Source: a candidate division FCPU426 bacterium (GTDB lineage Bacteria > Oederibacteriota > Muellerivitia > Muellerivitales > Muellerivitaceae). From it: a stretch of DNA of 64,000 nucleotides. Location: NCBI GenBank assembly GCA_963796105.1, contig CAWCKJ010000002.1:160001-224000 (forward strand), given 5' to 3'. The position numbers and the translations under genes were made by a program. Under the pieces are notes generated by a model. That model was given only the letters and a program-made list of their open reading frames with translations, ran no database searches and had not been told where the DNA came from. Below are positions 1-64,000 of the stretch, piece after piece. Numbering within the stretch: the first letter of the stretch is position 1; each line of letters opens with the position of its first letter.

Positions 1-2
1 TT

Positions 3-92
3 TCGGCGGTTGGGAACCAATGGACCAGGATCAAGAAGAGGATGCCGGTGGACCGGGAATTCGCCAAAAAAGTGCTAAAGTGTAAAATGTAG
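3..92 (+). CDS. 3' end of an upstream CDS truncated by the window edge
   Basis: Open frame from 3 (SAVGNQWTRIKKRMPVDREFAKKVLKCKM*) ends TAG at 90-92, same strand as the following gene. Confidence 0.5.
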   Translation, partial: SAVGNQWTRIKKRMPVDREFAKKVLKCKM

Positions 93-135
93 GCCTGACC
101 CCATTGTGGTGTGGGGGGAATGGAGGTTTAAATTG

Positions 136-873
136 ATGGATTTAATCAAGGGGGCGGTGAGGCGCTTGGCGGGGCTTTTCGGGCTGGAGGTCAGGCTCGC
201 GCCGACCAGGACCGGGGAATACGGGAACGTGTTCGCCCGCGCGATCTACAATCCCTGGAACCTGGACAAGGCCTTCCAGGAGGTTTACGCCTCCCTGGGG
301 CCCGCCACGGTGGTGGACGAGTACTGCTGTTACGAGCTCTGGAAGCTGGTGGAGCAAAGCGCGAAGCTGAGGGAGGGGTGCCTCATCGAGGCCGGGGTCT
401 GGCGCGGGGGGTCCGCCGCCCTCATCGCCCGGCAGGCCAGGAATTGCGGGATCAAGGACAAGGTCTATCTCTGCGACAACTTCAAGGGGGCGGTCAAGAC
501 AGGGGAAAAGGACACCTATTACAAGGGCGGGGAATTCACCGCCAACAGGCTGGAGCCGGAGGAACTGATCTTCAAAAAGATGGGGTTGGACAACGCCGAG
601 ATACTGGAGGGCATCTTCCCCGAGGAGACGGGGCACAGGGTCAAGGACCTGAAATTCCGGTTCTGCCACATCGACATCGGGGTTTACCAGGCGGAGAAGG
701 ACATCGCGGACTGGATCTGGGAAAGGATGGTTCCCGGGGGGATGGTGGTCTTCGGCTGTTACGGCTTCAAGGGGTGCGAGGGGACCACGAGGTACGTGAA
801 CGAGCGGATGGACAGGCCGGACAGGCTGGTGATCCAGAACCTCAACGGCCATGCGATATTCGTGAAGATTTGA
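136..873 (+). CDS. TylF/MycF/NovP-family O-methyltransferase (possibly degenerate)
   Basis: EAGVWRGGS SAM-binding motif, YLCDNFKG, GIFPEET, FCHID, MVPGGMVVF; GGAGG RBS before ATG 136. Confidence 0.8.
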   Translation: MDLIKGAVRRLAGLFGLEVRLAPTRTGEYGNVFARAIYNPWNLDKAFQEVYASLGPATVVDEYCCYELWKLVEQSAKLREGCLIEAGVWRGGSAALIARQARNCGIKDKVYLCDNFKGAVKTGEKDTYYKGGEFTANRLEPEELIFKKMGLDNAEILEGIFPEETGHRVKDLKFRFCHIDIGVYQAEKDIADWIWERMVPGGMVVFGCYGFKGCEGTTRYVNERMDRPDRLVIQNLNGHAIFVKI

Positions 874-907
874 TAAGGAAAATTAAAACTTAAACAACTT
901 CAATTTC

Positions 908-1139
908 ACCACAGGTTTCTTCGAAACCACATGCCGAACCTCATTTAAGCATTCAATGAAAGTTCGGTACAGATTTACTATAAATCTGCCCCTGCAATCC
1001 TCTCACTCGGCTGGTAGCCTCATGCGGCCTGTATAGCACCGATTTCTTTAACTGCTTTATGGTGAATCGGCGCAGAGTACACGGTAAAACATTCTCTTGG
1101 GTACAGCTAAAACATCAAAACAACTACGTCATCTCACCA
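908..1139. repeat. 232-bp multi-hairpin element, copy 1
   Basis: Near-identical to 1246-1477 (4 differences by eye) and similar to 4504-4736. Confidence 0.95.
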
Positions 1140-1245
1140 CATGCCAGCCCGCCATAAAACTAATAGGGTGGCTGGTATCATACCAATCTCCACATATGCT
1201 TAAAGGAAGATTGGCACAGGGACTCAGCTACTTCAACAACATTTA

Positions 1246-1477
1246 ACCACAGGTTCCTGCGGAACCACATGCCGAACCTCATTTAAGCATTCAATGAAAG
1301 TTCGGTACAGATTTACTATAAATCTGCCCCTGCAATCCTCTCACTCGGCTGGTAGCCTCATGCGGCCTGTATAGCACCGATTTCTTTAACCGCTTTATGG
1401 TGAATCGGCGCAGAGTACACGGTAAAACATTCTCTTGGGTACAGCTAAAACATCAAAACAACTACGTCATCTCACCA
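1246..1477. repeat. 232-bp multi-hairpin element, copy 2
   Basis: Direct repeat of 908-1139 at offset 338. Confidence 0.95.
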
Positions 1478-1642
1478 TCCCACTATGCTCTATGAGCTTC
1501 GATGGACAGGCAGCTTCAGATCGTGACAAGAGCATGGCTCTTGCGCCCTGCGGTCTTTATGGCGCATCCAAAGGCCTCGGAAAAATGGATTTTCCCGAAG
1601 GCCGTCGGTTACGCCATAGTACACGATCTATACATAACCTCT

Positions 1643-1768
1643 AACCTCTGAAAAAGTCGGCCATCGCCTCCTTTTTCAGAAAACAAATTATGGAAACCCC
1701 ACGATTTCCTGCGGAAATCTTTGGGGTCGAAACCTCTGTTGGCCGCTTTTAATAGTTTTTCAGAGGTT
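1643..1768. mobile_element. MITE-like element with 13-bp terminal inverted repeats
   Basis: AACCTCTGAAAAA (1643-1655) ... TTTTTCAGAGGTT (1756-1768); internal hairpin GATTTCC-TGC-GGAAATC; no ORF. Confidence 0.6.
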
Positions 1769-1789
1769 TCAACCTTTTAAATCTTCTAC

Positions 1790-2003
1790 TGTGATGCGTT
1801 AGCACTGTGGTTCCCGTAGGAACCTGTACCGATCATCCATAAAAATTTAGAGAGATCGGCACTATACCAGCCCCCATATCAGCCTTATGGAAGGCTGGCA
1901 TGTGGTTAATCTGTTTATCCCCTGCATCCCCTGAATCCCAGCTAAGATACTTTTTTTTCCTGTGTTGCGTTAGCACTGTGGTTCTGTAAGAACCCGTGGT
2001 GAA
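1790..2003. repeat. Inverted cluster of the same hairpin modules
   Basis: TGCGTTAGCACTGTGGTTC occurs twice (~1796, ~1966); GGTTYY/RRAACC hairpins at 1809-1824 and 1980-1994; TACC..GGCA palindromes at 1827-1861 and 1865-1900. Confidence 0.85.
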
Positions 2004-2095
2004 TCCGGGCATTGGCGGAAACCTTTGTTCCCCCAGTGGAAAGTTGTACAATGATTTTGATGGTTTTGGTGGTTGAAAATCGGAAAGGGGAAGCC

Positions 2096-2302
2096 ATGCG
2101 ACAAGTTCTTATTTACCCAGGAGAAGACGGTTATTGGGTGGCTGAATGTCCCAGCCTTCCGGGCTGTATTAGCCAAGGAAAGACACGGGAAAAAGCGATT
2201 CAAAACATCAAGGAAGCCATTGAAGGTTATATCGCCTCATTGAAAGACGACCATATCAGCATTCCCAAGGAACATTTCGAGGCCATGTTAGTAGCCATAT
2301 GA
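2096..2302 (+). CDS. hicB: HicB-family antitoxin (short, no DNA-binding domain)
   Basis: EDGYWVAECPSLPGCISQGKTREKAIQNIKEAI signature. Confidence 0.9.
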   Translation: MRQVLIYPGEDGYWVAECPSLPGCISQGKTREKAIQNIKEAIEGYIASLKDDHISIPKEHFEAMLVAI

Positions 2303-2520
2303 GTAAACTCCCCCGTTTATCGGGAAGGGAATGCGTTCAGGCACTTTCCAAAGTCGGCTATGTTTTTGTCCGGCAACATTCTTCCCATATCATCCTCCGC
2401 CGTAAAGAACCCTTTTCACAATTGACAGTGCCGGACCACAAGGAATTGGACCGAGGCACACTCCGCGCGATCATCCGGCAAGCTGGTTTGCAGGTGGAGG
2501 GTTTTACAAAATTATCATAA
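2299..2520 (+). CDS. hicA: HicA-family mRNA interferase toxin
   Basis: RQHSSHIIL...TVPDHKELDRGTLRAIIRQAG; ATGA overlap with hicB. Confidence 0.9.
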   Translation: MSKLPRLSGRECVQALSKVGYVFVRQHSSHIILRRKEPFSQLTVPDHKELDRGTLRAIIRQAGLQVEGFTKLS

Positions 2521-2647
2521 AAACCGTGTCTTAAAATCTGCTTCTTCGCCGCCAACCTGCCTTGATTAGTTCTGCGGACTATCGATTGCACTGCCACTCG
2601 AAGCGTTGGGTGCGGACTGCTTTATACAAGTTTTGGTTTGGAGATGA

Positions 2648-3964
2648 ATGAATAAGGCCCAAAACACCGCCGCGGGGTTCCTTGTAAAGTCCCTCGCGAG
2701 CCTGCTATCCAAGAAGCAGATGCTCAACAAGGCCGCCCTGATGACGGGGGCCAAGGTCCTGGGCATGGGCATCGGGGCGGCGGGAACCATCTACGCGGCC
2801 AGGTGCCTGGGGCCCCGCAGCCTGGGACTGTCGGGAATGGTCCAGAACATCGCGGGGCAGGGCATGCTCGCCACGGAATTCATCTCCACCACGGTCCTGA
2901 TCCGCGAGTACAAGAACGCCAGGGACGCCGGGGACAGGGACAGGATCGTCCAGGCCGCCAACGGCTTTTGGCTCCTGCCGGGCCTGGTTTTCTCGGTCCT
3001 GGCGGCGTTGTTCTTGATCCTCAAATGGGTCCCAGGCGATTACCAGACCGCCGGCTGGTTTTTCATTCCCTTGATCCTCCTGAGTTCCGTCCAGCCGGAT
3101 TGGATCTTCCAGGCGGAGGAGAAACAGCAACACCAGTCGCTTTTCGCGCTCATCCAGCCCCTGCTGATGACGGGCCTCTACCTCATCTGGTTCAAGCCGG
3201 GCGCGCAGGCCAGCGCCGATTTGTTCGTGAAATCCTCGGCGGCGGCGGTGATGTTCTTTGTTTACTGGCGGGGAATTTTCAAGCTTAGCTCCCTCAAGGG
3301 GTTCTTCATCCGGATCGATTTTTTCAGGGACATGAGGGACCTGGTCCTGAAATCCCGCTGGCTTTTCATTTCAGCAATCGCCGTTTACGTCTACAGCACC
3401 CTGGAACAGCCCCTTTTGGGCTGGCTTTTCTCGGTGGAGGAGCTCGGGAAATACCGCACAGCCTCCTCCGCGACGAACGCGGCCTGCTCCTTTTTCAACC
3501 TGATCCCCCTCATCCTTTACCCGAGGTTCATCGAGTGGCGGAAAAGGGGGGAAGAGGTCCTTTGGGTGAGGCAGTTGAAGCTCACGGCGCTTTTCTCGGC
3601 GGGCGGGGGCATCCTGGCCCTGGGAGGGTTTTGGCTGATCCCGCTTCTTTACCCCTACGTCTTCGGGCCTTCCTTCGCGGGAGCGGCGGTGCCCTGCGCC
3701 CTGCTGCTTCTATCGGAAATCATCGTGGTCATCAGCGGGCTCTTCAGCTGGGGCTTGTTGACGGACCACACCTACGACAAATTCGTGTCCTCCACCCTGA
3801 TCGGCACGGCGGTTTTCTCCCTCGCGACGAACCTTTTGTTCATCCCGAGGTTCGGGATGATGGGGGCGGCGCTGGTGCATTTGGCGAGCGAGATTCTGAT
3901 ATTGGGGGTGTTCTTCGGGCTGGCTTACAGGAGAATCGGGAACATTAGGAAGAAACAGGTTTGA
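2648..3964 (+). CDS. Wzx-like oligosaccharide flippase (MOP superfamily)
   Basis: About 12 hydrophobic segments, ARCLGP, LGKYRTA, NLLFIPRFGMMGAA; glycan-locus context. Confidence 0.85.
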   Translation: MNKAQNTAAGFLVKSLASLLSKKQMLNKAALMTGAKVLGMGIGAAGTIYAARCLGPRSLGLSGMVQNIAGQGMLATEFISTTVLIREYKNARDAGDRDRIVQAANGFWLLPGLVFSVLAALFLILKWVPGDYQTAGWFFIPLILLSSVQPDWIFQAEEKQQHQSLFALIQPLLMTGLYLIWFKPGAQASADLFVKSSAAAVMFFVYWRGIFKLSSLKGFFIRIDFFRDMRDLVLKSRWLFISAIAVYVYSTLEQPLLGWLFSVEELGKYRTASSATNAACSFFNLIPLILYPRFIEWRKRGEEVLWVRQLKLTALFSAGGGILALGGFWLIPLLYPYVFGPSFAGAAVPCALLLLSEIIVVISGLFSWGLLTDHTYDKFVSSTLIGTAVFSLATNLLFIPRFGMMGAALVHLASEILILGVFFGLAYRRIGNIRKKQV

Positions 3965-3971
3965 AGAAATT

Positions 3972-4213
3972 CTTTTCTTTTTTTGTCCCCATCATTCAAA
4001 CCCTCATTTAAACAATGGGGTTTCGTTATAAAATGTATTTATTGCTGGCTCGCTCCACACATTCCCCTGTGGGTTTCTAGTTATCTGAACTTGCGAATTT
4101 CCTTTTAATATTCCTAGCGATAAGGCCTAGAGGGCTCCCCTTACGCTTATATGAGTTGATCCTTTATGCCGCTTGGGTGGGGTTTTCATGAAGGGGACGG
4201 GGTTTTTTAAAAC
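3972..4213. repeat. ~245-nt structured intergenic element, copy A (candidate ncRNA or non-autonomous element)
   Basis: Colinear with 7707-7952; invariant 29-mer TCGCTCCACACATTCCCCTGTGGGTTTCT; conserved stems. Confidence 0.85.
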
Positions 4214-4240
4214 AAAAGCAAACCTTACCTTGCGGCCTAC

Positions 4241-4315
4241 GAGACTTTGATACTGGGGGGGGTGTTCTTCGGGCTGGCTTACAGGAGAATCGGGAAAATA
4301 CGTAGAAAAATATAA
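4241..4315 (+). pseudogene. Orphan second copy of the flippase 3' end
   Basis: Encodes ETLILGGVFFGLAYRRIGKIRRKI* versus gene EILILGVFFGLAYRRIGNIRKKQV*; GGGGGTGTTCTTCGGGCTGGCTTACAGGAGAATCGGGAA is identical. Confidence 0.85.
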
Positions 4316-4345
4316 TTTTGAATTGAAGGAAAAAACCACATATCA

Positions 4346-4850
4346 ACACAGGTTCTTTCAGAACCACAGCAACAACCTTGATTTAATACGGCTAAAAAAT
4401 ATCAAAAGCAACAACTTCAACATTTAACCACAGGTTCTTTCAGAACCACAGTAACATCCTCAATTTGGTACGGCTAAAAACATCAAAACAACAACATCAT
4501 CTCACCACAGGTTTCTTCGAAACCACATGCCGAACCTCATTTAAGCATTCAATGAAAGTTCGGTACAGATTTACTATAAATCTGCCCCGGCAATTCTCTC
4601 ACTCGGCTGGTAGCCTCATGCGGCCTGTATAGCACCGATTTCCTTAACCGATTTATGGAAAATCGGCGCAGAGACTCAGCTAAAACATTCTATGGGTTGC
4701 GGCTAAAAACATCAAAACAACAACATCATCTCACCACGGGTTCCCGCGGAACCACAGCAACAACCTCGATTTAAAACGGCTAAAAAATATCAAAAGCAAC
4801 AACTACAGATAACCCCTTACCAAGGCACGGGTTTCTTCGAAACCACAGTA
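4346..4850. repeat. Tandem array of five GGTTYY-NNN-RRAACC hairpin units with A/C-rich linkers; includes copy 3 of the 232-bp element (4504-4736)
   Basis: Hairpins at 4351, 4433, 4510, 4739 and 4830; recurring GGCTAAAAA(C/AT)ATCAAAA(G)CAACAAC linker. Confidence 0.9.
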
Positions 4851-4914
4851 AGACAAACATATTCCGGTTTACCACAGGGTTTTTTTAACGCAAATGCAAA
4901 CCGGCATTTAAAAT

Positions 4915-5205
4915 TTATTTTGATTTTGGGGATAAATCCATGGCGCCGTGGACAACAGCCAAGACATCTATTTGATCGGATTTAATCCGGTAAAAAATGC
5001 GGTAGGGGCCTTCTATGACTTCTCGTATTTGATCCGCGTCAAACTCCGGTACTCTGCGGCCGGATGTGGGAAAATCGGCAATTTGTTTGGACCTGCCGGT
5101 AAGGCGATCGACCATCCGTTTAGCGTAATCCGCTGAATCCCGAGCGATATGGGCGTGGAGCGCGTTGAGATGGTCTTCAGCCGAGTGAGTCCAACGGACC
5201 CTCAT
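4915..5205 (-). CDS. RelE/ParE-family toxin
   Basis: MRVRWTHSAEDHL...FPTSGRRVPE...IREVIEGPYRIFYRI...VLAVVHG. Confidence 0.9.
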   Translation of the reverse strand: MRVRWTHSAEDHLNALHAHIARDSADYAKRMVDRLTGRSKQIADFPTSGRRVPEFDADQIREVIEGPYRIFYRIKSDQIDVLAVVHGAMDLSPKSK

Positions 5206-5390
5206 CCAGGAAGACCGTATTTGGCCCGGATATCTCCTACGTCTTTAGTAAGACCAGCTTCGCTATCGGAAAGCCCCCGCTCAATGGCTTCCAAGACATA
5301 GATCTTGTGCATTAAATCATCCCATGTGGCGTTTGAGGGCATTTGGTCAATCAGTTTGTGAGCCTCTTCTTTTTTCATGATCTTGGACAT
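5202..5390 (-). CDS. Cognate antitoxin of the RelE/ParE toxin
   Basis: 62 aa, KLIDQMPSNATWDDLMHKIYVLEAIERGL; GGGAGG RBS; ATGA overlap with toxin. Confidence 0.8.
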   Translation of the reverse strand: MSKIMKKEEAHKLIDQMPSNATWDDLMHKIYVLEAIERGLSDSEAGLTKDVGDIRAKYGLPG

Positions 5391-5508
5391 GGGTTGCCTC
5401 CCGCTTTCATAATGTAGTTTATCAAGATGAAATACCCAAATCAATTCGGGCTGAAATGATTGAAAAGGCCAATCCCCGCGTTTAAAACTATAAATCGAGA
5501 AACAGGAA

Positions 5509-6324
5509 TTACGCGAATAGTCTCAAGAGAAGCCTGACGAATTTCCCGAGGGCCTGGTAGCCAGGCAGGGCATTCAAGCGCAGGCAGAAGCCGCTGGTTT
5601 TCACCCGGTACTCGAGAAGGCTGGTCCAGGAGAAAACCATGATCCTTCGGATCTCCAACAAGTCCTTCGCGAAGAGGACCGGGCCGCTGTCCACCGCCAC
5701 GCCGAAGGAAAAACCTTCCCGGGCCGCGGCCGCCTTGATTCCGGAATTCACCGCCCCATAGGGATAGGCGAAGGAAACCACTGGTATTTTGAGGAAGGAC
5801 TCCAGCGCTTTTTTGGAGCCGCCGATCTCCTTACGAATTTCCCCCGGGCTTAACGCCGTCAAATCCGAGTGGCTCATGGAATGGGCGCCGAATTCCACCA
5901 GCCCGCTCCTGAGCATCTCCTTGATCTGGGAAGGTTTCAGGAGGGAAGCCTCTGGGTAGCCATCTTTCAGGTCCCAGAAATTGTTCCTGGGGCGCCTGTT
6001 ACCGAGGAGGTAAAGCACGGCCTTCATCCGGTACTTTCCCAGCAGGGGGAATAAATAATGATAAAGGTCCTCATAACCGTCATCGAAGGTGAGGATGACG
6101 GGTTTCCTGGGGAGGGGGCGGCCCAGGAGATCCATGAAGCCGATGGACACGAAGCCATGGCTCCTCAGGTAACACAACTGCCGGTCCATGGCGGACTGGG
6201 AAACATGCAGGTTGAATCCAGTAGGGGGAGGTTCCTCCGCCGCCACGCGGTGGTACATCAGCACCGGAAGCTCGCGGACGCGGGAAAGGTTGTCTTTCAA
6301 TATTTCCGGATTGGGTTTAAACAA
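5509..6324 (-). CDS. Polysaccharide deacetylase (CE4)
   Basis: PVLMYHRV, LTFDDGY, GAHSMSH, FAYPYG motifs. Confidence 0.9.
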   Translation of the reverse strand: MFKPNPEILKDNLSRVRELPVLMYHRVAAEEPPPTGFNLHVSQSAMDRQLCYLRSHGFVSIGFMDLLGRPLPRKPVILTFDDGYEDLYHYLFPLLGKYRMKAVLYLLGNRRPRNNFWDLKDGYPEASLLKPSQIKEMLRSGLVEFGAHSMSHSDLTALSPGEIRKEIGGSKKALESFLKIPVVSFAYPYGAVNSGIKAAAAREGFSFGVAVDSGPVLFAKDLLEIRRIMVFSWTSLLEYRVKTSGFCLRLNALPGYQALGKFVRLLLRLFA

Positions 6325-6460
6325 GGAATACCTTCGCGCGGGGATAACGGCTTTGTGTATTATATAGCGGCTTTTGCCGAAGAAATGATAGCCGCCGCGA
6401 GGAATTTTTGAGAAAAGAAACCCACTCCTATTTCCAGGGACACTTGAGAGGACGCCGGCC

Positions 6461-7663
6461 GTGAAAATCCTCGTGGTCCACGATTTTTACAGCTCCATCA
6501 GCCCCTCCGGGGAAAACGGGGTCGTCCTGGCCGAGATCAAACTGCTGAAATCCCGGGGCCACAAGGTTGAATTGTTCGCGCGCGCCAACGACGGCCTCAG
6601 GGTCATGGGAACCAGGGGCTTGATCCTGGGGGGCCTTTCCACGCCCTGGAACCCCTGGGCGGCCTCCGCCCTCCAGGAGAAGGTCCGGGATTTCCGGCCG
6701 GATGTTGTCCATGTCCACAACACTTTCCCCCTTTTGTCCTCGGCGGTCTTCCACGCGATTGGAAAAAGCGCCGCGAGGGTCCTGACCCTCCACAACTTCC
6801 GGCTTTTCTGCCCCAACGCGATCCCACTGCGGGACGGCGGTATCTGCACCGAATGCCTGGACCGGCGCTCGGTCTGGCCCTCTTTGAAATACGGGTGCTA
6901 CCGCGGGAGCCGGATCGGGACCGTCCCGCTGGCGCTCAGCGTCGCCCTGCACCGCTTGATCGGCACCTGGAAAAACCAAGTGGAGGTTTTCATCGCCCTG
7001 ACGGAATTCCAGAGGCGCAAGATGATCCAGGCGGGCCTGCCGGGGGAAAAGGTTCATTTGAAGGCGAATTTTTTCCCGGGCAATCCGAGGCCCATGCCCT
7101 GGGCCAAGAGGAATTCCGGCGCGGTTTTCGTGGGGAGGCTCAGCCAGGAGAAGGGGCTGGAAACCCTCACTCGGGCCTGGGCCCTTTGGGGAAAGGATGC
7201 CCCCGAGCTGCGGGTGGTGGGAAGCGGGCCCCTGAGAAAAAAATTGGAGCAGGCGGCCAAGGGTCTGCCAATCAGGTTCCTGGGGCAGTTGAGCTTGAAA
7301 GAAACACACCGGCAGATCGCGGGGGCCAAGATCCTGATCCTGCCCTCGGAATGGTTCGAGGCTTTCCCGATGGTGTTGGCGGAATCCTTCGCCTTCGGAA
7401 CGCCGGCTGCTGTGTCGGATATCGGGGGGCTTTCCACGATCATCCAGGATGGGAAAAACGGGCTGGTGTTCAAGCCGGGGGACAGCGACTCCCTGGCCGG
7501 GGTCCTCCGGAAAGGCTGGAACAAGCCGGGCTTGCTGGAAAGGCTGGGGGAGGGGGCCAGGAAATCCTTCGAGGAGTCCTACACCATGGAGGCCAACTAC
7601 CGGCAGCTCATCGCTATTTATGAGAAAGCTGTCGGAGCGGGACGGGCCCAAGAAAACGGTTGA
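6461..7663 (+). CDS. Glycosyltransferase family 4
   Basis: PDVVHVHN, TLHNFRLFC, VGRLSQEKG, WFEAFPMVLAESF. Confidence 0.9.
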   Translation: MKILVVHDFYSSISPSGENGVVLAEIKLLKSRGHKVELFARANDGLRVMGTRGLILGGLSTPWNPWAASALQEKVRDFRPDVVHVHNTFPLLSSAVFHAIGKSAARVLTLHNFRLFCPNAIPLRDGGICTECLDRRSVWPSLKYGCYRGSRIGTVPLALSVALHRLIGTWKNQVEVFIALTEFQRRKMIQAGLPGEKVHLKANFFPGNPRPMPWAKRNSGAVFVGRLSQEKGLETLTRAWALWGKDAPELRVVGSGPLRKKLEQAAKGLPIRFLGQLSLKETHRQIAGAKILILPSEWFEAFPMVLAESFAFGTPAAVSDIGGLSTIIQDGKNGLVFKPGDSDSLAGVLRKGWNKPGLLERLGEGARKSFEESYTMEANYRQLIAIYEKAVGAGRAQENG

Positions 7664-7706
7664 TTCCATCTTCCCGCACTTTAGATAAGCAACCCACCAG
7701 CAAGAG

Positions 7707-7952
7707 CTTTTTTCTTTTTTTCGTCCCCATCACTCAAGCTTTCATATAATCCATGGGGATTCGTTATGCAAAGGGAGCACGCTAGTTCGCTCCACACATT
7801 CCCCTGTGGGTTTCTCGATATGAAACTTTTAGATATTCCCTTTTAGATTGCTAGTTGAAATAAACTTAGAGGGTTCCCCTTGCGCTCATTTAAAATTGTT
7901 CCAATAGGCCTTTTGCAGGAAGCTTTCATGAAGGGGCCGGGGTTTTTAAAAC
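7707..7952. repeat. ~245-nt structured intergenic element, copy B
   Basis: Colinear with 3972-4213; same 29-mer at 7787-7815. Confidence 0.85.
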
Positions 7953-7989
7953 CGACAATAAAAGATTTTCCAATACAAAATATAACGAC

Positions 7990-8775
7990 TTGGAGAGAAC
8001 GGTGAAGTCTTCGACGGAAAACATGTTGGGATACGCCGTGGACAAGAGGGAACCGGCCTTGTACGTGGACGAGGTCTCCGACTGGATCGCGAAAGGGGAC
8101 CATTGCAAATGGCTGGCCTGCGTCAATCCCTACTCCTACATGGTGTCCCTCAAGGATGAGGTATTCTCCAAGGCCCTGCGCGACGCGGACTGGCTGATCC
8201 CCGACGGGATCGGGATCGTGATCGCCTCGCGGCTGTTGAGGGGCGACATCCGTGAGAGGGTGACGGGCTTCGACTTGTTCGACCTTCTCCAAAAGAGGCT
8301 GGATGAGGCCGGGGGATACAGGGTGTTCATCCTGGGCTCCACCGAGGTCAACCTCTCGGATATCTGGGAGAAGATGAAGAAGGATTACCCCCATTTCAAG
8401 GTGGGGGGAATCTACTCCCCGCCGTACAAGAGCGAATTCACCCGCGAGGACACCCAGGCCATGGTGGATGCCGTCAACGCGTCGGGCGCCGACGTGCTCT
8501 GGGTGGGCATGACGGCCCCCAAGCAGGAAAAATGGATTTTCGAGAACCGCCACAAGCTCAAGGTGAAGTTCGCCGGGGCCATCGGCGGGGCCTTTGACTT
8601 CTACTCGGGCCGCAAGATGAGGGCGCCGAGGCTTATCCAGAAGGTGGGAATGGAATGGGTGGTCAGGCTGGCCCAGGAGCCCTTCCGGCTATGGCCCAGG
8701 TTTTTCCTGTCCCTGCTTTTTTTCTGGAAGCTGTTCCTGGCCATGATGTTCGGCAAAAAGCCGATGAAGGAATAG
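7990..8775 (+). CDS. WecB/TagA/CpsF-family glycosyltransferase (GT26)
   Basis: LIPDGIGIV, ERVTGFDL, LWVGMTAPKQEKW, GMEWVVRLAQEP; true start may be GTG 8002 or ATG 8023. Confidence 0.9.
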   Translation: MERTVKSSTENMLGYAVDKREPALYVDEVSDWIAKGDHCKWLACVNPYSYMVSLKDEVFSKALRDADWLIPDGIGIVIASRLLRGDIRERVTGFDLFDLLQKRLDEAGGYRVFILGSTEVNLSDIWEKMKKDYPHFKVGGIYSPPYKSEFTREDTQAMVDAVNASGADVLWVGMTAPKQEKWIFENRHKLKVKFAGAIGGAFDFYSGRKMRAPRLIQKVGMEWVVRLAQEPFRLWPRFFLSLLFFWKLFLAMMFGKKPMKE

Positions 8776-8802
8776 GCTTGGCCGCTGAAGCGGAATTTTA
8801 AA

Positions 8803-9201
8803 TCATGGGATGCAACGGAAACCATGCTCCCGAAAATGTTTGTCGAAGGTAAGGATCTCTTTAATCCCGTTCCGGCGCATTACCTCAAAACTGACACAAT
8901 CCACCAAACTTAAATCCCTTTTCTTGGCCGTCATTACGGCGGACAGCCCCGCGTTATGCGCTGCCTCGTCCACCCAAACCACCGATAGGATGGGGACGAC
9001 ATCCTTCTGGAAATCGGATAGGGCCGCGAGACCCAGCCGGTTTTGGATAAGGGAACAGGTCTCCAAAAGAATGTAATTAGTGCAAACTAGCGCCGGGTCC
9101 GTTTCCATCAGGGATTTCCACGACTGGTCCGCCCTCTCGTGAAAACGGTCGTTCATGGTTAAAAGGGCGATGAAAAAAGAGGTGTCGACAAAGACGCTCA
9201 C
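8803..9201 (-). CDS. vapC: VapC-family PIN-domain toxin
   Basis: VFVDTSFFIA...LSLVDCVSF...TFDKHF. Confidence 0.9.
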   Translation of the reverse strand: MSVFVDTSFFIALLTMNDRFHERADQSWKSLMETDPALVCTNYILLETCSLIQNRLGLAALSDFQKDVVPILSVVWVDEAAHNAGLSAVMTAKKRDLSLVDCVSFEVMRRNGIKEILTFDKHFREHGFRCIP

Positions 9202-9443
9202 TGGGCGTAATCCCCGGCCAGGTACTTGTCATGGCGCAGGGAAAGGTCGGAATGGCGGGAATGGAATTTCCCGGATATGGCGATGGCGCGTTCCCGCCTT
9301 TCCTCCGGACTCAGACTTCCGTTTTTCAGGTATAAATCAACCCCTTGGCGGATGGCCTCGGCCATTGAGATTTTTCGCTTCCGGGATAATTTTTTCAAGG
9401 AAATGGTTTGTTTCTGGGTCAATTGGATCTGGGTGCGGACCAT
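9198..9443 (-). CDS. CopG/RHH-family antitoxin (VapB-like)
   Basis: MVRTQIQLT...SMAEAIRQGVD...DLSLRHDKYL; GTGA overlap with vapC. Confidence 0.85.
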   Translation of the reverse strand: MVRTQIQLTQKQTISLKKLSRKRKISMAEAIRQGVDLYLKNGSLSPEERRERAIAISGKFHSRHSDLSLRHDKYLAGDYAQ

Positions 9444-9456
9444 CGGAACCTCCTCG

Positions 9457-9486
9457 GTGATAACACATTACTAATTATGATATCAC
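9457..9486. promoter_or_regulatory. Inverted repeat, candidate autoregulatory operator of the vapBC pair
   Basis: GTGATA-N18-TATCAC directly upstream of the RHH gene. Confidence 0.4.
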
Positions 9487-9566
9487 TTTGGTTCAAGGCT
9501 TCAAGCCCCGTCAAGGGTAGGCCTTTCGGTGAAATCCTTGGCCCTGATACGCCCGCGGGTTATTGG

Positions 9567-10715
9567 CTAAATCAAAACACCTTTTATCAAATCTCGGACT
9601 TTCTCGCCCGAGGTTTTCCAATTCAACCTTTGGGAATATTCCCCGAAAGAGGAAAGGGCCAGCCGCTCATATTCCTTGGGGTCTGTCATGAGCCTGGTGA
9701 TGAAATCGCAATAGGCTTCGGGGCCGGCATTGACCGGGAAGGTTTGGCCGTTTTTGCCGTTGAGGATGACGGAGGGGACCCCCCCGATCCGGGGCGCCAG
9801 GGAGGGCAGGCCGAAGGACGAGGCCTCGGCGAAGACGATGCCGAAACACTCAGCCCTGGTCGGCACCACCAGGAAATGGGCCTGGGAGTACAAGTCGTCC
9901 AGCTTTTTCCGGCCCTCGCCCGTCTTTTTGGATAGGACTCCATGCCGTTTCACGAAATCAGGCAGGGGGCCTGGCGGCTCGCAGCCTACCACGTCCAATT
10001 GGGTCTTGATCCCGCGGTTGTTCATTTCCTCCGCGATTTTCAGGGCGGTGTCCCCGCCCTTCCAGCGCCAATTCCCGCCGATGAAAAGCAGTTTGCAGGA
10101 ACCGAAACTTTTGGAAGCGGTGATTTTCTTGACCATGGAAGTGTCCCGGCCGCATTCCAGGTTCGCCCCAAAGGGCACGACCTTCACCTTCGCTGGGTCC
10201 AGGCCGTAGTCCTTGACCGCGGAGTCCGCGGCCCATTTCGTGCTGAAAATGGCCAGGCGGCACTTGTTGAGGAACAATTGTTCCGTCAGGTTCCCATCCC
10301 TCAGGGATTCCGCCGGCAGGTTGGAATCATAGGCCGGGATGAACTCACCCCATCCGGCGAAGGTGAAATCGCTCCAATAGATAACGGGTTTGGTTGTTTG
10401 CAAATAAGAAAAAGGCGCGGAACCGCCGATCACGAAAACGGCGTCGCTTTCGACTTTCAAGAGGGCTTGATCCGCCCGGCGGCACAAATGCCGGACCAAG
10501 GGCGGGTATCGCAGCCGGTCGAAATCCCTTCGCTGGAAGGCCTTGTACAGAAGCTGTTTTGCCCGGGAAGTCAGGAAATGGAATCCCTCGCCCAGGTTTC
10601 CGATGGGGATGGTGGTTATACCGGCGCCGGTCAAGGCGCGGTTCATGTAATAGGCCGTCCCGGACCAGACCGACAGGTTCGAGGAATCGTCCTTGGTGAT
10701 GTAGGCTAAACGCAT
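9567..10715 (-). CDS. Glycosyltransferase family 4 (paralog 3)
   Basis: MRLAY...WSGT...VPFGANL...WKGG...RAECFGIVFAEASSFG; GAGG RBS before ATG 10715. Confidence 0.9.
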   Translation of the reverse strand: MRLAYITKDDSSNLSVWSGTAYYMNRALTGAGITTIPIGNLGEGFHFLTSRAKQLLYKAFQRRDFDRLRYPPLVRHLCRRADQALLKVESDAVFVIGGSAPFSYLQTTKPVIYWSDFTFAGWGEFIPAYDSNLPAESLRDGNLTEQLFLNKCRLAIFSTKWAADSAVKDYGLDPAKVKVVPFGANLECGRDTSMVKKITASKSFGSCKLLFIGGNWRWKGGDTALKIAEEMNNRGIKTQLDVVGCEPPGPLPDFVKRHGVLSKKTGEGRKKLDDLYSQAHFLVVPTRAECFGIVFAEASSFGLPSLAPRIGGVPSVILNGKNGQTFPVNAGPEAYCDFITRLMTDPKEYERLALSSFGEYSQRLNWKTSGEKVRDLIKGVLI

Positions 10716-10833
10716 GGAACCTCGGTAAAAAACAATGAAAAATGAACAATGAAAAATGAAAATCGAAAAGATTTCTTCTTTCACTTTTCGCATAGCCGCT
10801 CATTATCAATTGTTCATTATACATTTTTCATTA
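10716..10833. repeat. Heptamer inverted-array spacer, copy A
   Basis: (AATGAAN)n ... (NTTCATT)n; near-identical to 11984-12108. Confidence 0.9.
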
Positions 10834-11983
10834 TATTCTTCGTACCGCAGTGCTTGTGGATGAGATCCCTCACCTTTTTTCCCGAGGTTTCCCAGTTTAA
10901 CCGTTGCTGGTATTCCTTTAAGGAGGAAAGGCACAGCTTTTCATAGAGGTTCTTGTTTTTCATGAGACCCGCGATGTACCCGCTGTAGGCCTCAGGGCCG
11001 GCTTTGAGCGGGAAGGTCCGGCCGTTTTTACCGTCCCGGATGACTGAGGGAACGCCCCCGATCTTGGGCGCGAGGGAGGGAACCCCGAAGGACGAGGCCT
11101 CGGCGAAGACGATCCCGAAAGCCTCCGACCGGGTGGGCAGGATCAGGAAATGGGCTTTGGCGTACAGCTCATCCAATTTCTCCCGCCCTTGCCTGGTTTT
11201 CTTGGAGATGAAACCGTGGGGTTGGACGAAGCCGGGGACGGGGCTAGGCGGTTCGCAGCCAACGACATGCAATACAGTCTTGATCCCGCGCCGGTTGAGA
11301 AGCTCCGCAGTTTTCAAGGCGGTTTCCCCGCCTTTCCAATGCCAATTCGTCCCAACGAACAACAATTCGCAGGCATGGGCGCTTTTCCCCGCGATGATTT
11401 TCCTGACAGAGGAAGAGTCCCGATCACATTCCAGGTTCGCCCCGAAAGGCACGATTTTGACTTTCTTGGGATCGAGATCATAGTGCCGGAAGGCGGTCTT
11501 CGCGGCCCAATCGGAGCTGAAGACGACCAAACGGCATTTGGAAAGGAACTCCTGCTCCATTTTTATTTCGTCCCGGATCGTCTCGGAACAAAGACGGGAG
11601 TGGTAGGGATTAAAATCCACCAGGGAGGCGAGTGTGGAGTCCGCCCAAAAAACGATGGGATTATCCGTCCGGGAAAAGGAAAGGGGAAGGGGATCCACGC
11701 AAAAAATCGCGTCATAAGTCTGGGATAAAAGGGCCTTCTCGATTTGCCGGTAAAAGTGCCGGTTCAGCGCGGGATCGCCTTGCCGAAGGTATTCCCTGGA
11801 AAGAACAAATTTATAGAGGACTTTCTTGATTCCGGTGGATAGGTAATGCCAGCCCTCCTTCAGGCGATCGACCGGGAGGATCTGGAGACCTGCTTGCTCC
11901 AACGAGTGCCTCATGTAGAAGGCGGTGCCGGACCAGTAGTTGATATCGGAAGAATCCCCGATGGAAACGTAGGCTAGGCGCAT
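10817..11983 (-). CDS. Glycosyltransferase family 4 (paralog 2)
   Basis: Same motifs as its neighbours, RSEAFGIVFAEASSFG. Confidence 0.9.
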   Translation of the reverse strand: MRLAYVSIGDSSDINYWSGTAFYMRHSLEQAGLQILPVDRLKEGWHYLSTGIKKVLYKFVLSREYLRQGDPALNRHFYRQIEKALLSQTYDAIFCVDPLPLSFSRTDNPIVFWADSTLASLVDFNPYHSRLCSETIRDEIKMEQEFLSKCRLVVFSSDWAAKTAFRHYDLDPKKVKIVPFGANLECDRDSSSVRKIIAGKSAHACELLFVGTNWHWKGGETALKTAELLNRRGIKTVLHVVGCEPPSPVPGFVQPHGFISKKTRQGREKLDELYAKAHFLILPTRSEAFGIVFAEASSFGVPSLAPKIGGVPSVIRDGKNGRTFPLKAGPEAYSGYIAGLMKNKNLYEKLCLSSLKEYQQRLNWETSGKKVRDLIHKHCGTKNIMKNV

Positions 11984-12108
11984 GAAACCTCGGTAAAAAA
12001 CAATGAAAAATGAACAATGAAGAATGAAAAATGAAAATCGAAAAGATTTCTTCTTTCGCTTTTCGCATTGCCGCTCATTATCAATTGTTCATTATACATT
12101 TTTCATTG
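11984..12108. repeat. Heptamer inverted-array spacer, copy B
   Basis: As copy A but with one extra AATGAAG unit. Confidence 0.9.
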
Positions 12109-13258
12109 TAACTTTCGGTTTGCAGTGCTTGAGGATGAGATCCCTCATCTTTTTACCGGAGGTCTTCCAATTCAAGCGCTCCTCGTATTCCCTGAAGGAG
12201 GAAAGGCATAGTCTTTCATAGCGCTTCCTCTCTTTCATGAGCTTGGCAATGTAACCGCAATAGGCCTCGGGAGGGGCGCCGGGGGGGAAGATCTGGCCGT
12301 TCTTACCGTTATGCACGGCCGTGGAATTACCGCCCACGTCCGCGGACAAGGAAGGCAGGCCGAAAGAGGAGGCCTCGGCGAAGGTGACGGCGCAGCAATC
12401 CGCCCTGGAGGGAAGCAGCAAGAAATGGGATTCGGAATACAATGCGTCCAAAAACCTGCGGCCCCTTCCGGTATTTTTGGACAGGAACCCATGGCGCCGA
12501 ACGAAACCAGGCGTGGGGCCAGGCGGTTCGCATCCCACCACGTGCAACAGCGTCTTGATGCCGCGCTGGTTGAGAAGCTCCGCCGTCCGCACCGCCAAAT
12601 CCCCGCCTTTCCTTTCCCACTGAACCCCGACGAACAATAATACGCAGGGATCGAAATAGCGGCCCGCGATGATTTTCTTGACCGCGGGAAGGTCCCGGCC
12701 GCATTCCAGGTTTGCCCCGAATGGAACGACTTTCACCTTTTTAGGGTCGACATCATAGTGCTGGAGGGCGGTCTCGGCCGCCCAGTCGGAACTGAAAACG
12801 GCCAGGCGGCACTTGGAAAGGAGCTTCCGCTCCATATTCATCTCATCGCGGATCGTCTCGGCGCACAGGCGGGTGTGCTGGGGATAATAATCCACCAAAG
12901 CCGGGAAGACGCAGTCGTGCCAATAGACGACCGGTTTATCCGTTTCCAGGGAGGAGAGGGGAAGGGTGTCCACGCCGAAAACAACGTCGGGCTCTATGGC
13001 GGAGATGGCTTTTCCGGCCTGGCGGCTTAAGCTTTTAAGCAGGGAAGGGTCCCCATGCCTGTGATAATTTTTCCGCAGGAACAGTTGATAAAGGAATTTT
13101 TTCAAATGGGTCGTCAGGTATAGGAAGCCTTCTTTCAATGGACCGGCGGGGATGACCTCCAGTCCGCTTTCCCGCAGGGAGCGGTGGATATAGTGGGTCA
13201 AGCCGGACCAATCATCCTGATCCGAGGGATCTTTACGAGTCAAATACGCTAATTTCAT
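12092..13258 (-). CDS. Glycosyltransferase family 4 (paralog 1)
   Basis: MKLAY...VPFGANL...RKGG...RADCCAVTFAEASSFG. Confidence 0.9.
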   Translation of the reverse strand: MKLAYLTRKDPSDQDDWSGLTHYIHRSLRESGLEVIPAGPLKEGFLYLTTHLKKFLYQLFLRKNYHRHGDPSLLKSLSRQAGKAISAIEPDVVFGVDTLPLSSLETDKPVVYWHDCVFPALVDYYPQHTRLCAETIRDEMNMERKLLSKCRLAVFSSDWAAETALQHYDVDPKKVKVVPFGANLECGRDLPAVKKIIAGRYFDPCVLLFVGVQWERKGGDLAVRTAELLNQRGIKTLLHVVGCEPPGPTPGFVRRHGFLSKNTGRGRRFLDALYSESHFLLLPSRADCCAVTFAEASSFGLPSLSADVGGNSTAVHNGKNGQIFPPGAPPEAYCGYIAKLMKERKRYERLCLSSFREYEERLNWKTSGKKMRDLILKHCKPKVTMKNV

Positions 13259-13382
13259 ATGGAAATAATCCTTTGCGTCCGAGGCCAGTATCGCGAAACA
13301 CCCGGGGTCTAAGGGCAAATCTTAATAACTGTGCCAAAGGGTGTCGGCTGAGAAATACCTGAAATTCAAACAAGGAAAAAGG

Positions 13383-15059
13383 CTAGTTCAGGCGGGAATG
13401 GTCGTTCAGCGAGACCTCGCCGCTGGCCGCCAAGGGAACCTTGGCCCGCTTGGAACGGTGGCGGCGCCGAAGCAGGCTGGAAGTCAGGCGGGGAGAAGGA
13501 ATCCGGACGGGCTGGCTGTCAGTGGAGGGGACCGGCGCTGGTTTCAAAAAGGCGATCCGCTCCAGGGCCTCCCTCATGAACTCGCTCAACAAAACGTGGT
13601 ACTCCACGTCCAACTCATCCTCCACGGTGTGGGGTTCGAAGATCCAATTCGCGGCTCCCAAGGTGGGCTTGTGCTCGACGCGGTCCTTGAACACGCTGAA
13701 GTTTCCCGTCAGGATTTCCGTCTTGATCTCGGTCAAATATTGCTTTTGCTCGTGCATGGGCTTTTCCCAGAATGCGGCGCAGGGATACTGACCGGGTCCG
13801 GCTGGCACTTGGAGGCGGTAGGCTTGCACGCCGAATTCCAGGCAAACCTGGTTGATGAGCTGGAGCACGTCATCCTGGTGGATGACTAGGCCGAGTTTCG
13901 CTTTTTGCATGGAAATAAAATGGTGGGAGATCAGGAAATGAGGCCGCGTGAAATTGATGACATGCGGCTTCAGGAAGTCCAAAAAACCCAGGATGGGAAA
14001 GGAAAGGCCCAAGAGGGCTCCCGAAACAACCAAGAGCCAAGTGGCCCTCCCGAACTCGTGCCCGATAATGGCGAAGGCGCTCCAACCCGTGAGGAGGGTG
14101 AAGGACAGGGCGATCAGGCAGATCCATTTTTTCTGGAGGCCCAGGGCCAGCATGCGGTGATGCAGGTGGCCGCGGTCCGCGCGGCCGAGGGGACGCCCGT
14201 GAAGGGACCGGCGGGCGACCGTCAGGAGGATTTCCAGGGCCGGATAGGCAACCAGAAGAGTGAGCACGAAAACCTGGTAATGGAAGGGCTGTCCGGCGGT
14301 CTCGGGGTTATGGGCGATTCCGGGAAGCCAGTTATGGGTTTGGCCCAGGCCGATTAGCAAGCCGCCCAAAAGCATGGCCAAGCCGTTGGAGCCGCAATCC
14401 CCCAGGTAAATCTTGGCAGGGGCCCAGTTGAATTTCAGGAAACCCAGGACCGCGCCGAAAGCGGCCAGGCAAAGAAGCATTCCCCCCGGGTTGTCAGCCA
14501 GGGCGGAGGCCGCGCTCAGCGATAGGAGTGAACCCGCGAAAATGGTGGAGGCCAAGCCGTCCAATCCATCCACCATGTTGAAGGCGTTGATGACGGAAAG
14601 GAGCCAGAAAACCGTCAAGGGAACCGACATGAAACCCAGTGGAAAGGGAGGGAGGCCCGGGACGTGCATGACCTCGAAGCGGAAACCAAAAACAGCGAAA
14701 AGCGCCGTGAAAAAGACCTGCCCGATGAGCTTGTACCTGGCGCGGACCTGGTGAAGGTCGTCCCAAAGGCCCACAACGGCGAGCCCCAAACTGCAGGCCA
14801 GGATAATGGCGATTTTTTCGAAAGCCTGTGTTTCCATGTTGGACAAAAAGCCGAGGGCCCAAGCCAGAAAGAGGGAAAGGAGGATGGATGTGAAAACGGC
14901 CGCGCCGCCCAGGTAGGCGACGGCTTGGGAATGGTGCTTTCGGTGGCCCGGCTGGTCCAGCCAGCTGAAGCGGTGCGCCAGGCGGATGGCCAGGGGCGTC
15001 AGGATGAATCCTAACCCCAGGCTCGACAAGAAAATGAAAATATACTCGTTATAAATCAT
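13383..15059 (-). CDS. WecA/MraY-family polyprenyl-phosphate GlcNAc-1-P transferase with a ~200-aa C-terminal extension
   Basis: GLWDD, NAFNMVDGLDGL, FNWAPAKIYLGDCGS, DRGHLHHRM. Confidence 0.85.
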   Translation of the reverse strand: MIYNEYIFIFLSSLGLGFILTPLAIRLAHRFSWLDQPGHRKHHSQAVAYLGGAAVFTSILLSLFLAWALGFLSNMETQAFEKIAIILACSLGLAVVGLWDDLHQVRARYKLIGQVFFTALFAVFGFRFEVMHVPGLPPFPLGFMSVPLTVFWLLSVINAFNMVDGLDGLASTIFAGSLLSLSAASALADNPGGMLLCLAAFGAVLGFLKFNWAPAKIYLGDCGSNGLAMLLGGLLIGLGQTHNWLPGIAHNPETAGQPFHYQVFVLTLLVAYPALEILLTVARRSLHGRPLGRADRGHLHHRMLALGLQKKWICLIALSFTLLTGWSAFAIIGHEFGRATWLLVVSGALLGLSFPILGFLDFLKPHVINFTRPHFLISHHFISMQKAKLGLVIHQDDVLQLINQVCLEFGVQAYRLQVPAGPGQYPCAAFWEKPMHEQKQYLTEIKTEILTGNFSVFKDRVEHKPTLGAANWIFEPHTVEDELDVEYHVLLSEFMREALERIAFLKPAPVPSTDSQPVRIPSPRLTSSLLRRRHRSKRAKVPLAASGEVSLNDHSRLN

Positions 15060-15085
15060 TCCAACTGCCTCTTCTCTTTCCTGGG

Positions 15086-15643
15086 TTACTTGCCGCCGAG
15101 GGTTTGCCCGATATTCCAGGTCACGCCAGCCTTGATCCCGACATCATGAAGGGGAGCGAGGAGAATGACCGGGGTGTAGATGTCGTACTTGAGGCCCAGG
15201 TCGAGCGCCATGCCGGGCCCGAGTACGAAGGCGCTGTAGCCGAGAGCCGCCCCACCGTGGAAGTTGCCGGGAGCCGAGTGGTTGAGGGAGTCTTGAATCA
15301 GGTTATAGCCGAACATTGGCTGGATGTAAAACTCGCCGCTGTTGTCAGAACCAAATGGAAAGATTTTCCCGCCTAAGTCAAAGGAGCAGGTCTGCCAGGA
15401 TCCTGTGAGGTAGTCCGCGAAGGAGAACCCCCCGCCAAAGGCGATGGACTCCAGGGGGCGCCAGTCCGCGAAAATGGAGCCGCCGACCCCGCTGGTGAGG
15501 CTGATGTTGGAAGGTCCTCCGAGGGCTCCCTGGCCCGACACGTCGAGGGTCAGGTTGTACTCCGAATAAGTCCCTGCTTGTGCGCTTTGGCCAGCGAGGG
15601 CCAGGAACGCGAAGGATGCGGCGATTCTCAAGAATTTTTTCAC
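15086..15643 (-). CDS. Secreted small outer-membrane beta-barrel-like protein
   Basis: Signal peptide (AQA), alternating aromatic/Gly strands; paralogous to barrel domains in the two neighbours. Confidence 0.65.
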   Translation of the reverse strand: MKKFLRIAASFAFLALAGQSAQAGTYSEYNLTLDVSGQGALGGPSNISLTSGVGGSIFADWRPLESIAFGGGFSFADYLTGSWQTCSFDLGGKIFPFGSDNSGEFYIQPMFGYNLIQDSLNHSAPGNFHGGAALGYSAFVLGPGMALDLGLKYDIYTPVILLAPLHDVGIKAGVTWNIGQTLGGK

Positions 15644-15780
15644 GACAATCTCCTTTTATTACACTTTTTTAAGATCCCCTACCAGCCCGGGGTTTTAATC
15701 AGGCCCCGGATTCAGAACCGTTCAGCACTGAAACTTATCTTCTACTTGTCCCTAAACCCTCCCCGGGTCGAAGCTGCGGG

Positions 15781-17427
15781 TTACTTGGTGTCGAACATCC
15801 AGGCTAAGCCCGCCTTGACGCCCATGTCGTAGAGGGGCGAGGAGGTGGCAGTCCTGCTGTAATAGTTCAACTGGAGGCCCAAGTCCAGGCCCATCGTGGG
15901 ACCGAAGACGAAGGCGCGGTATCCGCCGCCGGCAAACATGTGGTAATTCCCGGGCGTCATGTAGCTGAGGGATTGTGTGACCAGGTTAAAGCCAAGCCCA
16001 CCCATCAGGTAGCCCTCGCCGTCCCTGCCGGTTCCGAAGGGGAACAACCGACCTCCCAAATCCACTGGACCGACCTGCCAAGTCTTGCTTCCCGGGAAAT
16101 CAATGTAGTTGATACCAACCCCGAGTGAAATGTACTCGATGGGGCGGAAATCCGCGAAGAGCAAGCCCCCGAAACCGCCCGTGGAGCCCATGTTGGAGCT
16201 TCCAAAAGCGCCGTGACCTGTCACATCGAGGGTCAGGCTAAATTGGGAATTGAAGGAACTCCTTGAGGTTTTCCGGGACGCCACCTGAACTGGGGAAGAT
16301 TTTACCGGAGCGGCTGTGGGAACCGGGGTCGCGGGGGCTTTCGCCTGGGCTTGGGCGGCGGCCATTTGGGCCGGGGCGGCCGATTGGACCGGGGCGGTTG
16401 ATTGGGCCGGAGCGGCCGAAGAGGGAGCGGGGACCGAGGCCAAGGGGTTGGACTTGGGTTGGACAGTCACCCGGGCCAAGGGGTTGCCCCTTTCCAAAGC
16501 CGGAACCGATGAGTTGGAAACCGAGGGGACATTGGCGGCGGCCGGAGCCCTGGCCAGGGCCGGAGCGTTGACCGGCACTGAAGGCATGGAAGCCACTACG
16601 AAAGGCATGTAATTCAACCGGCCCAGGGCGGGGTTGCTGGTGTTGTCGTAAATGCCCCTCGCGATTTCCTGGGAGTTGGTGGCGTTGAAATTGTTGTTGG
16701 GAATGCCAAGGGGTTTCGCCGTTGAGTTCACGATATTGTATTTGAGGTTGTCATAAATCCGGTTCTCGGTGATGACCGGGGCCCCCATGGCTTTCATGTA
16801 AATCCCGTATTGGTTGCCGACGATGTCGTTGTTCTGGACGACCGGGCTGGCCGTGTCAGCCATCAGGACCATGCCGTAGCCGTTGCGCTTGATCTGGTTG
16901 CCGATGATTTTTGGCTGGGAGTTAGTGGAGACCTCGATGCCCCTCTTGCCCTCCGAGATCGAACAGGAGGTGATGGTGGGGGATGAATTGTTGCAGGATA
17001 TGCGGCCTCCGATGATCCTACAGCCGTCGAGCAAGGAATTGGCGGAATCACATTTGAAGAAATATAAAGCTCCCCAAGGTTTGCCGGCTTCCGCTGAGAC
17101 AAAGGTTATCCCTGCATCGTGGCTAGACACGGCCTTCAAGCCTCCCTCGATCACCAGGTTGGGGCCTGTCCCAGCCTTGTCGCCCGGCAAGGGGACGAAA
17201 CGCACTGTAACGCCTGGGTCAATGGTCAAGACGGCCCCGGGGGAGACGGTGATGTCGTTCTGGATCACGTAAGGGCTGTTTTCCGGGGTCCACTCGCTCG
17301 AGACGGTGATGTTATTCTGGACATAGGAGGGTCCGGCGGAGACAGGCTTGCGGGATAAAACCGCCGCCAGACTAACTCCGATCAAAAGTACCAAGCCGAC
17401 AAAAATGAGGATGTCCCTGAGTTTCAT
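15781..17427 (-). CDS. Right-handed beta-helix domain + Ala/Pro linker + C-terminal beta-barrel-like domain
   Basis: WTPENSPYVI, LTIDPGVTVRF, SSPTITSC/NQIKRNGYG parallel beta-helix repeats; C-terminus KAGLAWMFDTK. Confidence 0.7.
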   Translation of the reverse strand: MKLRDILIFVGLVLLIGVSLAAVLSRKPVSAGPSYVQNNITVSSEWTPENSPYVIQNDITVSPGAVLTIDPGVTVRFVPLPGDKAGTGPNLVIEGGLKAVSSHDAGITFVSAEAGKPWGALYFFKCDSANSLLDGCRIIGGRISCNNSSPTITSCSISEGKRGIEVSTNSQPKIIGNQIKRNGYGMVLMADTASPVVQNNDIVGNQYGIYMKAMGAPVITENRIYDNLKYNIVNSTAKPLGIPNNNFNATNSQEIARGIYDNTSNPALGRLNYMPFVVASMPSVPVNAPALARAPAAANVPSVSNSSVPALERGNPLARVTVQPKSNPLASVPAPSSAAPAQSTAPVQSAAPAQMAAAQAQAKAPATPVPTAAPVKSSPVQVASRKTSRSSFNSQFSLTLDVTGHGAFGSSNMGSTGGFGGLLFADFRPIEYISLGVGINYIDFPGSKTWQVGPVDLGGRLFPFGTGRDGEGYLMGGLGFNLVTQSLSYMTPGNYHMFAGGGYRAFVFGPTMGLDLGLQLNYYSRTATSSPLYDMGVKAGLAWMFDTK

Positions 17428-17771
17428 TTACTACGCTCCTTAAAATTAAAAATTACATCCATCACTATTCGATAAAGTGATTTTGATCCGATCTCGTTTA
17501 TAAATTGTTTAAGAGGTTAGTATTGTAAATAAACGAGGTATAATGATTTGAAAATATTAGGTTTCTACTGAGTTAACCCTTTAACCTTCATGTGTTTTTA
17601 AATTATAGTCAAACATTCCTTTTTGGGAACTCATTTGTGAAATATTTTGTTTTTGCGAGAAAAATACTTAAAAAAACAGGGTTTTGAAGGTTTTGGTTAA
17701 GGGGGAACTTTGTTTAAAGAATATTTAAGACGCTCCAAGGGTGGTGAACCCGGCGCCGGAGGCGGGTTTGG

Positions 17772-19013
17772 TTATTCGGAAGGTTTGAGGTATTTCCTGG
17801 CGGTTTTAGTATTGGGAAAGATTCGAAGGGCCTCACGGTAATTAATTTGAGCTGCCTTGGGCTGGTGGAGGTAGAACTGGCAGGTCAAACCCAGCATGGT
17901 GTAAATCTCGGCCGTAAAGGAATTCGGGACCTTCGGACTTTTTTCACGCAGGGCCTTCTTAAAAAGACTGGCGGCCTTTTTGAAATGTTTTTTCCTGTAA
18001 GCCTCGATACCCGCGTCAAAATCAGCCATCATCCGCACCGACCCGATATATTTCCTGGCCGTACCGGTCAAGGGGTCGATTTTCAAGGCCAACCGGTAGT
18101 ATTTGGCGGCCTTGGCCGCCTGGAGCAAGTTGAATTCGTACATCAAGCCAACCATGGCATAGGCTTCAGCCCTGTAGTAACTCGGAACGGAGGAATCCTT
18201 CATCCGCGTTGACTTCAATAAACACTCGATTGATTTGGAATAGGATTTTTCATGGTAAGCCTGGATGCCCCGTTTATAAGCCCCCAACAATGACGTTGGA
18301 CTGGCCTGAGGAACTTCGGCCGCCGCGACACTGGGCCCATTCGCGGTTTCCGGCTTGGCTGATGAGTTCTCAAGGTTGACCTCGACGGCCTCCGCCCCTT
18401 CCGGCTCCATGGAAGCCGCAGGTGTTTTTTCGGCGGGGGCTTGGGCTGTCTTTTTAACAGGTTCTCCCGCGGAGTTCTTGGTCCCAAAGAAGAAGGTCAG
18501 ACCCGCCTTGATTCCGGCGTCATAGAGGGGCGGGAGGTTGGCCAAACGGGAGTAATAGTCGCATTGGGCGCCCAGGTCCAAGGCCATGTCAGGGCCGAAG
18601 ATGAAAGCCCGATAGCCGGCCCCGAGATACATGTGGTAATCGCCGGAGGTCTTAGCGGATGAGGACAGGCTCAAGAGATTGTAGCCAAAGCCGCCCTGCA
18701 GGTAAACCTCGCCGGACTTGGACGAGCCGAAGGGGAAGATTCTTGCGCCCAGGTCAAAGGGGGCGATCTGCCAATTGTTGGTACCTGGAAAATTCAAGTA
18801 ATTGACTCCGATCCCGAGGGAATAATACGCAGTGGGCCGCCAGTCGGCAAAGAGGGATCCTCCGACTCCGCTGGAAAAATTAAGATTGGAGGCGTTGTTG
18901 AAACCCTCGCGCCCAGTCGCGTCCAGGGTTAGGCTGAAGGGAGAATAGGAACCGGAGTCAGCGGCAGCTGGGATTGTCAGAAGGAGAAGGGAGGCGGCGA
19001 GGTAAGGTCGCAA
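17772..19013 (-). CDS. N-terminal beta-barrel-like domain + two TPR-like modules
   Basis: FSLTLDATG...FADWRP...DLGARIFPFG barrel; AEAYAMVG...YYRLALKIDP TPR repeats. Confidence 0.7.
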   Translation of the reverse strand: MRPYLAASLLLLTIPAAADSGSYSPFSLTLDATGREGFNNASNLNFSSGVGGSLFADWRPTAYYSLGIGVNYLNFPGTNNWQIAPFDLGARIFPFGSSKSGEVYLQGGFGYNLLSLSSSAKTSGDYHMYLGAGYRAFIFGPDMALDLGAQCDYYSRLANLPPLYDAGIKAGLTFFFGTKNSAGEPVKKTAQAPAEKTPAASMEPEGAEAVEVNLENSSAKPETANGPSVAAAEVPQASPTSLLGAYKRGIQAYHEKSYSKSIECLLKSTRMKDSSVPSYYRAEAYAMVGLMYEFNLLQAAKAAKYYRLALKIDPLTGTARKYIGSVRMMADFDAGIEAYRKKHFKKAASLFKKALREKSPKVPNSFTAEIYTMLGLTCQFYLHQPKAAQINYREALRIFPNTKTARKYLKPSE

Positions 19014-19620
19014 ATGATTCTTCAGGATGAACTCCTTAAACTAAAACCCGTCAATAAATCCAGACGACGGCTTTGTGACAGGGGCCGAAACACGGCTGTT
19101 GATTTTGGCAAATGGTTAATTCTATTGGGGAAACCATTTAACTAATCGTGTTTTGCTGATTATATTGACAAGATAAAAAAGCACAATATTTTTTTAAATT
19201 ATGATCAATACCAGGGGACAGGCAAGTTCACGAGAAAAATAAGCAACAACATAAACCTCATGTGGCCAAATGGAACCGTTTTTCACACTTTTGAGCTGGT
19301 TTTTTTATTTTTACTTTGAAAGGCGGATGGGCGGGAGCATGGAATCGCGGGCCTCTTTCGCGGTCCGGACCGGCCCTCCGGCCGGCCCGCAACCCAGTTT
19401 CGGATCTCCCGGGGCGGAGGGAATCCAGACGGCTTATTCCTCGGATATTCCCACCGGAAAATTCCGGAAGCTGACCCCAACCGGGACCTCGCGGGTTTCC
19501 CAGCACTCCCCTGTTTAACCCCTTCAATTCGGTATCTCTTTGAAACCACTATTGCTATTTTTTCCGTAACAGGGTTAGGGTATGCGCGGTTGATCCCATC
19601 AAAAAAACGGAGCCAAATCC

Positions 19621-19767
19621 ATGGATCGAATCAAGCACCTTTTGTTCATTTATCAGTCCCCGGATAAACCCCGCGCCAAGCGGACGAAAAAACTGAGGGT
19701 TCTCGGGACCCAGGGAGCGGCCGCCGTGAAAAAGCGGAGAAAAAAACTGGCGGGAAGCGAGAATTAA
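19621..19767 (+). CDS. Putative small basic protein (48 aa), absent from the ORF track
   Basis: GGAG 9 nt before ATG; MDRIKHLLFIYQSPDKPRAKRTKKLRVLGTQGAAAVKKRRKKLAGSEN*. Confidence 0.3.
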   Translation: MDRIKHLLFIYQSPDKPRAKRTKKLRVLGTQGAAAVKKRRKKLAGSEN

Positions 19768-19878
19768 GAAGTTCCCGACGCCGCAAGACTTCGGAATTGA
19801 ACGAACAACATCAAAGTGATCCGTTAAAGGCATTTGGATGCCAAACGGACCTCGCATCACTTGATTCGAGGATTGCGC

Positions 19879-20355
19879 ATGAGGGATCGAAAAGACATTA
19901 AGGAAGTAGCTTTCAATAGGATATTGAATGCGCCCAGAGAGCTAGTGTTCATGGTCTGGACGGAACCAGACCGGTTGAGGCAGTGGTGGGGACCAGCGGG
20001 ATTCACCAATCCTGTTTGCGAGGTTGACCTGAGGCCGGGAGGATCGATACTAATTCATATGAGGGGACCTGACGGAACCGTTTATCCCATGACGGGAATT
20101 TTCAAGGAAATTGCCCCGCCTGGGAGGCTGGCCTTCACCAGTTCCGCGTTAGATGACCAGGGGATGCCCCTTTTCGAGGTTTTAACCACCGCGATTTTCA
20201 CTGAAGACGGGAAAAAGACCCTTCTTTCACTCAGCCAGTGTGTTATTCACGCGACCGCGGGGGCTACCCGTCATTTAGCCGGCATGGAGTTGGGCTGGAC
20301 CCAAGGCCTGGACCGATTGTCGGAGCATATCGCGAATGGGAAAGGCCCGGCCTAA
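19879..20355 (+). CDS. SRPBCC/AHSA1-domain protein
   Basis: APRELVFMVWTEP..WWGP.GF..DLRPGG...GW...LDRL. Confidence 0.85.
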   Translation: MRDRKDIKEVAFNRILNAPRELVFMVWTEPDRLRQWWGPAGFTNPVCEVDLRPGGSILIHMRGPDGTVYPMTGIFKEIAPPGRLAFTSSALDDQGMPLFEVLTTAIFTEDGKKTLLSLSQCVIHATAGATRHLAGMELGWTQGLDRLSEHIANGKGPA

Positions 20356-20459
20356 AATGGCGCAGGTTTCATGGGCCGATTCCACGGTCATTTCCCGGGT
20401 TGCCTCTGGTCGCAAGTGTGGATAAGCTATAAGTATTAAATGACAGCATCAGCCCGAGG

Positions 20460-21686
20460 GTGAAGATGTTTCGTTTTCCTTTCCTTGCCGCATTACTCCC
20501 CCTGTTCTTGTACGCGCTTCTTCCTATCGCCTGCAATGACAACCCCACCTCGGCCCCGATCCGCTATCTTCCCACCCCCACGAGCGTCTGCTATCCGCTG
20601 ACCTGCACGCCGACCATTACCTTTTCCCCGACTCAGACCCCGACGCTTACTCCTTCTCTCACCCCTTGCGGGTATCCCGGAAACACCTGCACGCCTAACC
20701 CGACCAACAGCGGGTACGTGTCCACCCTGGCTGGCTCGGCGGGAGTCAGCGGTTTTTACAACGCTCAGGGGACGAACGCGACTTTCAACTACCCGGAGGG
20801 CGCCGCAGCCGACTCCTCAGGAAACGTTTATATCGCGGACTGGGCCAACCACGCGATCCGGAAAATCGCGCTGGGCGGCCAAGTCTCAACGCTGGCGGGA
20901 AACGGGCTGTCAGGGTCGGAGGACGGGAAGGGCGTTTCCGCGTCATTCGATTATCCCTCGGGAGTCGCGGTGGATTTATCAGGGAATGTCTATGTCGCGG
21001 ACACTTACAACCAATTGATCCGGAAAATCAACTCCGGGGGCCAGGTGTCAACCCTTGCCGGTGTGGCGGGCGTATCCGGGCACACCAACGGGCAAGGCGC
21101 CACGGCGACTTTCAATTATCCGGTGGGAATCGCGGTGGATTCCTCGGGGAATGTCTATGTCGCGGACACCTCCAACCAATTGATCCGTGAAATCACTTCC
21201 GGGGGTGTTGTATCCACCCTGGCCGGGAAGGGAACCAGCGGAAGCGCGAATGGACCGGCCACAGCCGCGACTTTTTACAATCCTCAGGGAATCGCGGTGG
21301 ATTCCTCGGGAAATGTCTATGTCGCGGACACTTATAACAACATGATCCGTGAGATAACGCCAGGGGGGACGGTATCCACCCTGGCTGGTTCAGTCACGGC
21401 GGGATTCAACAACGCGACCGGATCCGCGGCTAAGTTTCATAGTCCAGTGGGTATCGCAGTTGATTTATACGGGGTGGTTTATGTCGCGGATTCATTCAAC
21501 AACATGATCCGGCAGATTGCTCCGGGGGGAGCGGTTTCGACCTTAGCGGGCACCGGATCCGGCGGTTCCGGAAACGGGCCCGGGACGAGCGCGACATTTT
21601 ATAATCCGGAAGGAGTAGCCGTTGATCCGTCCAGGATTGTTTACGTCGGGGACACCGACAATGATTTGGTTCGGATGATTCAATAA
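20460..21686 (+). CDS. NHL-repeat lipoprotein with Thr/Pro linker
   Basis: Lipobox LPIAC; six FNYPxGxAVDSSGNVYVAD repeats. Confidence 0.9.
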   Translation: MKMFRFPFLAALLPLFLYALLPIACNDNPTSAPIRYLPTPTSVCYPLTCTPTITFSPTQTPTLTPSLTPCGYPGNTCTPNPTNSGYVSTLAGSAGVSGFYNAQGTNATFNYPEGAAADSSGNVYIADWANHAIRKIALGGQVSTLAGNGLSGSEDGKGVSASFDYPSGVAVDLSGNVYVADTYNQLIRKINSGGQVSTLAGVAGVSGHTNGQGATATFNYPVGIAVDSSGNVYVADTSNQLIREITSGGVVSTLAGKGTSGSANGPATAATFYNPQGIAVDSSGNVYVADTYNNMIREITPGGTVSTLAGSVTAGFNNATGSAAKFHSPVGIAVDLYGVVYVADSFNNMIRQIAPGGAVSTLAGTGSGGSGNGPGTSATFYNPEGVAVDPSRIVYVGDTDNDLVRMIQ

Positions 21687-21974
21687 ATTAAAACGACCTA
21701 TTTATCCCCTCATTCCCAGCTGGGTGGTCCGGACTGCAATTCCATCAAGAACCATCCTTTTATGTGAATTATAAATGGTTTGTTTTGTATTGTTTTCATA
21801 GCAAATTGGTAACCAGAAGTAACCAAATGATTTATACCCAAAATGAGGTAAAAACACGGGATGAAATCAAAATGTGCAAAATGAAGCCACGGTAGCGCTT
21901 TTTTCTGTTTCCGCGAAGTTTAGTTAAATTTTCGTAAAATCTCAGACGTGAAGGTTTTCCGTTTACCTTTTTCA

Positions 21975-22003
21975 TTGACTGAAGTTTTTTTAAAAAGTAA
22001 TAT
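21975..22003 (+). promoter_or_regulatory. Candidate sigma70 promoter
   Basis: TTGACT-N17-TAATAT upstream of 22021. Confidence 0.4.
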
Positions 22004-22020
22004 GCGAAAACACTCTACCT

Positions 22021-23064
22021 TTGCCCACCCATTTATCCCTCAGCTTGGAAAATAATTTGCGACAGAAACTTTCAACCTCTTTGGTCAACCTTCGCTTGCT
22101 CTTCGTTTTTTTCCTAGCGGCTGGTTCCTTCTATTGCTTTTTCTTCCTATCCATAGCCAAAGCACAAGCTGCGGATGACGCTTCCAAGGCTGGCGCAAGT
22201 GTTTCACCCCAACCTGGGATGGTGGACTTATATAGGAAAGCTACCGATGCTTATAAAGGCAAAGATTTTGAGACAGCCTTAAACGATTACAAACAGGCTT
22301 TGGCCATCCAGGATCCCAAGGTCAAGCCCCTTTATTACGCCGAGTCCAACGCCATGCTTGGAGCGATTTACGAGTATTACCGCCAAGAGCCGGGCCATTT
22401 GGAAAAGGCCCTGAAGTATTACATGGAAGCCCTCAAAATAGACTCTGCCAATTTCATCGCCAATAAGCATTTGAAACCCCTGGAGGTCAAGATCAAGAAG
22501 GCCCAAGAGCAAGCCCCGGTTTCCATGGTGAAAGCCGAAGCGACGACTCCGATGGCTCAGTCCTCATCGCTGAGCTCACCCACAGTTAGGCTGGCGGGGA
22601 ACACTACGGTCCGCCAGGCCGTCAGGAACGCCGTGCCGTCACCGAAATCCAACTCGAACATCAACTCAGGTTTGAGTATCGGCGTGGGTTATCCCTACTT
22701 CAGCTTGAAATATTATTTCGACCAGGATTTCGGGACCGAGTTCAGGTTCGCGTTCGGCGACGGCATCAACGTTTTCGCGGGAAGGGGCTACTGGAGTTTC
22801 GAGAAGATCAGCGACTTCAGCCTTTTCACGGGATTGGAAGCCGGTTACATCACCTTCAACACGATGAACTCGGACAACACCATGAGAGTCAACGGGACGG
22901 GATACGAGTTCTCCCCGTTCGTCGGTGCTGAGTACTTCCTGGACAAGAAAATCTCCTTCATGATTGATTTCGGAATGCCGGTCATTGGGGTGACTTCCCG
23001 GGACATCAGCCTGGGCGGTATCGAATGGGTTACCAACGGCGCTTTATATTTCTATCCCTTTTAA
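22021..23064 (+). CDS. TPR module + C-terminal beta-barrel-like domain
   Basis: Signal-like hydrophobic stretch ending AQA; TPR YAESNAMLG...ALKID; amphipathic strands ending GALYFYPF; start codon uncertain. Confidence 0.7.
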   Translation: MPTHLSLSLENNLRQKLSTSLVNLRLLFVFFLAAGSFYCFFFLSIAKAQAADDASKAGASVSPQPGMVDLYRKATDAYKGKDFETALNDYKQALAIQDPKVKPLYYAESNAMLGAIYEYYRQEPGHLEKALKYYMEALKIDSANFIANKHLKPLEVKIKKAQEQAPVSMVKAEATTPMAQSSSLSSPTVRLAGNTTVRQAVRNAVPSPKSNSNINSGLSIGVGYPYFSLKYYFDQDFGTEFRFAFGDGINVFAGRGYWSFEKISDFSLFTGLEAGYITFNTMNSDNTMRVNGTGYEFSPFVGAEYFLDKKISFMIDFGMPVIGVTSRDISLGGIEWVTNGALYFYPF

Positions 23065-23067
23065 GGA

Positions 23068-26000
23068 ATGAATCAATTGATTAAATTGAATCGGATATTT
23101 TTAATCACGGTGCTTTTGCTTTTCCCTGCGGCGATTACGCTCGCCGACTTCAACCTGGGCATCATCTCGGCAATAAAAAATGAGCTGAAGTTCAAGCCGG
23201 AAGCAACTCCCCCGACCCCAACCCCGACCAATTTCGGGGGCTACACCAGCACCCCGACCGACACCCCCATGCCTACCTTGACTGACACCCCTACTTACAC
23301 GTTGACGGAAACTTCGACCGAAACGCACACCAAAACCCCGACGCTCACTAACACCTCCACCGACACATTCACAAAAACACCCACTCCTACGCTGACGGCG
23401 TCAAATACTCCTACGGACACGATGACGCCGACTTCATCCTTTACTGCCACACCCACCGCCACGGCAACCCCGACGCCTACCGCCACCTCCACCTTTACAT
23501 TCACTCATACCCCAACCAATACTCCTGCGGTTACAAACACTCCTACTGACACAATGACGCCCACCTTAACGGATACGACTACGCCGACACCGTCGGCTAC
23601 GTCCACCGCTACGGCAACGCCGACCTATACCAACACGTTTACAAACACATTAACGCCCTCGAACACAATAACGAATACCCCGACTGTCACCAATACGCCA
23701 ACGACCACCGATACCCCGACTAACACACCGACCGTTACAAACACACCCACCAACTCGCCTACGGTCACGAACACTCCGACTCAAACCCCGACTATCACGA
23801 ACACCCCTACCAACACACCGACCATTACGAACACGCCCACCAATACGCCAACGACCACCGATACCCCGACTAACACACCGACCGTTACAAACACACCCAC
23901 CAACTCGCCTACGGTCACGAACACTCCGACTCAAACCCCGACTATCACGAACACCCCTACCAACACACCGACCATTACGAACACGCCCACCAATACGCCA
24001 ACGACCACCGATACCCCGACTAACACACCGACCGTTACAAACACACCCACCAACTCGCCTACGGTCACCAATACCTCGACTCAAACCCCGACTATCACGA
24101 ACACCCCTACCAACACACCGACTATCACCAATACCCCAACTAACACACCGACCATTACAAACACACCCACCAACTCGCCTACGATCGCAAACACTTCGAC
24201 TCAAACCCCGACTATCACGAACACCCCTACCAACACACCGACTATCACCAATACCCCAACTAACACACCGACCATTACAAACACACCCACCAACTCGCCT
24301 ACGGTCACAAACACTTCGACTCAAACCCCGACTATCACGAACACCTCTACCAACACACCAACTATTACTAACACGCCCACCAACACGCCAACGACCACCA
24401 ATACCCCGACTAACACACCAACCATTACCAACACGCCAACGATCACCAATACCCCGACTAACACACCGACCGTTACAAACACAACCACCAACTCGCCTAC
24501 GGTCACAAACACTTCGACTCAAACCCCGACTATCACAAAAACCCCTACCAACACACCGACTATTACAAACACGTCTACAAATACCGTAACTAATACTCCG
24601 ACAGCCACTCCCACCTATACGAACACTTCCACTTACACCTACAGCTACACCCAAACGGCGACGGATACGACTACGCCGACACCGTCGGCTACGCTCACCG
24701 CAACGCCAACGCTGACCGATACCAGTACATCAACAAATGCTCCTACGGATACGCCCACGAACCTGGGAGGATATACAAGTACGCCAACTGACACTCCCAC
24801 GCCTACCCCGACCAATTTCGGGGGCTACACCAGCACCCCGACAAACACCCAGACTCCAACGGATACCCAAACCGACACTACAACCAATACTCCAACGAGT
24901 ACTTCCACGAACACTTTGATACCCACGGATACTCCTTCCAATTCGCCAACGAATTCAACCACCGCGACGCCTACAACTACTAACACCTTCACGCCCTCCA
25001 GCACAAATACCTCCTCAAACACCTCGACTCCAACCGCGACTTCTACTTCCACGACAACAGCCACGAACTCGCCCACCAATACATTTACCATTACTCCTTC
25101 ACCCACGGTCACGAGCACTCCGACGGTCACCTATTCGCCCACGAATACCTTCACGCCGACGAATACTTCCACGCCGACGCCGGATCCTTATGTCATCACG
25201 GGAACAGCGCAATACACTGGACCCAACAATACCTCAGGGAAATATCTGCTGGTGTGGGCAACCACCAACCTCAACGGAAACGGCAACTCGGCGTCCGTGG
25301 CGTTGACACCTTCCGCCAGCCCCATTCCATACACGCTTAATCTTCCCGGACCGGGGAATTACATCGTTCTGGCTTTCTTGACGAGCTCGCAAAATTTCAA
25401 TAACGGGGGGCCGTCCGCTGGCGACCCCTATATGATTTACGGCGGAACCACCAACGCCTGTCTTACATCCGGAACGCCTACAACCCTAGTATTTGCCGCG
25501 CCGGGGCCCTCGACGCAAACCGCCAACCTGAGTTTCGACAACGGGTGCATGATATACGGAGTTTCAGGGCCCATTACCTTCACCGGAACCGGCGCTGTCA
25601 ACGGGCACAATTCTTTGTACGTCCAGGGGTATATTGATCAGAATTACTTGACCCCGGTGAGCGGAGGGTCCAAATCGGCTACGGTGAATGGGGGCACTTA
25701 CAGCGTGTTGAGTCTGTCCGGGGCCGCTTCGATCTGGCTCCAGGCCTATTACGATCAATCTGGAAACGGGGGCAACGGGCCGGCGACCTGCGATCCCGTG
25801 ACGAACTGGGGGCCTGTGTCGGTGGGAAATACAGCTGTCTCGAATTACGGGATTACCTTGACCAGCCAAAACCTATACAACTGCAATAGCAGTTTATCCG
25901 GGCTCGTCTATTATTCAGGAATCGGGTCTGTCGGGCCGTCACATCCCATCGTGATCAGGGCCGTTACCTGCTCAGGAAACGGGGGATGCAATACTATCGC

Positions 26001-29000
26001 GGACGCGGTCGTGACTCAAAGCGGGGGGACATATTTCGTGGGCCTCCCTAACGGATCCTATTACATCACTGAGGAATACGTGGCAGACGCTGGGGCCTCC
26101 TGGTCAAACGGATCCTATGCCATGGGCAGTTATGTGCAGAATTCCGACGGGTCCTGTTGCGGGAGCGGGCCTAGTGGCTACAGCACCCCGGTTGTAGTTA
26201 ACAATTCCACTGTGAAGGACCTGAGTTTCTCGAGCAGCTGCCAGCAAATAGAGGGCTTCACAGGAACCCTGACCTATACCGGTTCCCAGGGAAGCCCAAC
26301 CTGCAACAACGGACCCAACACGGAAATATGGGTCATGGCAGTGACCCAGGCCGCCCCTGACATTGAAAACGGTAATATGGCGAATGTCTGCGATAACGGT
26401 GACACTTACTCGATTGAGATAGGCGGTTTGTGCTCTGGACCGATTACCTCCACCTATTACCTGAGGGCCTGGTTCGACAATGCGGGGGCCAACGCGACAA
26501 GCTGCTGCCAGGGGCCTGTGGCAGGGGAGCCATGGACGGTGCTGGGGCCATATACGCCCAGCGCCAATCCCACGCCGATCAATATCAGCATCGGCGATTC
26601 CAACACCTGGGTACCGCCGGTCAGCACTCCCACGGATATCACCAACAATATCAATGGTTCATGTGTGTTTGGAAACACCAATGGACTCGCCGACAGCTAC
26701 AGCGTGACGGTTTACAGCCAAGCCGACAGCATCACCACCACTTACGGATCCGGGGCGGGCGACGCCGTATACTCCTTCACGCTAAGCCAGCCCACCAACC
26801 TATTCTTGAACCTCTGCGGGGCGTCCGGCAACGGTTTCAATTCACCGGTGCTATACCTGATGACGGATTTGACGCATACCAGCACGACGTTCGCCTTGGA
26901 TGAGAACTCGGCGTACTGTTCGGATCATTCCCCCGCGTTGGTGACAGGGCTCCTTCAGCCGGGGACCTACTACGCGATAGTGGACGGGACGCAAGCGGGT
27001 GATTCAGGAAACTTCAACTTGTGCGTAAACACCTTCAATCCCAACTGCTCGCTGAACCCCGTATCGACTCCGGTGACGCTGGGGGCGGGAGTCACGACCG
27101 GGGGATTGGGGACGGTGACGGCGGACGCGGCGGGAGCGGGACATGTGGATTGGAATTTCGAGTACACGAACAGCTGGACCTTCACTCCAGGGGTTGCGGG
27201 CAACTACCAGATTTCGCTGGACTGTTTCGACGACGGATCAAACAAGGCCCAAGTGGCTTACGATTTGTACGACTCAACCGGCAACCCCATAGCGACCTCC
27301 AACGGGAATGACAACCTGGACCAATTGACGCTGAGCTTGACCCAACAGCAATACACGGTGGTGGTATTCCCGCCGAACGAGAATGAGCCGAGCGGGGACT
27401 ATCGACTGGTGATCCAGACATCAAACTCCACGCCGACACTTACCCCCACACCGACCAACTCTCTCACCTCCACCCCGACAGGTTCAGCCACGGCCACGCC
27501 CACGATTACGCCAACGATTACTCTGACTCCGACTCAAACCTCCACCCCGACCGTGACGAGCACTCCGACCCAGACCTCCACGCCCACCATCGATCCCTAC
27601 GTTATCACCGGGCAGATCACCTACAACGGCGGTAATTCCCAAGCAGGACTAAATCTGCTGGCCTTCGCGACCACCTGCCTAAACGGTTGCAACGGCAACG
27701 GCAAAATGGTTTTTGATCTCCACTCTCCTCCCGGCCCCGTCGACTACACTCTAAACCTTCCGGGACCTGGCCAATACACCTTGGGCGTCTTCCTGACTGC
27801 CAATACGAGTCTTCAAAACCAATCTCCTAACGTAGGGGATTCTTACGCGGTTTATAACAGCTCGGGGAACGTGTGCTTAGGTCAAAGCCCTACGACCATC
27901 GATATGAGTTCTCCCTCTACCCAAACAGTGAACCTTACCTTCGGGGATTCCTGCCAGTTCTATGGGGTTTCTGGAACCATTCATTACAACGGCAGCGGTC
28001 AGGTAAATGGCAGTAACCGACTCAGGGTGATGGGTTATCTTGATTCCAATTATTTGACGCCCGTGGCCGGCGGGGGAAATGACGGAGTCTCGGTTAATGG
28101 CGGATCCTACCAAGTGGTCAATATGTCGGGCTCGAGTCAGATGTACCTTCAGGCTTATTACGACGCTGGCGGCAACGCCAGCAACGGCGTGACCAATTGC
28201 GATCCATATATCAACCTCGGTCAAGTCACATCAAATCCGCCCAGCACCGGATATAACATCACCTTTGATGGTTCCAACCTATACAACTGCACGAATACCC
28301 TGTCAGGAAATGTCAACTTTAATGGAACAGGATCGGTCAGCCCATCGAATCCCATTATCGTGCGGGCATGGTCCTGCACCATATCAGGACCCTCCACCAA
28401 TTGCGGTCCGGCGGCTTACAGCGTTGTGACTTCTAACCACGGAAGTTACTTTATGGGAATGCCCAATACGGGCAATTACTACGTGACCGAGGAATACGTT
28501 GCCTCCGCGGGCGCTTCTTGGTCCCCAGGGAGCTACGCCATCGGGAGCTACATCCAAAACTCTAATGGCGCCTGTTGCGGTGGACCCAACGGAATGGGAA
28601 ACCCTATCAATGTCAGCAGCGCGGTGGTAACCAATTTGACCTTTAGCGACTCCTGTACGCAAATCAAGGGCTTTATTGGAACCCTTAGCTACAACGGCTC
28701 CCAGGGCGGTCCTTCCTGTAACAACGGAGCGAGTACTCAAATTTGGGTTATGGCGGTTACTCAGACCGCCCCGGACACCGAGAACAATTACATGACCAAT
28801 GTCTGCGATAACGGAGACAACTACTCGATGGAGATGGGCGGTTTGTGCTCGGGTCAGTATGGGACCTCCTATTATCTGAGGGCTTGGTTTGACAGCGCTG
28901 GGGTGAATTCGAACAGTTGTTGCCAGGGGCCTGCGGCAGGTGAACCCTGGACGGTGCTGGGGCCTTTTACCGTTACGGCAAACCCAACCCCCATCAATAT

Positions 29001-29730
29001 CACCATTACGGATAATAATGTCTGGAGTATTGGGGGAAGTACTCCTACCATTACACCCACGGCTACCCCGAACTGCGGAGGCCCTTATTCCATGTCAGGG
29101 AGTGTTACCTATACCGGGCCGACTAGTAGTGGGTCCAGTCTTCTCGTGGTAGTGCCACCAGCAAATGGTGGGAATTGCAGTACTCAAAATTCTGTGGTAT
29201 CCGGAACACAAGGACCCTACAACATTTCAAATTTAGGGCCTGGCTCATACAACGTCATAGGCCTTTATGGAACATTCAATAATGGGCCGAATCTAGGGGA
29301 CTATATCGCTTTTTATAACGGCGGAGGGGCGGGAACTTGCGCGAATCCTTTTCAGTCAACCATCACGAATTCCAGCTTATCGGGGATCGATCTCACTTTT
29401 GACAATACATATCAGTTATATGGAATCAACGCCAACTTGAGCTACACCGGATCCCATACGAGTTGGGTTAATGTCGGGATTTTTACTGACAGCGCTTATA
29501 CCAACAAAATTAACAGCAAGTCCTTGAACAACGGTGTTTATACCGGCACCATCACCCTCGTCGACAACAATCTTCTGTGTGGTTCTGAAACAGTGTATGT
29601 CATGGCGTGGGTCGGGACTAACAACAACGGACCAAACACGGGAGATCCTTACGTTCAGCTTGGCCCTACCACCACTGTGGCTGACTCAACTTCTCTCACA
29701 ATTAATTTTGCGGACGGAAATATCAAATAA
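23068..29730 (+). CDS. Giant (2220 aa) secreted mucin-like Thr/Pro-rich surface protein with duplicated Cys-rich beta domains
   Basis: Signal peptide; ~660-aa TNTPT stalk; two ~475-aa homologous modules; one PPC-like module. Confidence 0.85.
23688..24600 (+). repeat. Coding tandem repeat, 30-bp unit with 150-bp and 120-bp higher-order periods
   Basis: ACGACCACCGATACCCCGACTAACACACCG at 23701, 23851 and 24001; block at 24081 recurs at 24201. Confidence 0.9.
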
Positions 29731-29975
29731 GATTCTCAAGTTAAATCCTAACTGCCCTTTTCTGATATGGATTGGAGCTTTTTTATTGTAGTGTTCGGAC
29801 TACATATAGGGACGAGGGTACTCAACCCTCTTGATGGAAAGGGCTGGGAACTGAGAGAAAACACACTATTTTTGTTGAAACTTTTTTCCGGCTCCTTGCG
29901 TCCTAATTGTGGCTTGCTGAAAAGGTGGCTTCAAAGAGGCCTTTCCGGAAAAAGGCCAAATCTAGGAGGAATAAA

Positions 29976-30320
29976 ATGAAAAAGTTCATCGTGGTGTTGT
30001 GTGGGTTGATGTTTCTGGGAGCCGCTGGCATGGCTATGGCGCAAGATGCTAACGGAAAAAATCCGGCTATGAGCCCGAAGGCTAGGCTTCACCGCCAGCA
30101 TAAAAGGATCATGCAGGGAGTGAAGAGCGGGAAGATCAGCAAAGCCCAGCACAAGCAATTAGCCCAAGAGGGAAAGATTATCAACAAAGAGCGCAAGGCC
30201 GACCTGAGGAAAGACGGCGGAAAACTGGACAAGCAAGACCGCGCGAATTTGGAATCCCAGGAGAATCTTCGCTCCAAACAGATTTATGATGACAAGCATC
30301 CAGCTCCTGCGAATCAGTAA
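29976..30320 (+). CDS. Small secreted basic helical protein
   Basis: AGGAGG RBS; signal peptide (AMA); RQHKRIMQGVKSGKIS...DGGKL motif. Confidence 0.8.
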   Translation: MKKFIVVLCGLMFLGAAGMAMAQDANGKNPAMSPKARLHRQHKRIMQGVKSGKISKAQHKQLAQEGKIINKERKADLRKDGGKLDKQDRANLESQENLRSKQIYDDKHPAPANQ

Positions 30321-30363
30321 GGTTTAAAAACATCAGCTTCGGTGAATTATTCCGAGGCACCAG

Positions 30364-30395
30364 AAGGGCGGGGAATTATATCCCCGCCCTTTTTT
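30364..30395 (+). terminator. Rho-independent terminator
   Basis: AAGGGCGGGGA-ATTATA-TCCCCGCCCTT followed by a T run. Confidence 0.85.
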
Positions 30396-30551
30396 ATTTC
30401 GGGTCAAATCGATTAAATATCCGGGGTTTCTATGGAATCCATGGGGGCGTCTTCCGCTCCGCAAAGAGAAGGCCTTCCTTTATTAGTAAAGAGATGTAAC
30501 CTTTTTCATGGGTTGAAACGTCTAAATATTACACGGATTTGAACATTATCC

Positions 30552-31787
30552 ATGAAGAAGAGGTGCGCCATGAATAAAACTGTCTTGATCCTTTCCTTGA
30601 TTTTCCTTTTTCCCTGTTCAATGGCGTTGGCTCTTCATGAATCTGGAGGTGGATTTTCCGGAGGAGGAAGTGGAGGAGACCGCGGGAATTCGGGGGCCGG
30701 GGGCGGTGGGTATAACGGAACTGATACCACTAGGTCCACGGCTGTGGACAATAAAACCGACGCCAGGGAATCAACCGGCACCACCCGGGTCCGGTCCGCA
30801 GGCAATAAAACATTGGGCAATAGAACCCTTGGAAACTCATGGCGTATCGGAAACTCGTGGAATCGATCCAGGCTAAACGGGACGAGCCGTTTCAGGGCGA
30901 ATAATACCCCGCACCATTTCAACCATTCCAACGGAACCGCGGGATACAACGGCTCATCCTTTTCCCGGAGGGTAAACACGAACCACTTCGCAAGCTCAGG
31001 CTCTGCCGCGAAAGGAAAAACGCTTCCCATGAGCTTACAACATTCCTCCATGGGTCTACCAACAAAGGGGCCGGGTGGAAAACCTTTCTCCGCTTCCCTC
31101 GTATCACCCAAACTCATGAGCTCTTCCGCTATGAAGGTGCGTATGTCTTCGATTGCTCAAAGCAAGGGTTTAATCGGAAAGATTGGAGCTTTCAACAAAG
31201 CCGAAACCCTAAGAAACCATTATTATTGGCATACTTGGGGTGGTTACCCTTACGCCCACTATTGGGATGGGTGGGGAGGCAACTGGTACGGCTGGTGCTG
31301 GGGAAATTCTTTCTTTTGGACGCAATTTTACGGGGACAACTGGTGGTGGTACGACCCCTATGGGGCCCGCTGGTGCTATTGGTGGAATAACGGCTGGTGC
31401 TGGAACGATCCCGAGACTACAGTGGTTTATGTCTATCAGAACGGAAATTATAGTCCAGCCAACGGAAGCGAAAATGACAACTACCAAGCGAACCAATCGC
31501 AACAAGAGGAAAGCAGCAATAGCGTCGGCGAGCAACAGGCTGATGGAGCCGTGGCCTTCCACAGCCCCGATGGGTCTCTTATGGTCAAGGTGCTCACAGG
31601 CGGGGATGCCTTCCTTTACAACCAGGAAAATCCCGGTTCAAAACCAGTCTTCCTTGATTCCCATGTTTCAGACGTGAAGTTCAGCAATCAGGGCAGAGGA
31701 ACCACGAGGGTTCTCCTGATCATGGACGACGGCAGTTTTGAGACTTATGGTTCTGATGGTATACCGGAGGGGCAAGCCAAGAGCTGA
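30552..31787 (+). CDS. Secreted hypothetical protein with Gly-rich and Trp/Tyr-rich regions
   Basis: Signal peptide (start may be ATG 30570); YYWHTWGG...NWWWYDP...WCYWWNNGWCW. Confidence 0.75.
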   Translation: MKKRCAMNKTVLILSLIFLFPCSMALALHESGGGFSGGGSGGDRGNSGAGGGGYNGTDTTRSTAVDNKTDARESTGTTRVRSAGNKTLGNRTLGNSWRIGNSWNRSRLNGTSRFRANNTPHHFNHSNGTAGYNGSSFSRRVNTNHFASSGSAAKGKTLPMSLQHSSMGLPTKGPGGKPFSASLVSPKLMSSSAMKVRMSSIAQSKGLIGKIGAFNKAETLRNHYYWHTWGGYPYAHYWDGWGGNWYGWCWGNSFFWTQFYGDNWWWYDPYGARWCYWWNNGWCWNDPETTVVYVYQNGNYSPANGSENDNYQANQSQQEESSNSVGEQQADGAVAFHSPDGSLMVKVLTGGDAFLYNQENPGSKPVFLDSHVSDVKFSNQGRGTTRVLLIMDDGSFETYGSDGIPEGQAKS

Positions 31788-31908
31788 TGCCAAGAGATAA
31801 TAAGACAGTAATCGATCTTGAATAAAAATTGGTTTATAATTTCAGGTAAGTTTTTAAAAAATTAATAGTTGGACTAAAGGAATCAGAAAAAACTGGTTCC
31901 TTTGTCGT

Positions 31909-32625
31909 TTATGGCGTGGTGAAAAACTGGGTGGACTGGTCTATACACCAGTAGTCAGAATTGAAGGATTCCACGATTAAATTGTATTGGGTTTTTGAAG
32001 ACAAAGCGGCCAAAGCTGGGGCGTATGTCACGCCATTACCGGAAAACCCGTAAGTAACGCTAGCGTTTCCGGCCCCTTCATCCCCCCATTTCCAATAAAC
32101 CTTGGGTTGCGAGGAAGTGTCCTGTACCGTCCATACTCTCTTGACAGATCCTGTTACCGTTCCTCCAGTAATGGATAAAGTTGGTGATGTGCTCTTCGTA
32201 ATTGAAAGAGTTAAATTGTAGGTTCGGAGATTGCTCACTGCGTGGACTATTCGGGAATGAGGACCAGAAGGAAGAGTTCCGTTGCCGATCACGTAATAGT
32301 ATTCGTTAAAAGTGAGGCCGTCGGGATTATCGGTAATGGTTATGAAATCTCCACCGACGCTCACTGTGGTAACAGGGGAAAAACTGCTCCCGTCAGAACT
32401 GTCCCAAAAGCCATAATTTTTGACATAGGGGCTTGTGTCAACCGCCCAAAATACCTGCGCATAACCCTGCGGAGAATAGTCGCCCAAAACTCCCATCGGG
32501 GTAGGAAGAATGGAAGGAGTTGCGGTTGGGGTGGGCGCTAAGGGGGATATATGAATATCTTTTTGGCAATTCAGACTTAAGAGTGCGATGGTTATAACGC
32601 AAAAGGCTAGAAGCAGATTTTTCAC
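31909..32625 (-). CDS. Hypothetical lipoprotein
   Basis: Lipobox LSLNC, short TPTATP linker, GGAGG RBS, GTG start. Confidence 0.75.
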   Translation of the reverse strand: MKNLLLAFCVITIALLSLNCQKDIHISPLAPTPTATPSILPTPMGVLGDYSPQGYAQVFWAVDTSPYVKNYGFWDSSDGSSFSPVTTVSVGGDFITITDNPDGLTFNEYYYVIGNGTLPSGPHSRIVHAVSNLRTYNLTLSITKSTSPTLSITGGTVTGSVKRVWTVQDTSSQPKVYWKWGDEGAGNASVTYGFSGNGVTYAPALAALSSKTQYNLIVESFNSDYWCIDQSTQFFTTP

Positions 32626-33010
32626 GAGCAGGATTCCTCCATAATCTTGAAAGATAATTTTATCACAATCTGGTTGATTGTATTTTTGAATAGCAGGGAA
32701 CCGACTTTAATAACCATTTTGAACTTATTTGCCTAGCAAATATGAAATTCGATTCCGTAAAGTGTTCAAACCGCTGTATTTTCTCATTTTTTATTAAAGG
32801 CAATATTGTTAAACAATATTTATCAACCGACGAAATCTTTTTTTATATTAAAAATCAAGTGTTTTAACGAAAAACCAGTTACTATTAGTGGTATAATTCA
32901 ACTATTGAAAGTTAAACCCTTTTGGGGAAATCTCCTTAAATTTTAACAAAAATTTTTTTAAAAATTTAGCTTCTTAATAAACCTCTCACTTAATTTTTCT
33001 GGAAATATAA

Positions 33011-36000
33011 ATGAAAAAAGTAAAATTTCCATCCAGCCATCCAAAATATTTTTTCTATCCTTTTTTGGAAGGCATTAAAAGCTTCTGCTTAGCCTTTTCC
33101 TTTTTAGCTGTCTCGAACATTGTTTTATGTCTTACTGCCCAACCCGCAAGTGCCCAATGTCCTATCGGCTTTAGTTCCGCCGCGACCTATACCGGCACCG
33201 CCAAGAGTGCTGTAATTAACGCGACGGTCGGGGGAACCCAAACACTTCTACTTTTACAGGTAAGCATCCAGAATGCCTCGAATTCTGTGACCCAGGCGAC
33301 TTATAACGGTACTTCTTTCATTAGGGTTCGTCGGGGTGTGGACACTACGAATGGAGTTTCACTGGAAACTTGGTATCTGGTCAACCCGCCATCTGGTACC
33401 TACCCTGTGACAGTTAAAACCAACAGCTTGACCGCGCGAGTCCTACACATCGGGGCGGTTTGTTATGATTTAGTGAACCAAACAAATCCCATCGGCGCGT
33501 CAAACGCTGTCACGAACCAGGCTTCCAACAGAAACCATTCCATTGGGCTTACCACCAAATACGCCCAAAGCATGATCGTCTCCATGTGTATGGTGGCAAA
33601 CAGCACTGGATCTCGAACAATTACCTCGGCTGCTGGTCAAAACCAAAGATGGAGGGAGCTGAACAATAAAACGACCGCGGGGGACGACAAACTTTCAACT
33701 ACGGTCGGCGCTTACACCATGGCTTATACTTTCAACAGGTCCCAAAGGGCGGATATTCAGGCAGTGGAAATTATCGCGGCTGGTTGCACCCCGACACCAA
33801 CACTTACCAATACCGTTACAAGAACCCCAACGATAACCAACAGCCCCACCCCCTGGCCGACTGGTGTTCCAACTTGGACTTCCACCAACACGCCGACCAT
33901 TACCCACACTCCTACCGCGACGGCAACAACGACTTTCACCCCAGCCCCTTATGACATCACTTCCTTTATCAATGGAACCTGCGTCACGGGAAACACGACC
34001 GGACTTGTCGATAACTACAACGAATCAATAGATGGCATTCCATTTGGGCAAGGAGCTCCTGACACTATTTATTCTTTCAGCCTGACCCAAACAACTAATC
34101 TTTTCATCAATCTCTGTGGCGCTAATTTTGATTCAGTGGTTTATTTAAGGACTAATCCGAACGATCCAAACACAACCTTGGCATTTGATGATGATTCCGA
34201 CTTTTGCGCCACTTCCTCCTCCTCTTTTGTGATAGGTGACCTTCAACCAGGCATATATTACATAATTGTGGATGGAAATAGTCCGGGTGATTACGGGACT
34301 TTCTCGCTTTGTGTCACTACCTTTAGCCCCACTTGCTCCTTGACTCCCGCGGCGACGCCGGTGGCGCTGCAAAGCCCGACCAGCACCACCAACCTGGGAA
34401 TCGTGTTGACGACGGCAGTGGGAACCGGTCACTTTGATTATGATTTCGAGTACACGAACAGTTGGACTTTTACTCCAGGGAAAATAGGATCCTATGAAAT
34501 TTCGCTGGACTGCTTTGATGACGCAACGGGCAAGGCCCGTGTGGCTTACGATTTATTTGATTCGGGTGGTAACTTGATAACGAGTTCAGCGGGGAGCACC
34601 CCCTTGGACCAAATGGCCGCGAACCTGACCATTCAACAATACACTGTGGTGGTTTACGCATTTTCCGCTGGTGCCCCGAGCGGGGATTACCATTTGATCA
34701 TCCAGGCGCCGCTACCGACGGCCACGCCTACGCCTACATCCACCGCTACTAAAACGATGACTCCCACTTCCACGCCAACCAATTTGAACGGCTATACCAA
34801 CACCCCAACCTTGACACCTACGTTAACCCCTACTAACTTGAACGGCTATACCAGCACCCCTTCATACACTAAAACATCCACCCTCACCAGTACGCCCACA
34901 CCGACCCCTACCCTCGTTCCAGGCGTCACAGACATCACCTCCAGCATCGGAGTATCATGCATAACGGGAGATACGACCGGGCTTACAGACAACTACAACG
35001 AGACAGCAGACGGTATACCTTATGGTTCCGGGGCCCCTGACACCATTTTCTCGTTCATCTTGACCCAAACCACCAGCCTATTCATTAACCTATGTGGGTC
35101 TGATTACAACTCAGTGATTTATTTGAGGACCAATCCGAATGATCCAGCTACCACCCTTAACTTGGACAATGATTCGGACTTCTGCGACACCCCTACCGGT
35201 TCCTCGCTTGTCACGGGTAATCTTGCTCCTGGGACCTATTACGTGATTGTGGATGGCTATGGTTCGGGGGATTATGGAACCTTCTCCCTTTGCCTCACCC
35301 CCTTCAGCCCTACCTGCTCGTTGACGCCTATCGCAACACCGGTGGCGTTGCAGAGCCCCACCGGCACCACTGACCTGGGAACTGTGATTGTGGACGCGGT
35401 TGGAATCGGCCATGTGGATTATTATTTCGAATACACCAATAGCTGGACCTTTACGCCGGCAACGGCTGGTTCCTTCGCGATCTCTCTGGACTGCTTTGAC
35501 GACGGAACTGGCAAGGCCCGCGCGGCGTTTGACCTTTTCGATTCCATCGGCAACTTTGTTGGGAGTTCCACTGGGAATACACCCTTAGACCAACTCGCTG
35601 AGAACATGACCGTACAACAGTACACTGTGGTTGTTTACGCTTTCTCTGAAGGGGCTCCGAGCGCAGATTACCGTTTGGTCATCCAAACACCCTCCACAAT
35701 ACCCACTCCCACTCCGACCGTCACAGACACTTCAACAAATACTCAAACACCGTCCAACACCCCGACTTCAACACCAACCTATAGCCCGACACTCAGTTCG
35801 ACATCAACGCCTAGCGATACACCAACCTCGACTTCTTCAAATACACGCACTCCTACCGTTACCTTTACACCCACTGCCACAGATACGCCCACTGTCACCA
35901 ATAGCCCCACCCCTTGGCCCACGGGAGTTCCCACTTGGACTTCCACTGACACTCCAACCACCACCGACACTCCGACGGATACCCAAACGCCGACAAACAC

Positions 36001-36892
36001 CCTGACTTTAACACCAACCTATAGCCCGACACCCAGTTCGACATCAACGCCCAGCAATACACCCACCTCGACAGCCTCGAATACACCTACTCCGACCGCT
36101 ACCCTTACATCCACTCTCACGGATACGCCCACTATCACCAATAGTCCCACCCCTTGGCCGACGGGCGTACCTACTTGGACTCCCACCAACACTCCAACTG
36201 TCACAGATACACCCACAAATACACTGATGGCAACGAATACCCAAACCTACACCAAGACGGCTAGTCCAACCGCAACTCTAACAGCAACTTCCACGGATAC
36301 GCCTACTATCACCAATAGTCCCACCCCTTGGCCGACGGGTGTGCCCACTTGGACTTCGACTAATACATCGACTGTCACAGAAACTCCCACAAAAACCCTG
36401 ACATCAACCTCCACTTTGACGCGGACTCCGACTATGACCCCAACAACCACCCTGACCTTGACTCGGACCCCGACCGCAACGCCAAGTCTGACCCGAACAC
36501 CGAGTGACACTCCAACTGATACTTATACTGTTACGTCCACGTCGACTCCCACTTTTACTCCGACTAATTTGGGTGGTTATACCAGCACTCCTACGGCAAC
36601 CCCTGGTTCTTCCTTCTCGTTAAGCATCAACCAAATGAATTCAATATCGGGACCACCTCTAGGTATTAATTACCAGGTTGTCCAGGGCGGAAAGGTTCAA
36701 TTGGAGGTTTTCAACGATGTGGGAAAAAAGATGAGGGATTTAGCCGATGACAACCAAGTACCAGGTTATTACAGCATCAATTGGGATGGGAAGGACAACT
36801 TGGGCCAGCCACTTTCGACAGGGCTTTATTTGATCGTTTATGTGGAGAATTCAAACACTCAGATCAAAAAAGTTATAGTGATTAAACGATGA
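33011..36892 (+). CDS. Thr/Pro-rich secreted protein with two PPC-like modules and a C-terminal FlgD-Ig/T9SS type A-like sorting domain
   Basis: C-terminus [16 protein letters not shown]...[18 protein letters not shown]...KKVIVIKR. Confidence 0.85.
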
Positions 36893-38709
36893 GAACATTA
36901 AGCCTTTTCCTCGCACTAGTTATATTTTTTGGATTATATTTCCGGGCAATGGGAAGCGGTTTGTCCACCGGCGCTGATTTTCTAACCGCCACCACCGGCG
37001 CCAGGCCTGCGGCCATGGGCGAGGCTTTTAGCGCCTTGTCGGATGATATCAACTCTCTGGCAGTCAATCCGGCCGGATTGGGAAACCTTCACTTACCTCA
37101 GGTCGCTTTCTGCCATTACCAATTCGTGTCCGACCTCGCCTATGATTTCGCCGCCGCGGGAATCCCCTTGGGCACGGCAGGAACCCTTGGGATAAGTTAT
37201 TTGGGCCTGGGAGTTCCTCCTTTCAATAGCACCTTGAATCCTTTGGCGACCTTGGGCACGGATTCGGAGGGGAATCTGACAGCTGGATGGGGAAATTCCT
37301 GGGGTATCTTTCAGGCTGGCGCGGCATTGAAATATATTTACCGGGATGTCGGAACCGTGAGCGGAAAAACCTGGGCGGCTGACCTAGGAGTTAGATTAAG
37401 ACCCATGACCCGCCTCTCCTTCGCGGGAAGTTTGCTGAACCTTGGTCCCTCCATCAGCCTTTCCAGCGAGGAAAGTCTTCCTACTGAGTTGAAATTAGGG
37501 GCGGCTTGGCGGGCTCTGGAACATTCGGAGCACTCTTTAGATTTGGCCTGCGAAACCAACGTGGCCCTGGCTTCCAGCCAGCTTCCGCGTTTCGGGTTCG
37601 GGATGGAATATTGGTACAAGGATCTTTGCGCCTTGCGAGCGGGCTATTTGGTTGACACCAGCTCGGAAGGGTTCACCGCTGGAGCGGGCATTCAATTATA
37701 TGGATTGGAAGTGGATTACGCTTACCAGCCTTTCGACCAACTAGGTGCGACCAACCGAATCTCCGGGTTATACCGCTGGGATGGGCCCTGGATTTCCGGT
37801 GGGGAATTGAATCCACCGAGACTTTTAACTATTCGCACCAGCCCCAAAGGGGCGGTGGCTTCCTGGATCGAGCCAAAAGGGCCGGTGGATCATTATGAAT
37901 TGACGGTTGTTCTTCTGGAGGATAAAAAAATCCAGGTGTTTGACAATATCCCTAAATCCCCGGTTGTCTTGAAGCACCTGAAGGAAGGAGTCCTCTATAA
38001 GGCCGAAGTTGTCGCTGTTGGGAAAGGAGGTGGAAAGAGTATGCCATCCAACACGGCATTCTTGAAAACCTCGTCGGAGATCACACCAGAGGGTGCCCCG
38101 GTGACCGCGTCCTCCAAGGAAACTGAAAAGCCGCAGACAACTATTACTACGACGATTCAGGGCCAGGTGGATGAAGTAGGACTTAAATTAACGTGGGAAC
38201 CGATAGCCGGGTTTTCGACGAAAGGTTATTATCTTTACCGAAAATCCATTGACGGCAAATTGGAAAAACTAACCGGTACTCCCAAAAAGGGAATTGTCCT
38301 GTGGATAGATGATATTTTAGGCTTGGAGGGAGCGGAATGGATTGTCACCTCCGTGAACGCCGAGGATGAAACCGAAAAAACGGTTGGTTCCTTTGTTTGG
38401 AAACCAGGGCCGAAAGACGTTGATATTCTCAAAATCAAACCCCAAGTTAAGGTTTCTGCGATCCCTCAAAAAGAGGGAAAAGTCCTGATGGAATGGGAAC
38501 ACAGCCATGCCGCTGGTTCGCTTCTGTTCGTGTCTCGATCCCAGGAACATGTTTTCTCGCTTGTGGGTAAATTGAATACTCAAATGTCCAAGAACCTATT
38601 AAAGGGGTTTGAGAAGGGTCAGGAGTACCAGTTTATTATTGTTAATTTGGACGCTAACGGTGCCTGGCTGAGTCATAGTAGGGTGGTTTCTGCCAAAATA
38701 TCCGACTAA
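36889..38709 (+). CDS. PorV/PorQ (UPF0164)-like beta-barrel with C-terminal FN3-like domains
   Basis: [56 protein letters not shown] overlap with the upstream gene. Confidence 0.85.
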
Positions 38710-39042
38710 TTCCTCGCTCAAAAAGACTTTTATGGGTAACGTTTATTAATCCCGAAATATTCGATCATTCTTTCCTCATGGATGAAAAAACATAGCTGGG
38801 GATACATTGGTTTTGCCAGCCTCTTCATCCATTTAAAAGCCTTCATCCGGAAGCTCTTGGTAAGTTAAACGTCTTAAAACCTCCTGCTGTGGCAAAAAAC
38901 CTTGTAAATAGGCCCCAATTCATTGCGATTTCCATATGGCAATGTTATAGTAAAAAGGCTGTTCAAAGCTAACCATCGATAAAATTCTAACCCAAAGGGT
39001 ATTTTTTTGGGTTTTTTCGCCGGGTGAAAAGTCAGGGGTTTT

Positions 39043-41643
39043 ATGGCCGATTCGGGTAATGTCGATAAAAAAAACATTGTCAAAATGGCCTATATATATT
39101 TCCAAGAAGGCCGTTGGGACAAGGCTATTGAAGAATACAAGAAGCTGATCTCTTTGGACCCCGAAGACACCAACGCCCACAATATGTTGGGCGATGTTTA
39201 CGTCAAAAAGGGGGCTATTCGTGAGGCCTTTGAGGAATATAACCGTGTTTCCACCGATCTCTCAACCCGAGGCCAAACGGAAAAAGTCATTATTGTTAAC
39301 AAAAAAATAGCCTCGCTTGACCCCACCCTTCTTCCCGCGGACGCTCAGAAAAAACAAAGTCTCATCAAACAGACTTTCAAGGCCGAGAACGCCATGGAAC
39401 ATGGCGACATGGAGTCGGCCATCGGGGCCTTGAGTGAAGTCATCAAATTGGATCCCGATAATCTTGCGGCTTATTCCAAATTGGGGGACCTTTTCGAGAA
39501 AAACGGCCGTTTCGAGGAGGCTGTGAAGGAATATTTGGTGCTGGGAGAAGTTTTCCTGAAAAACCGCCTTTACAAGAAAGCCCAGGAAATGTTCCAAAAA
39601 GTTGTCCAACTTGAACCCAATAACACCGATGCGAGGGTAAATCTCGCCCAAATTTATATCAAACAGGGTTCTGAAGGCGACGCGAAAAAGGAATTTCTCA
39701 TCATCGCCGAACTCGCATTGAACCAGAATGACATGGAGCGAGCCACTCTTTACTCCCAAAAGGCTGTTGAATTCAAGAGTATTGAGGCCCATTACATCCT
39801 TGGCATGGTTTATTTCCGAAAACAACAATTCTCAGAGGCCAAGGTGGAATTTGAAAACCTCCTCCGATTCAAAGTCAACCATGTCGGTGCTTTAGCGCAC
39901 CTGGGCAAGGTCTTGTTGTTGCAAAACCAAGCAGATAAGGCGACAGAAATAATTCAAAAAGCTTTGAAATTGGAAAAAGATAACCTGATGGCACTCGAAG
40001 TTTTCGTGGAACTTTCCTTAAAAAAAGGCGCCAAAAACGAAGCTACCCAAACTTTGAATTTATTGGTGGATCGTTATGACGCGAAAAAGGACACGAAGAA
40101 AGCCATAGAATTCGCCAGGTACCTGGTTTCTGTGAACGAGTCAGATCCGGCGCCTGAGACGAGGCTAGGGGATCTTTTATTGCGCGAGGGGGATAAGGAT
40201 GGGGCGGCAGACGCCTACTTCAAGGCGGCCATGGCATTTGATAAACATGAAAAAAAGCCTCAAGCCCAGGAGTTCTTGAGAAAAGCTTTGGAATTGAATC
40301 CTGGGCATTCAGAGGCTCAAAAGCGGGTCATGGGGGAAGTCGTTGCAAAGGCCCCACAAGCGGAGGAAAAACAGGCTGTGCCTCAACCCTCGGTTCCTGC
40401 CGCGCCGGCAAAGGCCTCCAAAACCGATGTTTTGGATTTGGAACAGGAAGTGGATAATTCCCCAACACCTCCGCCCAAGCAAGTTCCCGCCCCTGCTGCA
40501 CCATCCACTCCTCCTTCTCCGGTGAAATCAACCGTGATGGAATTGGAATCTTCCGATGATTGGAGGACGGAGCTCTCTATTGCCGACAATTACGTCAAAC
40601 AGGAGATGGTGGAGGAGGCGATCGAAATATATCAACGTTTGGCTGAAGCCCATCCCGAGGAAGCCGGAATCAAGGAAAAATTAAATCAGGCTTATACCGC
40701 TTATGTGAAAACCGGGGAGGATGTTTTGGGAGCCCTCGAGGCGGAGAAAAAGGTCAAGGAGGAGGAAGACAAACGAATTCACGCGGAGATGGAGAAAAAA
40801 GCCCAGGAAGAGGTTAGGCGTCTCCAATTGGAAATGGAACAAAAAGCCAGGATGGAGGCTGAAGTCAGAATACGGATGGAATTGGAGCGCAAAGCCAAAG
40901 AGGATGTGGAGAGAAAGATTCAGGAGGAAGCTGAAAGAAAAATCAGGGAGGAGGCTGAGCGAAAAGTCCAGGAAGAAGCCGAGCGAAATGCCCGGGAAGG
41001 GGCAGAACGGAAAATCAGGGAAGAAGCAGAACGTAAAGTCCGAGAAGAGGCTGAAAGAAAAGTCAGGGAAGAAGCTGAGCGCAGGGCCCGGGAAGAAATG
41101 GATAAACGCGCACATGAAGAAGCCGTTAGAAAGGTTAAGGAAGAGGCTGAGCGGAAAGTCAGGGACGAGGAGCAAAGGAAAATCCGAGAGGAGGCGGAAG
41201 CCCGTCGAAAAGAGCGCGAGGAGAAGGAAAGGAAAAACCGGGAGGAGTCGGAAAAAAACAGCAAGAAGAACGCGCCGATTGGAAACATAAAGGTTTTTCG
41301 CGAGGAGCCAACCTCTAAAAGCGATAGTTTGGTGGAGGATGGAAAGGATGAATTTATGACTATTGCCGTGGCGGATATTTACGCGCGCCAAGGACTTCTT
41401 GAAGAAGCCATTAAAATATACAAACGCATTTTACAAATGGAACCTGACAATCTTGAGGCCTCCAAAAAGTTAAAGGATGTTGAAAGCCGCTTTAAATCTA
41501 TTACCCCGGTTGTTTCCGCTCCCATTGAAGCTGCTCCTGCACTTAAAAATCCAGCGCCCATTCCGGTGGAATCCCAAACTGACCCACCTCGTGAGAAAAA
41601 TTCGGATGGCAAAAAGAAATCAAATAGGGTAGGCTACGTTTAA
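39043..41643 (+). CDS. Large TPR protein with EEAERKVR charged-helix repeats
   Basis: Multiple TPRs; 8-aa repeats at ~40890-41250; TIAVADIYARQG C-terminal TPR. Confidence 0.85.
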   Translation: MADSGNVDKKNIVKMAYIYFQEGRWDKAIEEYKKLISLDPEDTNAHNMLGDVYVKKGAIREAFEEYNRVSTDLSTRGQTEKVIIVNKKIASLDPTLLPADAQKKQSLIKQTFKAENAMEHGDMESAIGALSEVIKLDPDNLAAYSKLGDLFEKNGRFEEAVKEYLVLGEVFLKNRLYKKAQEMFQKVVQLEPNNTDARVNLAQIYIKQGSEGDAKKEFLIIAELALNQNDMERATLYSQKAVEFKSIEAHYILGMVYFRKQQFSEAKVEFENLLRFKVNHVGALAHLGKVLLLQNQADKATEIIQKALKLEKDNLMALEVFVELSLKKGAKNEATQTLNLLVDRYDAKKDTKKAIEFARYLVSVNESDPAPETRLGDLLLREGDKDGAADAYFKAAMAFDKHEKKPQAQEFLRKALELNPGHSEAQKRVMGEVVAKAPQAEEKQAVPQPSVPAAPAKASKTDVLDLEQEVDNSPTPPPKQVPAPAAPSTPPSPVKSTVMELESSDDWRTELSIADNYVKQEMVEEAIEIYQRLAEAHPEEAGIKEKLNQAYTAYVKTGEDVLGALEAEKKVKEEEDKRIHAEMEKKAQEEVRRLQLEMEQKARMEAEVRIRMELERKAKEDVERKIQEEAERKIREEAERKVQEEAERNAREGAERKIREEAERKVREEAERKVREEAERRAREEMDKRAHEEAVRKVKEEAERKVRDEEQRKIREEAEARRKEREEKERKNREESEKNSKKNAPIGNIKVFREEPTSKSDSLVEDGKDEFMTIAVADIYARQGLLEEAIKIYKRILQMEPDNLEASKKLKDVESRFKSITPVVSAPIEAAPALKNPAPIPVESQTDPPREKNSDGKKKSNRVGYV

Positions 41644-41856
41644 TATTTCCGTTAATGTCATTTGCTTCCCGAAAAACCACAAGCATTAAATCAACGGAAT
41701 TAAGTTCTCTATGTGTTTTCTTTTCCTCGTGTTTTCGGGTTGTTATGAATATTGGCGAATTTTTCCCTTTTGACTGACTGTACCTAAAAGTCAATCCCTT
41801 TGACTAACAGGTTATAATGTTCATTAAGGTCGGGAAACATTTGGAAGGGATCCAGT

Positions 41857-42678
41857 ATGAGCTATGAAAACTTTTACGGCTTGAAGGAACAAGCGTTTTC
41901 AAACGCGCCTGACAGCCGCTTTTATTTTGAAAGCAGCCAACATTCCGAAGCCATGGTTCGCATGTTGCATGCGGTGGACACCATGAAAGGCCTAACGGTC
42001 GTTGTCGGGGACATCGGCACGGGGAAAACCCTGCTAGCTCGAAAAGCGCTCGAAATGCTGGAACAGGATCATCAATACGAAGCCACCCTGCTTGTGATTG
42101 TCCATAGTGAAATCACTGCTGAATGGATGTTGAAAAAAATCGCCCACCAATTGGGAGTGGAAAATCCCAGCGACGCCAAAGCCCAGATCATTTCCCAATT
42201 ATACGAACGCCTCATGAAAATTTACGAAGAGGGCCGCAAGGCGGTTGTGGTCATCGACGAAGCAAATATGCTTCAAAAGAAAGAGATTTTCGAGGAGTTC
42301 CGGGGTTTGCTGAACCTGGAGGTTCCCGGAAGGAAACTCATATCCTTTGTCTTGTTGGGCCTTCCTGAGCTGGAGAAATACCTGGCCTTGGATCCGCCGC
42401 TTTTCCAGAGAGTGGCCATGAAATTTTTCATCAAATCCTTGACTCGTGAATCCACGGAACAGTATATCCGCCACCGTTTAAGTGTCGCGGGTTGCACCAG
42501 GGATCTTTTTACCGCCAACGCTTACCAGAAAATTTTCGATTACACGAAGGGAATTCCCCGCTTGATCAACACCTCCTGCGATAACGCCATGCTGGAAGGT
42601 TACCTTTTAAAAAGGGAAGCCATCGACGCGGACATTATCGAACAGGTTGTCAAAGATTTGGGGTTGAAAAAAGATTAG
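41857..42678 (+). CDS. ExeA/GspA-family AAA ATPase
   Basis: YENFYGLKEQAFSNAPD, GDIGTGKT, VVIDEA, GIPRLINTSCDNAML. Confidence 0.9.
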   Translation: MSYENFYGLKEQAFSNAPDSRFYFESSQHSEAMVRMLHAVDTMKGLTVVVGDIGTGKTLLARKALEMLEQDHQYEATLLVIVHSEITAEWMLKKIAHQLGVENPSDAKAQIISQLYERLMKIYEEGRKAVVVIDEANMLQKKEIFEEFRGLLNLEVPGRKLISFVLLGLPELEKYLALDPPLFQRVAMKFFIKSLTRESTEQYIRHRLSVAGCTRDLFTANAYQKIFDYTKGIPRLINTSCDNAMLEGYLLKREAIDADIIEQVVKDLGLKKD

Positions 42679-42820
42679 CTATCCTCCCTGCATCAATCCG
42701 AACTTCTCCCAGTCTCCCCAAAAACGATCGTTTCAGTTGAGCCCTATTGGATTTTGCTTACCGGATTGAAAAGGCATGGAAAAACAGGGCCTAAAATTTT
42801 AGATTCACCCATCACGGTTT

Positions 42821-43651
42821 TCATTGCCAAGGTGTAAAAGCCCAAACCATCAGACGGAATTTCTCGAAAAAAATAGTTGAAAGAACGCCGGCGCATAAAA
42901 AAGGCCCAAAGGGAATGGGAGATTTTGGCTTCAGCCTGCCGGTCAACATTAGAAGAAGACCCAAAAACCCCGCGGTAATGGAACCCGCAAATAGCGCGTC
43001 GATCACTCTTTCCCATCCGACAAAGATCCCGAAGGACGCTAAAAGCTTGATGTCACCGCCGCCCATGGCTTCCTGCTTCAAGAATTTTTCACCAAGCCAG
43101 GCCATGAGAAGCAAAACGCCGCCGCCCGTGAGGAATCCTAATAAGGCTGATTCCACGCGGTCCGGCCAGCGCCCTCCTAAAAAGGGATTGAATGGAGCGA
43201 AACATAGGGCTGAAACCAGGAACGGAAAAACAATTTTATTGGGAATGGTATAAGTCCTGAGGTCGATTGCGGAGACGAGAATAGAAACGAGAACCATGAT
43301 TTCTAATATGACTAAGCTCAAAGGCGAATTGCTGAATTTCAGGTAGGCCCATAGAAACAGGACGCCAGTCACGGCCTCGACAAGGGGATATTGCCAGGAA
43401 ATCACTTTGCGGCAATAACGGCATCGGCCTCTCAAAAGTAAGAAACTGAGCAAAGGGATATTATCCCGCCACTTCAAGCGTTTTTTACATCTGGGGCAAT
43501 GGGACGGCGGACGCACGATGGACCGGCCCGAGGGAATGCGCAGGATGCAGACGTTCAAGAAGCTTCCAATGGTTAAACCGAACGTTAAAACAACCAGGGA
43601 GGGAAAAGACTGTCCTGCCCAGATTATGACGCTTGAAGCCATGCTTAACAC
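42821..43651 (-). CDS. pilD: Prepilin peptidase (A24)
   Basis: GSFLNVCILRIP, SHCPRC, NIPLLSF..LRGRCRYC, AMGGGDIKL, IPFGPFL. Confidence 0.92.
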   Translation of the reverse strand: MLSMASSVIIWAGQSFPSLVVLTFGLTIGSFLNVCILRIPSGRSIVRPPSHCPRCKKRLKWRDNIPLLSFLLLRGRCRYCRKVISWQYPLVEAVTGVLFLWAYLKFSNSPLSLVILEIMVLVSILVSAIDLRTYTIPNKIVFPFLVSALCFAPFNPFLGGRWPDRVESALLGFLTGGGVLLLMAWLGEKFLKQEAMGGGDIKLLASFGIFVGWERVIDALFAGSITAGFLGLLLMLTGRLKPKSPIPFGPFLCAGVLSTIFFEKFRLMVWAFTPWQ

Positions 43652-43900
43652 CCCTAAATCCTAAAACTGAAAATGGAATTTCCCGTAGATCGTGCAGACA
43701 GGACTGATTTTGAAAAAGTTAACCCCATAGTAACGTCTGGGAATATTTGACACAAGATTATAGGTAAAAATGCGCTTGCCTCAACGGGGCCTGAATTAAA
43801 AATAAAGTTGAAACGCAGAAAGAAAAAATAAATGGCTTTTCAAGATTCGGGACAATTAAAGGACCCAATTTGACTGTGGAACGTCATTGAAGCTAGGTGA

Positions 43901-44554
43901 TCAATGAGGGGCTGATAAAAGGGTTTGAAGAAAAGAAAACCATTCTTCCAGGCCTTCTCCCGTTTTGCAGGATGTCTGAAAATACCGATGGTGGGGATTG
44001 AGCTTATGGCAATCCTCCTTGACCCGGTCGACTCTGAAATCGACGTAGGGCAAAAGATCGGCCTTGGTCAAAACGACAGCCCCTGCCCGAAGGAAAAGGG
44101 CCGGGTACTTCATGGGCTTCTCATCGCCCTCGGCGACGCTTAAGAGGGCCACTTTCAGGTCCTCACCCAAGTCGTAGGTGGATGGGCATACCAAGTTGCC
44201 GATGTTCTCGATCACGAGAATTCTGGTTTCTTTTAATTCCAATTCAAAAAGCTTGCTCTTGACCATGGCGGCCGTCAGGTGGCAGGTGCCATGTGTCTCA
44301 ATTTGGACCGCTTGGCTGCCGGCGGCGCGGATGCGGTCGGCGTCAAATGTCATTTGAATGTCGCCGGTGATGACGGCCATCTTGGGACCGTAACGCTTGG
44401 CCATGGCTTCCAATAGGGAGGTTTTACCCGATCCGGGGGAGCTCAGGAAATTCAGGGTGACGAGACCCTTTTCCTTGAAAAACGCGCGATTCTCGGCCGC
44501 TACCTGGTTGTTGAGAGTTTGCGCGGATGCCTTGACCTCAATTTTCTCCGCCAT
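43901..44554 (-). CDS. hypB: Hydrogenase nickel incorporation GTPase
   Basis: SSPGSGKT, CHL, ENIGNLVCP, EGDEKPMKYP. Confidence 0.95.
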   Translation of the reverse strand: MAEKIEVKASAQTLNNQVAAENRAFFKEKGLVTLNFLSSPGSGKTSLLEAMAKRYGPKMAVITGDIQMTFDADRIRAAGSQAVQIETHGTCHLTAAMVKSKLFELELKETRILVIENIGNLVCPSTYDLGEDLKVALLSVAEGDEKPMKYPALFLRAGAVVLTKADLLPYVDFRVDRVKEDCHKLNPHHRYFQTSCKTGEGLEEWFSFLQTLLSAPH

Positions 44555-44882
44555 CGTTCACCTCGATACTTTCCACCCGGCAATCATTTCCGGTAGTGAT
44601 TTTCCGGTCGTATCCGCCACAAGAGGGGCAGGACTCCGCCATATTCTTAACTTCATAGGATTTTCCACAAACGCAAAGGAACGTCGCGGGCGTGAAATGG
44701 GCCTCCAACCGGACGCCTTTTTGCCCCTTTTCCTCGAAAACCAATTGTAAATACATCTCAAGGGATTCGTAGGCAATGCCGGAAAGGGCTCCGACGCTTA
44801 AGTGGACCTTCTCTAGCCGTTTTCCGAGGCTGTGCTGGAGGACCAAATCGGCAATATTCAACGCAACCGAGTACTCGTGCAT
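44538..44882 (-). CDS. hypA: Hydrogenase maturation nickel metallochaperone
   Basis: MHEYS, VGALSG, CxCG and CPSCG zinc motifs. Confidence 0.92.
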   Translation of the reverse strand: MHEYSVALNIADLVLQHSLGKRLEKVHLSVGALSGIAYESLEMYLQLVFEEKGQKGVRLEAHFTPATFLCVCGKSYEVKNMAESCPSCGGYDRKITTGNDCRVESIEVNDGGEN

Positions 44883-44933
44883 GTGATTATTCACGCATGG
44901 CGTCAGGCGAAAGTCAAGATCCCTGCAATCGGG

Positions 44934-45329
44934 TCAAGCCGGATTCGCGGGTGGAGCCGTAGCCGCGGGTTTGGGCGGAGGATTCTCCTGCGTCCAAGTT
45001 AACACCCCGCGTTTGTCGGTGGGAGGAGCGTAATGATCGGCGATATGGATGGAGTTTTTCGTCAAACAGGCATCCACACAGGCCCCACAGAGAACGCACT
45101 TGAAGCGGTCCAGCTTGAAGACCCGAGGCTGGCTTTTTCGGTCCATCTCGATGGCGCCGGTAGGGCATTTCCGTTGGCAAAGGGTGCAGAAAGTGCAATT
45201 CTCGATGTGCATGTCGATGCGCCCCCGGGTTTTCGGGATGTCGGGCCTGATCTCGAAGGGATACCGCCGGGTGGCAGGTTTTGAAAAAGCGCTCTTCATC
45301 GCGGTCTTAGACATTTTAAAGTAGGGCAT
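44934..45329 (-). CDS. echF: Ech hydrogenase 2x[4Fe-4S] subunit
   Basis: SKPATRRYP, CTFCTLCQRKCP, CVLCGACVDAC. Confidence 0.88.
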   Translation of the reverse strand: MPYFKMSKTAMKSAFSKPATRRYPFEIRPDIPKTRGRIDMHIENCTFCTLCQRKCPTGAIEMDRKSQPRVFKLDRFKCVLCGACVDACLTKNSIHIADHYAPPTDKRGVLTWTQENPPPKPAATAPPANPA

Positions 45330-45330
45330 T

Positions 45331-46410
45331 TTATCTCTCCGTACAGCTGATACAGGGGTCAATGCTCAACACGATCACGGGTACATCGGCTAACTGGCAT
45401 CCGCCCAACATATGAACTAGAGGAGGAACGTTGGCGAAAGTGGGCGTCCTGACGCGGTAGCGTTCCAGGAACTTCGTTCCGTTCCCCTTTACATAATGGA
45501 TCACCTCACCGCGGGGCTGCTCCAACCGGTTGAAATACTCGCCTGAAGGGGTTCCAGTTACTTTCACATCGATCGGCCCCGTGGGGATCTTCTCGATAGT
45601 CTGGCGGATCATGCCAAAGGACTGGTAAATCTCCCGGCAGCGCACCATCGTGCGGGAATAGCAGTCTCCCCCGGTTTCCACGACGGGCTCGAAAACAAGC
45701 GCACCATAGGCCCCATATTTCAACATTCGTGCGTCGGAGGCCCATCCGCTGGCGCGAAGTACCGGCCCGACTGCTCCCAAGAGATAGGCGTCATCTTTGG
45801 AAAGCACGCCCACCCCGACTGTCCGGCGCTTGACGGAGTTGTCATTCACAAAAACCGCGGTGATATCATGACATTGTTCCTCAATCTCCCTTAGCTCCTT
45901 GAAGACGTTCGTCATAGCGTCGGTTTGGATGTCGCGGCGGACGCCGCCTACCTTTGAGGCGCCAAAAATGACCCGGCCGCCGGTCGTGTTTTCTACCAGG
46001 TCCAATAGCCTCTCCCGGATTTTCCAGGAAAGCATGAAGAGATTCTCGAAACCGAAAGAGTCCGCCATCAAGCCCAGCCAAAGCAAGTGGCTGTGGATAC
46101 GGGAAATTTCCGACCAGATCACTCGCAGGAATTTGGCCCTCTCCGGAACCTCGATCTTCATGACGTTTTCCAAAGCCTGACAATAGGCGGTGCTGTGGAT
46201 GAAACTGCAGATTCCACAAATGCGCTCGGCCACATACACCATCTCGGTGAATTCCTTTTTCTCGGCCAGGCGTTCAAGACCCCGGTGGATGAAACCGATG
46301 GAAGGGATCGCCTGGACAACTTTCTCATCCTCCAGGACCAAGTCCAAGTGGATAGGCTCTGGAAGAACCGGATGTTGAGGCCCGAAAGGAACTATTGTTT
46401 GTTTACCCAT
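45331..46410 (-). CDS. echE: Ech [NiFe]-hydrogenase large subunit
   Basis: PFGPQHPVLPEP, ERICGICS, DPCISCTER* with no cleavable tail. Confidence 0.95.
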   Translation of the reverse strand: MGKQTIVPFGPQHPVLPEPIHLDLVLEDEKVVQAIPSIGFIHRGLERLAEKKEFTEMVYVAERICGICSFIHSTAYCQALENVMKIEVPERAKFLRVIWSEISRIHSHLLWLGLMADSFGFENLFMLSWKIRERLLDLVENTTGGRVIFGASKVGGVRRDIQTDAMTNVFKELREIEEQCHDITAVFVNDNSVKRRTVGVGVLSKDDAYLLGAVGPVLRASGWASDARMLKYGAYGALVFEPVVETGGDCYSRTMVRCREIYQSFGMIRQTIEKIPTGPIDVKVTGTPSGEYFNRLEQPRGEVIHYVKGNGTKFLERYRVRTPTFANVPPLVHMLGGCQLADVPVIVLSIDPCISCTER

Positions 46411-46411
46411 G

Positions 46412-46786
46412 TTATTTTCCCTGTACCGAAGTTTTATCATCAGCGAACGGCGTCTTCTTGGCCAATTGGTAGAAGTTGCCGTTGAAATTCAGCTTCAAGT
46501 CAGTCACTTTCAACCCAAAGAGGTCCTGCAGCTCGTTCTCGTAGGAAAAGGCCCCGAAATACTCCCCGGTGATGCTGGGAATGACCGCGTCGGAACGGGG
46601 GACCATCAGCCGCAGGCTGATGAATTTGCCGTTTTTATCAAAACTGTATGAAATCTCGAAATTTTCGGGCATTGTCGTGGCGCAGATCTGAACCATGCGG
46701 TACCCGTCTTTCCTGAGTTCCGCAACCTTGGCCACCAGCTGAGACCGGTCCAAGGAAACTAATGTTTGTTCCTCGATGTTCATCAT
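46412..46786 (-). CDS. echD: Ech hydrogenase subunit D (NuoC-like)
   Basis: GYRMVQIC, YSFD, PSIT, YENELQDLFG. Confidence 0.9.
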   Translation of the reverse strand: MMNIEEQTLVSLDRSQLVAKVAELRKDGYRMVQICATTMPENFEISYSFDKNGKFISLRLMVPRSDAVIPSITGEYFGAFSYENELQDLFGLKVTDLKLNFNGNFYQLAKKTPFADDKTSVQGK

Positions 46787-47241
46787 GACACCAACGCCTT
46801 TCCCGCGGTTTTTCCGGCTTTGTACTCCGCCGCCTTTTTTTCCAGGGCGCCAAGGCCCTGTACCACACCGTCAATAATGGCCTCAGGCCGGGCAGCGCAG
46901 CCCGGCACGTAAACGTCGACTGGGATGGTGGAATCCACGCCCTGGTGGATGTTGTAGCATTCCCGGAAGATGCCCCCGGAAAGCGCGCAGGCGCCGATGG
47001 CCACCACGACCTTGGGCTCCGGCATCTGGTTGTAGAGGTTTTTCACCACTTCCTGGTTCTGCTCGTTGACGGAACCAGTGATAAGAAGGATGTCGGCGTG
47101 CTTGGGGTTTCCGGTGTTGATGATACCGAAGCGTTCCACGTCATAAAGCGGGGTCAGGCAGGCCAGAACCTCGATGTCGCATCCATTGCAGCTGGAGGCA
47201 TCGTAATGCAAGACCCAGGGAGATTTTTTTAGGAAGCTCAA
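46783..47241 (-). CDS. echC: Ech hydrogenase small subunit (NuoB-like)
   Basis: SSCNGCDIE, GNPKHAD, GACALSGG, PGCAARPE. Confidence 0.93.
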   Translation of the reverse strand: MSFLKKSPWVLHYDASSCNGCDIEVLACLTPLYDVERFGIINTGNPKHADILLITGSVNEQNQEVVKNLYNQMPEPKVVVAIGACALSGGIFRECYNIHQGVDSTIPVDVYVPGCAARPEAIIDGVVQGLGALEKKAAEYKAGKTAGKALVS

Positions 47242-47245
47242 GGCG

Positions 47246-50062
47246 TCACCTCGCGATCAAGTTGTAAAAAAGATACAAAACATTTCCGGCGCCCAGAACC
47301 GCCGTCACCCCCCAAGCCGACTTCAGGGTGAACTGCCAAGTCAATCGGGCGTAGGAGTTGTCGATCAGTATCTCAAACAGGAAAATGACCAGGGTAGCCG
47401 TCAGGGCGATCCAGGGGGAGAAGGCCGCGAAAAACAGGTAAACCAGGCCCAGCAGGAGGACATTCTCGTACCAGTGACCCACCTCGATCATGGCCAGCTG
47501 GGAGCCCGAGAATTCGGTGGTCAAGCCCTTCACCAGCTCCTGGTGCCCGTGGTGCGAGGTGGAAAGATCAAATGGGGACTTCCGCAGTTTGATGGTCAGG
47601 ATGAAGATGAAACCCAGGAAAATTCCCGGGAGGGTGTAGAGCAGGGGATGGACCGAGGTCATGAGGGAGCTCACGTGGAAGCTTTTGACCGATTGGTACA
47701 TTCCAAGGACCATCAAGAGAAGCATGGGCTCGTAAGCCATCATTTGCAGAAGCTCCCGCTCCGCTCCGATGTTGCTATAGGGAGAGTTGGGGGAATAGCC
47801 GGCCAAAACGAGGAAGATGGAGGCGACGGTCAGCGCGAAAACCACCAATAAAAGGTCGCCGCCCATGAAGAAGAGCGCACCCGTCAGGACCACGAACAGG
47901 AGGAAGCAGAATACATAATAGGCCTGGGCGTGATTGACGACGACAGTCCGTTTTTCCATGAGCTTCATCACGTCATAGAAGGGCTGAAGAAGCGGCGGTC
48001 CCACCCGGCCCTGCATGCGGGCGGTCACGATGCGGTCGAAACCAGCAAGGAGGCAGCCCAAGATGGGGGCGCCAACGATAAAGGCTATAAAGAGTGCCAA
48101 TTTTACCATTGGATCCATGGGAAGAGCCGGGGCTAGGCTTTGAACCAGGGGCTCCACACCGCCTCGATAGGAAAAAGCCATCCAAATCAAACCCAGGATC
48201 AAGCCCTGACAGCAGATCCTACCCACCAATGACAGGGTGGTTTCATTCAATATCGAACTCAGGTAGTAATTGCGCATTTCAACACCCATGGAACGGCCGA
48301 TGGCTCCCTTGAATTGGGAGCTTCCATTATTCAGGTTCGCCCCCGCCAAGTAGGAGGTCACCTCGGTTTCCTTCCGGGGGATGAACCGTAAAAGGGGAGG
48401 AAGGATCAGGAAAGAACCCAACATGATGAACATAATGGACATATTTCCCTGTGTGAGAGGTTCCATAACACCCGCGGGGGCTTGCAGATAAGGCATGATC
48501 ATGTAGAGGGAAATAAGGGGAAAAAGAGCGCAGGCGGCGATGGTCAAGACTGAAAGGGTTCCCAGGGAAGTCCACTCATCCCCGCTGAGGGCGCCTTTGG
48601 CCCTCTCCACGGTAGGCATGCTGATGAGCTTGCCCATCCATTTGGCCCAGAAAAAGAGGGTTGGTGCGCTTCCGAAAGCCAGGAGAATGGCCAGCATGGG
48701 ATTGCTTTGAATGAAGGCTTCCAAGCAGGCCCATTTGCTGATGAGCATTCCGAAGGGCGCCAGGAACATGCCCAAAATGCCCACCAGAAGGACGAAGGCC
48801 AATCCTGGGCGGGTGACTATCAAGCCATCCATGTCCTCAATATCCCTGCTTCCAATCTTATGCTCGACGGAACCGACCGCCTGGAATAAAAGGCCCTTGG
48901 CGATGGCATGGAAAATGATCAGAAGAATCGCGGCCCAAATGGCTTGGGGAGTCCCGACCCCGGCGCAGGCCACCACCAAGCCCAGATTGGCGATGGTGGA
49001 ATAGGCCAGGACGCGCTTGGCGTTGCTCTGGGTCACGGCCGCGAGGGAAGCGATCAGGAAGGTGACTCCGCCCACCATACCGAGGAAAAAGCCAACGCTC
49101 GGGTTTTTTTCCATCACGGGGGCGAACTTGACGATGATAAAGACGCCGGCTTTCACCATGGTGCTGGAATGAAGAAGGGCGGAAACGGGGGTGGGGGCCA
49201 CCATGGCTCCCAGGAGCCAGGAACTGAAGGGAAGCTGGGCGGATTTCGCAAGGCCCGCGAAACAGATCAAGACCGCGGGAAGAACCGCCACTAAGGCGCC
49301 CGTTTTGCCCAAAGTAATGACCAGATCCAGGGCTGGCGCCTGACTATTGGCTGATAAAAATAGAAGGGCTGCGGAAAAACCCAAGCCTCCTATCAAATTC
49401 AGGCCTAGGGCTTTGAAAGCATTGCGTTTAGCCTCTTCCTCCTCGGTGTAGCCAATCATGAGGTAGGAACAGAGGGTGGTTATTTCCCAGAAAAAGAAAA
49501 GCCAGCCTAGGTGGTTCGAGAATACCACCCCAAACATACCCGTGAGGAAGAAGAAAAGCTGGAAGAAAAAACCCCGGCGCTTGTCCTTGAGCTTGGGATG
49601 GTGTTCGTGGAAATCTTTCATATAAGCGATGGCGTAAACACAAATCAACCCACCGATGACACCGATAATGACCGCCATGATCAGGGAAAAATTATCGACA
49701 TAAAGCTCGTTCAGAACCGGCTGGGAGGGAAAACCGAGTTCGGTATAGGCTGTTACCCCGGCTTGCAAAACCAAAAGGACAGGAATCCAGGCTTCTTTAG
49801 GCCGGATGTCCTTGCAACAATATAGAAGGTAAAGGGTCAGGAGGAAGTCCCCGGCCAGGAGTGCCTTATCCGTCCAAGGCTGATCCACCCTGAAATAAGT
49901 GGTGGAAGGCCCCATGTATAGGTAGACCGTGGCCATTGAGGCGGCGATGATCGCCAATACGCTCAACCGGACCACCCAGGCTCGAAGCGTTTGGTTGGTT
50001 GTCACCAATAATATCAAGGCTGGAACCAGCGGGAATAAAATCAGGAAGCTTATTAGATTCAC
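47246..50062 (-). CDS. Fused EchA-EchB membrane subunit (NuoL-like + NuoH-like)
   Basis: N-part: FWEITT, KSAQLPF..WLLGAMVAPTPVSALLHSSTMVKAG; C-part from ~48109: DRIVTARMQGRVGPP, RKSPFDLSTSHHGHQELVKG. Confidence 0.92.
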   Translation of the reverse strand: MNLISFLILFPLVPALILLVTTNQTLRAWVVRLSVLAIIAASMATVYLYMGPSTTYFRVDQPWTDKALLAGDFLLTLYLLYCCKDIRPKEAWIPVLLVLQAGVTAYTELGFPSQPVLNELYVDNFSLIMAVIIGVIGGLICVYAIAYMKDFHEHHPKLKDKRRGFFFQLFFFLTGMFGVVFSNHLGWLFFFWEITTLCSYLMIGYTEEEEAKRNAFKALGLNLIGGLGFSAALLFLSANSQAPALDLVITLGKTGALVAVLPAVLICFAGLAKSAQLPFSSWLLGAMVAPTPVSALLHSSTMVKAGVFIIVKFAPVMEKNPSVGFFLGMVGGVTFLIASLAAVTQSNAKRVLAYSTIANLGLVVACAGVGTPQAIWAAILLIIFHAIAKGLLFQAVGSVEHKIGSRDIEDMDGLIVTRPGLAFVLLVGILGMFLAPFGMLISKWACLEAFIQSNPMLAILLAFGSAPTLFFWAKWMGKLISMPTVERAKGALSGDEWTSLGTLSVLTIAACALFPLISLYMIMPYLQAPAGVMEPLTQGNMSIMFIMLGSFLILPPLLRFIPRKETEVTSYLAGANLNNGSSQFKGAIGRSMGVEMRNYYLSSILNETTLSLVGRICCQGLILGLIWMAFSYRGGVEPLVQSLAPALPMDPMVKLALFIAFIVGAPILGCLLAGFDRIVTARMQGRVGPPLLQPFYDVMKLMEKRTVVVNHAQAYYVFCFLLFVVLTGALFFMGGDLLLVVFALTVASIFLVLAGYSPNSPYSNIGAERELLQMMAYEPMLLLMVLGMYQSVKSFHVSSLMTSVHPLLYTLPGIFLGFIFILTIKLRKSPFDLSTSHHGHQELVKGLTTEFSGSQLAMIEVGHWYENVLLLGLVYLFFAAFSPWIALTATLVIFLFEILIDNSYARLTWQFTLKSAWGVTAVLGAGNVLYLFYNLIAR

Positions 50063-50432
50063 GGGACCCCTCTTGGAAATGGGATTTATTAAGATGACCT
50101 TATTTTATGGCCAAGTTTAATTTTGATTATGACCCCCGTCACACAAAAAAAATATTTCAATTGGTTCAAATTAAACTTTTTGAAGAATCGGAACTTACGG
50201 ATTTGATTGAGTTCTGCCATATTCAATTTGTTCCTAATGTTGTCTTCGATTTTTTAAAAACCACGAGAATCGAAAAGATGAAAAAGCAGGCTATCGCCAC
50301 TTGGGGATCAATTGGCGGTATTCCTTCGTTTTTTAAAGGCCCCGCGTCCATTTTCCAGGTTGACCTCTTCACTTGAGTGTGGCAATCTCCTTCCGGCATT
50401 TTAGAAATTCATTACACCTGCCCGGAGGGAAC

Positions 50433-51059
50433 ATGTTCAACTTTCTGATTCCGAAGGAATACGGCTTTTTCGAGGTGTTTGATCAGCACGCGGCGGCCTT
50501 GGTGGAGGGCTCCCAGATTCTCGTGGATATGCTGGAACATTACCAGGAGGCGCCGGCCAAGGTCCGCCGCCTGAAAGAAGCCGAGCACAGGGCCGACGAG
50601 CTCACTCACCACACCATGGAAATGCTTCACAAGACCTTCATTACTCCCATTGACCGGGACCAGATCCACCAGCTCATTTCCCTCATGGATGACGTGATTG
50701 ACTTCACCGACGGGGCAGCCCGCCGAATGATGCTTTACGGCGTCACGGAAATACCACCCGAACTCATCGAGCTCGCGAAAATTCTCCACCGTTCCGTTTT
50801 AGAAGTCCAGAAGGCAGTTGCCGGCCTGAAGAATCTGAAACACGCGAGTCAAATACAGGCTTCCTGTATCGAGATCAACAAGTTGGAGAACGACGGCGAC
50901 GCCGTTAGGGACGCGGCCATCGCGAAACTTTTCAAGGAAGAGAAGGACGCGGTCAAGGTCCTTATCTGGAAGGAAATTTTCGAAAATATCGAGACGGCCG
51001 TGGACCGCTGTGAGGACGTGGCGAACATCATCGAGGGAGTGGTTCTGGAAAACGCCTAA
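50433..51059 (+). CDS. DUF47/PhoU-like PiT accessory protein
   Basis: EHRAD, LHKTFITPIDR, LENDGD, AVDRCEDVAN. Confidence 0.92.
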   Translation: MFNFLIPKEYGFFEVFDQHAAALVEGSQILVDMLEHYQEAPAKVRRLKEAEHRADELTHHTMEMLHKTFITPIDRDQIHQLISLMDDVIDFTDGAARRMMLYGVTEIPPELIELAKILHRSVLEVQKAVAGLKNLKHASQIQASCIEINKLENDGDAVRDAAIAKLFKEEKDAVKVLIWKEIFENIETAVDRCEDVANIIEGVVLENA

Positions 51060-51126
51060 ATCTTTCTTTTGAGATCGGATGAAATTTTAGGGGCCTGAAG
51101 GAATTATAAATATTGGGAGAGGTTCT

Positions 51127-52146
51127 TTGAATCCGGAAATGACGGTTATTGTCCTGGTCATTGTGGTCGCGCTGGCCTTCGACTTCCTGAATGGTTTTCA
51201 CGACGCGGCTAACGCAATCGCAACGGTTGTTTCCACAAGGGTTTTAAGCCCCGGTCAGGCCGTTGTCTGGGCCGCTATATTCAACTTCGGGGCCGCCTTT
51301 TTCGTGGGTACGCATGTGGCAAATACGGTTGGAAAAGGGCTGGTACAACCTTCCGGTATCACGGTTTTCGTCATCTTGGCCGCGCTCATCGGAGCCATTG
51401 TTTGGGACCTTATCACCTGGTATTACGGGCTACCCACCAGTTCCTCGCACGCCTTGATTGGGGGGTTTGGGGGAGCGGCGGTGGTTTACGCTGGCTGGAA
51501 AGTTCTCATCTTGGCGGGTTTCCAAAAAACAATTCTCTTTATCTTTATAGCGCCTTTTCTCGGCATATTTTTAGGTGCTTTCCTGATGACCATTGTTTTC
51601 AACTTGTTCCATAAGTTCACTCCTTCCGCTGTGGACAGCATATTCAGAATTGTCCAATATTTCTCCTCCGCAGCCTATTGCGTGAGCCATGGCGCCAACG
51701 ACTCCCAGAAGACCATGGGCATTATCGTGGCGCTTTTGGTGGCTTCCAACCAGGCTCAGTTGACCCACCGGGGAAACGGCCAGGATATCGCCTGGTGGAT
51801 TATCATTTGTTGTTACGCGGCCATGGGTTTGGGCACCATGTCGGGCGGGTGGAGAATCGTCAAGACGATGGGCCAAAAGATCACTAAGTTGAGGCCTGTG
51901 GGAGGCGCTTGCGCCGAGACTGGAGGGGCTCTTTCGATCTTTTTCGCGACTTATCTTGGAATCCCGGTTTCAACCACACACACCATCACGGGTTCCATCA
52001 TTGGAGTGGGAAGTGTCACTTCGATCTCCTCGGTAAAGTGGGGGGTGGCTGGCCGTATCGTCTGGGCCTGGATACTGACTATTCCCGCCAGCGCGCTCAT
52101 CGCGGCTTTTTTCGAGTGGATTTTTCTCTCAGCGGGTTGGAAATAA
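51127..52146 (+). CDS. PiT-family inorganic phosphate transporter
   Basis: NGFHDAANAIAT, PTSSSHA, HGANDSQK, PVSTTH. Confidence 0.95.
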   Translation: MNPEMTVIVLVIVVALAFDFLNGFHDAANAIATVVSTRVLSPGQAVVWAAIFNFGAAFFVGTHVANTVGKGLVQPSGITVFVILAALIGAIVWDLITWYYGLPTSSSHALIGGFGGAAVVYAGWKVLILAGFQKTILFIFIAPFLGIFLGAFLMTIVFNLFHKFTPSAVDSIFRIVQYFSSAAYCVSHGANDSQKTMGIIVALLVASNQAQLTHRGNGQDIAWWIIICCYAAMGLGTMSGGWRIVKTMGQKITKLRPVGGACAETGGALSIFFATYLGIPVSTTHTITGSIIGVGSVTSISSVKWGVAGRIVWAWILTIPASALIAAFFEWIFLSAGWK

Positions 52147-53358
52147 AAAGGGCTTGACAGCCTGTTCCCATTGTTTGTCCCAACCCAGCTTTTTGTTAAA
52201 TTTTCCATTAGTTGTTTTGAGGTTCGCGGGGATCGAATTATTGTTTTTTTCCGCGAGTTCCCGGCAGGTTTCCAATAATTTTCCGTTGATTTCCAGCCAG
52301 TCATAAGAGGCCGCTGTTTCGAGGGCCCCTTTTGATAAGTGTTCCCTGAGTCTTTGTCTTAGAAGCAAGGGTTCAATTTTCGAGGCGAAGTCGTGGGGAT
52401 TCTTGGGTTTGGAAAGATAACCATTCACTCCGGAATGGACCAAGTCCGCTGAACCGCCCTGATTCGCGGCGATGACCGGCAGGCCCGAGGAAAAAGCCTC
52501 CAGGATGACATTCCCGAAAGTTTCCGTGGTCGAGGGAAAAACAAACAAGTCCGAGGACGCGTAAAGTTCCGCCAAATCCCGGCCTTGGACGAAACCCAAA
52601 TAATGATCCTGGGGCAGTTTTTTTTCCAAAACGGACCTGTAAGGGCCGTCGCCCGCGAATACCAATTGGAACTTATGGCCTTTGGCCCTTAACAGGACCG
52701 CGGCATCCGACAAGACTTCCAGGTTTTTCTCGGAAACCATCCGGCCCACAAATAAAAGCAGAGGATCTTTCCCGCCTAATTTTTTTCTTAAACGATCACG
52801 CCTGAATTGGGGCGAGAACTTCCGCCGATCCACGCCCCTCGACCATAAGCGAACATTCTTGAAACCCCGGTTTTTAAGTTCCCGGACGGTTCCGGGCGTC
52901 GGCGCGAATGTCAATTTGTTGCGGTTGTAAAACCATTTCATCCATTTCCAACCCAAACTCTCGGCCCATCGCAGTCCGTAATAGGGGAAATAGTCCACAA
53001 AGTGCGTGTGATAACTCGCCACAGTGGGAAGATTCCTCCGCATGGCGTAGTTTTGACCGTACAGACACAGACCCGTGGGAGCCCCCACCTGGACAAGGTC
53101 AGGTTTAAACCGGTCCAGGACCTTGTCTAGTTTCGGCGGATAGGGTATTCCCAGCCGGTAATACCGGTAGAGAGGAAATGGCACGGAAGGAACCCAGACC
53201 ACCCTGCCTCTCCATGGCTCTTTTTCAGCGGGAAGTTTGGGCGCGATAAAAAGAAAATCCAAACCTTTATGGTTAAGGGTTTCCGCAAGGCGGGTGTAGG
53301 TACGGGCGACGCCGTCAGTGAGGGGAGGAAGGCTTTCCGTGAAGTAGGCGATTCTCAA
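52129..53358 (-). CDS. GT4 glycosyltransferase (glycolipid-synthase-like)
   Basis: RIAYFTES..P..DGVA, SYHTHF, WSRGVD, VGR...EKN, PSTTETFGNVILEA; TTG start after GGGAGG (alternative ATG 53370). Confidence 0.85.
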   Translation of the reverse strand: MRIAYFTESLPPLTDGVARTYTRLAETLNHKGLDFLFIAPKLPAEKEPWRGRVVWVPSVPFPLYRYYRLGIPYPPKLDKVLDRFKPDLVQVGAPTGLCLYGQNYAMRRNLPTVASYHTHFVDYFPYYGLRWAESLGWKWMKWFYNRNKLTFAPTPGTVRELKNRGFKNVRLWSRGVDRRKFSPQFRRDRLRKKLGGKDPLLLFVGRMVSEKNLEVLSDAAVLLRAKGHKFQLVFAGDGPYRSVLEKKLPQDHYLGFVQGRDLAELYASSDLFVFPSTTETFGNVILEAFSSGLPVIAANQGGSADLVHSGVNGYLSKPKNPHDFASKIEPLLLRQRLREHLSKGALETAASYDWLEINGKLLETCRELAEKNNNSIPANLKTTNGKFNKKLGWDKQWEQAVKPFLFPTR

Positions 53359-53429
53359 AAAACCTCCCATCCTGAGGTGGATGTGTACAGTTTCACGCCT
53401 TAAAAGATAGGGAACCTTCAACCGTGGGG

Positions 53430-53506
53430 AATGAACGGGGGGTTACGAGAAGGTTAAAATAAAAGGAATACCCTCCAATCAGCTGTTTATTCACATACTG
53501 TTAACA
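53430..53506. promoter_or_regulatory. Divergent pho-box-like 11-bp-period direct repeats
   Basis: Minus strand TTAACC-N5-GTAACC (53457-53441); plus strand TTCACA-N5-TTAACA (53490-53506). Confidence 0.5.
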
Positions 53507-53599
53507 CCATTTCGATTGCCTCCGAATCGTCAAAAAACCAAAATGAAGTCATCCCTGTAAACATACACGGAAGGGATTATTTCTTTGCGAGGTTGATTC

Positions 53600-56278
53600 A
53601 TGCGAAAAATCCTTTTGCTGCATTGCTTGATGTTGTTTTTATTTATCAGCGGGCCATCCGTGGCTGATGAGGATGACGGCGCCCCAGGCCTGGATGTGCC
53701 TGGTCAGGAGCAAAAACTCAACGCCGAATTGTGGCGGTTCGCCAAGAATACCAGCTATGAGGCCCTTCAAAAGGACCTGAAAGAAACCCAGGAGGAATCC
53801 AAAAAGAACATACCCGCAGAAGTACGGCTTCCCACAGGCTGGCGATTCACCCCAGCCGGAAACCAATTGGAGGCCGGCCGGTATCCCCTGGTCATTACCC
53901 CCTTCGCCGGAAACCTGGTGGTTTTGAACAACGGCTATTACGTGGAAACCAACCCGGAAGTTTCGGTCGTCAGCGGGGACGGATCACAGGTGCTGAAGAC
54001 CTTCACGGTTCCTTCCCTTTTTCCATCGGCCAAGGTCGGACCGGACGGAATTCTTTACATCAGCGGCGGATATGACCAGACCATCCGAGGTTACAACGAT
54101 AAATTCGAGGAGGTAAGGGATTTTACGGTCAACGGCTATAGCGCGGGCCTCGCCCCTGTGGGGAAGTCCCTCTTGGCCGTGGCTTATATGCTTATCGACA
54201 ACAACAAGGGAGGCTATAAAAGCCAGGGCCGATTGGCTCTGATCAACACCCAAACCGGGGAATTGAAGGATGAGTTGGACTGCGGAAGGATGCCTTACGC
54301 CCTCGAATACCAGGATGGAAAACTTTTCGCGAGCCTTCTTCAGGACGACAAGGTTGCGGTTTACTCTGCGCCGGGAAACCGGTTAAAACTATTGAGGAGC
54401 CTCCCGGTCGGGAAGAATCCCACCGCCTTCGCGGCCGACCCGAAGCGCCACCGCTTGTACGTGATAAACCAGAACTCGGATGAGATCAGCGTCCTGGACA
54501 CCCTGAAGGGCAAGAAAACAGCGACCTGGAACCTGCGCCAGGGGGGCTTCAAGTTTGGCGTCGCACCCACCTCGGGCTATGTCCTGGAAAACAGGCTTTT
54601 CGTGACCTTGTCCCGCTACAACGCTCTTGCAGTTTTGAATCTTAAAGACGGTCACGTAGAGGGTTTCATTCCCACAGGCTGGTATCCCACCTGCGTGACC
54701 GGATACGGTCAAAACCTTTATACCCTTAGCGCCAAAGGCATCCATGAGCGCCGTCCCAATGCCGCGGGCCCCCAGCCGACTAAGAAACGCGAGGAGCCGG
54801 GATATGTGCTGACTCTTTTAAAAGGCTCCGTAGGAACCATCCCACTTCCCGATCTTAACGGCAAACTCGGGGACTGGACCCAGGCGGTCACCCAAAGCTC
54901 CCCGATTTATAATCCGGCCCAGGGGTTTAACTTACCCATTAAATATATTTTCTACATCGTGAAAGAAAACCGGACTTATGACCAGGTCTTAGGCGACCTT
55001 GGCAAGGGAAACGGGGACAAGGACCTGACCATCTTTGGTAAAGAAGTCACTCCCAACCACCACCAGATGGCGGAGGAATTCGTTGATTTGGACAACTTTT
55101 TCGTGGACGGCGAGATCAGTGTACTCGGCCACAGCTACACTACCAGCGCCTATGCCAGCCCTTTCCTGGAATGGCTTGGCATGAACGATTACGCCGGGCG
55201 CCTCGGCGCCAAGGACGCCACCAACCCGCGCAAGAACGAGGATTTCTGGCCTTTTGGGACAGTGCCTTTCACATTTTCCCCTTCCTACATATGGGATTCA
55301 CTCGACTCCCGTAAGGTGGATTACCGTATTTATGGGGAGGACTATTATGTTTTTTGCAAACCCTACAAGATCATCGCGGACAAATTCGGGGAAGAGAATG
55401 AGTTGACCCGCAAGTGCTACGACCAGCTTATGGCCATTTCCAAGGACAAAAAAAGGGACTATGCCTTCAACCAATTGGTTTATCCATATCTGGGCCATAA
55501 TGACAGCCCCGAGAAAGCCGCTGAGCTTTTGGACAATCCCGATTTTCTCTCCAAATTCTCGGAATTTTATTCCGGGGGCCAGGAATTGGCAGTGGCCGTT
55601 GGGAAAGACCCGGGGTTCAAGGCTCAATGGGCTGATTTCCTCTACCATTACGCCTTTGATTTCGCGGGTTGGGACCTTAGCTATTCGGACTTGGGAAGGG
55701 TGGCCTGTTGGCAAAGGGATTTCCAGCGCCAATTGGACGGCCAAAGAGTCTTTCCCCTTCAATATATATGGCTCCCCAACGACCATACTGCGGGAATGGA
55801 TCCCAAGTCCTTGAATCCGAACCAGTTCCTGGCCCAAAACGATGCGGCGGTGGGGATCATTTTGGACACTATCTCCAAAAGCCCCGTTTGGAAGGACAGT
55901 TTGGTTTTCTGCATCGAGGATGACTCCCAGAACGGCCCGGACCACGTGGACGCCATGCGCTCTATCGCCTTCGCTGTGGGACCCAACGTGAAAAGGCAGT
56001 CCGTGGTGAGCGATCTTTACGACCAATTGGGTATGCTGAGGACGATGGAATTGATTTTGGGCTTGGAGCCCATGAACATGAACGACGGAATGGCCGCACC
56101 TATGTTTTCCATCTTCACGGACACACCGGACCTGAGTCCCTACAACCTGCCCCCGCCCTCACGCTACCTGACGGAGAAGGACCGGGAGATTTACGAATAC
56201 CTGCTCAAGCCGGTCAAGGCCAGGCCCTCAAAGGCGCCCACGGGATCAGAAGGTTACAACCCCACGACCGTCCGCTAA
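53600..56278 (+). CDS. Secreted YVTN/YncE beta-propeller + alkaline-phosphatase-superfamily phosphoesterase
   Basis: IPTGWYP, YIVKENRTYDQVLGD, TPNHH, WLPNDHT, EDDSQNGPDHVDA. Confidence 0.9.
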   Translation: MRKILLLHCLMLFLFISGPSVADEDDGAPGLDVPGQEQKLNAELWRFAKNTSYEALQKDLKETQEESKKNIPAEVRLPTGWRFTPAGNQLEAGRYPLVITPFAGNLVVLNNGYYVETNPEVSVVSGDGSQVLKTFTVPSLFPSAKVGPDGILYISGGYDQTIRGYNDKFEEVRDFTVNGYSAGLAPVGKSLLAVAYMLIDNNKGGYKSQGRLALINTQTGELKDELDCGRMPYALEYQDGKLFASLLQDDKVAVYSAPGNRLKLLRSLPVGKNPTAFAADPKRHRLYVINQNSDEISVLDTLKGKKTATWNLRQGGFKFGVAPTSGYVLENRLFVTLSRYNALAVLNLKDGHVEGFIPTGWYPTCVTGYGQNLYTLSAKGIHERRPNAAGPQPTKKREEPGYVLTLLKGSVGTIPLPDLNGKLGDWTQAVTQSSPIYNPAQGFNLPIKYIFYIVKENRTYDQVLGDLGKGNGDKDLTIFGKEVTPNHHQMAEEFVDLDNFFVDGEISVLGHSYTTSAYASPFLEWLGMNDYAGRLGAKDATNPRKNEDFWPFGTVPFTFSPSYIWDSLDSRKVDYRIYGEDYYVFCKPYKIIADKFGEENELTRKCYDQLMAISKDKKRDYAFNQLVYPYLGHNDSPEKAAELLDNPDFLSKFSEFYSGGQELAVAVGKDPGFKAQWADFLYHYAFDFAGWDLSYSDLGRVACWQRDFQRQLDGQRVFPLQYIWLPNDHTAGMDPKSLNPNQFLAQNDAAVGIILDTISKSPVWKDSLVFCIEDDSQNGPDHVDAMRSIAFAVGPNVKRQSVVSDLYDQLGMLRTMELILGLEPMNMNDGMAAPMFSIFTDTPDLSPYNLPPPSRYLTEKDREIYEYLLKPVKARPSKAPTGSEGYNPTTVR

Positions 56279-56309
56279 ATTAAGCTTTGCGCTTAAGACG
56301 GAGCCTGGT

Positions 56310-56702
56310 TTAAACCAGGGCCAATTCCACCCGCGTTTCCCCCTTAGAAAGCAGATCCAGGAGCTTTTTTCGGACGGTTTCACCTTGGCAAGGTTTGACG
56401 AAAGCGAAACCCGCCCCGAAGGTAAAACTGTTTTCAATGGGTTTGAGGGTAGCCATCCGGATCAGTGAGATGATCGGTATTGAATTTTTCGGGTATTTCC
56501 TGCGGACTTGATCCAGGAAAATCGAGGCGTGTAAACCATCTGCCAAAGGGTCGAGCAGTAGCGCGTCGGGCTTGAACAAACTGAACAGTTCCCAGGCTTT
56601 GTCTCCCCTGCTGCAAATCAAGACATTGAATTCCTTGGATAAAGCATCGCTCAACTTTCTCAGGTGGGCGACATCCGAATCAATCAGCATAATTTTTTTC
56701 AT
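56310..56702 (-). CDS. Single-domain response regulator (receiver, atypical)
   Basis: KKIMLIDSD, PDALLLD, FVKP; GGAGG RBS. Confidence 0.75.
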   Translation of the reverse strand: MKKIMLIDSDVAHLRKLSDALSKEFNVLICSRGDKAWELFSLFKPDALLLDPLADGLHASIFLDQVRRKYPKNSIPIISLIRMATLKPIENSFTFGAGFAFVKPCQGETVRKKLLDLLSKGETRVELALV

Positions 56703-56799
56703 TTTATCCTCCCCGTTCTTTGACGTTGAAAGGATAGGCAATGGAGGAAAGATTCGTTTAAAAGTCTGGTTAATTGGAGGTTAAATCATTTGAATAACA

Positions 56800-57735
56800 T
56801 TAAGCCGTCATGGTGCCTTCCGAGGAAAGATCCACCTCGTTTTCCAATTGTACCCGGGCCAATTCCAGGCGTTTCCTCCGTTCGGCAGTGAGTTTGGGGT
56901 ACTCCAGTCCCAGTGAGCATATGGTCCCGGTGAGAATGTCCGCTACCAGGGAGCGGGAAGCCCATTTGTGGTTGGAAGGGATGATGTGCCAGGGGGCCCA
57001 CTCGGTGGAGGTGGCGGCAAGGGCGTCCTCGTAGGCTCTCATATATTCGTCCCAATAGGCCCGCTCGGGCAGGTCGGAATCGGAAAATTTCCAATGCTTG
57101 GCTGGGTTGTTCAACCGATCCAGGAGCCGGCGGCGTTGCTCATCCTTGGAAATGTGCAGGTAAAACTTAAGGATGATGATGCCGTTGCGGGTCAGGTGCT
57201 TCTCGAAATGGTTGATGTCGCTGTAACGGTGTTTCCAAAGATTCTCGGTTTTCACCCCCGGTGGCAGTTTCTGGTTATCCAGGTGCTCCGGGTGGACCTT
57301 CACCACTAGGACGTCCTCGTAATAGGATCGGTTGAAGATGCCGATGCGCCCCCTCTGGGGCAGGTTCTTCATGTAGCGCCAAAGAAAATTGTGGTCCAGT
57401 TCGTCGGGGGTGGGTTTCTTGAAGTTGTGCACCATGCAGGCCTGGGGATTCAAACCCGACATCACGTGCCGGATGATTCCGTCCTTGCCCGCGGCGTCCA
57501 TGGCCTGCAAAATCACCAGGATGCCATAAGTGTCGGATGCCCATAAAAGGTTCTGGGCTTCCGCCAGGTTATCCAGGTTCCGTTTGAGGATCTTATGGGC
57601 GATTTTTCTTACCCTTTCCTCTCCAAACCGGTCCAAAAGGTCCTTGTGGGACGCCCAGCCAGGGTCGAGATCCTTTAGGTAAACCCGGCTTCCCGGTTTC
57701 ACGACGAATTTATTGACGAAGCTTTTTTGCATCAT
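56800..57735 (-). CDS. Polyphosphate kinase 2 family (class III-like)
   Basis: QAMDAAGKDG, FKKPT..E..HNFLWR, FNRSYYEDVL, KHWKFS..D..ER..W. Confidence 0.92.
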   Translation of the reverse strand: MMQKSFVNKFVVKPGSRVYLKDLDPGWASHKDLLDRFGEERVRKIAHKILKRNLDNLAEAQNLLWASDTYGILVILQAMDAAGKDGIIRHVMSGLNPQACMVHNFKKPTPDELDHNFLWRYMKNLPQRGRIGIFNRSYYEDVLVVKVHPEHLDNQKLPPGVKTENLWKHRYSDINHFEKHLTRNGIIILKFYLHISKDEQRRRLLDRLNNPAKHWKFSDSDLPERAYWDEYMRAYEDALAATSTEWAPWHIIPSNHKWASRSLVADILTGTICSLGLEYPKLTAERRKRLELARVQLENEVDLSSEGTMTA

Positions 57736-57866
57736 GAGAGAATCCCTTGGAATGAAGTCGGAACCATTATCTGGAAAAGAGAGGGTCCGAAAAGGCTGGA
57801 TTGAATTGTTTACGCAAAAGTAACAAGGTTTAAAAACCGTGATACTGCTGTAGGAAGGCCCTGAAT

Positions 57867-58268
57867 TTAAAGGCTTGAAATGATCATTCCCGCCAACAGC
57901 ATCAAAACGGCCGCGAGGGCGTCTTTCCAAGGTGTCGGGGATTTTGTTTTTTGGTGTAACAGGTAATTGGCCCAAAACAAGCCGGTACAGAATAAAACAC
58001 AGATCAACGGGATCGTATATTTCAAGAGAGCATTCGGCGCTTGGCCGGTCAGAACTGGATAAAACAGCAATAGCATAGCTACCACTAGGAATCCCAAACC
58101 GGAAACTCTCATCAGGGCCAGGAGGACCGCCTGTAGGGAAGAATCTATTCGATCCCAAGACATTCCGGCGGCCTTTTCGTGGAAAGGGATAAGCTTATTT
58201 GAGAATAGGCATTTATAGGCCATGACCAGGGATAAAACGCCAACTAGCAGGTACATAACATTGGGCAT
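57867..58268 (-). CDS. Small membrane protein (4 TM)
   Basis: Hydrophobic helices, PFHEKAAG..W, TKSPTPWK; start uncertain. Confidence 0.6.
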   Translation of the reverse strand: MPNVMYLLVGVLSLVMAYKCLFSNKLIPFHEKAAGMSWDRIDSSLQAVLLALMRVSGLGFLVVAMLLLFYPVLTGQAPNALLKYTIPLICVLFCTGLFWANYLLHQKTKSPTPWKDALAAVLMLLAGMIISSL

Positions 58269-58479
58269 TAGATTTACAACTTCTCTCACGCACGGCTCCT
58301 GAATAAAGCTGGATTCGGATCTCCACAACAGATTGAGAAAGCGGATATTCCTTAACGATTTATGCATTGTAACAAAAAGGGAACCATCCATAAGTCCCAA
58401 CCCTATAATGCCAATGTTTCAAATCAAATAAGTTCCTATGTGTTATGATTTTCCGTTCAAGATTCTATCGAGGTAAACA

Positions 58480-61400
58480 TTGAACTTATCCGAACTTTCC
58501 ATCAAGCGGCCTGTCTTCGCCTGGATGCTCATGGCGGGGCTCATCATCTTCGGGGCCATCTCCTTCTCGCGAATGGGGATCAGCCAGCTTCCGGACGTGG
58601 ACTACCCGGTCATTTCGGTGAATATCCGCCTGGAGGGGGCCGCCCCGGAGGTGATCGAGACCTCCATCGTGGACATCGTCGAGGACGCGGTCATGGGCAT
58701 CCAAAGCGTGCGCAATGTTACCTCCGAGTCCGAGGACAGCGAAGGAACCGTCACCATCGAGTTCGAGCTCAACCGCAATATCGACCTGGCGGTGCAGGAC
58801 GTCCAGGCCAAGGTCGATTCGATCCTCCAGAAACTTCCCAAGGAAATAACATCCCCCACCATCCGCAAATCCAACCCCGAGGATCAGCCCATCCTGTCGC
58901 TGACCCTCTCCAGCGATAAATACCAGCTCAAGGACCTCATGCTTTACGTGAACGACCGCCTGAAGGACCAGTTCTCCATGGTCTCCGGAGTGGGGGACAT
59001 CACCCTGGGCGGCTACCGGGACCCCAACCTACGCGTCTGGGTGGATGGCAAGGCCCTCGGCCGCTATGAGCTTACCGTCAACGACGTCATCTATACGATC
59101 CAGAACGAGCACTTGGAATCCCCCTCTGGCCAACTTGAGGAGGGAAAACAGCAATTGAACGTGCGCACCATGGGCGAGGCAAAAACCGTCGGGGAATTCA
59201 GCGACCTGCTCATCAACCAGCGCGGGGGCCAGCCCAACTACATCCCCATCCATTTGAGCCGGGTGGCCCGGGTGGAGGAGGGAATGGCGGACGTCCTGAG
59301 CCTAAGCCGCGCCGTCGGCGTCCCCTGCGTCACGCTGAACATCCTCAAGCAGAGGGGATCCAACGCGGTTTCGGTGGCGAAGGCCGTCCGGGCCAAGGCC
59401 GTGGAGATCCAGAAGGGCCTGCCGGGGGGCATGAAGCTGGCGGTCAACTTCGACGCCACCCGCTATACCGAAAGCGCGGTTCGGGAACTGGACTTTACCC
59501 TGGTGCTATCGGCCCTCTTGACCGCCTTAGTGTGCTGGATGTTCCTGGGGAGCTGGTCCTCCACCCTGAATGTGATCCTGGCGATACCCACGTCCATCGT
59601 CGGCGCCTTCACCGTGCTTTATTTCGCCGGCTTCACCTTGAACACTTTCACCCTGCTGGGATTGAGCCTCTCCATCGGAATCGTGGTGGATGACGCCATC
59701 ATGGTGCTGGAGAACATCATCCGACACCAGGAGATGGGGAAGGACCGTTTCCGGGCGGCCCTGGACGGGTCCCGCGAGATCACCTTCGCGGCCATGGCCG
59801 CCACGGTCTCCATCGTGGCCATCTTCCTTCCGGTCGCCTTCATGAGCGGAATTATCGGGAAATTTTTCTTCCAGTTCGGGGTGACCATCACGGTGGCGGT
59901 GGCGCTTTCCCTCCTGGAGGCCCTCACCCTGACCCCCATGCGCTGTTCCCAGTTCGTGGACATCAACCCCCGGGATACGCGCCTCGGCAAAATGATGGAA
60001 AACCTGTTTGATAAAACGGCTGTGTTGTATGAAAAGACCCTGGGAACGGCCCTGGATCACCGCTGGAAAGTGATTCTCGCAGCGCTCATCCTCTTCGCCA
60101 TGAGCTGTTCGGCTTATTTGGTGTTGAACAAGGAATTCATCCCGCCCCAGGACCAGAGCCGGTTCAACATACGCCTCAAGACCCCGGTCGGCTCGGGCCT
60201 GTCCTATTCCAACCAGACCTTCAGCAAGGCCGAGCAGTTCCTGGCGTCCCGGAGCGAGGTGGACCGATACGTGATCCAGGTCGGGGGAGGAAGCCCCGGG
60301 GATTCCAACAGCGGCTCGATCCTGGTCACGATGAAGGACTCCGGCAAACGGGGCGTCGACCCGAAAATGGGCCACGAACTGCGCCAGCAGGAATTCATGG
60401 CCGTCTGCCGTAAGGAGCTCAAGAAGATCCCCGACCTCAGCGTGGTCATCCAGGACCTCTCGACCAAGGCCTTCACGGCCTCCCGGGGCTTCCCCATCGA
60501 GTTCACGATCCAGGGGCCCGAGTGGGACCCCTTGGCGGAATATTCCAAAAAGATCATGGCGGAGCTGGATAAGACGGGCCTTGTCACAGACTTGGACACC
60601 AATTACGCCCTGGGCCAGCCCGAGCTTCACGTGGTCCCGGACCACAAGAAGGCCTCCGAGCGGGGGGTGAGCATCGCCAGCATTTCCCAGACCGTGGAGG
60701 CCATGATCGGGGGCGTCCTAGTGGGCACCTATGAGAAGGGCGGACACCGCTACGACATCCGCTTGAAACTGGAGGAGAACAACCTGGACCCGCGCGCCAA
60801 GGTAAACGGCTTATACGTGCGCAACAACCGGGGGGAACTGGTCCCCCTGTCGTCCCTCGTCACCTTCGAGAATAAGCAGGGCATGGTGGCCATCTGGCGC
60901 AGCAACCGGGAAAGGTCCATCACGGTTTATGCCAACGTCAAGGCGGGGGAGTCCCAGCAGGGGGCGCTCCAGGCCGCCCAGGAGATTGCCAAGCGAATCC
61001 TGCCGCCTGAATACCACATCACCCTGACAGGCAGCTCCCAGACTTTCATCGAGTCCCTCAAGAGTCTCTTTTGGGTGCTGATCCTGGGCATCCTGGTGGC
61101 CTACATGGTGCTGGCCAGCCAGTTCAACAGCTTCATCGACCCGCTGTCGGTGCTCATGGCCCTGCCGTTCTCAATCTCCGGGGCGCTCCTAGCCCTATTG
61201 GCCACCCACCATTCTATCAATGTCTACAGTGTCATCGGGCTCATCCTTCTGATGGGGATCGTCAAGAAAAACTCGATATTGCTGGTGGATTTCACGAACC
61301 AGATTAGGGAAAAGGGGGAAGAGTCCCTTCGGAAAGCCCTCCTGACCGCTTGTCCCATCCGCCTTCGTCCCATCCTCATGACCTCGGTGGCCACGGTCGC

Positions 61401-61608
61401 GGGGGCCGTCCCAGCCGCCCTGGCTTTGGGTCCGGACTCGGAGACCCGCAACCCTATGGCGGTAGCGGTCATCGGCGGGGTGGTCTTCTCGACCCTGCTT
61501 ACGCTCTACGTGGTGCCGTGCTTTTACAGCGTGATGTCGCGATTCGAGAAAAAGAAGGCGCACGCCGCTCTCTTGGCGAGCGTCGAACCTGAAAAAGAAA
61601 AGATATGA
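58480..61608 (+). CDS. RND efflux permease (AcrB/AcrD/AcrF family)
   Basis: SIKRPV, GIVVDDAIMVLENI, GIVKKNSILLVDF, RLRPILMTS. Confidence 0.95.
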   Translation: MNLSELSIKRPVFAWMLMAGLIIFGAISFSRMGISQLPDVDYPVISVNIRLEGAAPEVIETSIVDIVEDAVMGIQSVRNVTSESEDSEGTVTIEFELNRNIDLAVQDVQAKVDSILQKLPKEITSPTIRKSNPEDQPILSLTLSSDKYQLKDLMLYVNDRLKDQFSMVSGVGDITLGGYRDPNLRVWVDGKALGRYELTVNDVIYTIQNEHLESPSGQLEEGKQQLNVRTMGEAKTVGEFSDLLINQRGGQPNYIPIHLSRVARVEEGMADVLSLSRAVGVPCVTLNILKQRGSNAVSVAKAVRAKAVEIQKGLPGGMKLAVNFDATRYTESAVRELDFTLVLSALLTALVCWMFLGSWSSTLNVILAIPTSIVGAFTVLYFAGFTLNTFTLLGLSLSIGIVVDDAIMVLENIIRHQEMGKDRFRAALDGSREITFAAMAATVSIVAIFLPVAFMSGIIGKFFFQFGVTITVAVALSLLEALTLTPMRCSQFVDINPRDTRLGKMMENLFDKTAVLYEKTLGTALDHRWKVILAALILFAMSCSAYLVLNKEFIPPQDQSRFNIRLKTPVGSGLSYSNQTFSKAEQFLASRSEVDRYVIQVGGGSPGDSNSGSILVTMKDSGKRGVDPKMGHELRQQEFMAVCRKELKKIPDLSVVIQDLSTKAFTASRGFPIEFTIQGPEWDPLAEYSKKIMAELDKTGLVTDLDTNYALGQPELHVVPDHKKASERGVSIASISQTVEAMIGGVLVGTYEKGGHRYDIRLKLEENNLDPRAKVNGLYVRNNRGELVPLSSLVTFENKQGMVAIWRSNRERSITVYANVKAGESQQGALQAAQEIAKRILPPEYHITLTGSSQTFIESLKSLFWVLILGILVAYMVLASQFNSFIDPLSVLMALPFSISGALLALLATHHSINVYSVIGLILLMGIVKKNSILLVDFTNQIREKGEESLRKALLTACPIRLRPILMTSVATVAGAVPAALALGPDSETRNPMAVAVIGGVVFSTLLTLYVVPCFYSVMSRFEKKKAHAALLASVEPEKEKI

Positions 61609-62408
61609 CCCAGTCCAGGTTTAATGACGAAAGCACCGCCAAAATTTACCAAGACTTGCTCCTGCCTTTGATTTTTGAGCCTTGGGGCCGCTTGCTCATC
61701 GGAAAGGCAGGCCTCAAGACGGGTGACCAAGTCTTGGATGTGGCCACGGGCCCCGGGACCTTGGCCCGCATGGCGGCGCAAACGCTTGGTCCAAAGGGCG
61801 GGGTGGTTGGAATTGATAATAGTCCCCAGATGCTGGCCCAGGCGAAAGCCGCACCTCCCGTCGTCAATGGCGCCAAGTTGGATTTCGTTGAAGCCTCGGC
61901 ACAATCCCTTCCTTTTCCTGATCAGCAATTCGATAAGGTCTTTTGCCAGCAAGGGATTCAGTTTTTTTCGGACCAGTTGGGCGTGCTCAAGGAAATGAAA
62001 AGGGTGCTGAAGCCAGGTGGTTGCTTGGCCCTGGCTCTTTGGAGTGACGGCAGGGCGATGTCCCTTTTTGCTGCGATTCATGAAGCCCTAGAGGCGGCTA
62101 TGCCGGACCAGCCAAGGAGACCGCCCCCGAATTGGCTGAATCCTTCCAATCTCCGGGATTTGTTTGTGGGCGCCGGTTTTGCGAATCCTATCATTACAGA
62201 AGAAACCTTGACCGTGGTTTTAGACCGTGGTTTTCCCCAGGCGTTGGAATGCGCGATTGGCACCACTTCGGGCCCGGCCATCCGGGCTTTGAGCAAGAGT
62301 GATCGTGCCAGCTTCGAGGAAAAACTCTTCAAAAACCTGTCGCCATGGCTCAAGGGTCAGGTTGTTTTCGCCCCAGCCAGGGCGCTGGTTGCTGTGGCGA
62401 TAAATTAA
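61605..62408 (+). CDS. Class I SAM-dependent methyltransferase (UbiE-like)
   Basis: VLDVATGPG, LPFPDQQFD, EMKRVLKPGG. Confidence 0.88.
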   Translation: MTQSRFNDESTAKIYQDLLLPLIFEPWGRLLIGKAGLKTGDQVLDVATGPGTLARMAAQTLGPKGGVVGIDNSPQMLAQAKAAPPVVNGAKLDFVEASAQSLPFPDQQFDKVFCQQGIQFFSDQLGVLKEMKRVLKPGGCLALALWSDGRAMSLFAAIHEALEAAMPDQPRRPPPNWLNPSNLRDLFVGAGFANPIITEETLTVVLDRGFPQALECAIGTTSGPAIRALSKSDRASFEEKLFKNLSPWLKGQVVFAPARALVAVAIN

Positions 62409-62475
62409 TTCTGATCCGAAAACTTTCTCCCCCCTTTTTTGACCTGAAGGATTTTACAAAAATTTAACTTGATTA

Positions 62476-62493
62476 TATCGTATATATACGATA
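62476..62493. promoter_or_regulatory. Perfect 18-bp palindrome, candidate ArsR operator
   Basis: TATCGTATATATACGATA, 9 nt upstream of the arsR ATG. Confidence 0.7.
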
Positions 62494-62502
62494 AAAGAGC
62501 AC

Positions 62503-62856
62503 ATGGCTTATTCCAAAGAAGATCAATTCCATCCGAAAGACGGGGACCTTGCGAAGTACGCCTCGGCTTTGAGTCATCCCGCCCGCATCGCCATCCTGAA
62601 AACCCTGGCCAAACAAAAGGAATGTGTTTGCGGGGAGATCGTGAAGGTTATGCCCCTGGCGCAATCCACGGTTTCCCAGCACCTCAAGGTGCTCCTGGAG
62701 GCCGGCCTCATCCAGGGCGAGGTGGACGGCCCCAAATCCTGCTACTGCCTGAATCCCAAGGCCATCGAGGAACTCTCCGATTTGTTTCACAAGCTCCTGG
62801 GGGAACTGCCGAAAACGAAAGGAAAAAACGATGGAAAAAGAAACAGCTGCTGCTGA
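62503..62856 (+). CDS. arsR: ArsR/SmtB-family metalloregulator
   Basis: ALSHPARIAIL, CVCGEI, PLAQSTVSQHLKVL. Confidence 0.9.
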   Translation: MAYSKEDQFHPKDGDLAKYASALSHPARIAILKTLAKQKECVCGEIVKVMPLAQSTVSQHLKVLLEAGLIQGEVDGPKSCYCLNPKAIEELSDLFHKLLGELPKTKGKNDGKRNSCC

Positions 62857-63691
62857 GAAGATCAAATCGACCGTTCGGGAAAAATACGGGCAAATCGCCA
62901 AGTCCGCGGTGAAAACATCCTGTTGCGGCATGGAAAGCCCAAAGGAGCAAGAATCCTCATGCTGTTGCGGCGGCGAGAAAAAAGCGGAGGGGTTCTCCTA
63001 TAGTTTTATCGGGGAAGACTACGCGAAGCTTCCCGGATACCAGCCCGAGGCCGACTTGGGGTTGGGCTGCGGTTTGCCCACCCAATTGGCTCAAATTCGT
63101 GAAGGTGACACGGTGTTGGATTTAGGAAGCGGGGCGGGAAACGATGCCTTCGTGGCCCGCAGGGAAGTCGGCGAGAAAGGCCGGGTGATCGGCGTGGACA
63201 TGACTCCCGAGATGATCGAGCGCGCCAGGGAGAACAACCGCAAACTGGGTTTTAAAAACGTGGATTTTTATTTGGGAGAGATCGAGAAACTGCCGGTTGA
63301 GAGCGCGGAAGTGAATGTGGTGGTCAGCAACTGCGTGCTCAACCTGGTGCCGGACAAGGCCAAGGCTTTCCAAGAAATCTATCGTGTTCTCAAGCCTGGC
63401 GGCCATTTCAATGTCTCGGACATTGTCTTAAACGGCGATTTGCCCGGGAAAATCAAGTCGGAAGCCGAGCTGTATGTTGGCTGCGTGGCCGGCGCGGTCA
63501 AGCGGGAGGAGTACATGGGTTTCGTCCGGCAGGCCGGTTTCCAAAACGTCAAGATTTTGAAGGACCGTCCAGTGGAAGTTCCACGGGAAGTCCTGTTGAA
63601 ATACCTGACGGAAAACGAAGTCCGGGATTTGGAAAAATCCGGCATGGGAATATTCAGCGTGACGGTTTGGGGTGAGAAGCCTAAAGATTAA
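62831..63691 (+). CDS. arsM: Arsenite S-adenosylmethionine methyltransferase
   Basis: ADLGLGCG.P, LDLGSGAG.D, VSNCVLNL, YVGCVAGA. Confidence 0.93.
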   Translation: MEKETAAAEKIKSTVREKYGQIAKSAVKTSCCGMESPKEQESSCCCGGEKKAEGFSYSFIGEDYAKLPGYQPEADLGLGCGLPTQLAQIREGDTVLDLGSGAGNDAFVARREVGEKGRVIGVDMTPEMIERARENNRKLGFKNVDFYLGEIEKLPVESAEVNVVVSNCVLNLVPDKAKAFQEIYRVLKPGGHFNVSDIVLNGDLPGKIKSEAELYVGCVAGAVKREEYMGFVRQAGFQNVKILKDRPVEVPREVLLKYLTENEVRDLEKSGMGIFSVTVWGEKPKD

Positions 63692-63742
63692 AAGAAATCA
63701 GCACGATGTTGGCAGGGCCGTAAAAAATTTGGGAGGCGCCTA

Positions 63743-64000
63743 ATGGCACAGAAAGTCTTGATCTTATGCACCAAAAATTCATGCAGGTCCCAGATGGCCG
63801 AAGGGGTCCTGAGGCATTATGGCAAAGACAAGTTCATCGTGGAAAGCGCGGGCCTGGAGCCGTCGCACGTCAATAAAAACGCCATCAAGGTCATGAAAGA
63901 GATAGGCATTGATATCTCCAGCCATAAATCAAAAAATGTCGTGGATTTCCTGGGCCAGTATTTTGGATATATCATCACGGTATGCTCGGATGCGGATAAA
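63743..64000 (+). CDS. arsC: LMW-PTPase-type arsenate reductase (partial, runs off the window)
   Basis: MAQKVLILCTKNSCRSQMAEG...SAG...MKEIGIDIS...IITVC; GGGAGG RBS; absent from the ORF track. Confidence 0.9.
   Translation, partial: MAQKVLILCTKNSCRSQMAEGVLRHYGKDKFIVESAGLEPSHVNKNAIKVMKEIGIDISSHKSKNVVDFLGQYFGYIITVCSDADK

Follow-up and report, generated by a model that had tools for sequence, protein, structure and literature searches.

Twin hairpins with a central triplet that follows the flanking dinucleotide: nests of genome-wide repeats in two spacers of a candidate division FCPU426 bacterium

The closest described systems are the REPINs and BIMEs with their RAYT transposases, especially group 3 with TnpA-Mb (PMC8266576, PMC3333891, PMC3116915). 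As the passages of these reports on structure have it, they form inverted extragenic hairpin doublets, tandem arrays and nested clusters, and a dinucleotide, CA included, matches positions 2 and 4 of the tetranucleotide at the hairpin foot; the ~75-base "twin hairpin" that is the subject of this account is alike on each point, the last at the level of sequence. For TnpA-Mb, the sections on targeting report that CA is picked by T2 and G4 of GTAG and that an altered tag retargets cleavage in vitro (PMC8266576). For BIMEs, excised single-stranded circles and tandem amplification have been proposed, in the relevant part of PMC3333891. The twin differs in lacking a GTAG, GTGG or CGTC tag (the four bases 5' of its hairpin B are A-T/C-N-G/A), in having, between its two unlike stems, one shared internal triplet (the putative guide) that changes naturally along with the target, and in having exact boundaries where those of REPINs are variable; in the family genomes searched it flanks no RAYT gene.

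Tail-to-tail REP dimers with 1-2-bp spacing, such as GTAG-19 of O. terrae, resemble the twin in their abutting hairpins, inside tags and heterodimers, and insertion of REP dimers into other palindromes is likewise reported (PMC3733652). Unlike the twin they carry GTAG tags, and the passages on them describe neither target duplication nor covariation of tag and target. Non-autonomous IS200/IS605 derivatives, to judge by the accounts of the IS608 mechanism in PMC8266576 and PMC3333891, share with the twin a pair of hairpins, a guide (putative in the twin) that pairs at the foot of the stem, and polar insertion; the twin departs from them in having a single central guide where they have one at each end, a 2-base target, ends that differ from the IS200 ends in the source genome, and, on a noisy GC skew, no visible strand bias. 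Element X (Table 1), which sits on the minus strand 3' of TAC within twin hairpins, seems to resemble such derivatives more closely than the twin does.

How REP-like elements choose their targets in vivo and enter them is open, guide retargeting having been shown for one REP transposase in the in vitro work already cited. A family with natural covariation of guide and target over exact, countable insertions offers a test substrate and a defined candidate intermediate. A literature search that took in few subscription journals found no account of the twin or of the GxxExxY end repeats that are described next.

Composition of the two spacers

The window (the whole stretch of DNA that was analysed, 64,000 nucleotides) has two spacers, 875-2095 and 4330-4900, that a first-pass annotation had read as palindromic modules reshuffled in order and orientation. 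On re-examination of the sequence the modules are present where that annotation put them: nine GGTTYY/RRAACC hairpins of 15-16 bases, six A/C-rich linkers, CCAC(A/G) motifs, and palindromes of the TRCC..GGYA type, 35-38 bases long. The inversion of 1790-2003 relative to 903-1477 also stands. The 36-bp TACC..GGCA palindrome exists, but it is half of a ~75-base unit rather than the whole of one.

Both spacers are built of small genome-wide repeats of five or more kinds, inserted into one another: gene-less ends of GxxExxY cassettes, 15-base mini-hairpins, a 130-bp MITE-like element (Z), a 112-bp stem (Y) and the ~75-base twin hairpin. At least three copies elsewhere in the genome exist for 954 of the 1221 bases of spacer 1 and for 352 of the 571 bases of spacer 2; a further 136 and 165 bases, respectively, have local copies only. 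Spacer 2, which alone was shuffled, folds with z = -3.89 against 100 shuffles. Reshuffling of modules gives way to independent elements nested by insertion, with local duplication of the composites; the A/C-rich linker is recognisable at only 10 places, all of them in C2:101-165 kb. One such composite, 237 bases beginning at host end 1241, is a 98% identical local duplicate of 903-1139. The modules are not peculiar to a glycan locus or to toxin-antitoxin genes; the twin occupies 139 sites spread over the genome. Element Y is found at 30 loci, in most of which it occupies the spacer of a host repeat element, and element Z at 45 loci in the genome, where an autonomous partner for it was not found.

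Table 1. Features of the left part of the window
Position	Strand	Feature
1..103	+	3' end of Y1 transposase gene (stop at 92) and right terminal inverted repeat, 74-103
903..931	+	Host end, CCACAG type (GxxExxY-cassette end repeat); mini-hairpin 914-928; target CA 930-931
932..1072	+	Twin hairpin 1: arm A 932-969, central TAG 1034-1036, arm B 1037-1072; CA repeat at 1073-1074; interrupted by element X
970..1033	-	Element X, 64 bases: branched hairpin and small hairpin
1105..1124	+	A/C-rich linker, flank of host end, amplified locally only
1443-1462, 4390-4412, 4472-4492, 4701-4721, 4778-4800		A/C-rich linker, other copies
1142..1216	+	Twin hairpin 2, uninterrupted; CA repeats 1140-1141 and 1217-1218; central TCA
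1241..1269	+	Host end; mini-hairpin 1252-1266
1270..1410	+	Twin hairpin 3, duplicate of twin hairpin 1; element X at 1308-1371
1477..1516	+	Low-copy hairpin; two more genomic copies at E<1e-3
1518..1629	not assigned	Element Y, multi-branch stem of ~112 bases
1642..1772	not assigned	Element Z, ~130 bp, MITE-like, inverted ends
1790..1826	-	Inverted host end; mini-hairpin 1809-1824
1827..1900	-	Twin hairpin 4, uninterrupted; central TAG; CA repeats on minus strand
1914..1945	not assigned	End repeat of second GxxExxY-cassette family, 9-base period
1955..2003	-	Inverted host end; mini-hairpin 1980-1995
2096..2520	+	HicB-like antitoxin 2096-2302 and HicA toxin 2299-2520
4330..4527	+	Three tandem host ends with linkers; mini-hairpins at 4351, 4433, 4510
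4528..4668	+	Twin hairpin 5: element X 4566-4629, central TAG 4630-4632; CA repeats 4526-4527 and 4669-4670
4671..4900	+	More host ends with linkers; mini-hairpins at 4738, 4829
4915..5444	-	ParE-family toxin 4915-5205 and upstream presumed antitoxin 5202-5444

The CCAC(A/G) motif at which modules were said to join is present, and its nature is now apparent: the junctions are inward-facing ends of GxxExxY-nuclease cassettes without the gene. Full cassettes (PF13366, PD-(D/E)XK) are bounded by inverted arrays of 8-9-base repeats, and 25 of 31 GxxExxY loci have inverted repeats of at least 12 bases on their flanks (control, 0). Both such loci in the source genome carry the end types of the window, its CCAC(A/G) ends and its 9-mers. 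Unlike full cassettes, the ends in the window are solo or multiplied and are loaded with other elements. These host ends are themselves present or absent from one species to another.

The twin hairpin and its insertion sites

The source genome has 127 intact copies of the twin. Its two stems show compensatory changes, together with a conserved non-Watson-Crick pair; its boundaries are exact, and the twin pattern has no match in the reversed genome. The unit starts with TG and ends with CA, the ends forming imperfect inverted repeats of ~17 bases, and it is so nearly two-fold symmetric that the active strand cannot be read from the sequence. Most sites lie between ordinary genes, and nearly all intact doublets are intergenic; there are also head-to-tail arrays of 7-8 copies. 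Twins are found in 23 of 31 family genomes. Scans of a genome collection and of metagenomes (16 and 119 stretches) required CA flanks and T.G and are evidence of distribution only; viral contigs gave no match to a stricter twin junction pattern.

Copies are flanked by 2-base direct repeats, identical on the two sides in 121 of 127, and bases 1 and 3 of the central triplet follow the flank: CA goes with T.G, CG with C.G and TA with T.A. The rule holds for 119 of the 121 copies with matched flanks (105 CA/T.G, 11 CG/C.G and 3 TA/T.A; the count was made without a flank term in the copy score) and for 88 of 96 distinct sequences. One of the two exceptions is twin hairpin 2, with its central TCA; near-identical sister copies have TCG. 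When all columns of element and flank were compared for mutual information over 148 insertions, the two guide pairs ranked top and no other flank position paired with the twin. A hand-picked set of 30 rows, chosen to be rich in non-CA copies, has 6 double changes at one guide pair and 4 at the other, and 94.6% of cells are paired, against 17-38% in slid controls. Non-CA copies are scarce (17 in the pooled set, 15 of which obey the rule). CG copies occupy several unrelated targets, among them the 3' end of a tRNA, where the subfamily is a divergent one; against the guide reading, the starred branches of the tree force only two origins for CG and one for TA. The pooled count of 255 out of 259 contains scan copies preselected for CA and T.G, and one false positive. 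Since its three middle bases match the two-base insertion site, the twin likely carries its own targeting guide in the central triplet.

This covariation weakens the notion of an ordinary MITE moved by a DDE transposase, with imperfect inverted repeats of 17 bases at its ends and a duplicated target of 2 bases. The imperfectly repeated TG...CA ends and the flanks look the part, and DDE elements are abundant in the genome. In a DDE-type MITE, however, target choice is independent of internal sequence, and a triplet 35 bases inside the element has no reason to track the target. Insertion is also polar, no insertion sequence with twin ends was found, and the IS30 copies near twins in G001, a related genome, have unrelated ends. 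We regard an origin of this kind as very improbable.

In one host repeat, CA sites are filled 21 times and empty 29 times, TA sites 2 and 6 times, and AA sites 0 and 39 times (Fisher p 5e-7). Repeated sequence harbours 78 of 88 twin insertion sites but only 67 of 300 control CA sites. None of 17 orthologous sites compared is occupied in common with a sister species, the two species having different sites filled, and in 10 of these cases the missing composite exceeds 150 bp. Some insertions have hitch-hiked with amplified hosts, a point against the guide reading. Targeting of hairpin loops found no support, and empty targets do not exceed control sites in structure (p 0.67).

Most twins reside in host repeats whose amplification followed the insertion, which favours the rival view that these elements spread passively, by gene conversion with their GxxExxY hosts, or act as RNA in processing or stability stems, the triplet rule then reflecting RNA folding. 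A long RNA stem could form from the host arms, and the mini-hairpins are oriented with transcription (32:13). Against this, twins show no preferred orientation relative to transcription (27:28), and many twin subfamilies share the same host position while others occupy unique sequence, tRNA ends and start codons. As for the mini-hairpins, 54 of 70 close a GNA triloop, which PMC13037366 describes as a stable loop specific to DNA, and 27 of the 70 suit a GNA loop in DNA and do not suit a closed UNCG loop in RNA. An RNA or passive origin seems to us quite improbable.

Movement and the search for an enzyme

The match of triplet and flank is the pairing by which GTAG picks CA for a REP transposase; the twin therefore most likely moves as a single-stranded dumbbell. 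We think it rather probable that an HUH transposase (Y1, RAYT/IS200-like), acting in trans on single-stranded DNA, cuts and rejoins it at C|A with the triplet as guide. On the folded strand the triplet would pair with either flanking dinucleotide, its middle base bulged; two cuts and one join would free a covalently closed dumbbell, which would re-enter at a matching dinucleotide, preferably in the ends of other repeats. Arrays might arise from rolling-circle-type copying or later slippage. The spacers would then be nests with the twin as core unit and gene-less GxxExxY-nuclease cassette ends as hosts, the composites having afterwards been duplicated locally. An undescribed REP/BIME-like system, as the first-pass annotation surmised, is supported, and no sequence in the window matches Rfam at the gathering score. 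IS608-type elements favour the lagging strand; the orientation of twins relative to GC skew is 28:36, the skew being noisy here and hitch-hiking with hosts able to mask a bias.

Contrary to the view that the window lacks a catalytic gene, a Y1 (HUH) transposase gene abuts it on the left, the 3' end and right repeat of that gene occupying 1-103. The 317-aa protein, with GGGGTCAG ends, is a TIRYT of TnpA-Y1 subclass 2.1 and belongs with the TIRtrons of PMC3733652 and PMC6006769 (the REP and TIRYT comparisons with these two papers rest on their text). The ends of its family, 14 strong in the source genome, are unrelated to the spacer modules. Within 700 bp of a twin site lie 3 of the 14 TIRYT genes, 2 of 10 IS3, 7 of 55 IS1595-like and 8.3% of all genes. 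TIRYT presence does not track twins across the family genomes, and co-occurrence does not support a role for it as the mover.

The linked RAYT/TnpA(Y1), GIY-YIG or tyrosine recombinase gene that was to be looked for did not emerge from the following searches. Profiles PF01797 and NF047646 revealed no cognate Y1 enzyme in the 31 family genomes (whose assemblies are incomplete): the matches are TIRYT proteins of ~318 aa, IS200 types, an inactive Y1-like protein and a single RAYT, in family genome G024, which is flanked by GTAG REPs unrelated to the twin. No twins occur in the 28 + 14 Y1 loci inspected; PF01797 has no match in 7 of the 23 genomes that bear twins, and it does match in 6 of the 8 that lack them. 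No cognate gene came from a six-frame scan for HUH motifs or from PF01541 (GIY-YIG), PF02371 (matches in 6 of 31 genomes), PF00239 or PF00589 (searched in 5 genomes, with 36 family-level matches in the source genome), and TnpB (PF07282) does not exceed the cut-off in any of the 31. When 1418 frames lying up to 700 bp from twins, in loci of metagenomes and of relatives, were clustered, no recurrent mobile-element gene came out except IS30, which lies near twins in three G001 loci and has unrelated ends.

A recombinase that exchanges a core (IS110/IS1111, serine or tyrosine) and needs a 2-base target match would also give the twin and its target a 2-base core in common, as in IS110/IS1111 elements; the triplet would then covary only by way of a folded intermediate. 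The 2-base repeat is polar, the ~17-base inverted arms would flank it in a circle junction, and IS110-type genes exist in the source genome and in G001. Insertion within other repeats is typical of some IS110 elements. A 77-bp double-stranded circle, on the other hand, would be very strained. Only 6 of the 31 family genomes have IS110 matches, compared with 23 that have twins; the three IS110 loci examined lack a twin junction. IS110/IS1111 elements have a DEDD recombinase with target-matching guide loops, whereas the twin has no flank covariation beyond the core of the sort that a bridge RNA would leave. The two serine recombinases found are large, integrase-size frames, and the core would lie at the centre of a mismatched region where tyrosine recombinases presumably need it at the edge. 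A recombinase is unlikely.

Within the preferred reading of single-strand transfer, a further step can be offered tentatively: the twin is possibly a new minimal class of transposon, a 75-base self-programming single-stranded dumbbell that parasitises selfish cassette ends and is served by an enzyme outside the described RAYT/IS200/IS605 groups. Its hosts may be GxxExxY, GIY-YIG-type and other cassettes, and it may be moved, for example, by a TIRYT that works on ends not its own or by a strand-transfer protein that has escaped recognition. Were the enzyme found, this self-guided integration unit would be among the smallest known. Three under-described selfish palindromic layers (nuclease-cassette ends, mini-hairpins and twins) are here tied together.

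Toxin-antitoxin neighbours

Each spacer adjoins a genuine toxin-antitoxin pair: HicB/HicA in one case, and in the other a toxin of the ParE family whose upstream ORF has no Pfam match. It had been proposed that a cassette system may use the modules as recombination sites to load such small genes into polysaccharide loci. This would have mattered for the evolution of glycan loci, but it is not supported, and we give it almost no credence. It has in its favour, besides the adjacency, that C2:85-165 kb holds 15 of the 139 twin sites where ~2 are expected, and that the full form of the host ends does carry a gene, GxxExxY. Yet about half of the enriched region consists of non-glycan genes (by inspection of translations), and the remaining glycan locus in the window is without a twin. 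Of 77 toxin-antitoxin-like pairs, 6 lie within 700 bp of a twin site, as against 8.3% of 3525 genes, which by this crude proxy is background frequency. No gene is enclosed by twin arms: a search with loops of up to 2.5 kb yielded only pairings of neighbouring copies. In an integron-like array the cargo genes are bounded by the recombination site, whereas the pairs in the window have modules on one side only. They are neighbours in permissive DNA, not cargo.

A double hairpin with a probable internal guide to its target

The repeats of the two spacers include an element, which we call the twin, that is real and genome-wide. It consists of arm A, three bases (the triplet) and arm B, about 75 bases in all, with the same dinucleotide on either side. 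A scan for 33-43-base hairpins finds pairs at a spacing of exactly 3 bases 58 times, of 2 bases 11 times and of 10 bases once. A wider scan, with no term for the flanks, yields 127 intact twins in the source genome (G000) and none in the reversed genome, and a profile search of G000 gives 199 hits at 139 sites. The stems show compensatory changes, with a G.T or A.C pair conserved at position 2; copies also occur in tandem arrays, 7-8 at a time, with the same dinucleotide at each join.

The flanking dinucleotides are identical in 121 of the 127 twins and, in 119 of those 121, bases 1 and 3 of the triplet are complementary to them: CA goes with T.G (105 twins), CG with C.G (11) and TA with T.A (3), the middle base being free to vary. 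One of the two exceptions is a window copy with near-identical sisters that follow the rule. Of all element-flank column pairs in 148 insertions, the two triplet-flank pairs rank highest. The rule is obeyed by 88 of 96 distinct twin sequences and, in the pooled set, by 15 of 17 copies at dinucleotides other than CA. The sister species (G001) provides further examples for CG and TA, and a single one of its matched-flank copies breaks the rule; CG goes with CAG in a divergent tRNA 3'-end subfamily, and CA with TTG in another subfamily. The independence of these cases is limited. An arm tree requires five changes for CG and two for TA, of which well-supported branches force only two and one; double changes at the two guide pairs number 6 and 4 in 30 hand-picked rows.

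Of 24 relatives from the same family, 16 have the twin junction pattern; none of 16 genomes outside the family does. A looser pattern is found in 23 of 31 family genomes. Copy numbers are 97 in G000, 60 in G016, 55 in G001, 25 in G044 and 21 in G043 (the other three also family genomes), and eight family genomes have none. With CA flanks and T.G fixed, the pattern occurs in 119 metagenome stretches and in at least 16 genome-collection stretches, where the proteins beside the twins match G000 proteins; a search of viral contigs with a stricter pattern gave no match.

Insertion sites, a proposed mechanism and the search for an enzyme

At one host site, filled and empty copies number 21 and 29 for its CA versions, 2 and 6 for TA, and 0 and 39 for AA. 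Of 54 G001 twins in 36 fetched stretches, 17 have collinear orthologous flanks in G000; none of these 17 orthologous sites has a twin, the species being too distant for exact empty sites, and at 10 of them the entire composite (>150 bp; host ends with the elements nested in them) is absent. Repeated sequence holds 78 of 88 insertion sites, compared with 67 of 300 CA sites taken from intergenic DNA as controls, an excess that is partly hitch-hiking with amplified hosts. The sites are no more structured than controls, and no orientation bias of twins was seen.

In the folded strand, the triplet would pair with the left dinucleotide and so lengthen stem A, or with the right dinucleotide and so lengthen stem B, its middle base being bulged; joining of the two ends would then give a closed dumbbell. 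The transposase TnpA-Mb picks CA via T2 and G4 of its GTAG tag, and an altered tag retargets cleavage (PMC8266576); BIME circles and rolling-circle-like amplification have been proposed (PMC3333891), and REPINs are described as doublets, in arrays and in nested clusters (PMC3116915). By analogy with these, the twin most likely behaves like a REPIN or BIME that an HUH enzyme mobilises. It nevertheless belongs to neither group, because the tag is absent and no RAYT (REP transposase) is flanked by twins; its distinguishing feature among REP/REPIN-like elements is the natural, internal guide-target rule. The nearest layout described, in the available text of PMC3733652, is a tail-to-tail GTAG-19 dimer at 1-2-bp spacing; the available part of a review of small bacterial repeats (PMC3184786) holds none closer, and the twin is apparently undescribed in the literature searched.

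A cognate enzyme was looked for, and not found, in the incomplete assemblies of the family genomes. Their Y1 (HUH) matches comprise TIRYT types (with terminal inverted repeats), IS200 types, a single RAYT in G024 that is surrounded by ordinary GTAG REPs, and a short Y1-like protein from which the HUH histidines are missing. Y1 presence does not track twins: in these assemblies a PF01797 match is absent from 7 of 23 carriers and present in 6 of 8 non-carriers. IS110, IS30, TnpB and serine recombinases showed no link to the twin. The 317-aa Y1 transposase at the window edge, with inverted repeats GGGGTCAG, fits the TIRYT/subclass 2.1 description in the available texts of PMC6006769 and PMC3733652. 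Solo TIR copies, and TIRYT hybrids without the HUH half, are also present in G000.

The spacers, their host ends and neighbouring genes

The window corresponds to G000:C2:160001-224000. The modules that the first-pass annotation described were recovered in the two spacers, where it had placed them. The spacers are nests of elements dispersed independently of each other: blastn with them gives 216 clusters on 12 of the 16 G000 contigs. Rfam matches in the window were nil. The CCAC(A/G) motif and 9-base-period repeats, the host ends, are the same inward-facing arrays as bracket GxxExxY (PF13366) nuclease genes, which occur in 27 of 31 family genomes; inverted repeats of at least 12 bases flank 25 of 31 fetched GxxExxY loci and none in a reversed control. 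Between the CCAC repeats lie mini-hairpins, 70 genome-wide, 54 of which close a GNA triloop, a loop class noted for DNA stability (PMC13037366, available part). The A/C-rich linker has 10 recognisable copies (18 loose regex hits), every one within C2:101-165 kb, so linker-bearing composites were duplicated locally. The repeat labels GIY-YIG-type, DUF559-type and four-helix-bundle-type, and the IS family names of multi-copy genes, are tentative.

The spacers neighbour genes for a TylF-family methyltransferase, HicB/HicA, a polysaccharide flippase, a ParE-family toxin and a polysaccharide deacetylase. The suggestion that the system loads small genes was not borne out: 6 of 77 toxin-antitoxin (TA)-like pairs have a twin site within 700 bp, compared with 8.3% of all genes, and 6 of 139 twin sites have such a pair nearby. 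These pairs are rough calls, made with a size-based proxy and a crude gene caller; the caller misread the frame of the window's ParE gene. Modules flank each of the window's two TA pairs on one side only. C2:85-165 kb is a true hot spot, with 15 sites against about 2 expected, but by inspection its first half holds signalling, IS and TA genes rather than glycan genes, and in the window no twin lies past 4670.

Features in the window (W), in G000 and at fetched loci (L)
Feature	Coordinates	Observation
Y1 transposase	W 92 (end)	317 aa
Spacer 1	W 875-2095	954/1221 bases with distant genomic copies; host ends inward-facing around a middle without gene
Twin, rule exception	W 1142-1216
Flippase-end repeat	W 3902-4299	last ~42 bases of gene recur 354 bases on, 98% identical; ~240 bases between resemble a further spacer, 7702-7962 (74%); two genomic copies only of this type
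Spacer 2	W 4330-4900	352/571 bases with distant genomic copies; host ends in tandem
Third TA-like pair	W 8803-9443	132-aa PIN-like ORF, 81-aa partner (labels by inspection); same glycan locus, no twin close by
Glycosyltransferase-like paralogues	W 9567-13318	three in tandem, spacing ~1275 bases, separated by 7-base-period AT-rich arrays
Twin subfamilies at tRNA 3' ends	G000:C4:1278100-1278750 (-); C8:2000-2500 (-)	divergent, in tandem; arm A starts CACCA, so tRNA end is restored
IS (22-copy family) in hairpin A loop	G000:C8:3048; C4:1545503	these twins are therefore older than that IS
Twin at start codon	L081:2501; L091:2501	opposite strand; twin's own end recreates ATG
REPtron, canonical	L325 (G024:C218)	198-aa frame between GTAG REPs; sole one among fetched family loci
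Y1-fold-like protein, ~107 aa	G000:C4:794779-795099; L317-L323, L327	in at least 8 relatives; without HUH histidines or catalytic tyrosine helix; apparently a domesticated inactive transposase
TIRYT terminal repeats (several)	e.g. G000:C12:332318; C3:665959; C11:133277	25-base hairpin insertion
GxxExxY cassettes	L242-L270	in many family genomes, exactly between neighbouring housekeeping genes; every cassette has a repeat dialect of its own
Stem, ~112 bases		30 loci in G000
MITE-like element, ~130 bp		45 loci in G000
Element X, 64 bases		lies as an insertion within twins

Follow-up and report, generated by a model that had tools for sequence, protein, structure and literature searches.

Nine short hairpins, all of them intergenic, lie within the first 4.9 kb of the window (the whole 64,000-nucleotide stretch of DNA analysed here). 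The question raised by this locus is what they belong to and in which form they are read. Their positions, stems (GGTTTC/GAAACC, GGTTCC/GGAACC or GGTTCT/AGAACC) and loops are as given in the initial annotation, and none would be expected by chance: the full hairpin pattern has nine matches in the window and 0 in 100 shuffles, and the stem-only pattern nine against a shuffle mean of 0.34 (maximum 3). Read on the TGTGG-containing strand, seven of the nine loops are triloops of the GNA type; the other two are GCG and a 4-nt loop (Table 1). Two inner hairpins with GTTA loops had been overlooked.

The nine hairpins are not independent, since those at 914, 1252 and 4510 are members of one 237-nt repeat family and those at 4351, 4433 and 4739 of one 89-nt repeat family. 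They are local copies of a genome-wide repeat, not nine separate events. The repeats at 914 and 1252 differ at five of 237 positions, and the arm end and hairpin account for four of these differences, which looks like the swap of a whole hairpin allele, not an in-place compensatory change.

Table 1. Repeat arms, hairpins and neighbouring genes at the start of the window (hairpins numbered in order of position).
Feature	Position	Strand	Details
TIRtron-type Y1 (HUH) transposase gene, 3' end	1..102	+	with its own inverted end (94-102); outside the hairpin family
TylF-like methyltransferase gene	106..873	+	first arm stack begins 31 nt past its stop
Three-word arm, left-arm orientation	904..1084	-	from sequence; outer word 910-914, hairpin 914-928, inner word 1080-1084
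Hairpin 1	914..928	-	6-bp stem, loop GAA, C-G closure
Nested 141-nt insert	932-1072		from sequence; splits middle word of the 904..1084 arm
Plain two-word arm without hairpin	1133..1227	-	outer word split by 75-nt twin-hairpin insert 1142-1216
Three-word arm	1242..1422	-	98% copy of 903-1139 with a different hairpin allele; nested insert 1270-1410
Hairpin 2	1252..1266	-	6-bp stem, loop GCA, C-G closure
Three-word arm, right-arm orientation	1789..1909	+	both spacers replaced by hairpins: inner 1795-1804 (3 bp, loop GTTA), outer 1809-1824
Hairpin 3	1809..1824	+	6-bp stem, 4-nt loop CGTA
76-nt twin-hairpin element	1825-1900		splits outer word of the 1789..1909 arm
Intact three-word arm	1960..2003	+	both spacers replaced; inner hairpin 1966-1975 (loop GTTA), outer 1980-1994
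Hairpin 4	1980..1994	+	6-bp stem, loop GTA, T-A closure
HicB-like and HicA toxin-antitoxin pair	2096..2520	+	directly behind first stack
Polysaccharide flippase-type gene (PF01943)	2648..3964	+	
Decayed two-word arm	4342..4369	-	hairpin 5 (4351-4365, loop GAA); opens head-to-tail stack, period about 80 nt
Two-word arm	4424..4451	-	hairpin 6 (4433-4447, loop GAA)
Three-word arm	4500..4679	-	hairpin 7 (4510-4524, loop GAA); nested insert 4528-4668; inner word 4675-4679
Two-word arm	4730..4757	-	hairpin 8 (4739-4753, loop GCG)
Truncated arm	4826..4848	-	hairpin 9 (4830-4844, loop GAA); outer end missing
ParE toxin gene and small upstream ORF without family match	4915..5444	-	adjoins second stack

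The genome carries at least 88 copies of the family, and a word-based parser adds 40 further hairpin arms, about 128 with other stems; 78 of the 88 copies lie outside gene calls, which here are crude ORFs. An anchor using the flanks only found a perfect 6-bp stem in 58 of 105 15-nt cores and a perfect 7-bp stem in 13 of 28 17-nt cores. The same kind of anchor gave 0 hairpins among 27 distinct matches in viral contigs. Of the 73 stems in the 6-bp class, 70 pair perfectly, compared with a mean of 23.8 (maximum 36) after shuffling the 3' arms. The genome holds 34 distinct stems with no common sequence, three of which make up most copies. Stem sequence and length vary freely with pairing retained. 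Furthermore, in a 17-row alignment over seven genomes 99% of cells pair and both sides change in four of the six pairs. The compensatory stem changes claimed initially are therefore borne out genome-wide and across relatives, with the exception of the 914/1252 pair and its apparent allele swap.

Hairpin arms are patchy, being found in 10 of 30 genomes of the family and in 0 of 68 genomes of other families; one relative (G042) has 25 near-identical hairpin arms, a nearly clonal family. At seven orthologous junctions, with cassette ends approximate, the arm is either absent from relatives or belongs to a cassette that lacks the hairpin and often has another word. No exact empty allele was found, 88 queries yielding one imperfect match among relatives that are just 65-88% alike, too distant to reveal a target-site duplication. 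A MITE of a DDE insertion sequence would have such a duplication and share its terminal inverted repeats with a transposase-carrying IS; the gene observed between these arms is GxxExxY.

The arms are built from tandem words, generally two or three, and end in GYGGTKAA. The hairpin stands between the second and last word of the three-word arm, in the order CTGTG-spacer-CTGTG-hairpin-CTGTGGTGAA. After a filter for low interior G+C, which kept 130 of 220 arms, 63 had three words with spacer plus hairpin and only one had four. Plain arms had three words (15), two words (21) or four words (1); a further 28 had two words with a hairpin and one had three words with two hairpins. Hence the hairpin takes the place of a 3-4 nt spacer and no word is added. 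At 35 loci in other genomes (some duplicated), 45 arms were of the three-word spacer-plus-hairpin kind and none had four words. Hairpin cores in relatives vary from 13 to 17 nt, so helical phase in duplex DNA is not the conserved property. Nested inserts (75-76 nt twin-hairpin, 141 nt) interrupt the words of several window arms.

The arms form inward-facing pairs (11 inward, 1 outward), and 24 of 88 hairpins have an inverted arm end on their inner side, whereas one has it on the outer side. A partner arm is thus detectable for just 24 of the 88, and the five hairpins at 4351-4844 have none nearby. Where both arms of a pair carry hairpins the stems differ in nine of nine cases. Each of the five distinct metagenome loci is a gene-less pair in which both arms have a hairpin. 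Predicted folds gave one long duplex instead of local hairpins for 5 of 11 cassettes.

Plain arms of the same design bracket GxxExxY PD-(D/E)XK genes in relatives and also occur as gene-less inverted pairs. They are present in 14 of 26 genomes with GxxExxY and in 1 of 15 without it. An inverted repeat surrounds the gene in 48 of 52 GxxExxY locus rows (raw score at least 12; related genomes, not independent), 34 of them with an RCCRC end. The arm ends match two GxxExxY protein clades, with GYGGT in 27 of 28 labelled rows of the clade found here. Hairpin arms bracket this genome's own GxxExxY gene and one in a relative (G017), only 2 of the roughly 50 such genes seen, so the link to the hairpins runs mostly through the shared arm design. 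The enclosed gene belongs to the family TIGR04256, PF13366 (PDDEXK_3), and its protein keeps D77, E87 and K89, leaving the catalytic residues intact. Its model has a PD-(D/E)XK fold. The best fold-search match was Cas4 SSO0001 (Z 7.6, rmsd 4.9, 101 aligned), and Hjc was also matched (Z 6.1, rmsd 3.2, 86 aligned); all Z scores were below 8 and single out no mechanism. We know of no transposase that consists of a PD-(D/E)XK nuclease alone. GxxExxY proteins are very widespread (7999 of 7999 scored candidates passed the cut-off). A table row of PMC3424549 lists their function as unknown, with many transfers, and the accessible passages of the literature on these proteins make no mention of arms or hairpins.

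Based on these data, the reading we lean towards is that the hairpins are folded DNA spacers in the arms of gene-less GxxExxY cassettes, the arm being read as single-stranded or extruded DNA, likely by GxxExxY. The hairpin sits in the outer spacer of a three-word terminal arm, which is probably single-stranded or locally extruded when read, the candidate reader being the GxxExxY nuclease encoded elsewhere in the genome. The B-DNA helix is about 2 nm wide, and a folded hairpin of 5-7 bp may bring two words about as close as a 3-4 nt spacer does. Hairpin arms would then be readable only when folded, because folding restores the usual word spacing. Where both arms carry a hairpin, a single folded strand would give a four-way junction.

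An unlikely alternative is that each hairpin is a tiny mobile element of its own, inserting into arm words and tolerated by the cassette. The patchy distribution, the whole hairpin alleles by which repeats that are otherwise near-identical differ, and the TGTGG on both hairpin sides, which resembles a target duplication, are consistent with this. Moreover, a 25-nt hairpin insert at the right end of four of eight complete copies of one TIRtron family shows that small hairpins come and go in this genome. However, a duplication should add a word, and hairpin arms with three words far exceed those with four (63 against 1), while plain arms also have three; nor would one element be expected to have 34 unrelated stems or to sit nearly always at the same spacer. 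Comparable are the small dispersed repeats (SDRs) of Nostocaceae, which Elhai et al. are said to have described in 2008 as hairpins of about 20 nt that change in a compensatory way and lie inside short tandem repeats or mini-transposons, and for which movement via RNA was reportedly proposed. The present hairpins differ from SDRs in swapping for a spacer at a fixed place and in having many unrelated stems and DNA-type loops. Insertion of SDR5 into HIP1 is reported in part of PMC5861425.

The loops are in keeping with an arm that is probably read as folded DNA. Although copy amplification inflates the counts, 69 of 84 triloops in the genome are GNA and 0 are TNC, and the GNA strand is fixed relative to the arm; the others are ANA (5), ANC (5), GNG (1) and four more. 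Closure is C-G in 49 of the 69 GNA loops and different in 20. Counted by distinct stem, 27 of 34 have mainly G..A loops and none T..C. By comparison, other intergenic triloop hairpins have GNA on either strand in 133 of 518 cases. Strand-specific GNA loops, as first proposed, hold genome-wide and across relatives, and genome-wide copies show neither the random loops nor the uncompensated stems that were to speak against them. In one relative (G003) 25 of 36 hairpins have G..A loops, 0 T..C and 11 neither, and in G042 the loop is AAA in 23 of 25, so GNA is favoured but not required. With RNA as well as DNA parameters, ViennaRNA puts the opposite strand slightly lower in energy; neither parameter set is known to include a GNA bonus. 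GNA loops with C:G closure are described as unusually stable in DNA (PMC3201870); titles in its reference list also mention d(cGNNAg) and sheared loops of the A:A, G:G and A:C kinds.

The pairing could instead be a by-product, a few founder palindromes made by template switching, repaired alike and multiplied with the cassette, with the fold never read. We regard this as improbable. Template switching perfects quasi-palindromes, three stems dominate here and the G042 family is nearly clonal. Loop inversions also exist (GAT beside ATC, TTT beside AAA). On the other hand, GAA, the commonest loop (54 of 84), is never inverted although these rarer loops are, and same-strand G..A loops recur in 27 of the 34 distinct stems and, in G017, in all six hairpin matches of a different arm word.

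The initial annotation drew a link to REP hairpins and HUH nucleases. On this alternative the hairpins would be of REP type and carry a GTGG guide, and an HUH (TnpA-REP/RAYT) transposase would cut them and spread them in single-stranded form. The likeness extends to short stems and tiny loops, to gene-less inverted intergenic doublets, clusters and nesting, to heterodimers of different stems, to a single enzyme gene flanked by the same repeats and to recognition of single-stranded DNA, likely there and putative here (partial texts of PMC3116915, PMC6006769 and PMC3733652). The family is indeed a short extragenic palindrome in many copies (88) arranged as inverted doublets. GTGG-tagged REPs are known (PMC6006769, PMC3733652), and PMC6006769 defines REPs by a tetranucleotide, GTAG or GTGG, that stands free 0-2 nt before the 5' side of the stem. 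Among 93 hairpin arms, however, GTGG is a free foot in one, overlaps the stem in 53 and is absent from 39. The genome has 16 Y1/HUH matches, one ending inside the window; two are short, of IS200 TnpA size, and about 14 are TIRtron-type with their own GGGGTCAGG-type ends. All of them are 891 nt or more from the closest family hairpin. No family hairpin lies within 300 nt of the 39 Y1 loci parsed (of 43 given, five genomes), 25 of which have GGGTCAG-type ends; one unrelated hairpin was flagged near a parsed locus. A relative 85% complete (G007) has hairpin arms and GxxExxY and no Y1 match. The hairpin here is optional, inside a tandem-word arm, and the enzyme flanked is a PD-(D/E)XK nuclease (PF13366/TIGR04256), not HUH. 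REP/REPIN identity is not supported, for want of the free GT[AG]G foot and of a flanking TnpA-REP/RAYT gene, and we consider the HUH link very unlikely. TIRtrons/TIRYT elements, with an enzyme gene between terminal inverted repeats (PMC3733652), occur in this genome; they were rejected as a hairpin source, their ends and enzyme being unrelated to the arms.

There is a similarly slight chance of a role at the RNA level, in which the hairpins would terminate transcription or stabilise mRNA, or the cassette would move via an RNA copy: they are intergenic, frequently right after a stop codon or before a start, and foldable as RNA (about -7.5 kcal/mol), but in co-directional contexts 20 copies have the GNA loop on the sense strand and 33 on the antisense strand (p=0.10; 21 convergent, 14 divergent), a T-rich tail follows one of 88 copies on one strand and 0 on the other, a search of 850-5000 gave two Rfam matches far below the gathering score, and the loops match DNA-stable triloops, not GNRA or UUCG tetraloops. 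Since the strand of the loop goes with the element, independently of transcription, and the stem lacks a T tract behind it, a DNA structure is likelier than RNA, as the initial annotation had held. We infer that this folded structure is read by a protein.

Returning to folded spacers in GxxExxY arms, copies with stable DNA loops would be those that spread. The promoter hairpins of the N4 virion RNA polymerase offer a precedent, having a short stem and a 3-nt loop with sheared G:A and C:G closure; they form by extrusion from supercoiled DNA in vivo, and a protein reads them (PMC4496689). Both have short, partly free stems and 3-nt loops with a one-strand bias. Unlike the phage promoters, the present hairpins are ends of a dispersed chromosomal cassette with a putative reader. 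More tentatively, GxxExxY cassettes may form a mobile DNA class of their own, for whose movement a minimal PD-(D/E)XK nuclease would use a folded single-strand or cruciform intermediate. The swaps would then reveal the geometry that is read: the three words keep a constant physical distance, and the paired arms meet at the cut site in a three- or four-way junction. This broader model we hold to be possible but doubtful.

We found no published description of the cassette, which is apparently undescribed, and the data suggest that the hairpin loops are the first structural clue to its possible movement. Should the fold go unread, what remains is a small repeat with an ordinary decoration specific to this lineage. 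Natural variants show what counts in these arms: the number of words and the folding are conserved, whereas the spacer is free in sequence and length. The arms are a candidate substrate for the GxxExxY nuclease family of unknown function. In them, selection for very stable GNA mini-hairpins in DNA would be seen on a chromosome, with the N4 phage promoter as precedent; if the broader model is true, the cassettes would be a REPIN-like system resting on a non-HUH enzyme.

The hairpins are very probably parts of GxxExxY-type cassette arms, a cassette being an inverted pair of arms and each arm two or three tandem CTGTG-type words separated by spacers. The hairpin replaces one of the arm spacers. 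Hairpin arms have the consensus CTGTG-(3-4 nt)-YTGTG-hairpin-CTGTGGTGAA, with a hairpin core of 13 to 17 nt, and a hairpin-less version of the arm is present in the source genome and in 15 of 41 searched genomes, the reversed control giving 0 matches. Our census parsed 220 arms and kept 130 after a G+C filter. Three words with a short spacer and a hairpin were found in 63 of these and three plain words in 15, while four words occurred once with a hairpin and once plain. Two-word arms numbered 28 with and 21 without a hairpin, and one arm had two hairpins. The other genomes (35 loci, duplicates included) contained 45 three-word hairpin arms and 0 four-word arms. Were the hairpin a hitch-hiking mini-element, a word-duplicating insertion would be expected to make four-word arms common, unless the inner word was lost afterwards; the counts of three- and four-word hairpin arms go against this explanation, which we regard as unlikely. 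Extrusion of the hairpin to restore the plain arm sequence exactly was rejected because the letters do not fit, and only the physical-distance version remains.

All nine hairpins listed for the window by the initial annotation were confirmed (9 matches to the full pattern versus 0 in 100 shuffles). They occupy two AT-richer gaps (45% and 41% G+C versus about 60% in adjoining genes), both enclosed by a polysaccharide gene cluster with HicAB and ParE modules. The nine are not independent, three belonging to a repeat family of 237 nt and another three to one of 89 nt. The repeats at 914 and 1252 differ at 5 positions, 4 of these within the arm end and hairpin. Several other features are collected in the table. 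Toxin-antitoxin pairs adjoin the arm stacks within the polysaccharide cluster, and the duplicated flippase gene end lies 354 nt downstream of the original, immediately ahead of the second arm stack. The block found behind two different glycosylation genes is possibly another mini-element. A twin-hairpin element repeatedly interrupts the CTGTG arm words, at TG; it has 118 genome matches with a loose pattern, and in the relative G001 it lies within arms built on another word.

Coordinates of the hairpins and neighboring features (window positions unless a contig or locus is named)
Feature	Position	Remark
Nine hairpins (starts)	914, 1252, 1809, 1980, 4351, 4433, 4510, 4739, 4830	
HicAB	2096-2520	toxin-antitoxin pair
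ParE	4915-5444	toxin-antitoxin pair
Third small two-gene pair	8803-9443	putative, listed with the toxin-antitoxin pairs beside arm stacks
Flippase gene 3' end	3904-3945; duplicate 4258-4299	about 42 nt, 98%
Repeated block	3964-4222; 7702-7962	about 260 nt, 72-79% alike
Twin-hairpin element	1825-1900, 1142-1216, 932-1072, 1270-1410, 4528-4668	about 75 nt, single or nested
TIRtron copies with 25-nt insert	G000 C12:332943, C11:133902, C3:665009, C4:1409170	loci L003, L004, L009, L013
TIRtron copies without insert	G000 C4:1337874, C3:193643, C6:76965, C6:195701	loci L005, L006, L010, L016
Junction with cassettes of three words	L100:4399-4584	orthologues L203, L204, L206

The hairpin family is real. 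A genome-wide search requiring near-perfect stems gave 88 GG..CC-type copies, 18 of them in a 68-kb island overlapping the window start, and 40 further hairpin arms have other stems. An unbiased search with the flanks alone fixed returned 208 genome matches, in which 58 of the 105 cores of 15 nt had perfect 6-bp stems and 13 of the 28 cores of 17 nt perfect 7-bp ones; of the 75 remaining cores, of other lengths, only 3 had a 6-bp stem. On viral contigs a comparable flank anchor found 44 matches (27 distinct) and 0 hairpins. The source genome holds 34 distinct stems, a few of them probably due to chance. The stem covariation reported by the initial annotation extends genome-wide, 70 of the 73 six-pair copies having perfect stems versus a mean of 23.8 when the 3' arms were shuffled among copies. 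An alignment of 8 window copies with 9 from six relatives, the GNA loop being imposed on the relatives' rows, had 99% of its cells paired and a covariation score of 0.62, above 500 of 500 shuffles; both-sided change, seen in 4 of 6 pairs, did not stand out from the shuffles, since 112 of 500 had at least that count. We consider it quite improbable that the pairing is a neutral by-product. Peptide-coding constraint was ruled out, since stem variants encode differing amino acids and only 10 of the 88 copies fall within crude ORFs, the other 78 being outside them.

Within the same taxonomic family, 10 of 30 genomes had hairpin arms, versus 0 of 68 from the phylum's other families, and a GTDB scan with the 6-bp pattern gave 4 matches, namely two real arms and two chance matches inside genes. 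One relative, G042, has a near-clonal burst of a single AAA-loop hairpin arm at 25 sites, which is suited to exact-end mapping.

Arm pairs face inward in 11 cases versus 1 outward, and a partner arm lies on the inner side of 24 of the 88 hairpins and on the outer side of 1. All five distinct metagenome loci showed a gene-less pair with a hairpin in each arm. The stems of two-hairpin pairs differ in 9 of 9 cases, hence self-pairing of each hairpin can be favored over pairing with the opposite arm. Of 11 cassettes folded with DNA parameters, 5 became a long duplex and 6 formed local hairpins; among these 6, a clean four-way junction appeared in four, a three-way junction in one and a branched interior in one.

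The loops carry a strand-specific signature. GNA accounts for 69 of 84 triloops and its complement for none, with C-G closure in 49, so that the loops are non-random genome-wide, as the initial annotation had anticipated; the remaining 15 include 5 ANA, 5 ANC and 1 GNG. Inner spacers contain hairpins at five places in the genome, two of them within the window, and every one of these has a cGNNAg loop. According to PMC3201870, GNA loops closed by C:G are unusually stable in DNA, and titles cited there cover AAA, GAG and A:C sheared loops and d(cGNNAg). Bacteriophage N4 promoter hairpins, as described in PMC4496689, extrude on a single strand of supercoiled DNA, for which loop G and A and C:G closure are required; by this precedent both duplex extrusion and a free single strand are possible for the hairpin arms. 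The loop strand follows the arm, so that GNA lies on opposite strands in left and right arms. Other perfect 6-bp triloop hairpins have GNA on either strand in 133 of 518 intergenic cases (26%) versus 218 of 1586 coding cases (14%), an excess suggesting that other elements may use the same DNA loop.

That the hairpins act as RNA is highly unlikely: no T tract follows the stems, and the loop strand shows no link with transcription (sense in 20 cases, antisense in 33, p=0.10). At the nine hairpins, scans for terminators, promoters and Rfam families gave no match, and GC skew revealed no leading/lagging bias (31 versus 40, 17 flat, p=0.34). The initial annotation's preference for a DNA over an RNA structure is thus supported by the loops, the lack of a T tract and the absence of a link with transcription, but not by ViennaRNA, which gives no preference for the GNA strand and so counts against the GNA reading. 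Counting against a GNA requirement are the 25 copies in G042, whose loops are mostly AAA, and the relative G003, where 11 of 36 loops are not G..A. Overall, we think it likely that the hairpins are under selection for a DNA fold.

The initial annotation's link to a REP/HUH system did not hold up, and we give this explanation very little weight. A free GT[AG]G foot defines canonical REPs in PMC6006769; 1 of 93 hairpin arms has one, and no family hairpin lies within 300 nt of Y1 at any of 39 parsed loci. Y1 matches in the source genome number 16 and are either IS200-sized or of TIRtron type (a name from PMC3733652). An HUH partner was therefore rejected for the source genome and its relatives, and an HUH enzyme is probably not the arm's protein. 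The hairpin-arm cassette works like a REPIN system, yet departs from it in two defining features of REPs.

The candidate partner is the GxxExxY protein (TIGR04256, PF13366), a predicted PD-(D/E)XK nuclease in which D77, E87 and K89 are kept across 118 homologues. Its structure model reached a pLDDT of 93.5 with an alignment versus 31 from the single sequence. The closest folds are generic PD-(D/E)XK enzymes (Cas4, Z 7.6; Hjc, Z 6.1), which fixes no mechanism. Foldseek gave no match at E 0.001 or better, and a sequence search of solved structures a single match, to a ribosomal protein (E 0.63).

Arms built in this way enclose GxxExxY genes: among 52 GxxExxY locus rows, which count two genes twice, 48 have a surrounding inverted repeat scoring at least 12, a score without a shuffled baseline, and 34 an RCCRC end. 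Genomes with GxxExxY carry plain arms in 14 of 26 cases and those without it in 1 of 15, the kin being non-independent. Only 2 of about 50 GxxExxY genes are directly flanked by hairpin arms: one of the source genome's two, which sits inside a hairpin-arm cluster, and one in G017, whose arms use another word and have both spacers occupied by GNA hairpins. In a tree built from 39 of the 52 rows, two clades split at 100/100. GYGGC is the arm end in all 8 labelled rows of one clade; in the other, which includes the GxxExxY gene bearing hairpin arms, 27 of 28 labelled rows have GYGGT. Shared ancestry could explain this, and co-evolution is not claimed. The left arm's outer end often provides, or comes directly after, the upstream gene's stop codon (L031, L032, L036, L037, L049).

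At 7 orthologous junctions, compared at 65-88% identity and thus too divergent for exact ends or target duplications, relatives lack the arm or carry a cassette without hairpins, in many cases built on another word. The GxxExxY junction spans 1.2 kb, whereas its counterparts in G003 and G019 measure 82 and 103 nt. A search for empty sites within the source genome gave 1 imperfect match for the 88 hairpins, and a single DNA sequencing run, which covered short pieces only, yielded no allele. At one junction, four genomes have between them cassettes of three different words, which suggests repeated replacement at preferred sites. Separately, eight copies of one TIRtron family have an intact right end, four with and four without a 25-nt insert that, together with target letters, completes a 10-bp hairpin; these right ends supply a clean empty/filled pair for a tiny hairpin insert.

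Taken as a whole, we lean slightly towards a model of folded DNA spacers in arms that are cut by GxxExxY. The arm would be read where it is unpaired or extruded, with the folded hairpin taking the place of the short spacer; the cut would be made by GxxExxY, and copies with a well-folding hairpin would continue to spread. Literature on GxxExxY and its family identifiers, in the portion covered, contained no arm description; subscription papers and supplements, outside this scope, may describe the repeats. What is new here is the spacer-replacement rule together with the DNA-loop signature.

Follow-up and report, generated by a model that had tools for sequence, protein, structure and literature searches.

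Two diverged fold-back repeats in a glycan gene cluster of a candidate division FCPU426 bacterium, probable relics of miniature-transposon passengers with a core present in several phyla

The 64,000-nt stretch of contig CAWCKJ010000002.1 analyzed here (the window) contains two diverged fold-back copies of a repeat that are probably stranded passengers of miniature transposons (MITEs) and not regulators of the glycan genes beside them, a reading to which we assign a probability of about 60%. Both copies are likely worn relics of an uncatalogued hairpin-shaped DNA unit, which is a dispersed, non-coding fold-back repeat of 107–245 nt with a patchy distribution among genomes. The repeats are MITE- and ERIC-like and share one core across MITE types and phyla. 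MITE interiors are usually regarded as neutral filler. Here, a 34-base hairpin tip has stayed near-intact in three phyla and four MITE types as the surrounding DNA drifts, and sister tips can replace it at one and the same site; such retention and swapping point either to selection for some function or to a mover. The window itself yields a modest outcome, two relic copies.

Organization of the window copies

The copies are the only two in the 4.98-Mb genome (blastn and nhmmer) and are organized as shown in Table 1. The original prediction, made from the sequence alone, described a duplicated structured element behind glycan genes; the duplication is present and colinear (blastn: 73.7% over 243 nt, E 1e-31), and each copy follows a plus-strand glycan gene. 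The 5′ T-tract, TTCGTTAT, an invariant 29-mer (4050–4078), TAGAGGG, CCCCTT, AAGGGG and the 3′ GGGGTTTTT-AAAAC all align in both. Reading frames overlapping the window copies are unrelated shadow frames only, and the unit as a whole has no transposase or conserved coding frame, the shared protein clusters being translations of the repeat itself. The predicted lack of a known family also stands, as Rfam 15 gives no match with the whole window (gathering threshold), with 3800–8100 (by E-value) or with 20 + 10 homologous loci. Literature searches by core strings and by topic found no description of this repeat family, the supplements of Weinberg-type RNA screens and PMC3733652 falling outside their scope. 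The glycan cluster in the window is also rich in repeats and toxin-antitoxin loci.

Table 1. Coordinates of the repeat copies and adjacent features in the window
Feature	Position	Strand	Remarks
Polysaccharide flippase (PF01943)	2648..3964	+	Stop codon ~6 nt before copy 1
Copy 1, fold-back unit, long solo form, without transposon ends	3971..4213	+	
Copy 1, 5′ T-tract	3971..3984	+	
Copy 1, 5′ arm of covarying end-to-end stem	3983..4007	+	16/17 consensus pairs kept
Copy 1, conserved core, left half	4051..4073	+	
Copy 1, variable insert (64 nt) splitting the core	4074..4137	+	Short forms lack the insert; folding not above shuffles
Copy 1, conserved core, right half	4138..4147	+	
Copy 1, 3′ arm of end-to-end stem and GGGG-T-tract tail	4176..4213	+	
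Diverged second copy of flippase 3′ end, directly after copy 1	4223..4312	+	39 nt identical to 3904–3942
GT4 glycosyltransferase	6461..7663	+	Ends ~45 nt before copy 2
Copy 2, fold-back unit, long solo form, without transposon ends	7707..7952	+	14/17 consensus pairs kept
Copy 2, conserved core, left half	7788..7810	+	
Copy 2, variable insert (66 nt)	7811..7876	+	
Copy 2, conserved core, right half	7877..7886	+	
WecG/TagA glycosyltransferase, downstream of copy 2	7990..8775	+	

None of the four terminal-repeat types described below lies within ~450 nt of either window copy, and flanking duplications of at least 6 bp (6–9 bp looked for) are absent from their ends. Empty alleles of the two junctions were not found, the single DNA run being uninformative with 6 of 30 bins covered. 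Since the window copies have neither terminal repeats nor duplications, we infer their MITE origin from their relatives.

Distribution and MITE carriers

The 34-base centre is found in three or more bacterial phyla but is absent from most genomes of each. Within the window's own phylum the core pattern occurs in 7 of 99 genomes, all of one family, with 65, 10, 2, 2, 1, 1 and 1 matches; it is present in 7/251 genomes of the phylum of a Nitrospira genome, in 5/351 of the phylum of an Acidobacteriota genome (one being a chance coding match by inspection) and in 0/301 of the phylum of a Thermodesulfobacteriota genome, with no hits to backwards-pattern controls in any phylum scan. At least 120 metagenomic loci contain the core. 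The 83 loci from a 17-mer scan of genome contigs included many chance coding matches, which were removed by demanding the rest of the core. The core pattern has no matches in viral contigs, and the short element has none in plasmids and phages.

In the window's bacterial family the hairpin sits inside MITEs, often as tail-to-tail pairs. Nine MITEs of 427–618 bp have two cores between 22-bp terminal repeats, with 8-bp flanks matching at 8, 6, 1, 6, 6, 8, 7, 8 and 7 of 8 positions; a 276-bp MITE has one core and 8/8 flanks, and core-less MITEs with the same ends are 109–332 bp long. The same 22-bp repeat, with 2–4 differences, bounds elements of 1965, 1966 and 2024 bp (flanks 8, 8 and 7 of 8) in a sister genome (G001) and in the window's genome (G000), and these encode IS1595 transposases (NF033547, 202 and 193 bits; cut-off 75). 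The family's MITEs have a T-tract like that of copy 1 after the terminal repeat, and one end of an IS1595 element has such a tract too. PF12762 has no match in G015 (82% complete) or G013 (99%), the genomes richest in IS1595-ended dimers, which weighs against the MITE-passenger reading. The MITE-borne relatives support the alternative, raised in the original prediction, of a non-autonomous element.

Three further types of carrier are found. Two have perfect 4-bp duplications, in 4 of 10 elements with the ends CCCYRATCCGAAA and in 5 of 6 with the ends CCGGATTATTCATGAA; the third is a 190-bp element with a 9-bp duplication, although three related elements match at only 2, 6 and 3 of the 9 positions. 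Viral scans for an IS source of the two 4-bp-duplication end types gave 0 and 90 hits, the latter mostly in one phage coding stretch, and plasmids contained only a core-less 216-bp Persicobacter repeat with one end type. No IS family is assigned to that end type, as its likeness to a G001 IS1380 end spans only 8 bases. The core also occurs in many solo copies without a MITE, especially in Nitrospira operons.

The T-tract, the covarying end-to-end stem and the conserved core at the hairpin tip form one module. In the window's family an IS1595-family DDE transposase would act in trans to move the MITE and amplify the module, and other transposases may do likewise in other lineages. Solo copies, including the window pair, could have lost their ends or stem from recombination, and probably no longer move. 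Filled and empty forms of one operon spacer in cultured Nitrospira, together with an IS1595 transposase with matching ends, make a selected function or a mover behind the core's retention directly testable.

Several described repeats are similar in part. Passages of PMC3184786 describe bacterial MITEs (Correia/NEMIS, RUP, Nezha) that are likewise non-coding, multi-copy and capable of long fold-backs, and relatives of the window copies share with them IS-related inverted repeats, target duplications, and filled and empty sites. The window copies differ in having neither terminal repeats nor duplications, and the family differs in that one core is common to at least four types, with duplications of 8, 4, 4 and 9 bp, in different phyla. 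Ends in common with an intact IS are present in the family's carrier MITE (G001, G000), absent from the window copies and not found in G015 and G013. ERIC, described in the same source as a ~127-bp TA-flanked intergenic imperfect palindrome with a conserved centre, resembles the unit in form, in size and in its location behind genes; the unit is set apart by description and by Rfam, being 107–245 nt, not TA-flanked in the window's family and found in other phyla. The bcr1 repeats of the Bacillus cereus group (~155 bp) are also mobile, with compensatory stem changes and non-conserved genomic positions, but are cruciform, have 5-bp duplications, are shown to be transcribed and belong to one species group only (passages of PMC3184786). 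REP sequences measure 20–40 bp and end in a GTAG or CGTC tag (parts of PMC3733652); like REP/BIME/REPIN with RAYT or TIRYT, the units are extragenic palindromes mostly downstream of genes and often in inverted pairs, but they are longer, lack the tag and do not flank the Y1 transposase genes of five element-rich genomes.

Covarying arms and a conserved core

The original prediction took stems with variable loops as a sign of structural selection. This holds for a helix that pairs the 5′ end of the unit with its 3′ end, the arms of which have 103 two-sided changes versus 36.8 in shuffled data (31 elements of the window's subfamily) and 172 versus 66.7 (47 short elements). It is not borne out for the local stems that were proposed: among 31 homologues CCCCAT/ATGGGG is paired in 67.6% of cells versus 67.1% in shuffled data (203 of 500 shuffles as high), and CCACA/TGTGG and CCCCTT/AAGGGG combined have no two-sided changes. 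Taken singly, neither window copy has a better fold than shuffled sequence (z −1.26 and −0.71). The arms also contain asymmetric loops that are conserved. One subfamily has 41 A–C versus 12 G–T pairs and the window's subfamily 39 G–T versus 19 A–C, wobble biases that point to opposite strands. Selection for folding, together with template-switch correction, may maintain the arm complementarity. Covariation screens for new RNAs will pick up such repeats.

Conservation in seven long forms is ~85–90% in the core, partly by construction as the searches fixed its left half, 55–60% in the arms and 44% in the interiors. The core is kept as arms and interiors drift, which plain MITE cargo does not account for; recognition as a single-stranded loop could conceivably preserve it. 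In ten copies, from at least two phyla, the core is split at a fixed point by a segment of 64–74 nt, conserved in length and variable in sequence, which is absent from 191 of 200 distinct cores (the metagenome pattern favoured short forms). A stable structure is not evident in these inserts (z −2.5 to +1.9; only one of ten below −2). Long forms of ERIC carry ~70-bp inserts at fixed internal sites.

Other repeats are found inserted into the core itself, and scans of the unit for promoters and terminators are at or near chance. The HDV-like ribozyme, kink-turn and G-quadruplex were rejected as candidate structures, judged by consensus features, with needed bases varying or missing in the alignments.

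Genomic sites and alternative readings

The copies have a preferred orientation, extending to the whole family what had been noted for the window pair. The 92 scored loci fall into 36 where a long frame stops 60 nt or less before the C-rich strand only, seven where one stops after it, on the opposite strand only, 14 with both arrangements and 35 with neither (36 versus 7, p 9e-6, related loci not being independent); the bias is weaker with Pfam-confirmed genes alone (20 versus 9, p 0.06). Under the MITE-passenger reading, copies would persist mainly just past stop codons, the mRNA carrying the C-rich strand, and might act as REP- or ERIC-like hairpins with a mild effect on 3′-end stability or processing. 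Of 33 Nitrospira nuoA–nuoB spacers examined, 31 are readable; three of these are empty, and the others contain this core in five, a sister core between the same arms in 11, a third core in five and other repeats in seven. In the window's own family the sister core is found in 0 of 31 genomes. Solo Nitrospira copies begin 2–14 nt past a stop codon. A gene end is duplicated directly beside a copy in the window (Table 1) and at locus L354, and inverted gene-end duplications are seen in 7 of the 31 spacers at p ≤0.02 (in related genomes); long flanking direct repeats are by estimate not above chance as a general feature.

These observations allow a reading in which the hairpin with its core is itself mobile, an enzyme reading the core in single-stranded form, as DNA or RNA, and copying the hairpin into palindromic targets and gene ends, with the MITEs as targets or hitch-hikers. 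Several facts agree with this reading: one core occupies the symmetry centre in four unrelated MITE types and also occurs solo, core-less MITEs exist, sister cores interchange at orthologous sites, and copies lie close to stop codons, some of them beside duplicated gene ends. We consider it unlikely. It is opposed by the neighbouring genes, in which no transposase, nuclease or RT is linked among 204 ORFs, by the lack of general flanking repeats and by the lack of matches in viral contigs, phages and plasmids. In five element-rich genomes the 12 Y1_Tnp loci are not flanked by the unit (best profile score 4.4 bits), and RT and IS110 each occur in one of the five; with no link to the copies there, Y1/RAYT/TIRYT, RT and IS110 were rejected as movers and yielded no enzyme for solo movement. 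It is distinctly doubtful that an undescribed mobility pathway recognizes the core, a pathway in which interchangeable tips conserved across phyla are copied through single-stranded DNA or RNA into gene ends and MITE centres as a MITE parasite with its own enzyme, the 64–74-nt slot marking the full-length form.

A host-selected 3′-UTR or intercistronic RNA element, whose core is a binding or cleavage site tuning the upstream mRNA and whose spread in MITEs is secondary, appears improbable. It would account for the orientation bias, with the C-rich strand in the transcript, for retention in operon spacers such as nuoA–nuoB across diverged Nitrospira genomes, and for the asymmetric arm loops, which simple palindrome correction would remove; passages of PMC3184786 describe RNase E sites made by ERIC and compensatory changes in bcr1, and part of PMC12306157 reports that translation is reduced where a REP lies within 15 nt of the stop codon. 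However, in 10 of 31 relatives the nuoA–nuoB spacer is empty or has unrelated repeats, the core is missing from most genomes of each phylum, other repeats insert within it, the window copies show no folding signal of their own, and template switching can produce arm covariation without RNA selection, as described in PMC5941160.

The original prediction favoured an RNA that regulates glycan operons in cis or the orphan guide of an RNA-guided system. Both now seem highly improbable, in spite of three G001 copies that, like the window pair, lie in glycan clusters and of the superficially guide-slot-like segment in ten copies. That segment is missing from nearly all distinct cores, with the metagenome pattern favouring short forms, and within the window's family the inserts share homology and hence were inherited, not reprogrammed. 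A fixed strand and a location 5′ of a coherent gene set, as in a riboswitch or cis-regulatory leader, are not features of the unit, and no promoter signal exceeds chance. The Pfam scan of neighbours covered the 204 ORFs of up to 420 aa within 1200 nt (longer ORFs were clustered only) and, with the clustering, revealed no recurring family, no effector gene and no IS110, TnpB/IscB, RT or other transposase domain. Glycan specificity is largely refuted: the copies lie both 5′ and 3′ of mostly unrelated genes on both strands, with 29 gene ends and 27 gene starts facing the unit, and glycan or LPS genes make up about 11 of the 103 neighbours with a Pfam label.

Window copies and their surroundings

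The two copies are colinear and diverged, as the original prediction held (73.7% identity over 243 nt; blastn, E 1e-31), and all the motifs it listed, the invariant 29-mer included, are found in both. They are the only copies in the 4.98-Mb genome (G000) by blastn and three profile searches, neither folds better than shuffled sequence, and neither has any Rfam match, consistent with the proposed absence of a known family. The upstream glycan genes are also as described, a flippase before copy 1 and a GT4 gene before copy 2; toxin-antitoxin pairs and other repeats are scattered through the glycan cluster around them.

Copies and neighboring features in the window
Feature	Window coordinates	Remarks
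Copy 1	3972-4213	
Copy 2	7707-7952	
Flippase 3′ end and its repeat	3869-3964 and 4223-4312	Flanks diverged, 39-nt middle identical
Second repeat system: 237-nt repeats, short CCACAG...GAACCAC hairpins, nested twin-hairpin units	903-1477, 1699-2003, 4331-4850	
Toxin-antitoxin pairs: HicAB; ParE + small partner; PIN + ribbon-helix-helix	2012-2520, 4915-5444, 8803-9443	
Three tandem paralogous GT4 genes	9567-13318	Minus strand

The flippase 3′ end recurs immediately downstream of copy 1 in diverged form with an identical 39-nt middle, which suggests, in a single case, that the element edge was the site of a recombination or a deletion. The flippase repeats resemble two alleles joined by crossover around a 354-nt segment. 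The HicAB, ParE and PIN pairs alternate with glycan genes, with repeats near each, and AT-rich heptamer hairpins (10726-10837) separate the three GT4 genes.

Anatomy and distribution of the hairpin unit

Both copies are long forms of a fold-back hairpin with the common core CGCTCCAC(C/A)CAT(C/T)CCCNNNTGGG-N-CCCTTNCGCT at its tip, enclosed by either of two arm types. The short type is widespread, a hairpin of ~107 nt with fixed asymmetric motifs close to its base and strongly covarying variable stems (89.4% paired vs 77.4%; two-sided changes 172 vs 66.7; 0 of 500 shuffles). In the window's subfamily a 5′ T-tract is accompanied by an end-to-end stem of 17 pairs (91.4% of cells paired vs 74.7%; two-sided changes 103 vs 36.8) and by interiors that are fixed in length and variable in sequence; the three local stems originally proposed show no covariation. 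Among seven long forms, identity is 90% and 83% in the core halves (the left-half figure being partly circular because the searches had fixed that half), 55-60% in the arms and 44% in the interiors.

The core is split in the window copies by inserts of 64 and 66 nt. Ten such inserts were found (64-74 nt), and they fold poorly; those within the window's family are mutually homologous, and those of Nitrospira and genome G008 have no detectable relation to them. The orthologous Nitrospira copies L278 and L279 keep the core with diverged 73-74-nt inserts, which interrupt the core where the window's insert does and show no detectable homology to it. Other repeats are inserted at or beside the same core tip in genome G015 and the sister genome G001; by eye, the twin-hairpin unit of the window's second repeat system is also inserted into the core in G015 (L037, L099, L238, L240) and G001 (L309).

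The copy-1 sequence is matched in 7 of 61 relatives (six matches in G001), in both orientations and in some instances beside non-glycan genes. A census of the left half of the core, allowing one mismatch, found it in 7/99 genomes of the phylum of G000, all within one family (65 matches in G015, 10 in G013, one or two in five others). Outside that phylum it is present in named Nitrospira genomes (8-10 matches each in three) and in 7/251 genomes of the Nitrospira phylum; in the phylum of an Acidobacteriota genome it is present in 5/351, one of these by chance, and in that of a Thermodesulfobacteriota genome in 0/301. At least 120 metagenome loci also have it, and searches of viral contigs, phages and plasmids gave no match. 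Specificity for glycan operons is not supported, because of the 103 neighboring ORFs with a Pfam label (204 scanned; own count) only ~11 are glycan or LPS genes and the rest are unrelated housekeeping genes. No transposase or reverse transcriptase was identified by Pfam among the 204.

Carrier elements and orthologous sites

In the window's family, units of two subtypes occur paired tail to tail between copies of a 22-bp terminal repeat, which is present in 12 of 31 family genomes. The same repeat ends 1965-2024-bp elements in G001 and G000 that encode IS1595-family transposases (one G001 copy is frameshifted) and have 8-bp duplications; IS1595-family elements make duplications of 8 bp. Among nine two-core elements with these ends, the 8-bp flanks match at six or more positions in eight cases and perfectly in three; a single one-core element has 8/8 flanks, and core-less elements also exist. 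Elements of three further end types also contain this core: two of the types have 4-bp duplications (perfect in 4/10 and 5/6, read by eye), and in the third a duplication of 9 bp is present in 1/4. Two observations speak against a simple account. No IS1595 transposase match was found in G015 or G013, and the window copies have none of the carrier ends and no duplication, although IS1595-type ends do exist in G000, on an intact element and on core-less 109-bp MITEs.

G000 has 58 PF12762 matches, mainly from two high-copy IS1595-family elements with ATGC...GCAT ends, and at least six of the core-less 109-bp MITEs, with GGGACTTAT-type ends. A core-less 216-bp repeat of Persicobacter plasmids (L544, L545; 2005-2220) shares the CCCGGATTATTCA end, which matches 20 places on one plasmid record. 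A solo window-subfamily copy with short inverted ends (L135, ~2221-2394) is flanked by a direct repeat of 12 bp exact, or ~17 bp with one mismatch.

The spacer between nuoA and nuoB (named by Pfam) is readable at 31 of 33 loci: three are empty, five have this core, 11 have the same arms around a sister core, five carry a third core and seven other repeats. At a second junction this core in one Nitrospira genome corresponds to the sister core in another. The Nitrospira spacer (L334-L363) is a hot spot directly behind the nuoA stop codon where hairpin repeats of at least five kinds occur, together with a 45-nt module at differing arm positions and, beside some elements, direct or inverted copies of the nuoA 3′ end.

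The hairpin module is most likely MITE cargo, mobilized in trans by DDE transposases, of IS1595 type in the window's family. The carrier relationship is established for the relatives; we infer transposition of the carrier MITEs, and the window copies would be stranded solo copies. In the leading rival account, the hairpin would travel by a route of its own and colonize MITE centers and gene ends; Y1, RT and IS110 enzymes, tested as movers in five element-rich genomes, show no link to it. The chief puzzle is why one core is conserved over four end types and three phyla, and why it is exchanged with sister cores.

Known systems and possible RNA-level effects

The unit works like a MITE/ERIC-type fold-back repeat, although the terminal repeats and duplications of MITEs are found in relatives and not in the window copies. 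It does not group with REP/RAYT elements, Rfam families or cis-regulatory leaders, and the guide RNA reading of the original prediction likewise finds no support. Literature searches by core strings and keywords returned no description of the family within the library covered. New here are the link between the window's long form and the dispersed core, the IS1595 end match for core-bearing MITEs, the count of carrier types for one core, and the finding that one orthologous site can be empty, filled or swapped.

The window's solo copies would be carried on read-through transcripts and may affect mRNA 3′ ends, by analogy with effects described for ERIC and REP hairpins in two reports (PMC3184786, PMC12306157). 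Inverted repeats can be perfected by template switching without selection on RNA, as one account has it (PMC5941160), so arm covariation alone is no proof of RNA. Wobble pairs point to the G-rich strand for the short type and to the C-rich strand for the window's type, whose pairs had been chosen on the C-rich strand, and thus no folded strand can be named. Short elements tend to lie behind a stop codon so oriented that the C-rich strand is sense, in 36 vs 7 of 92 cases (both 14, neither 35), or 20 vs 9 with Pfam-confirmed genes only (p 0.06), a test inflated by related genomes. Sister-core elements have the same preference (6 vs 2 of 12), and both window copies agree with it.
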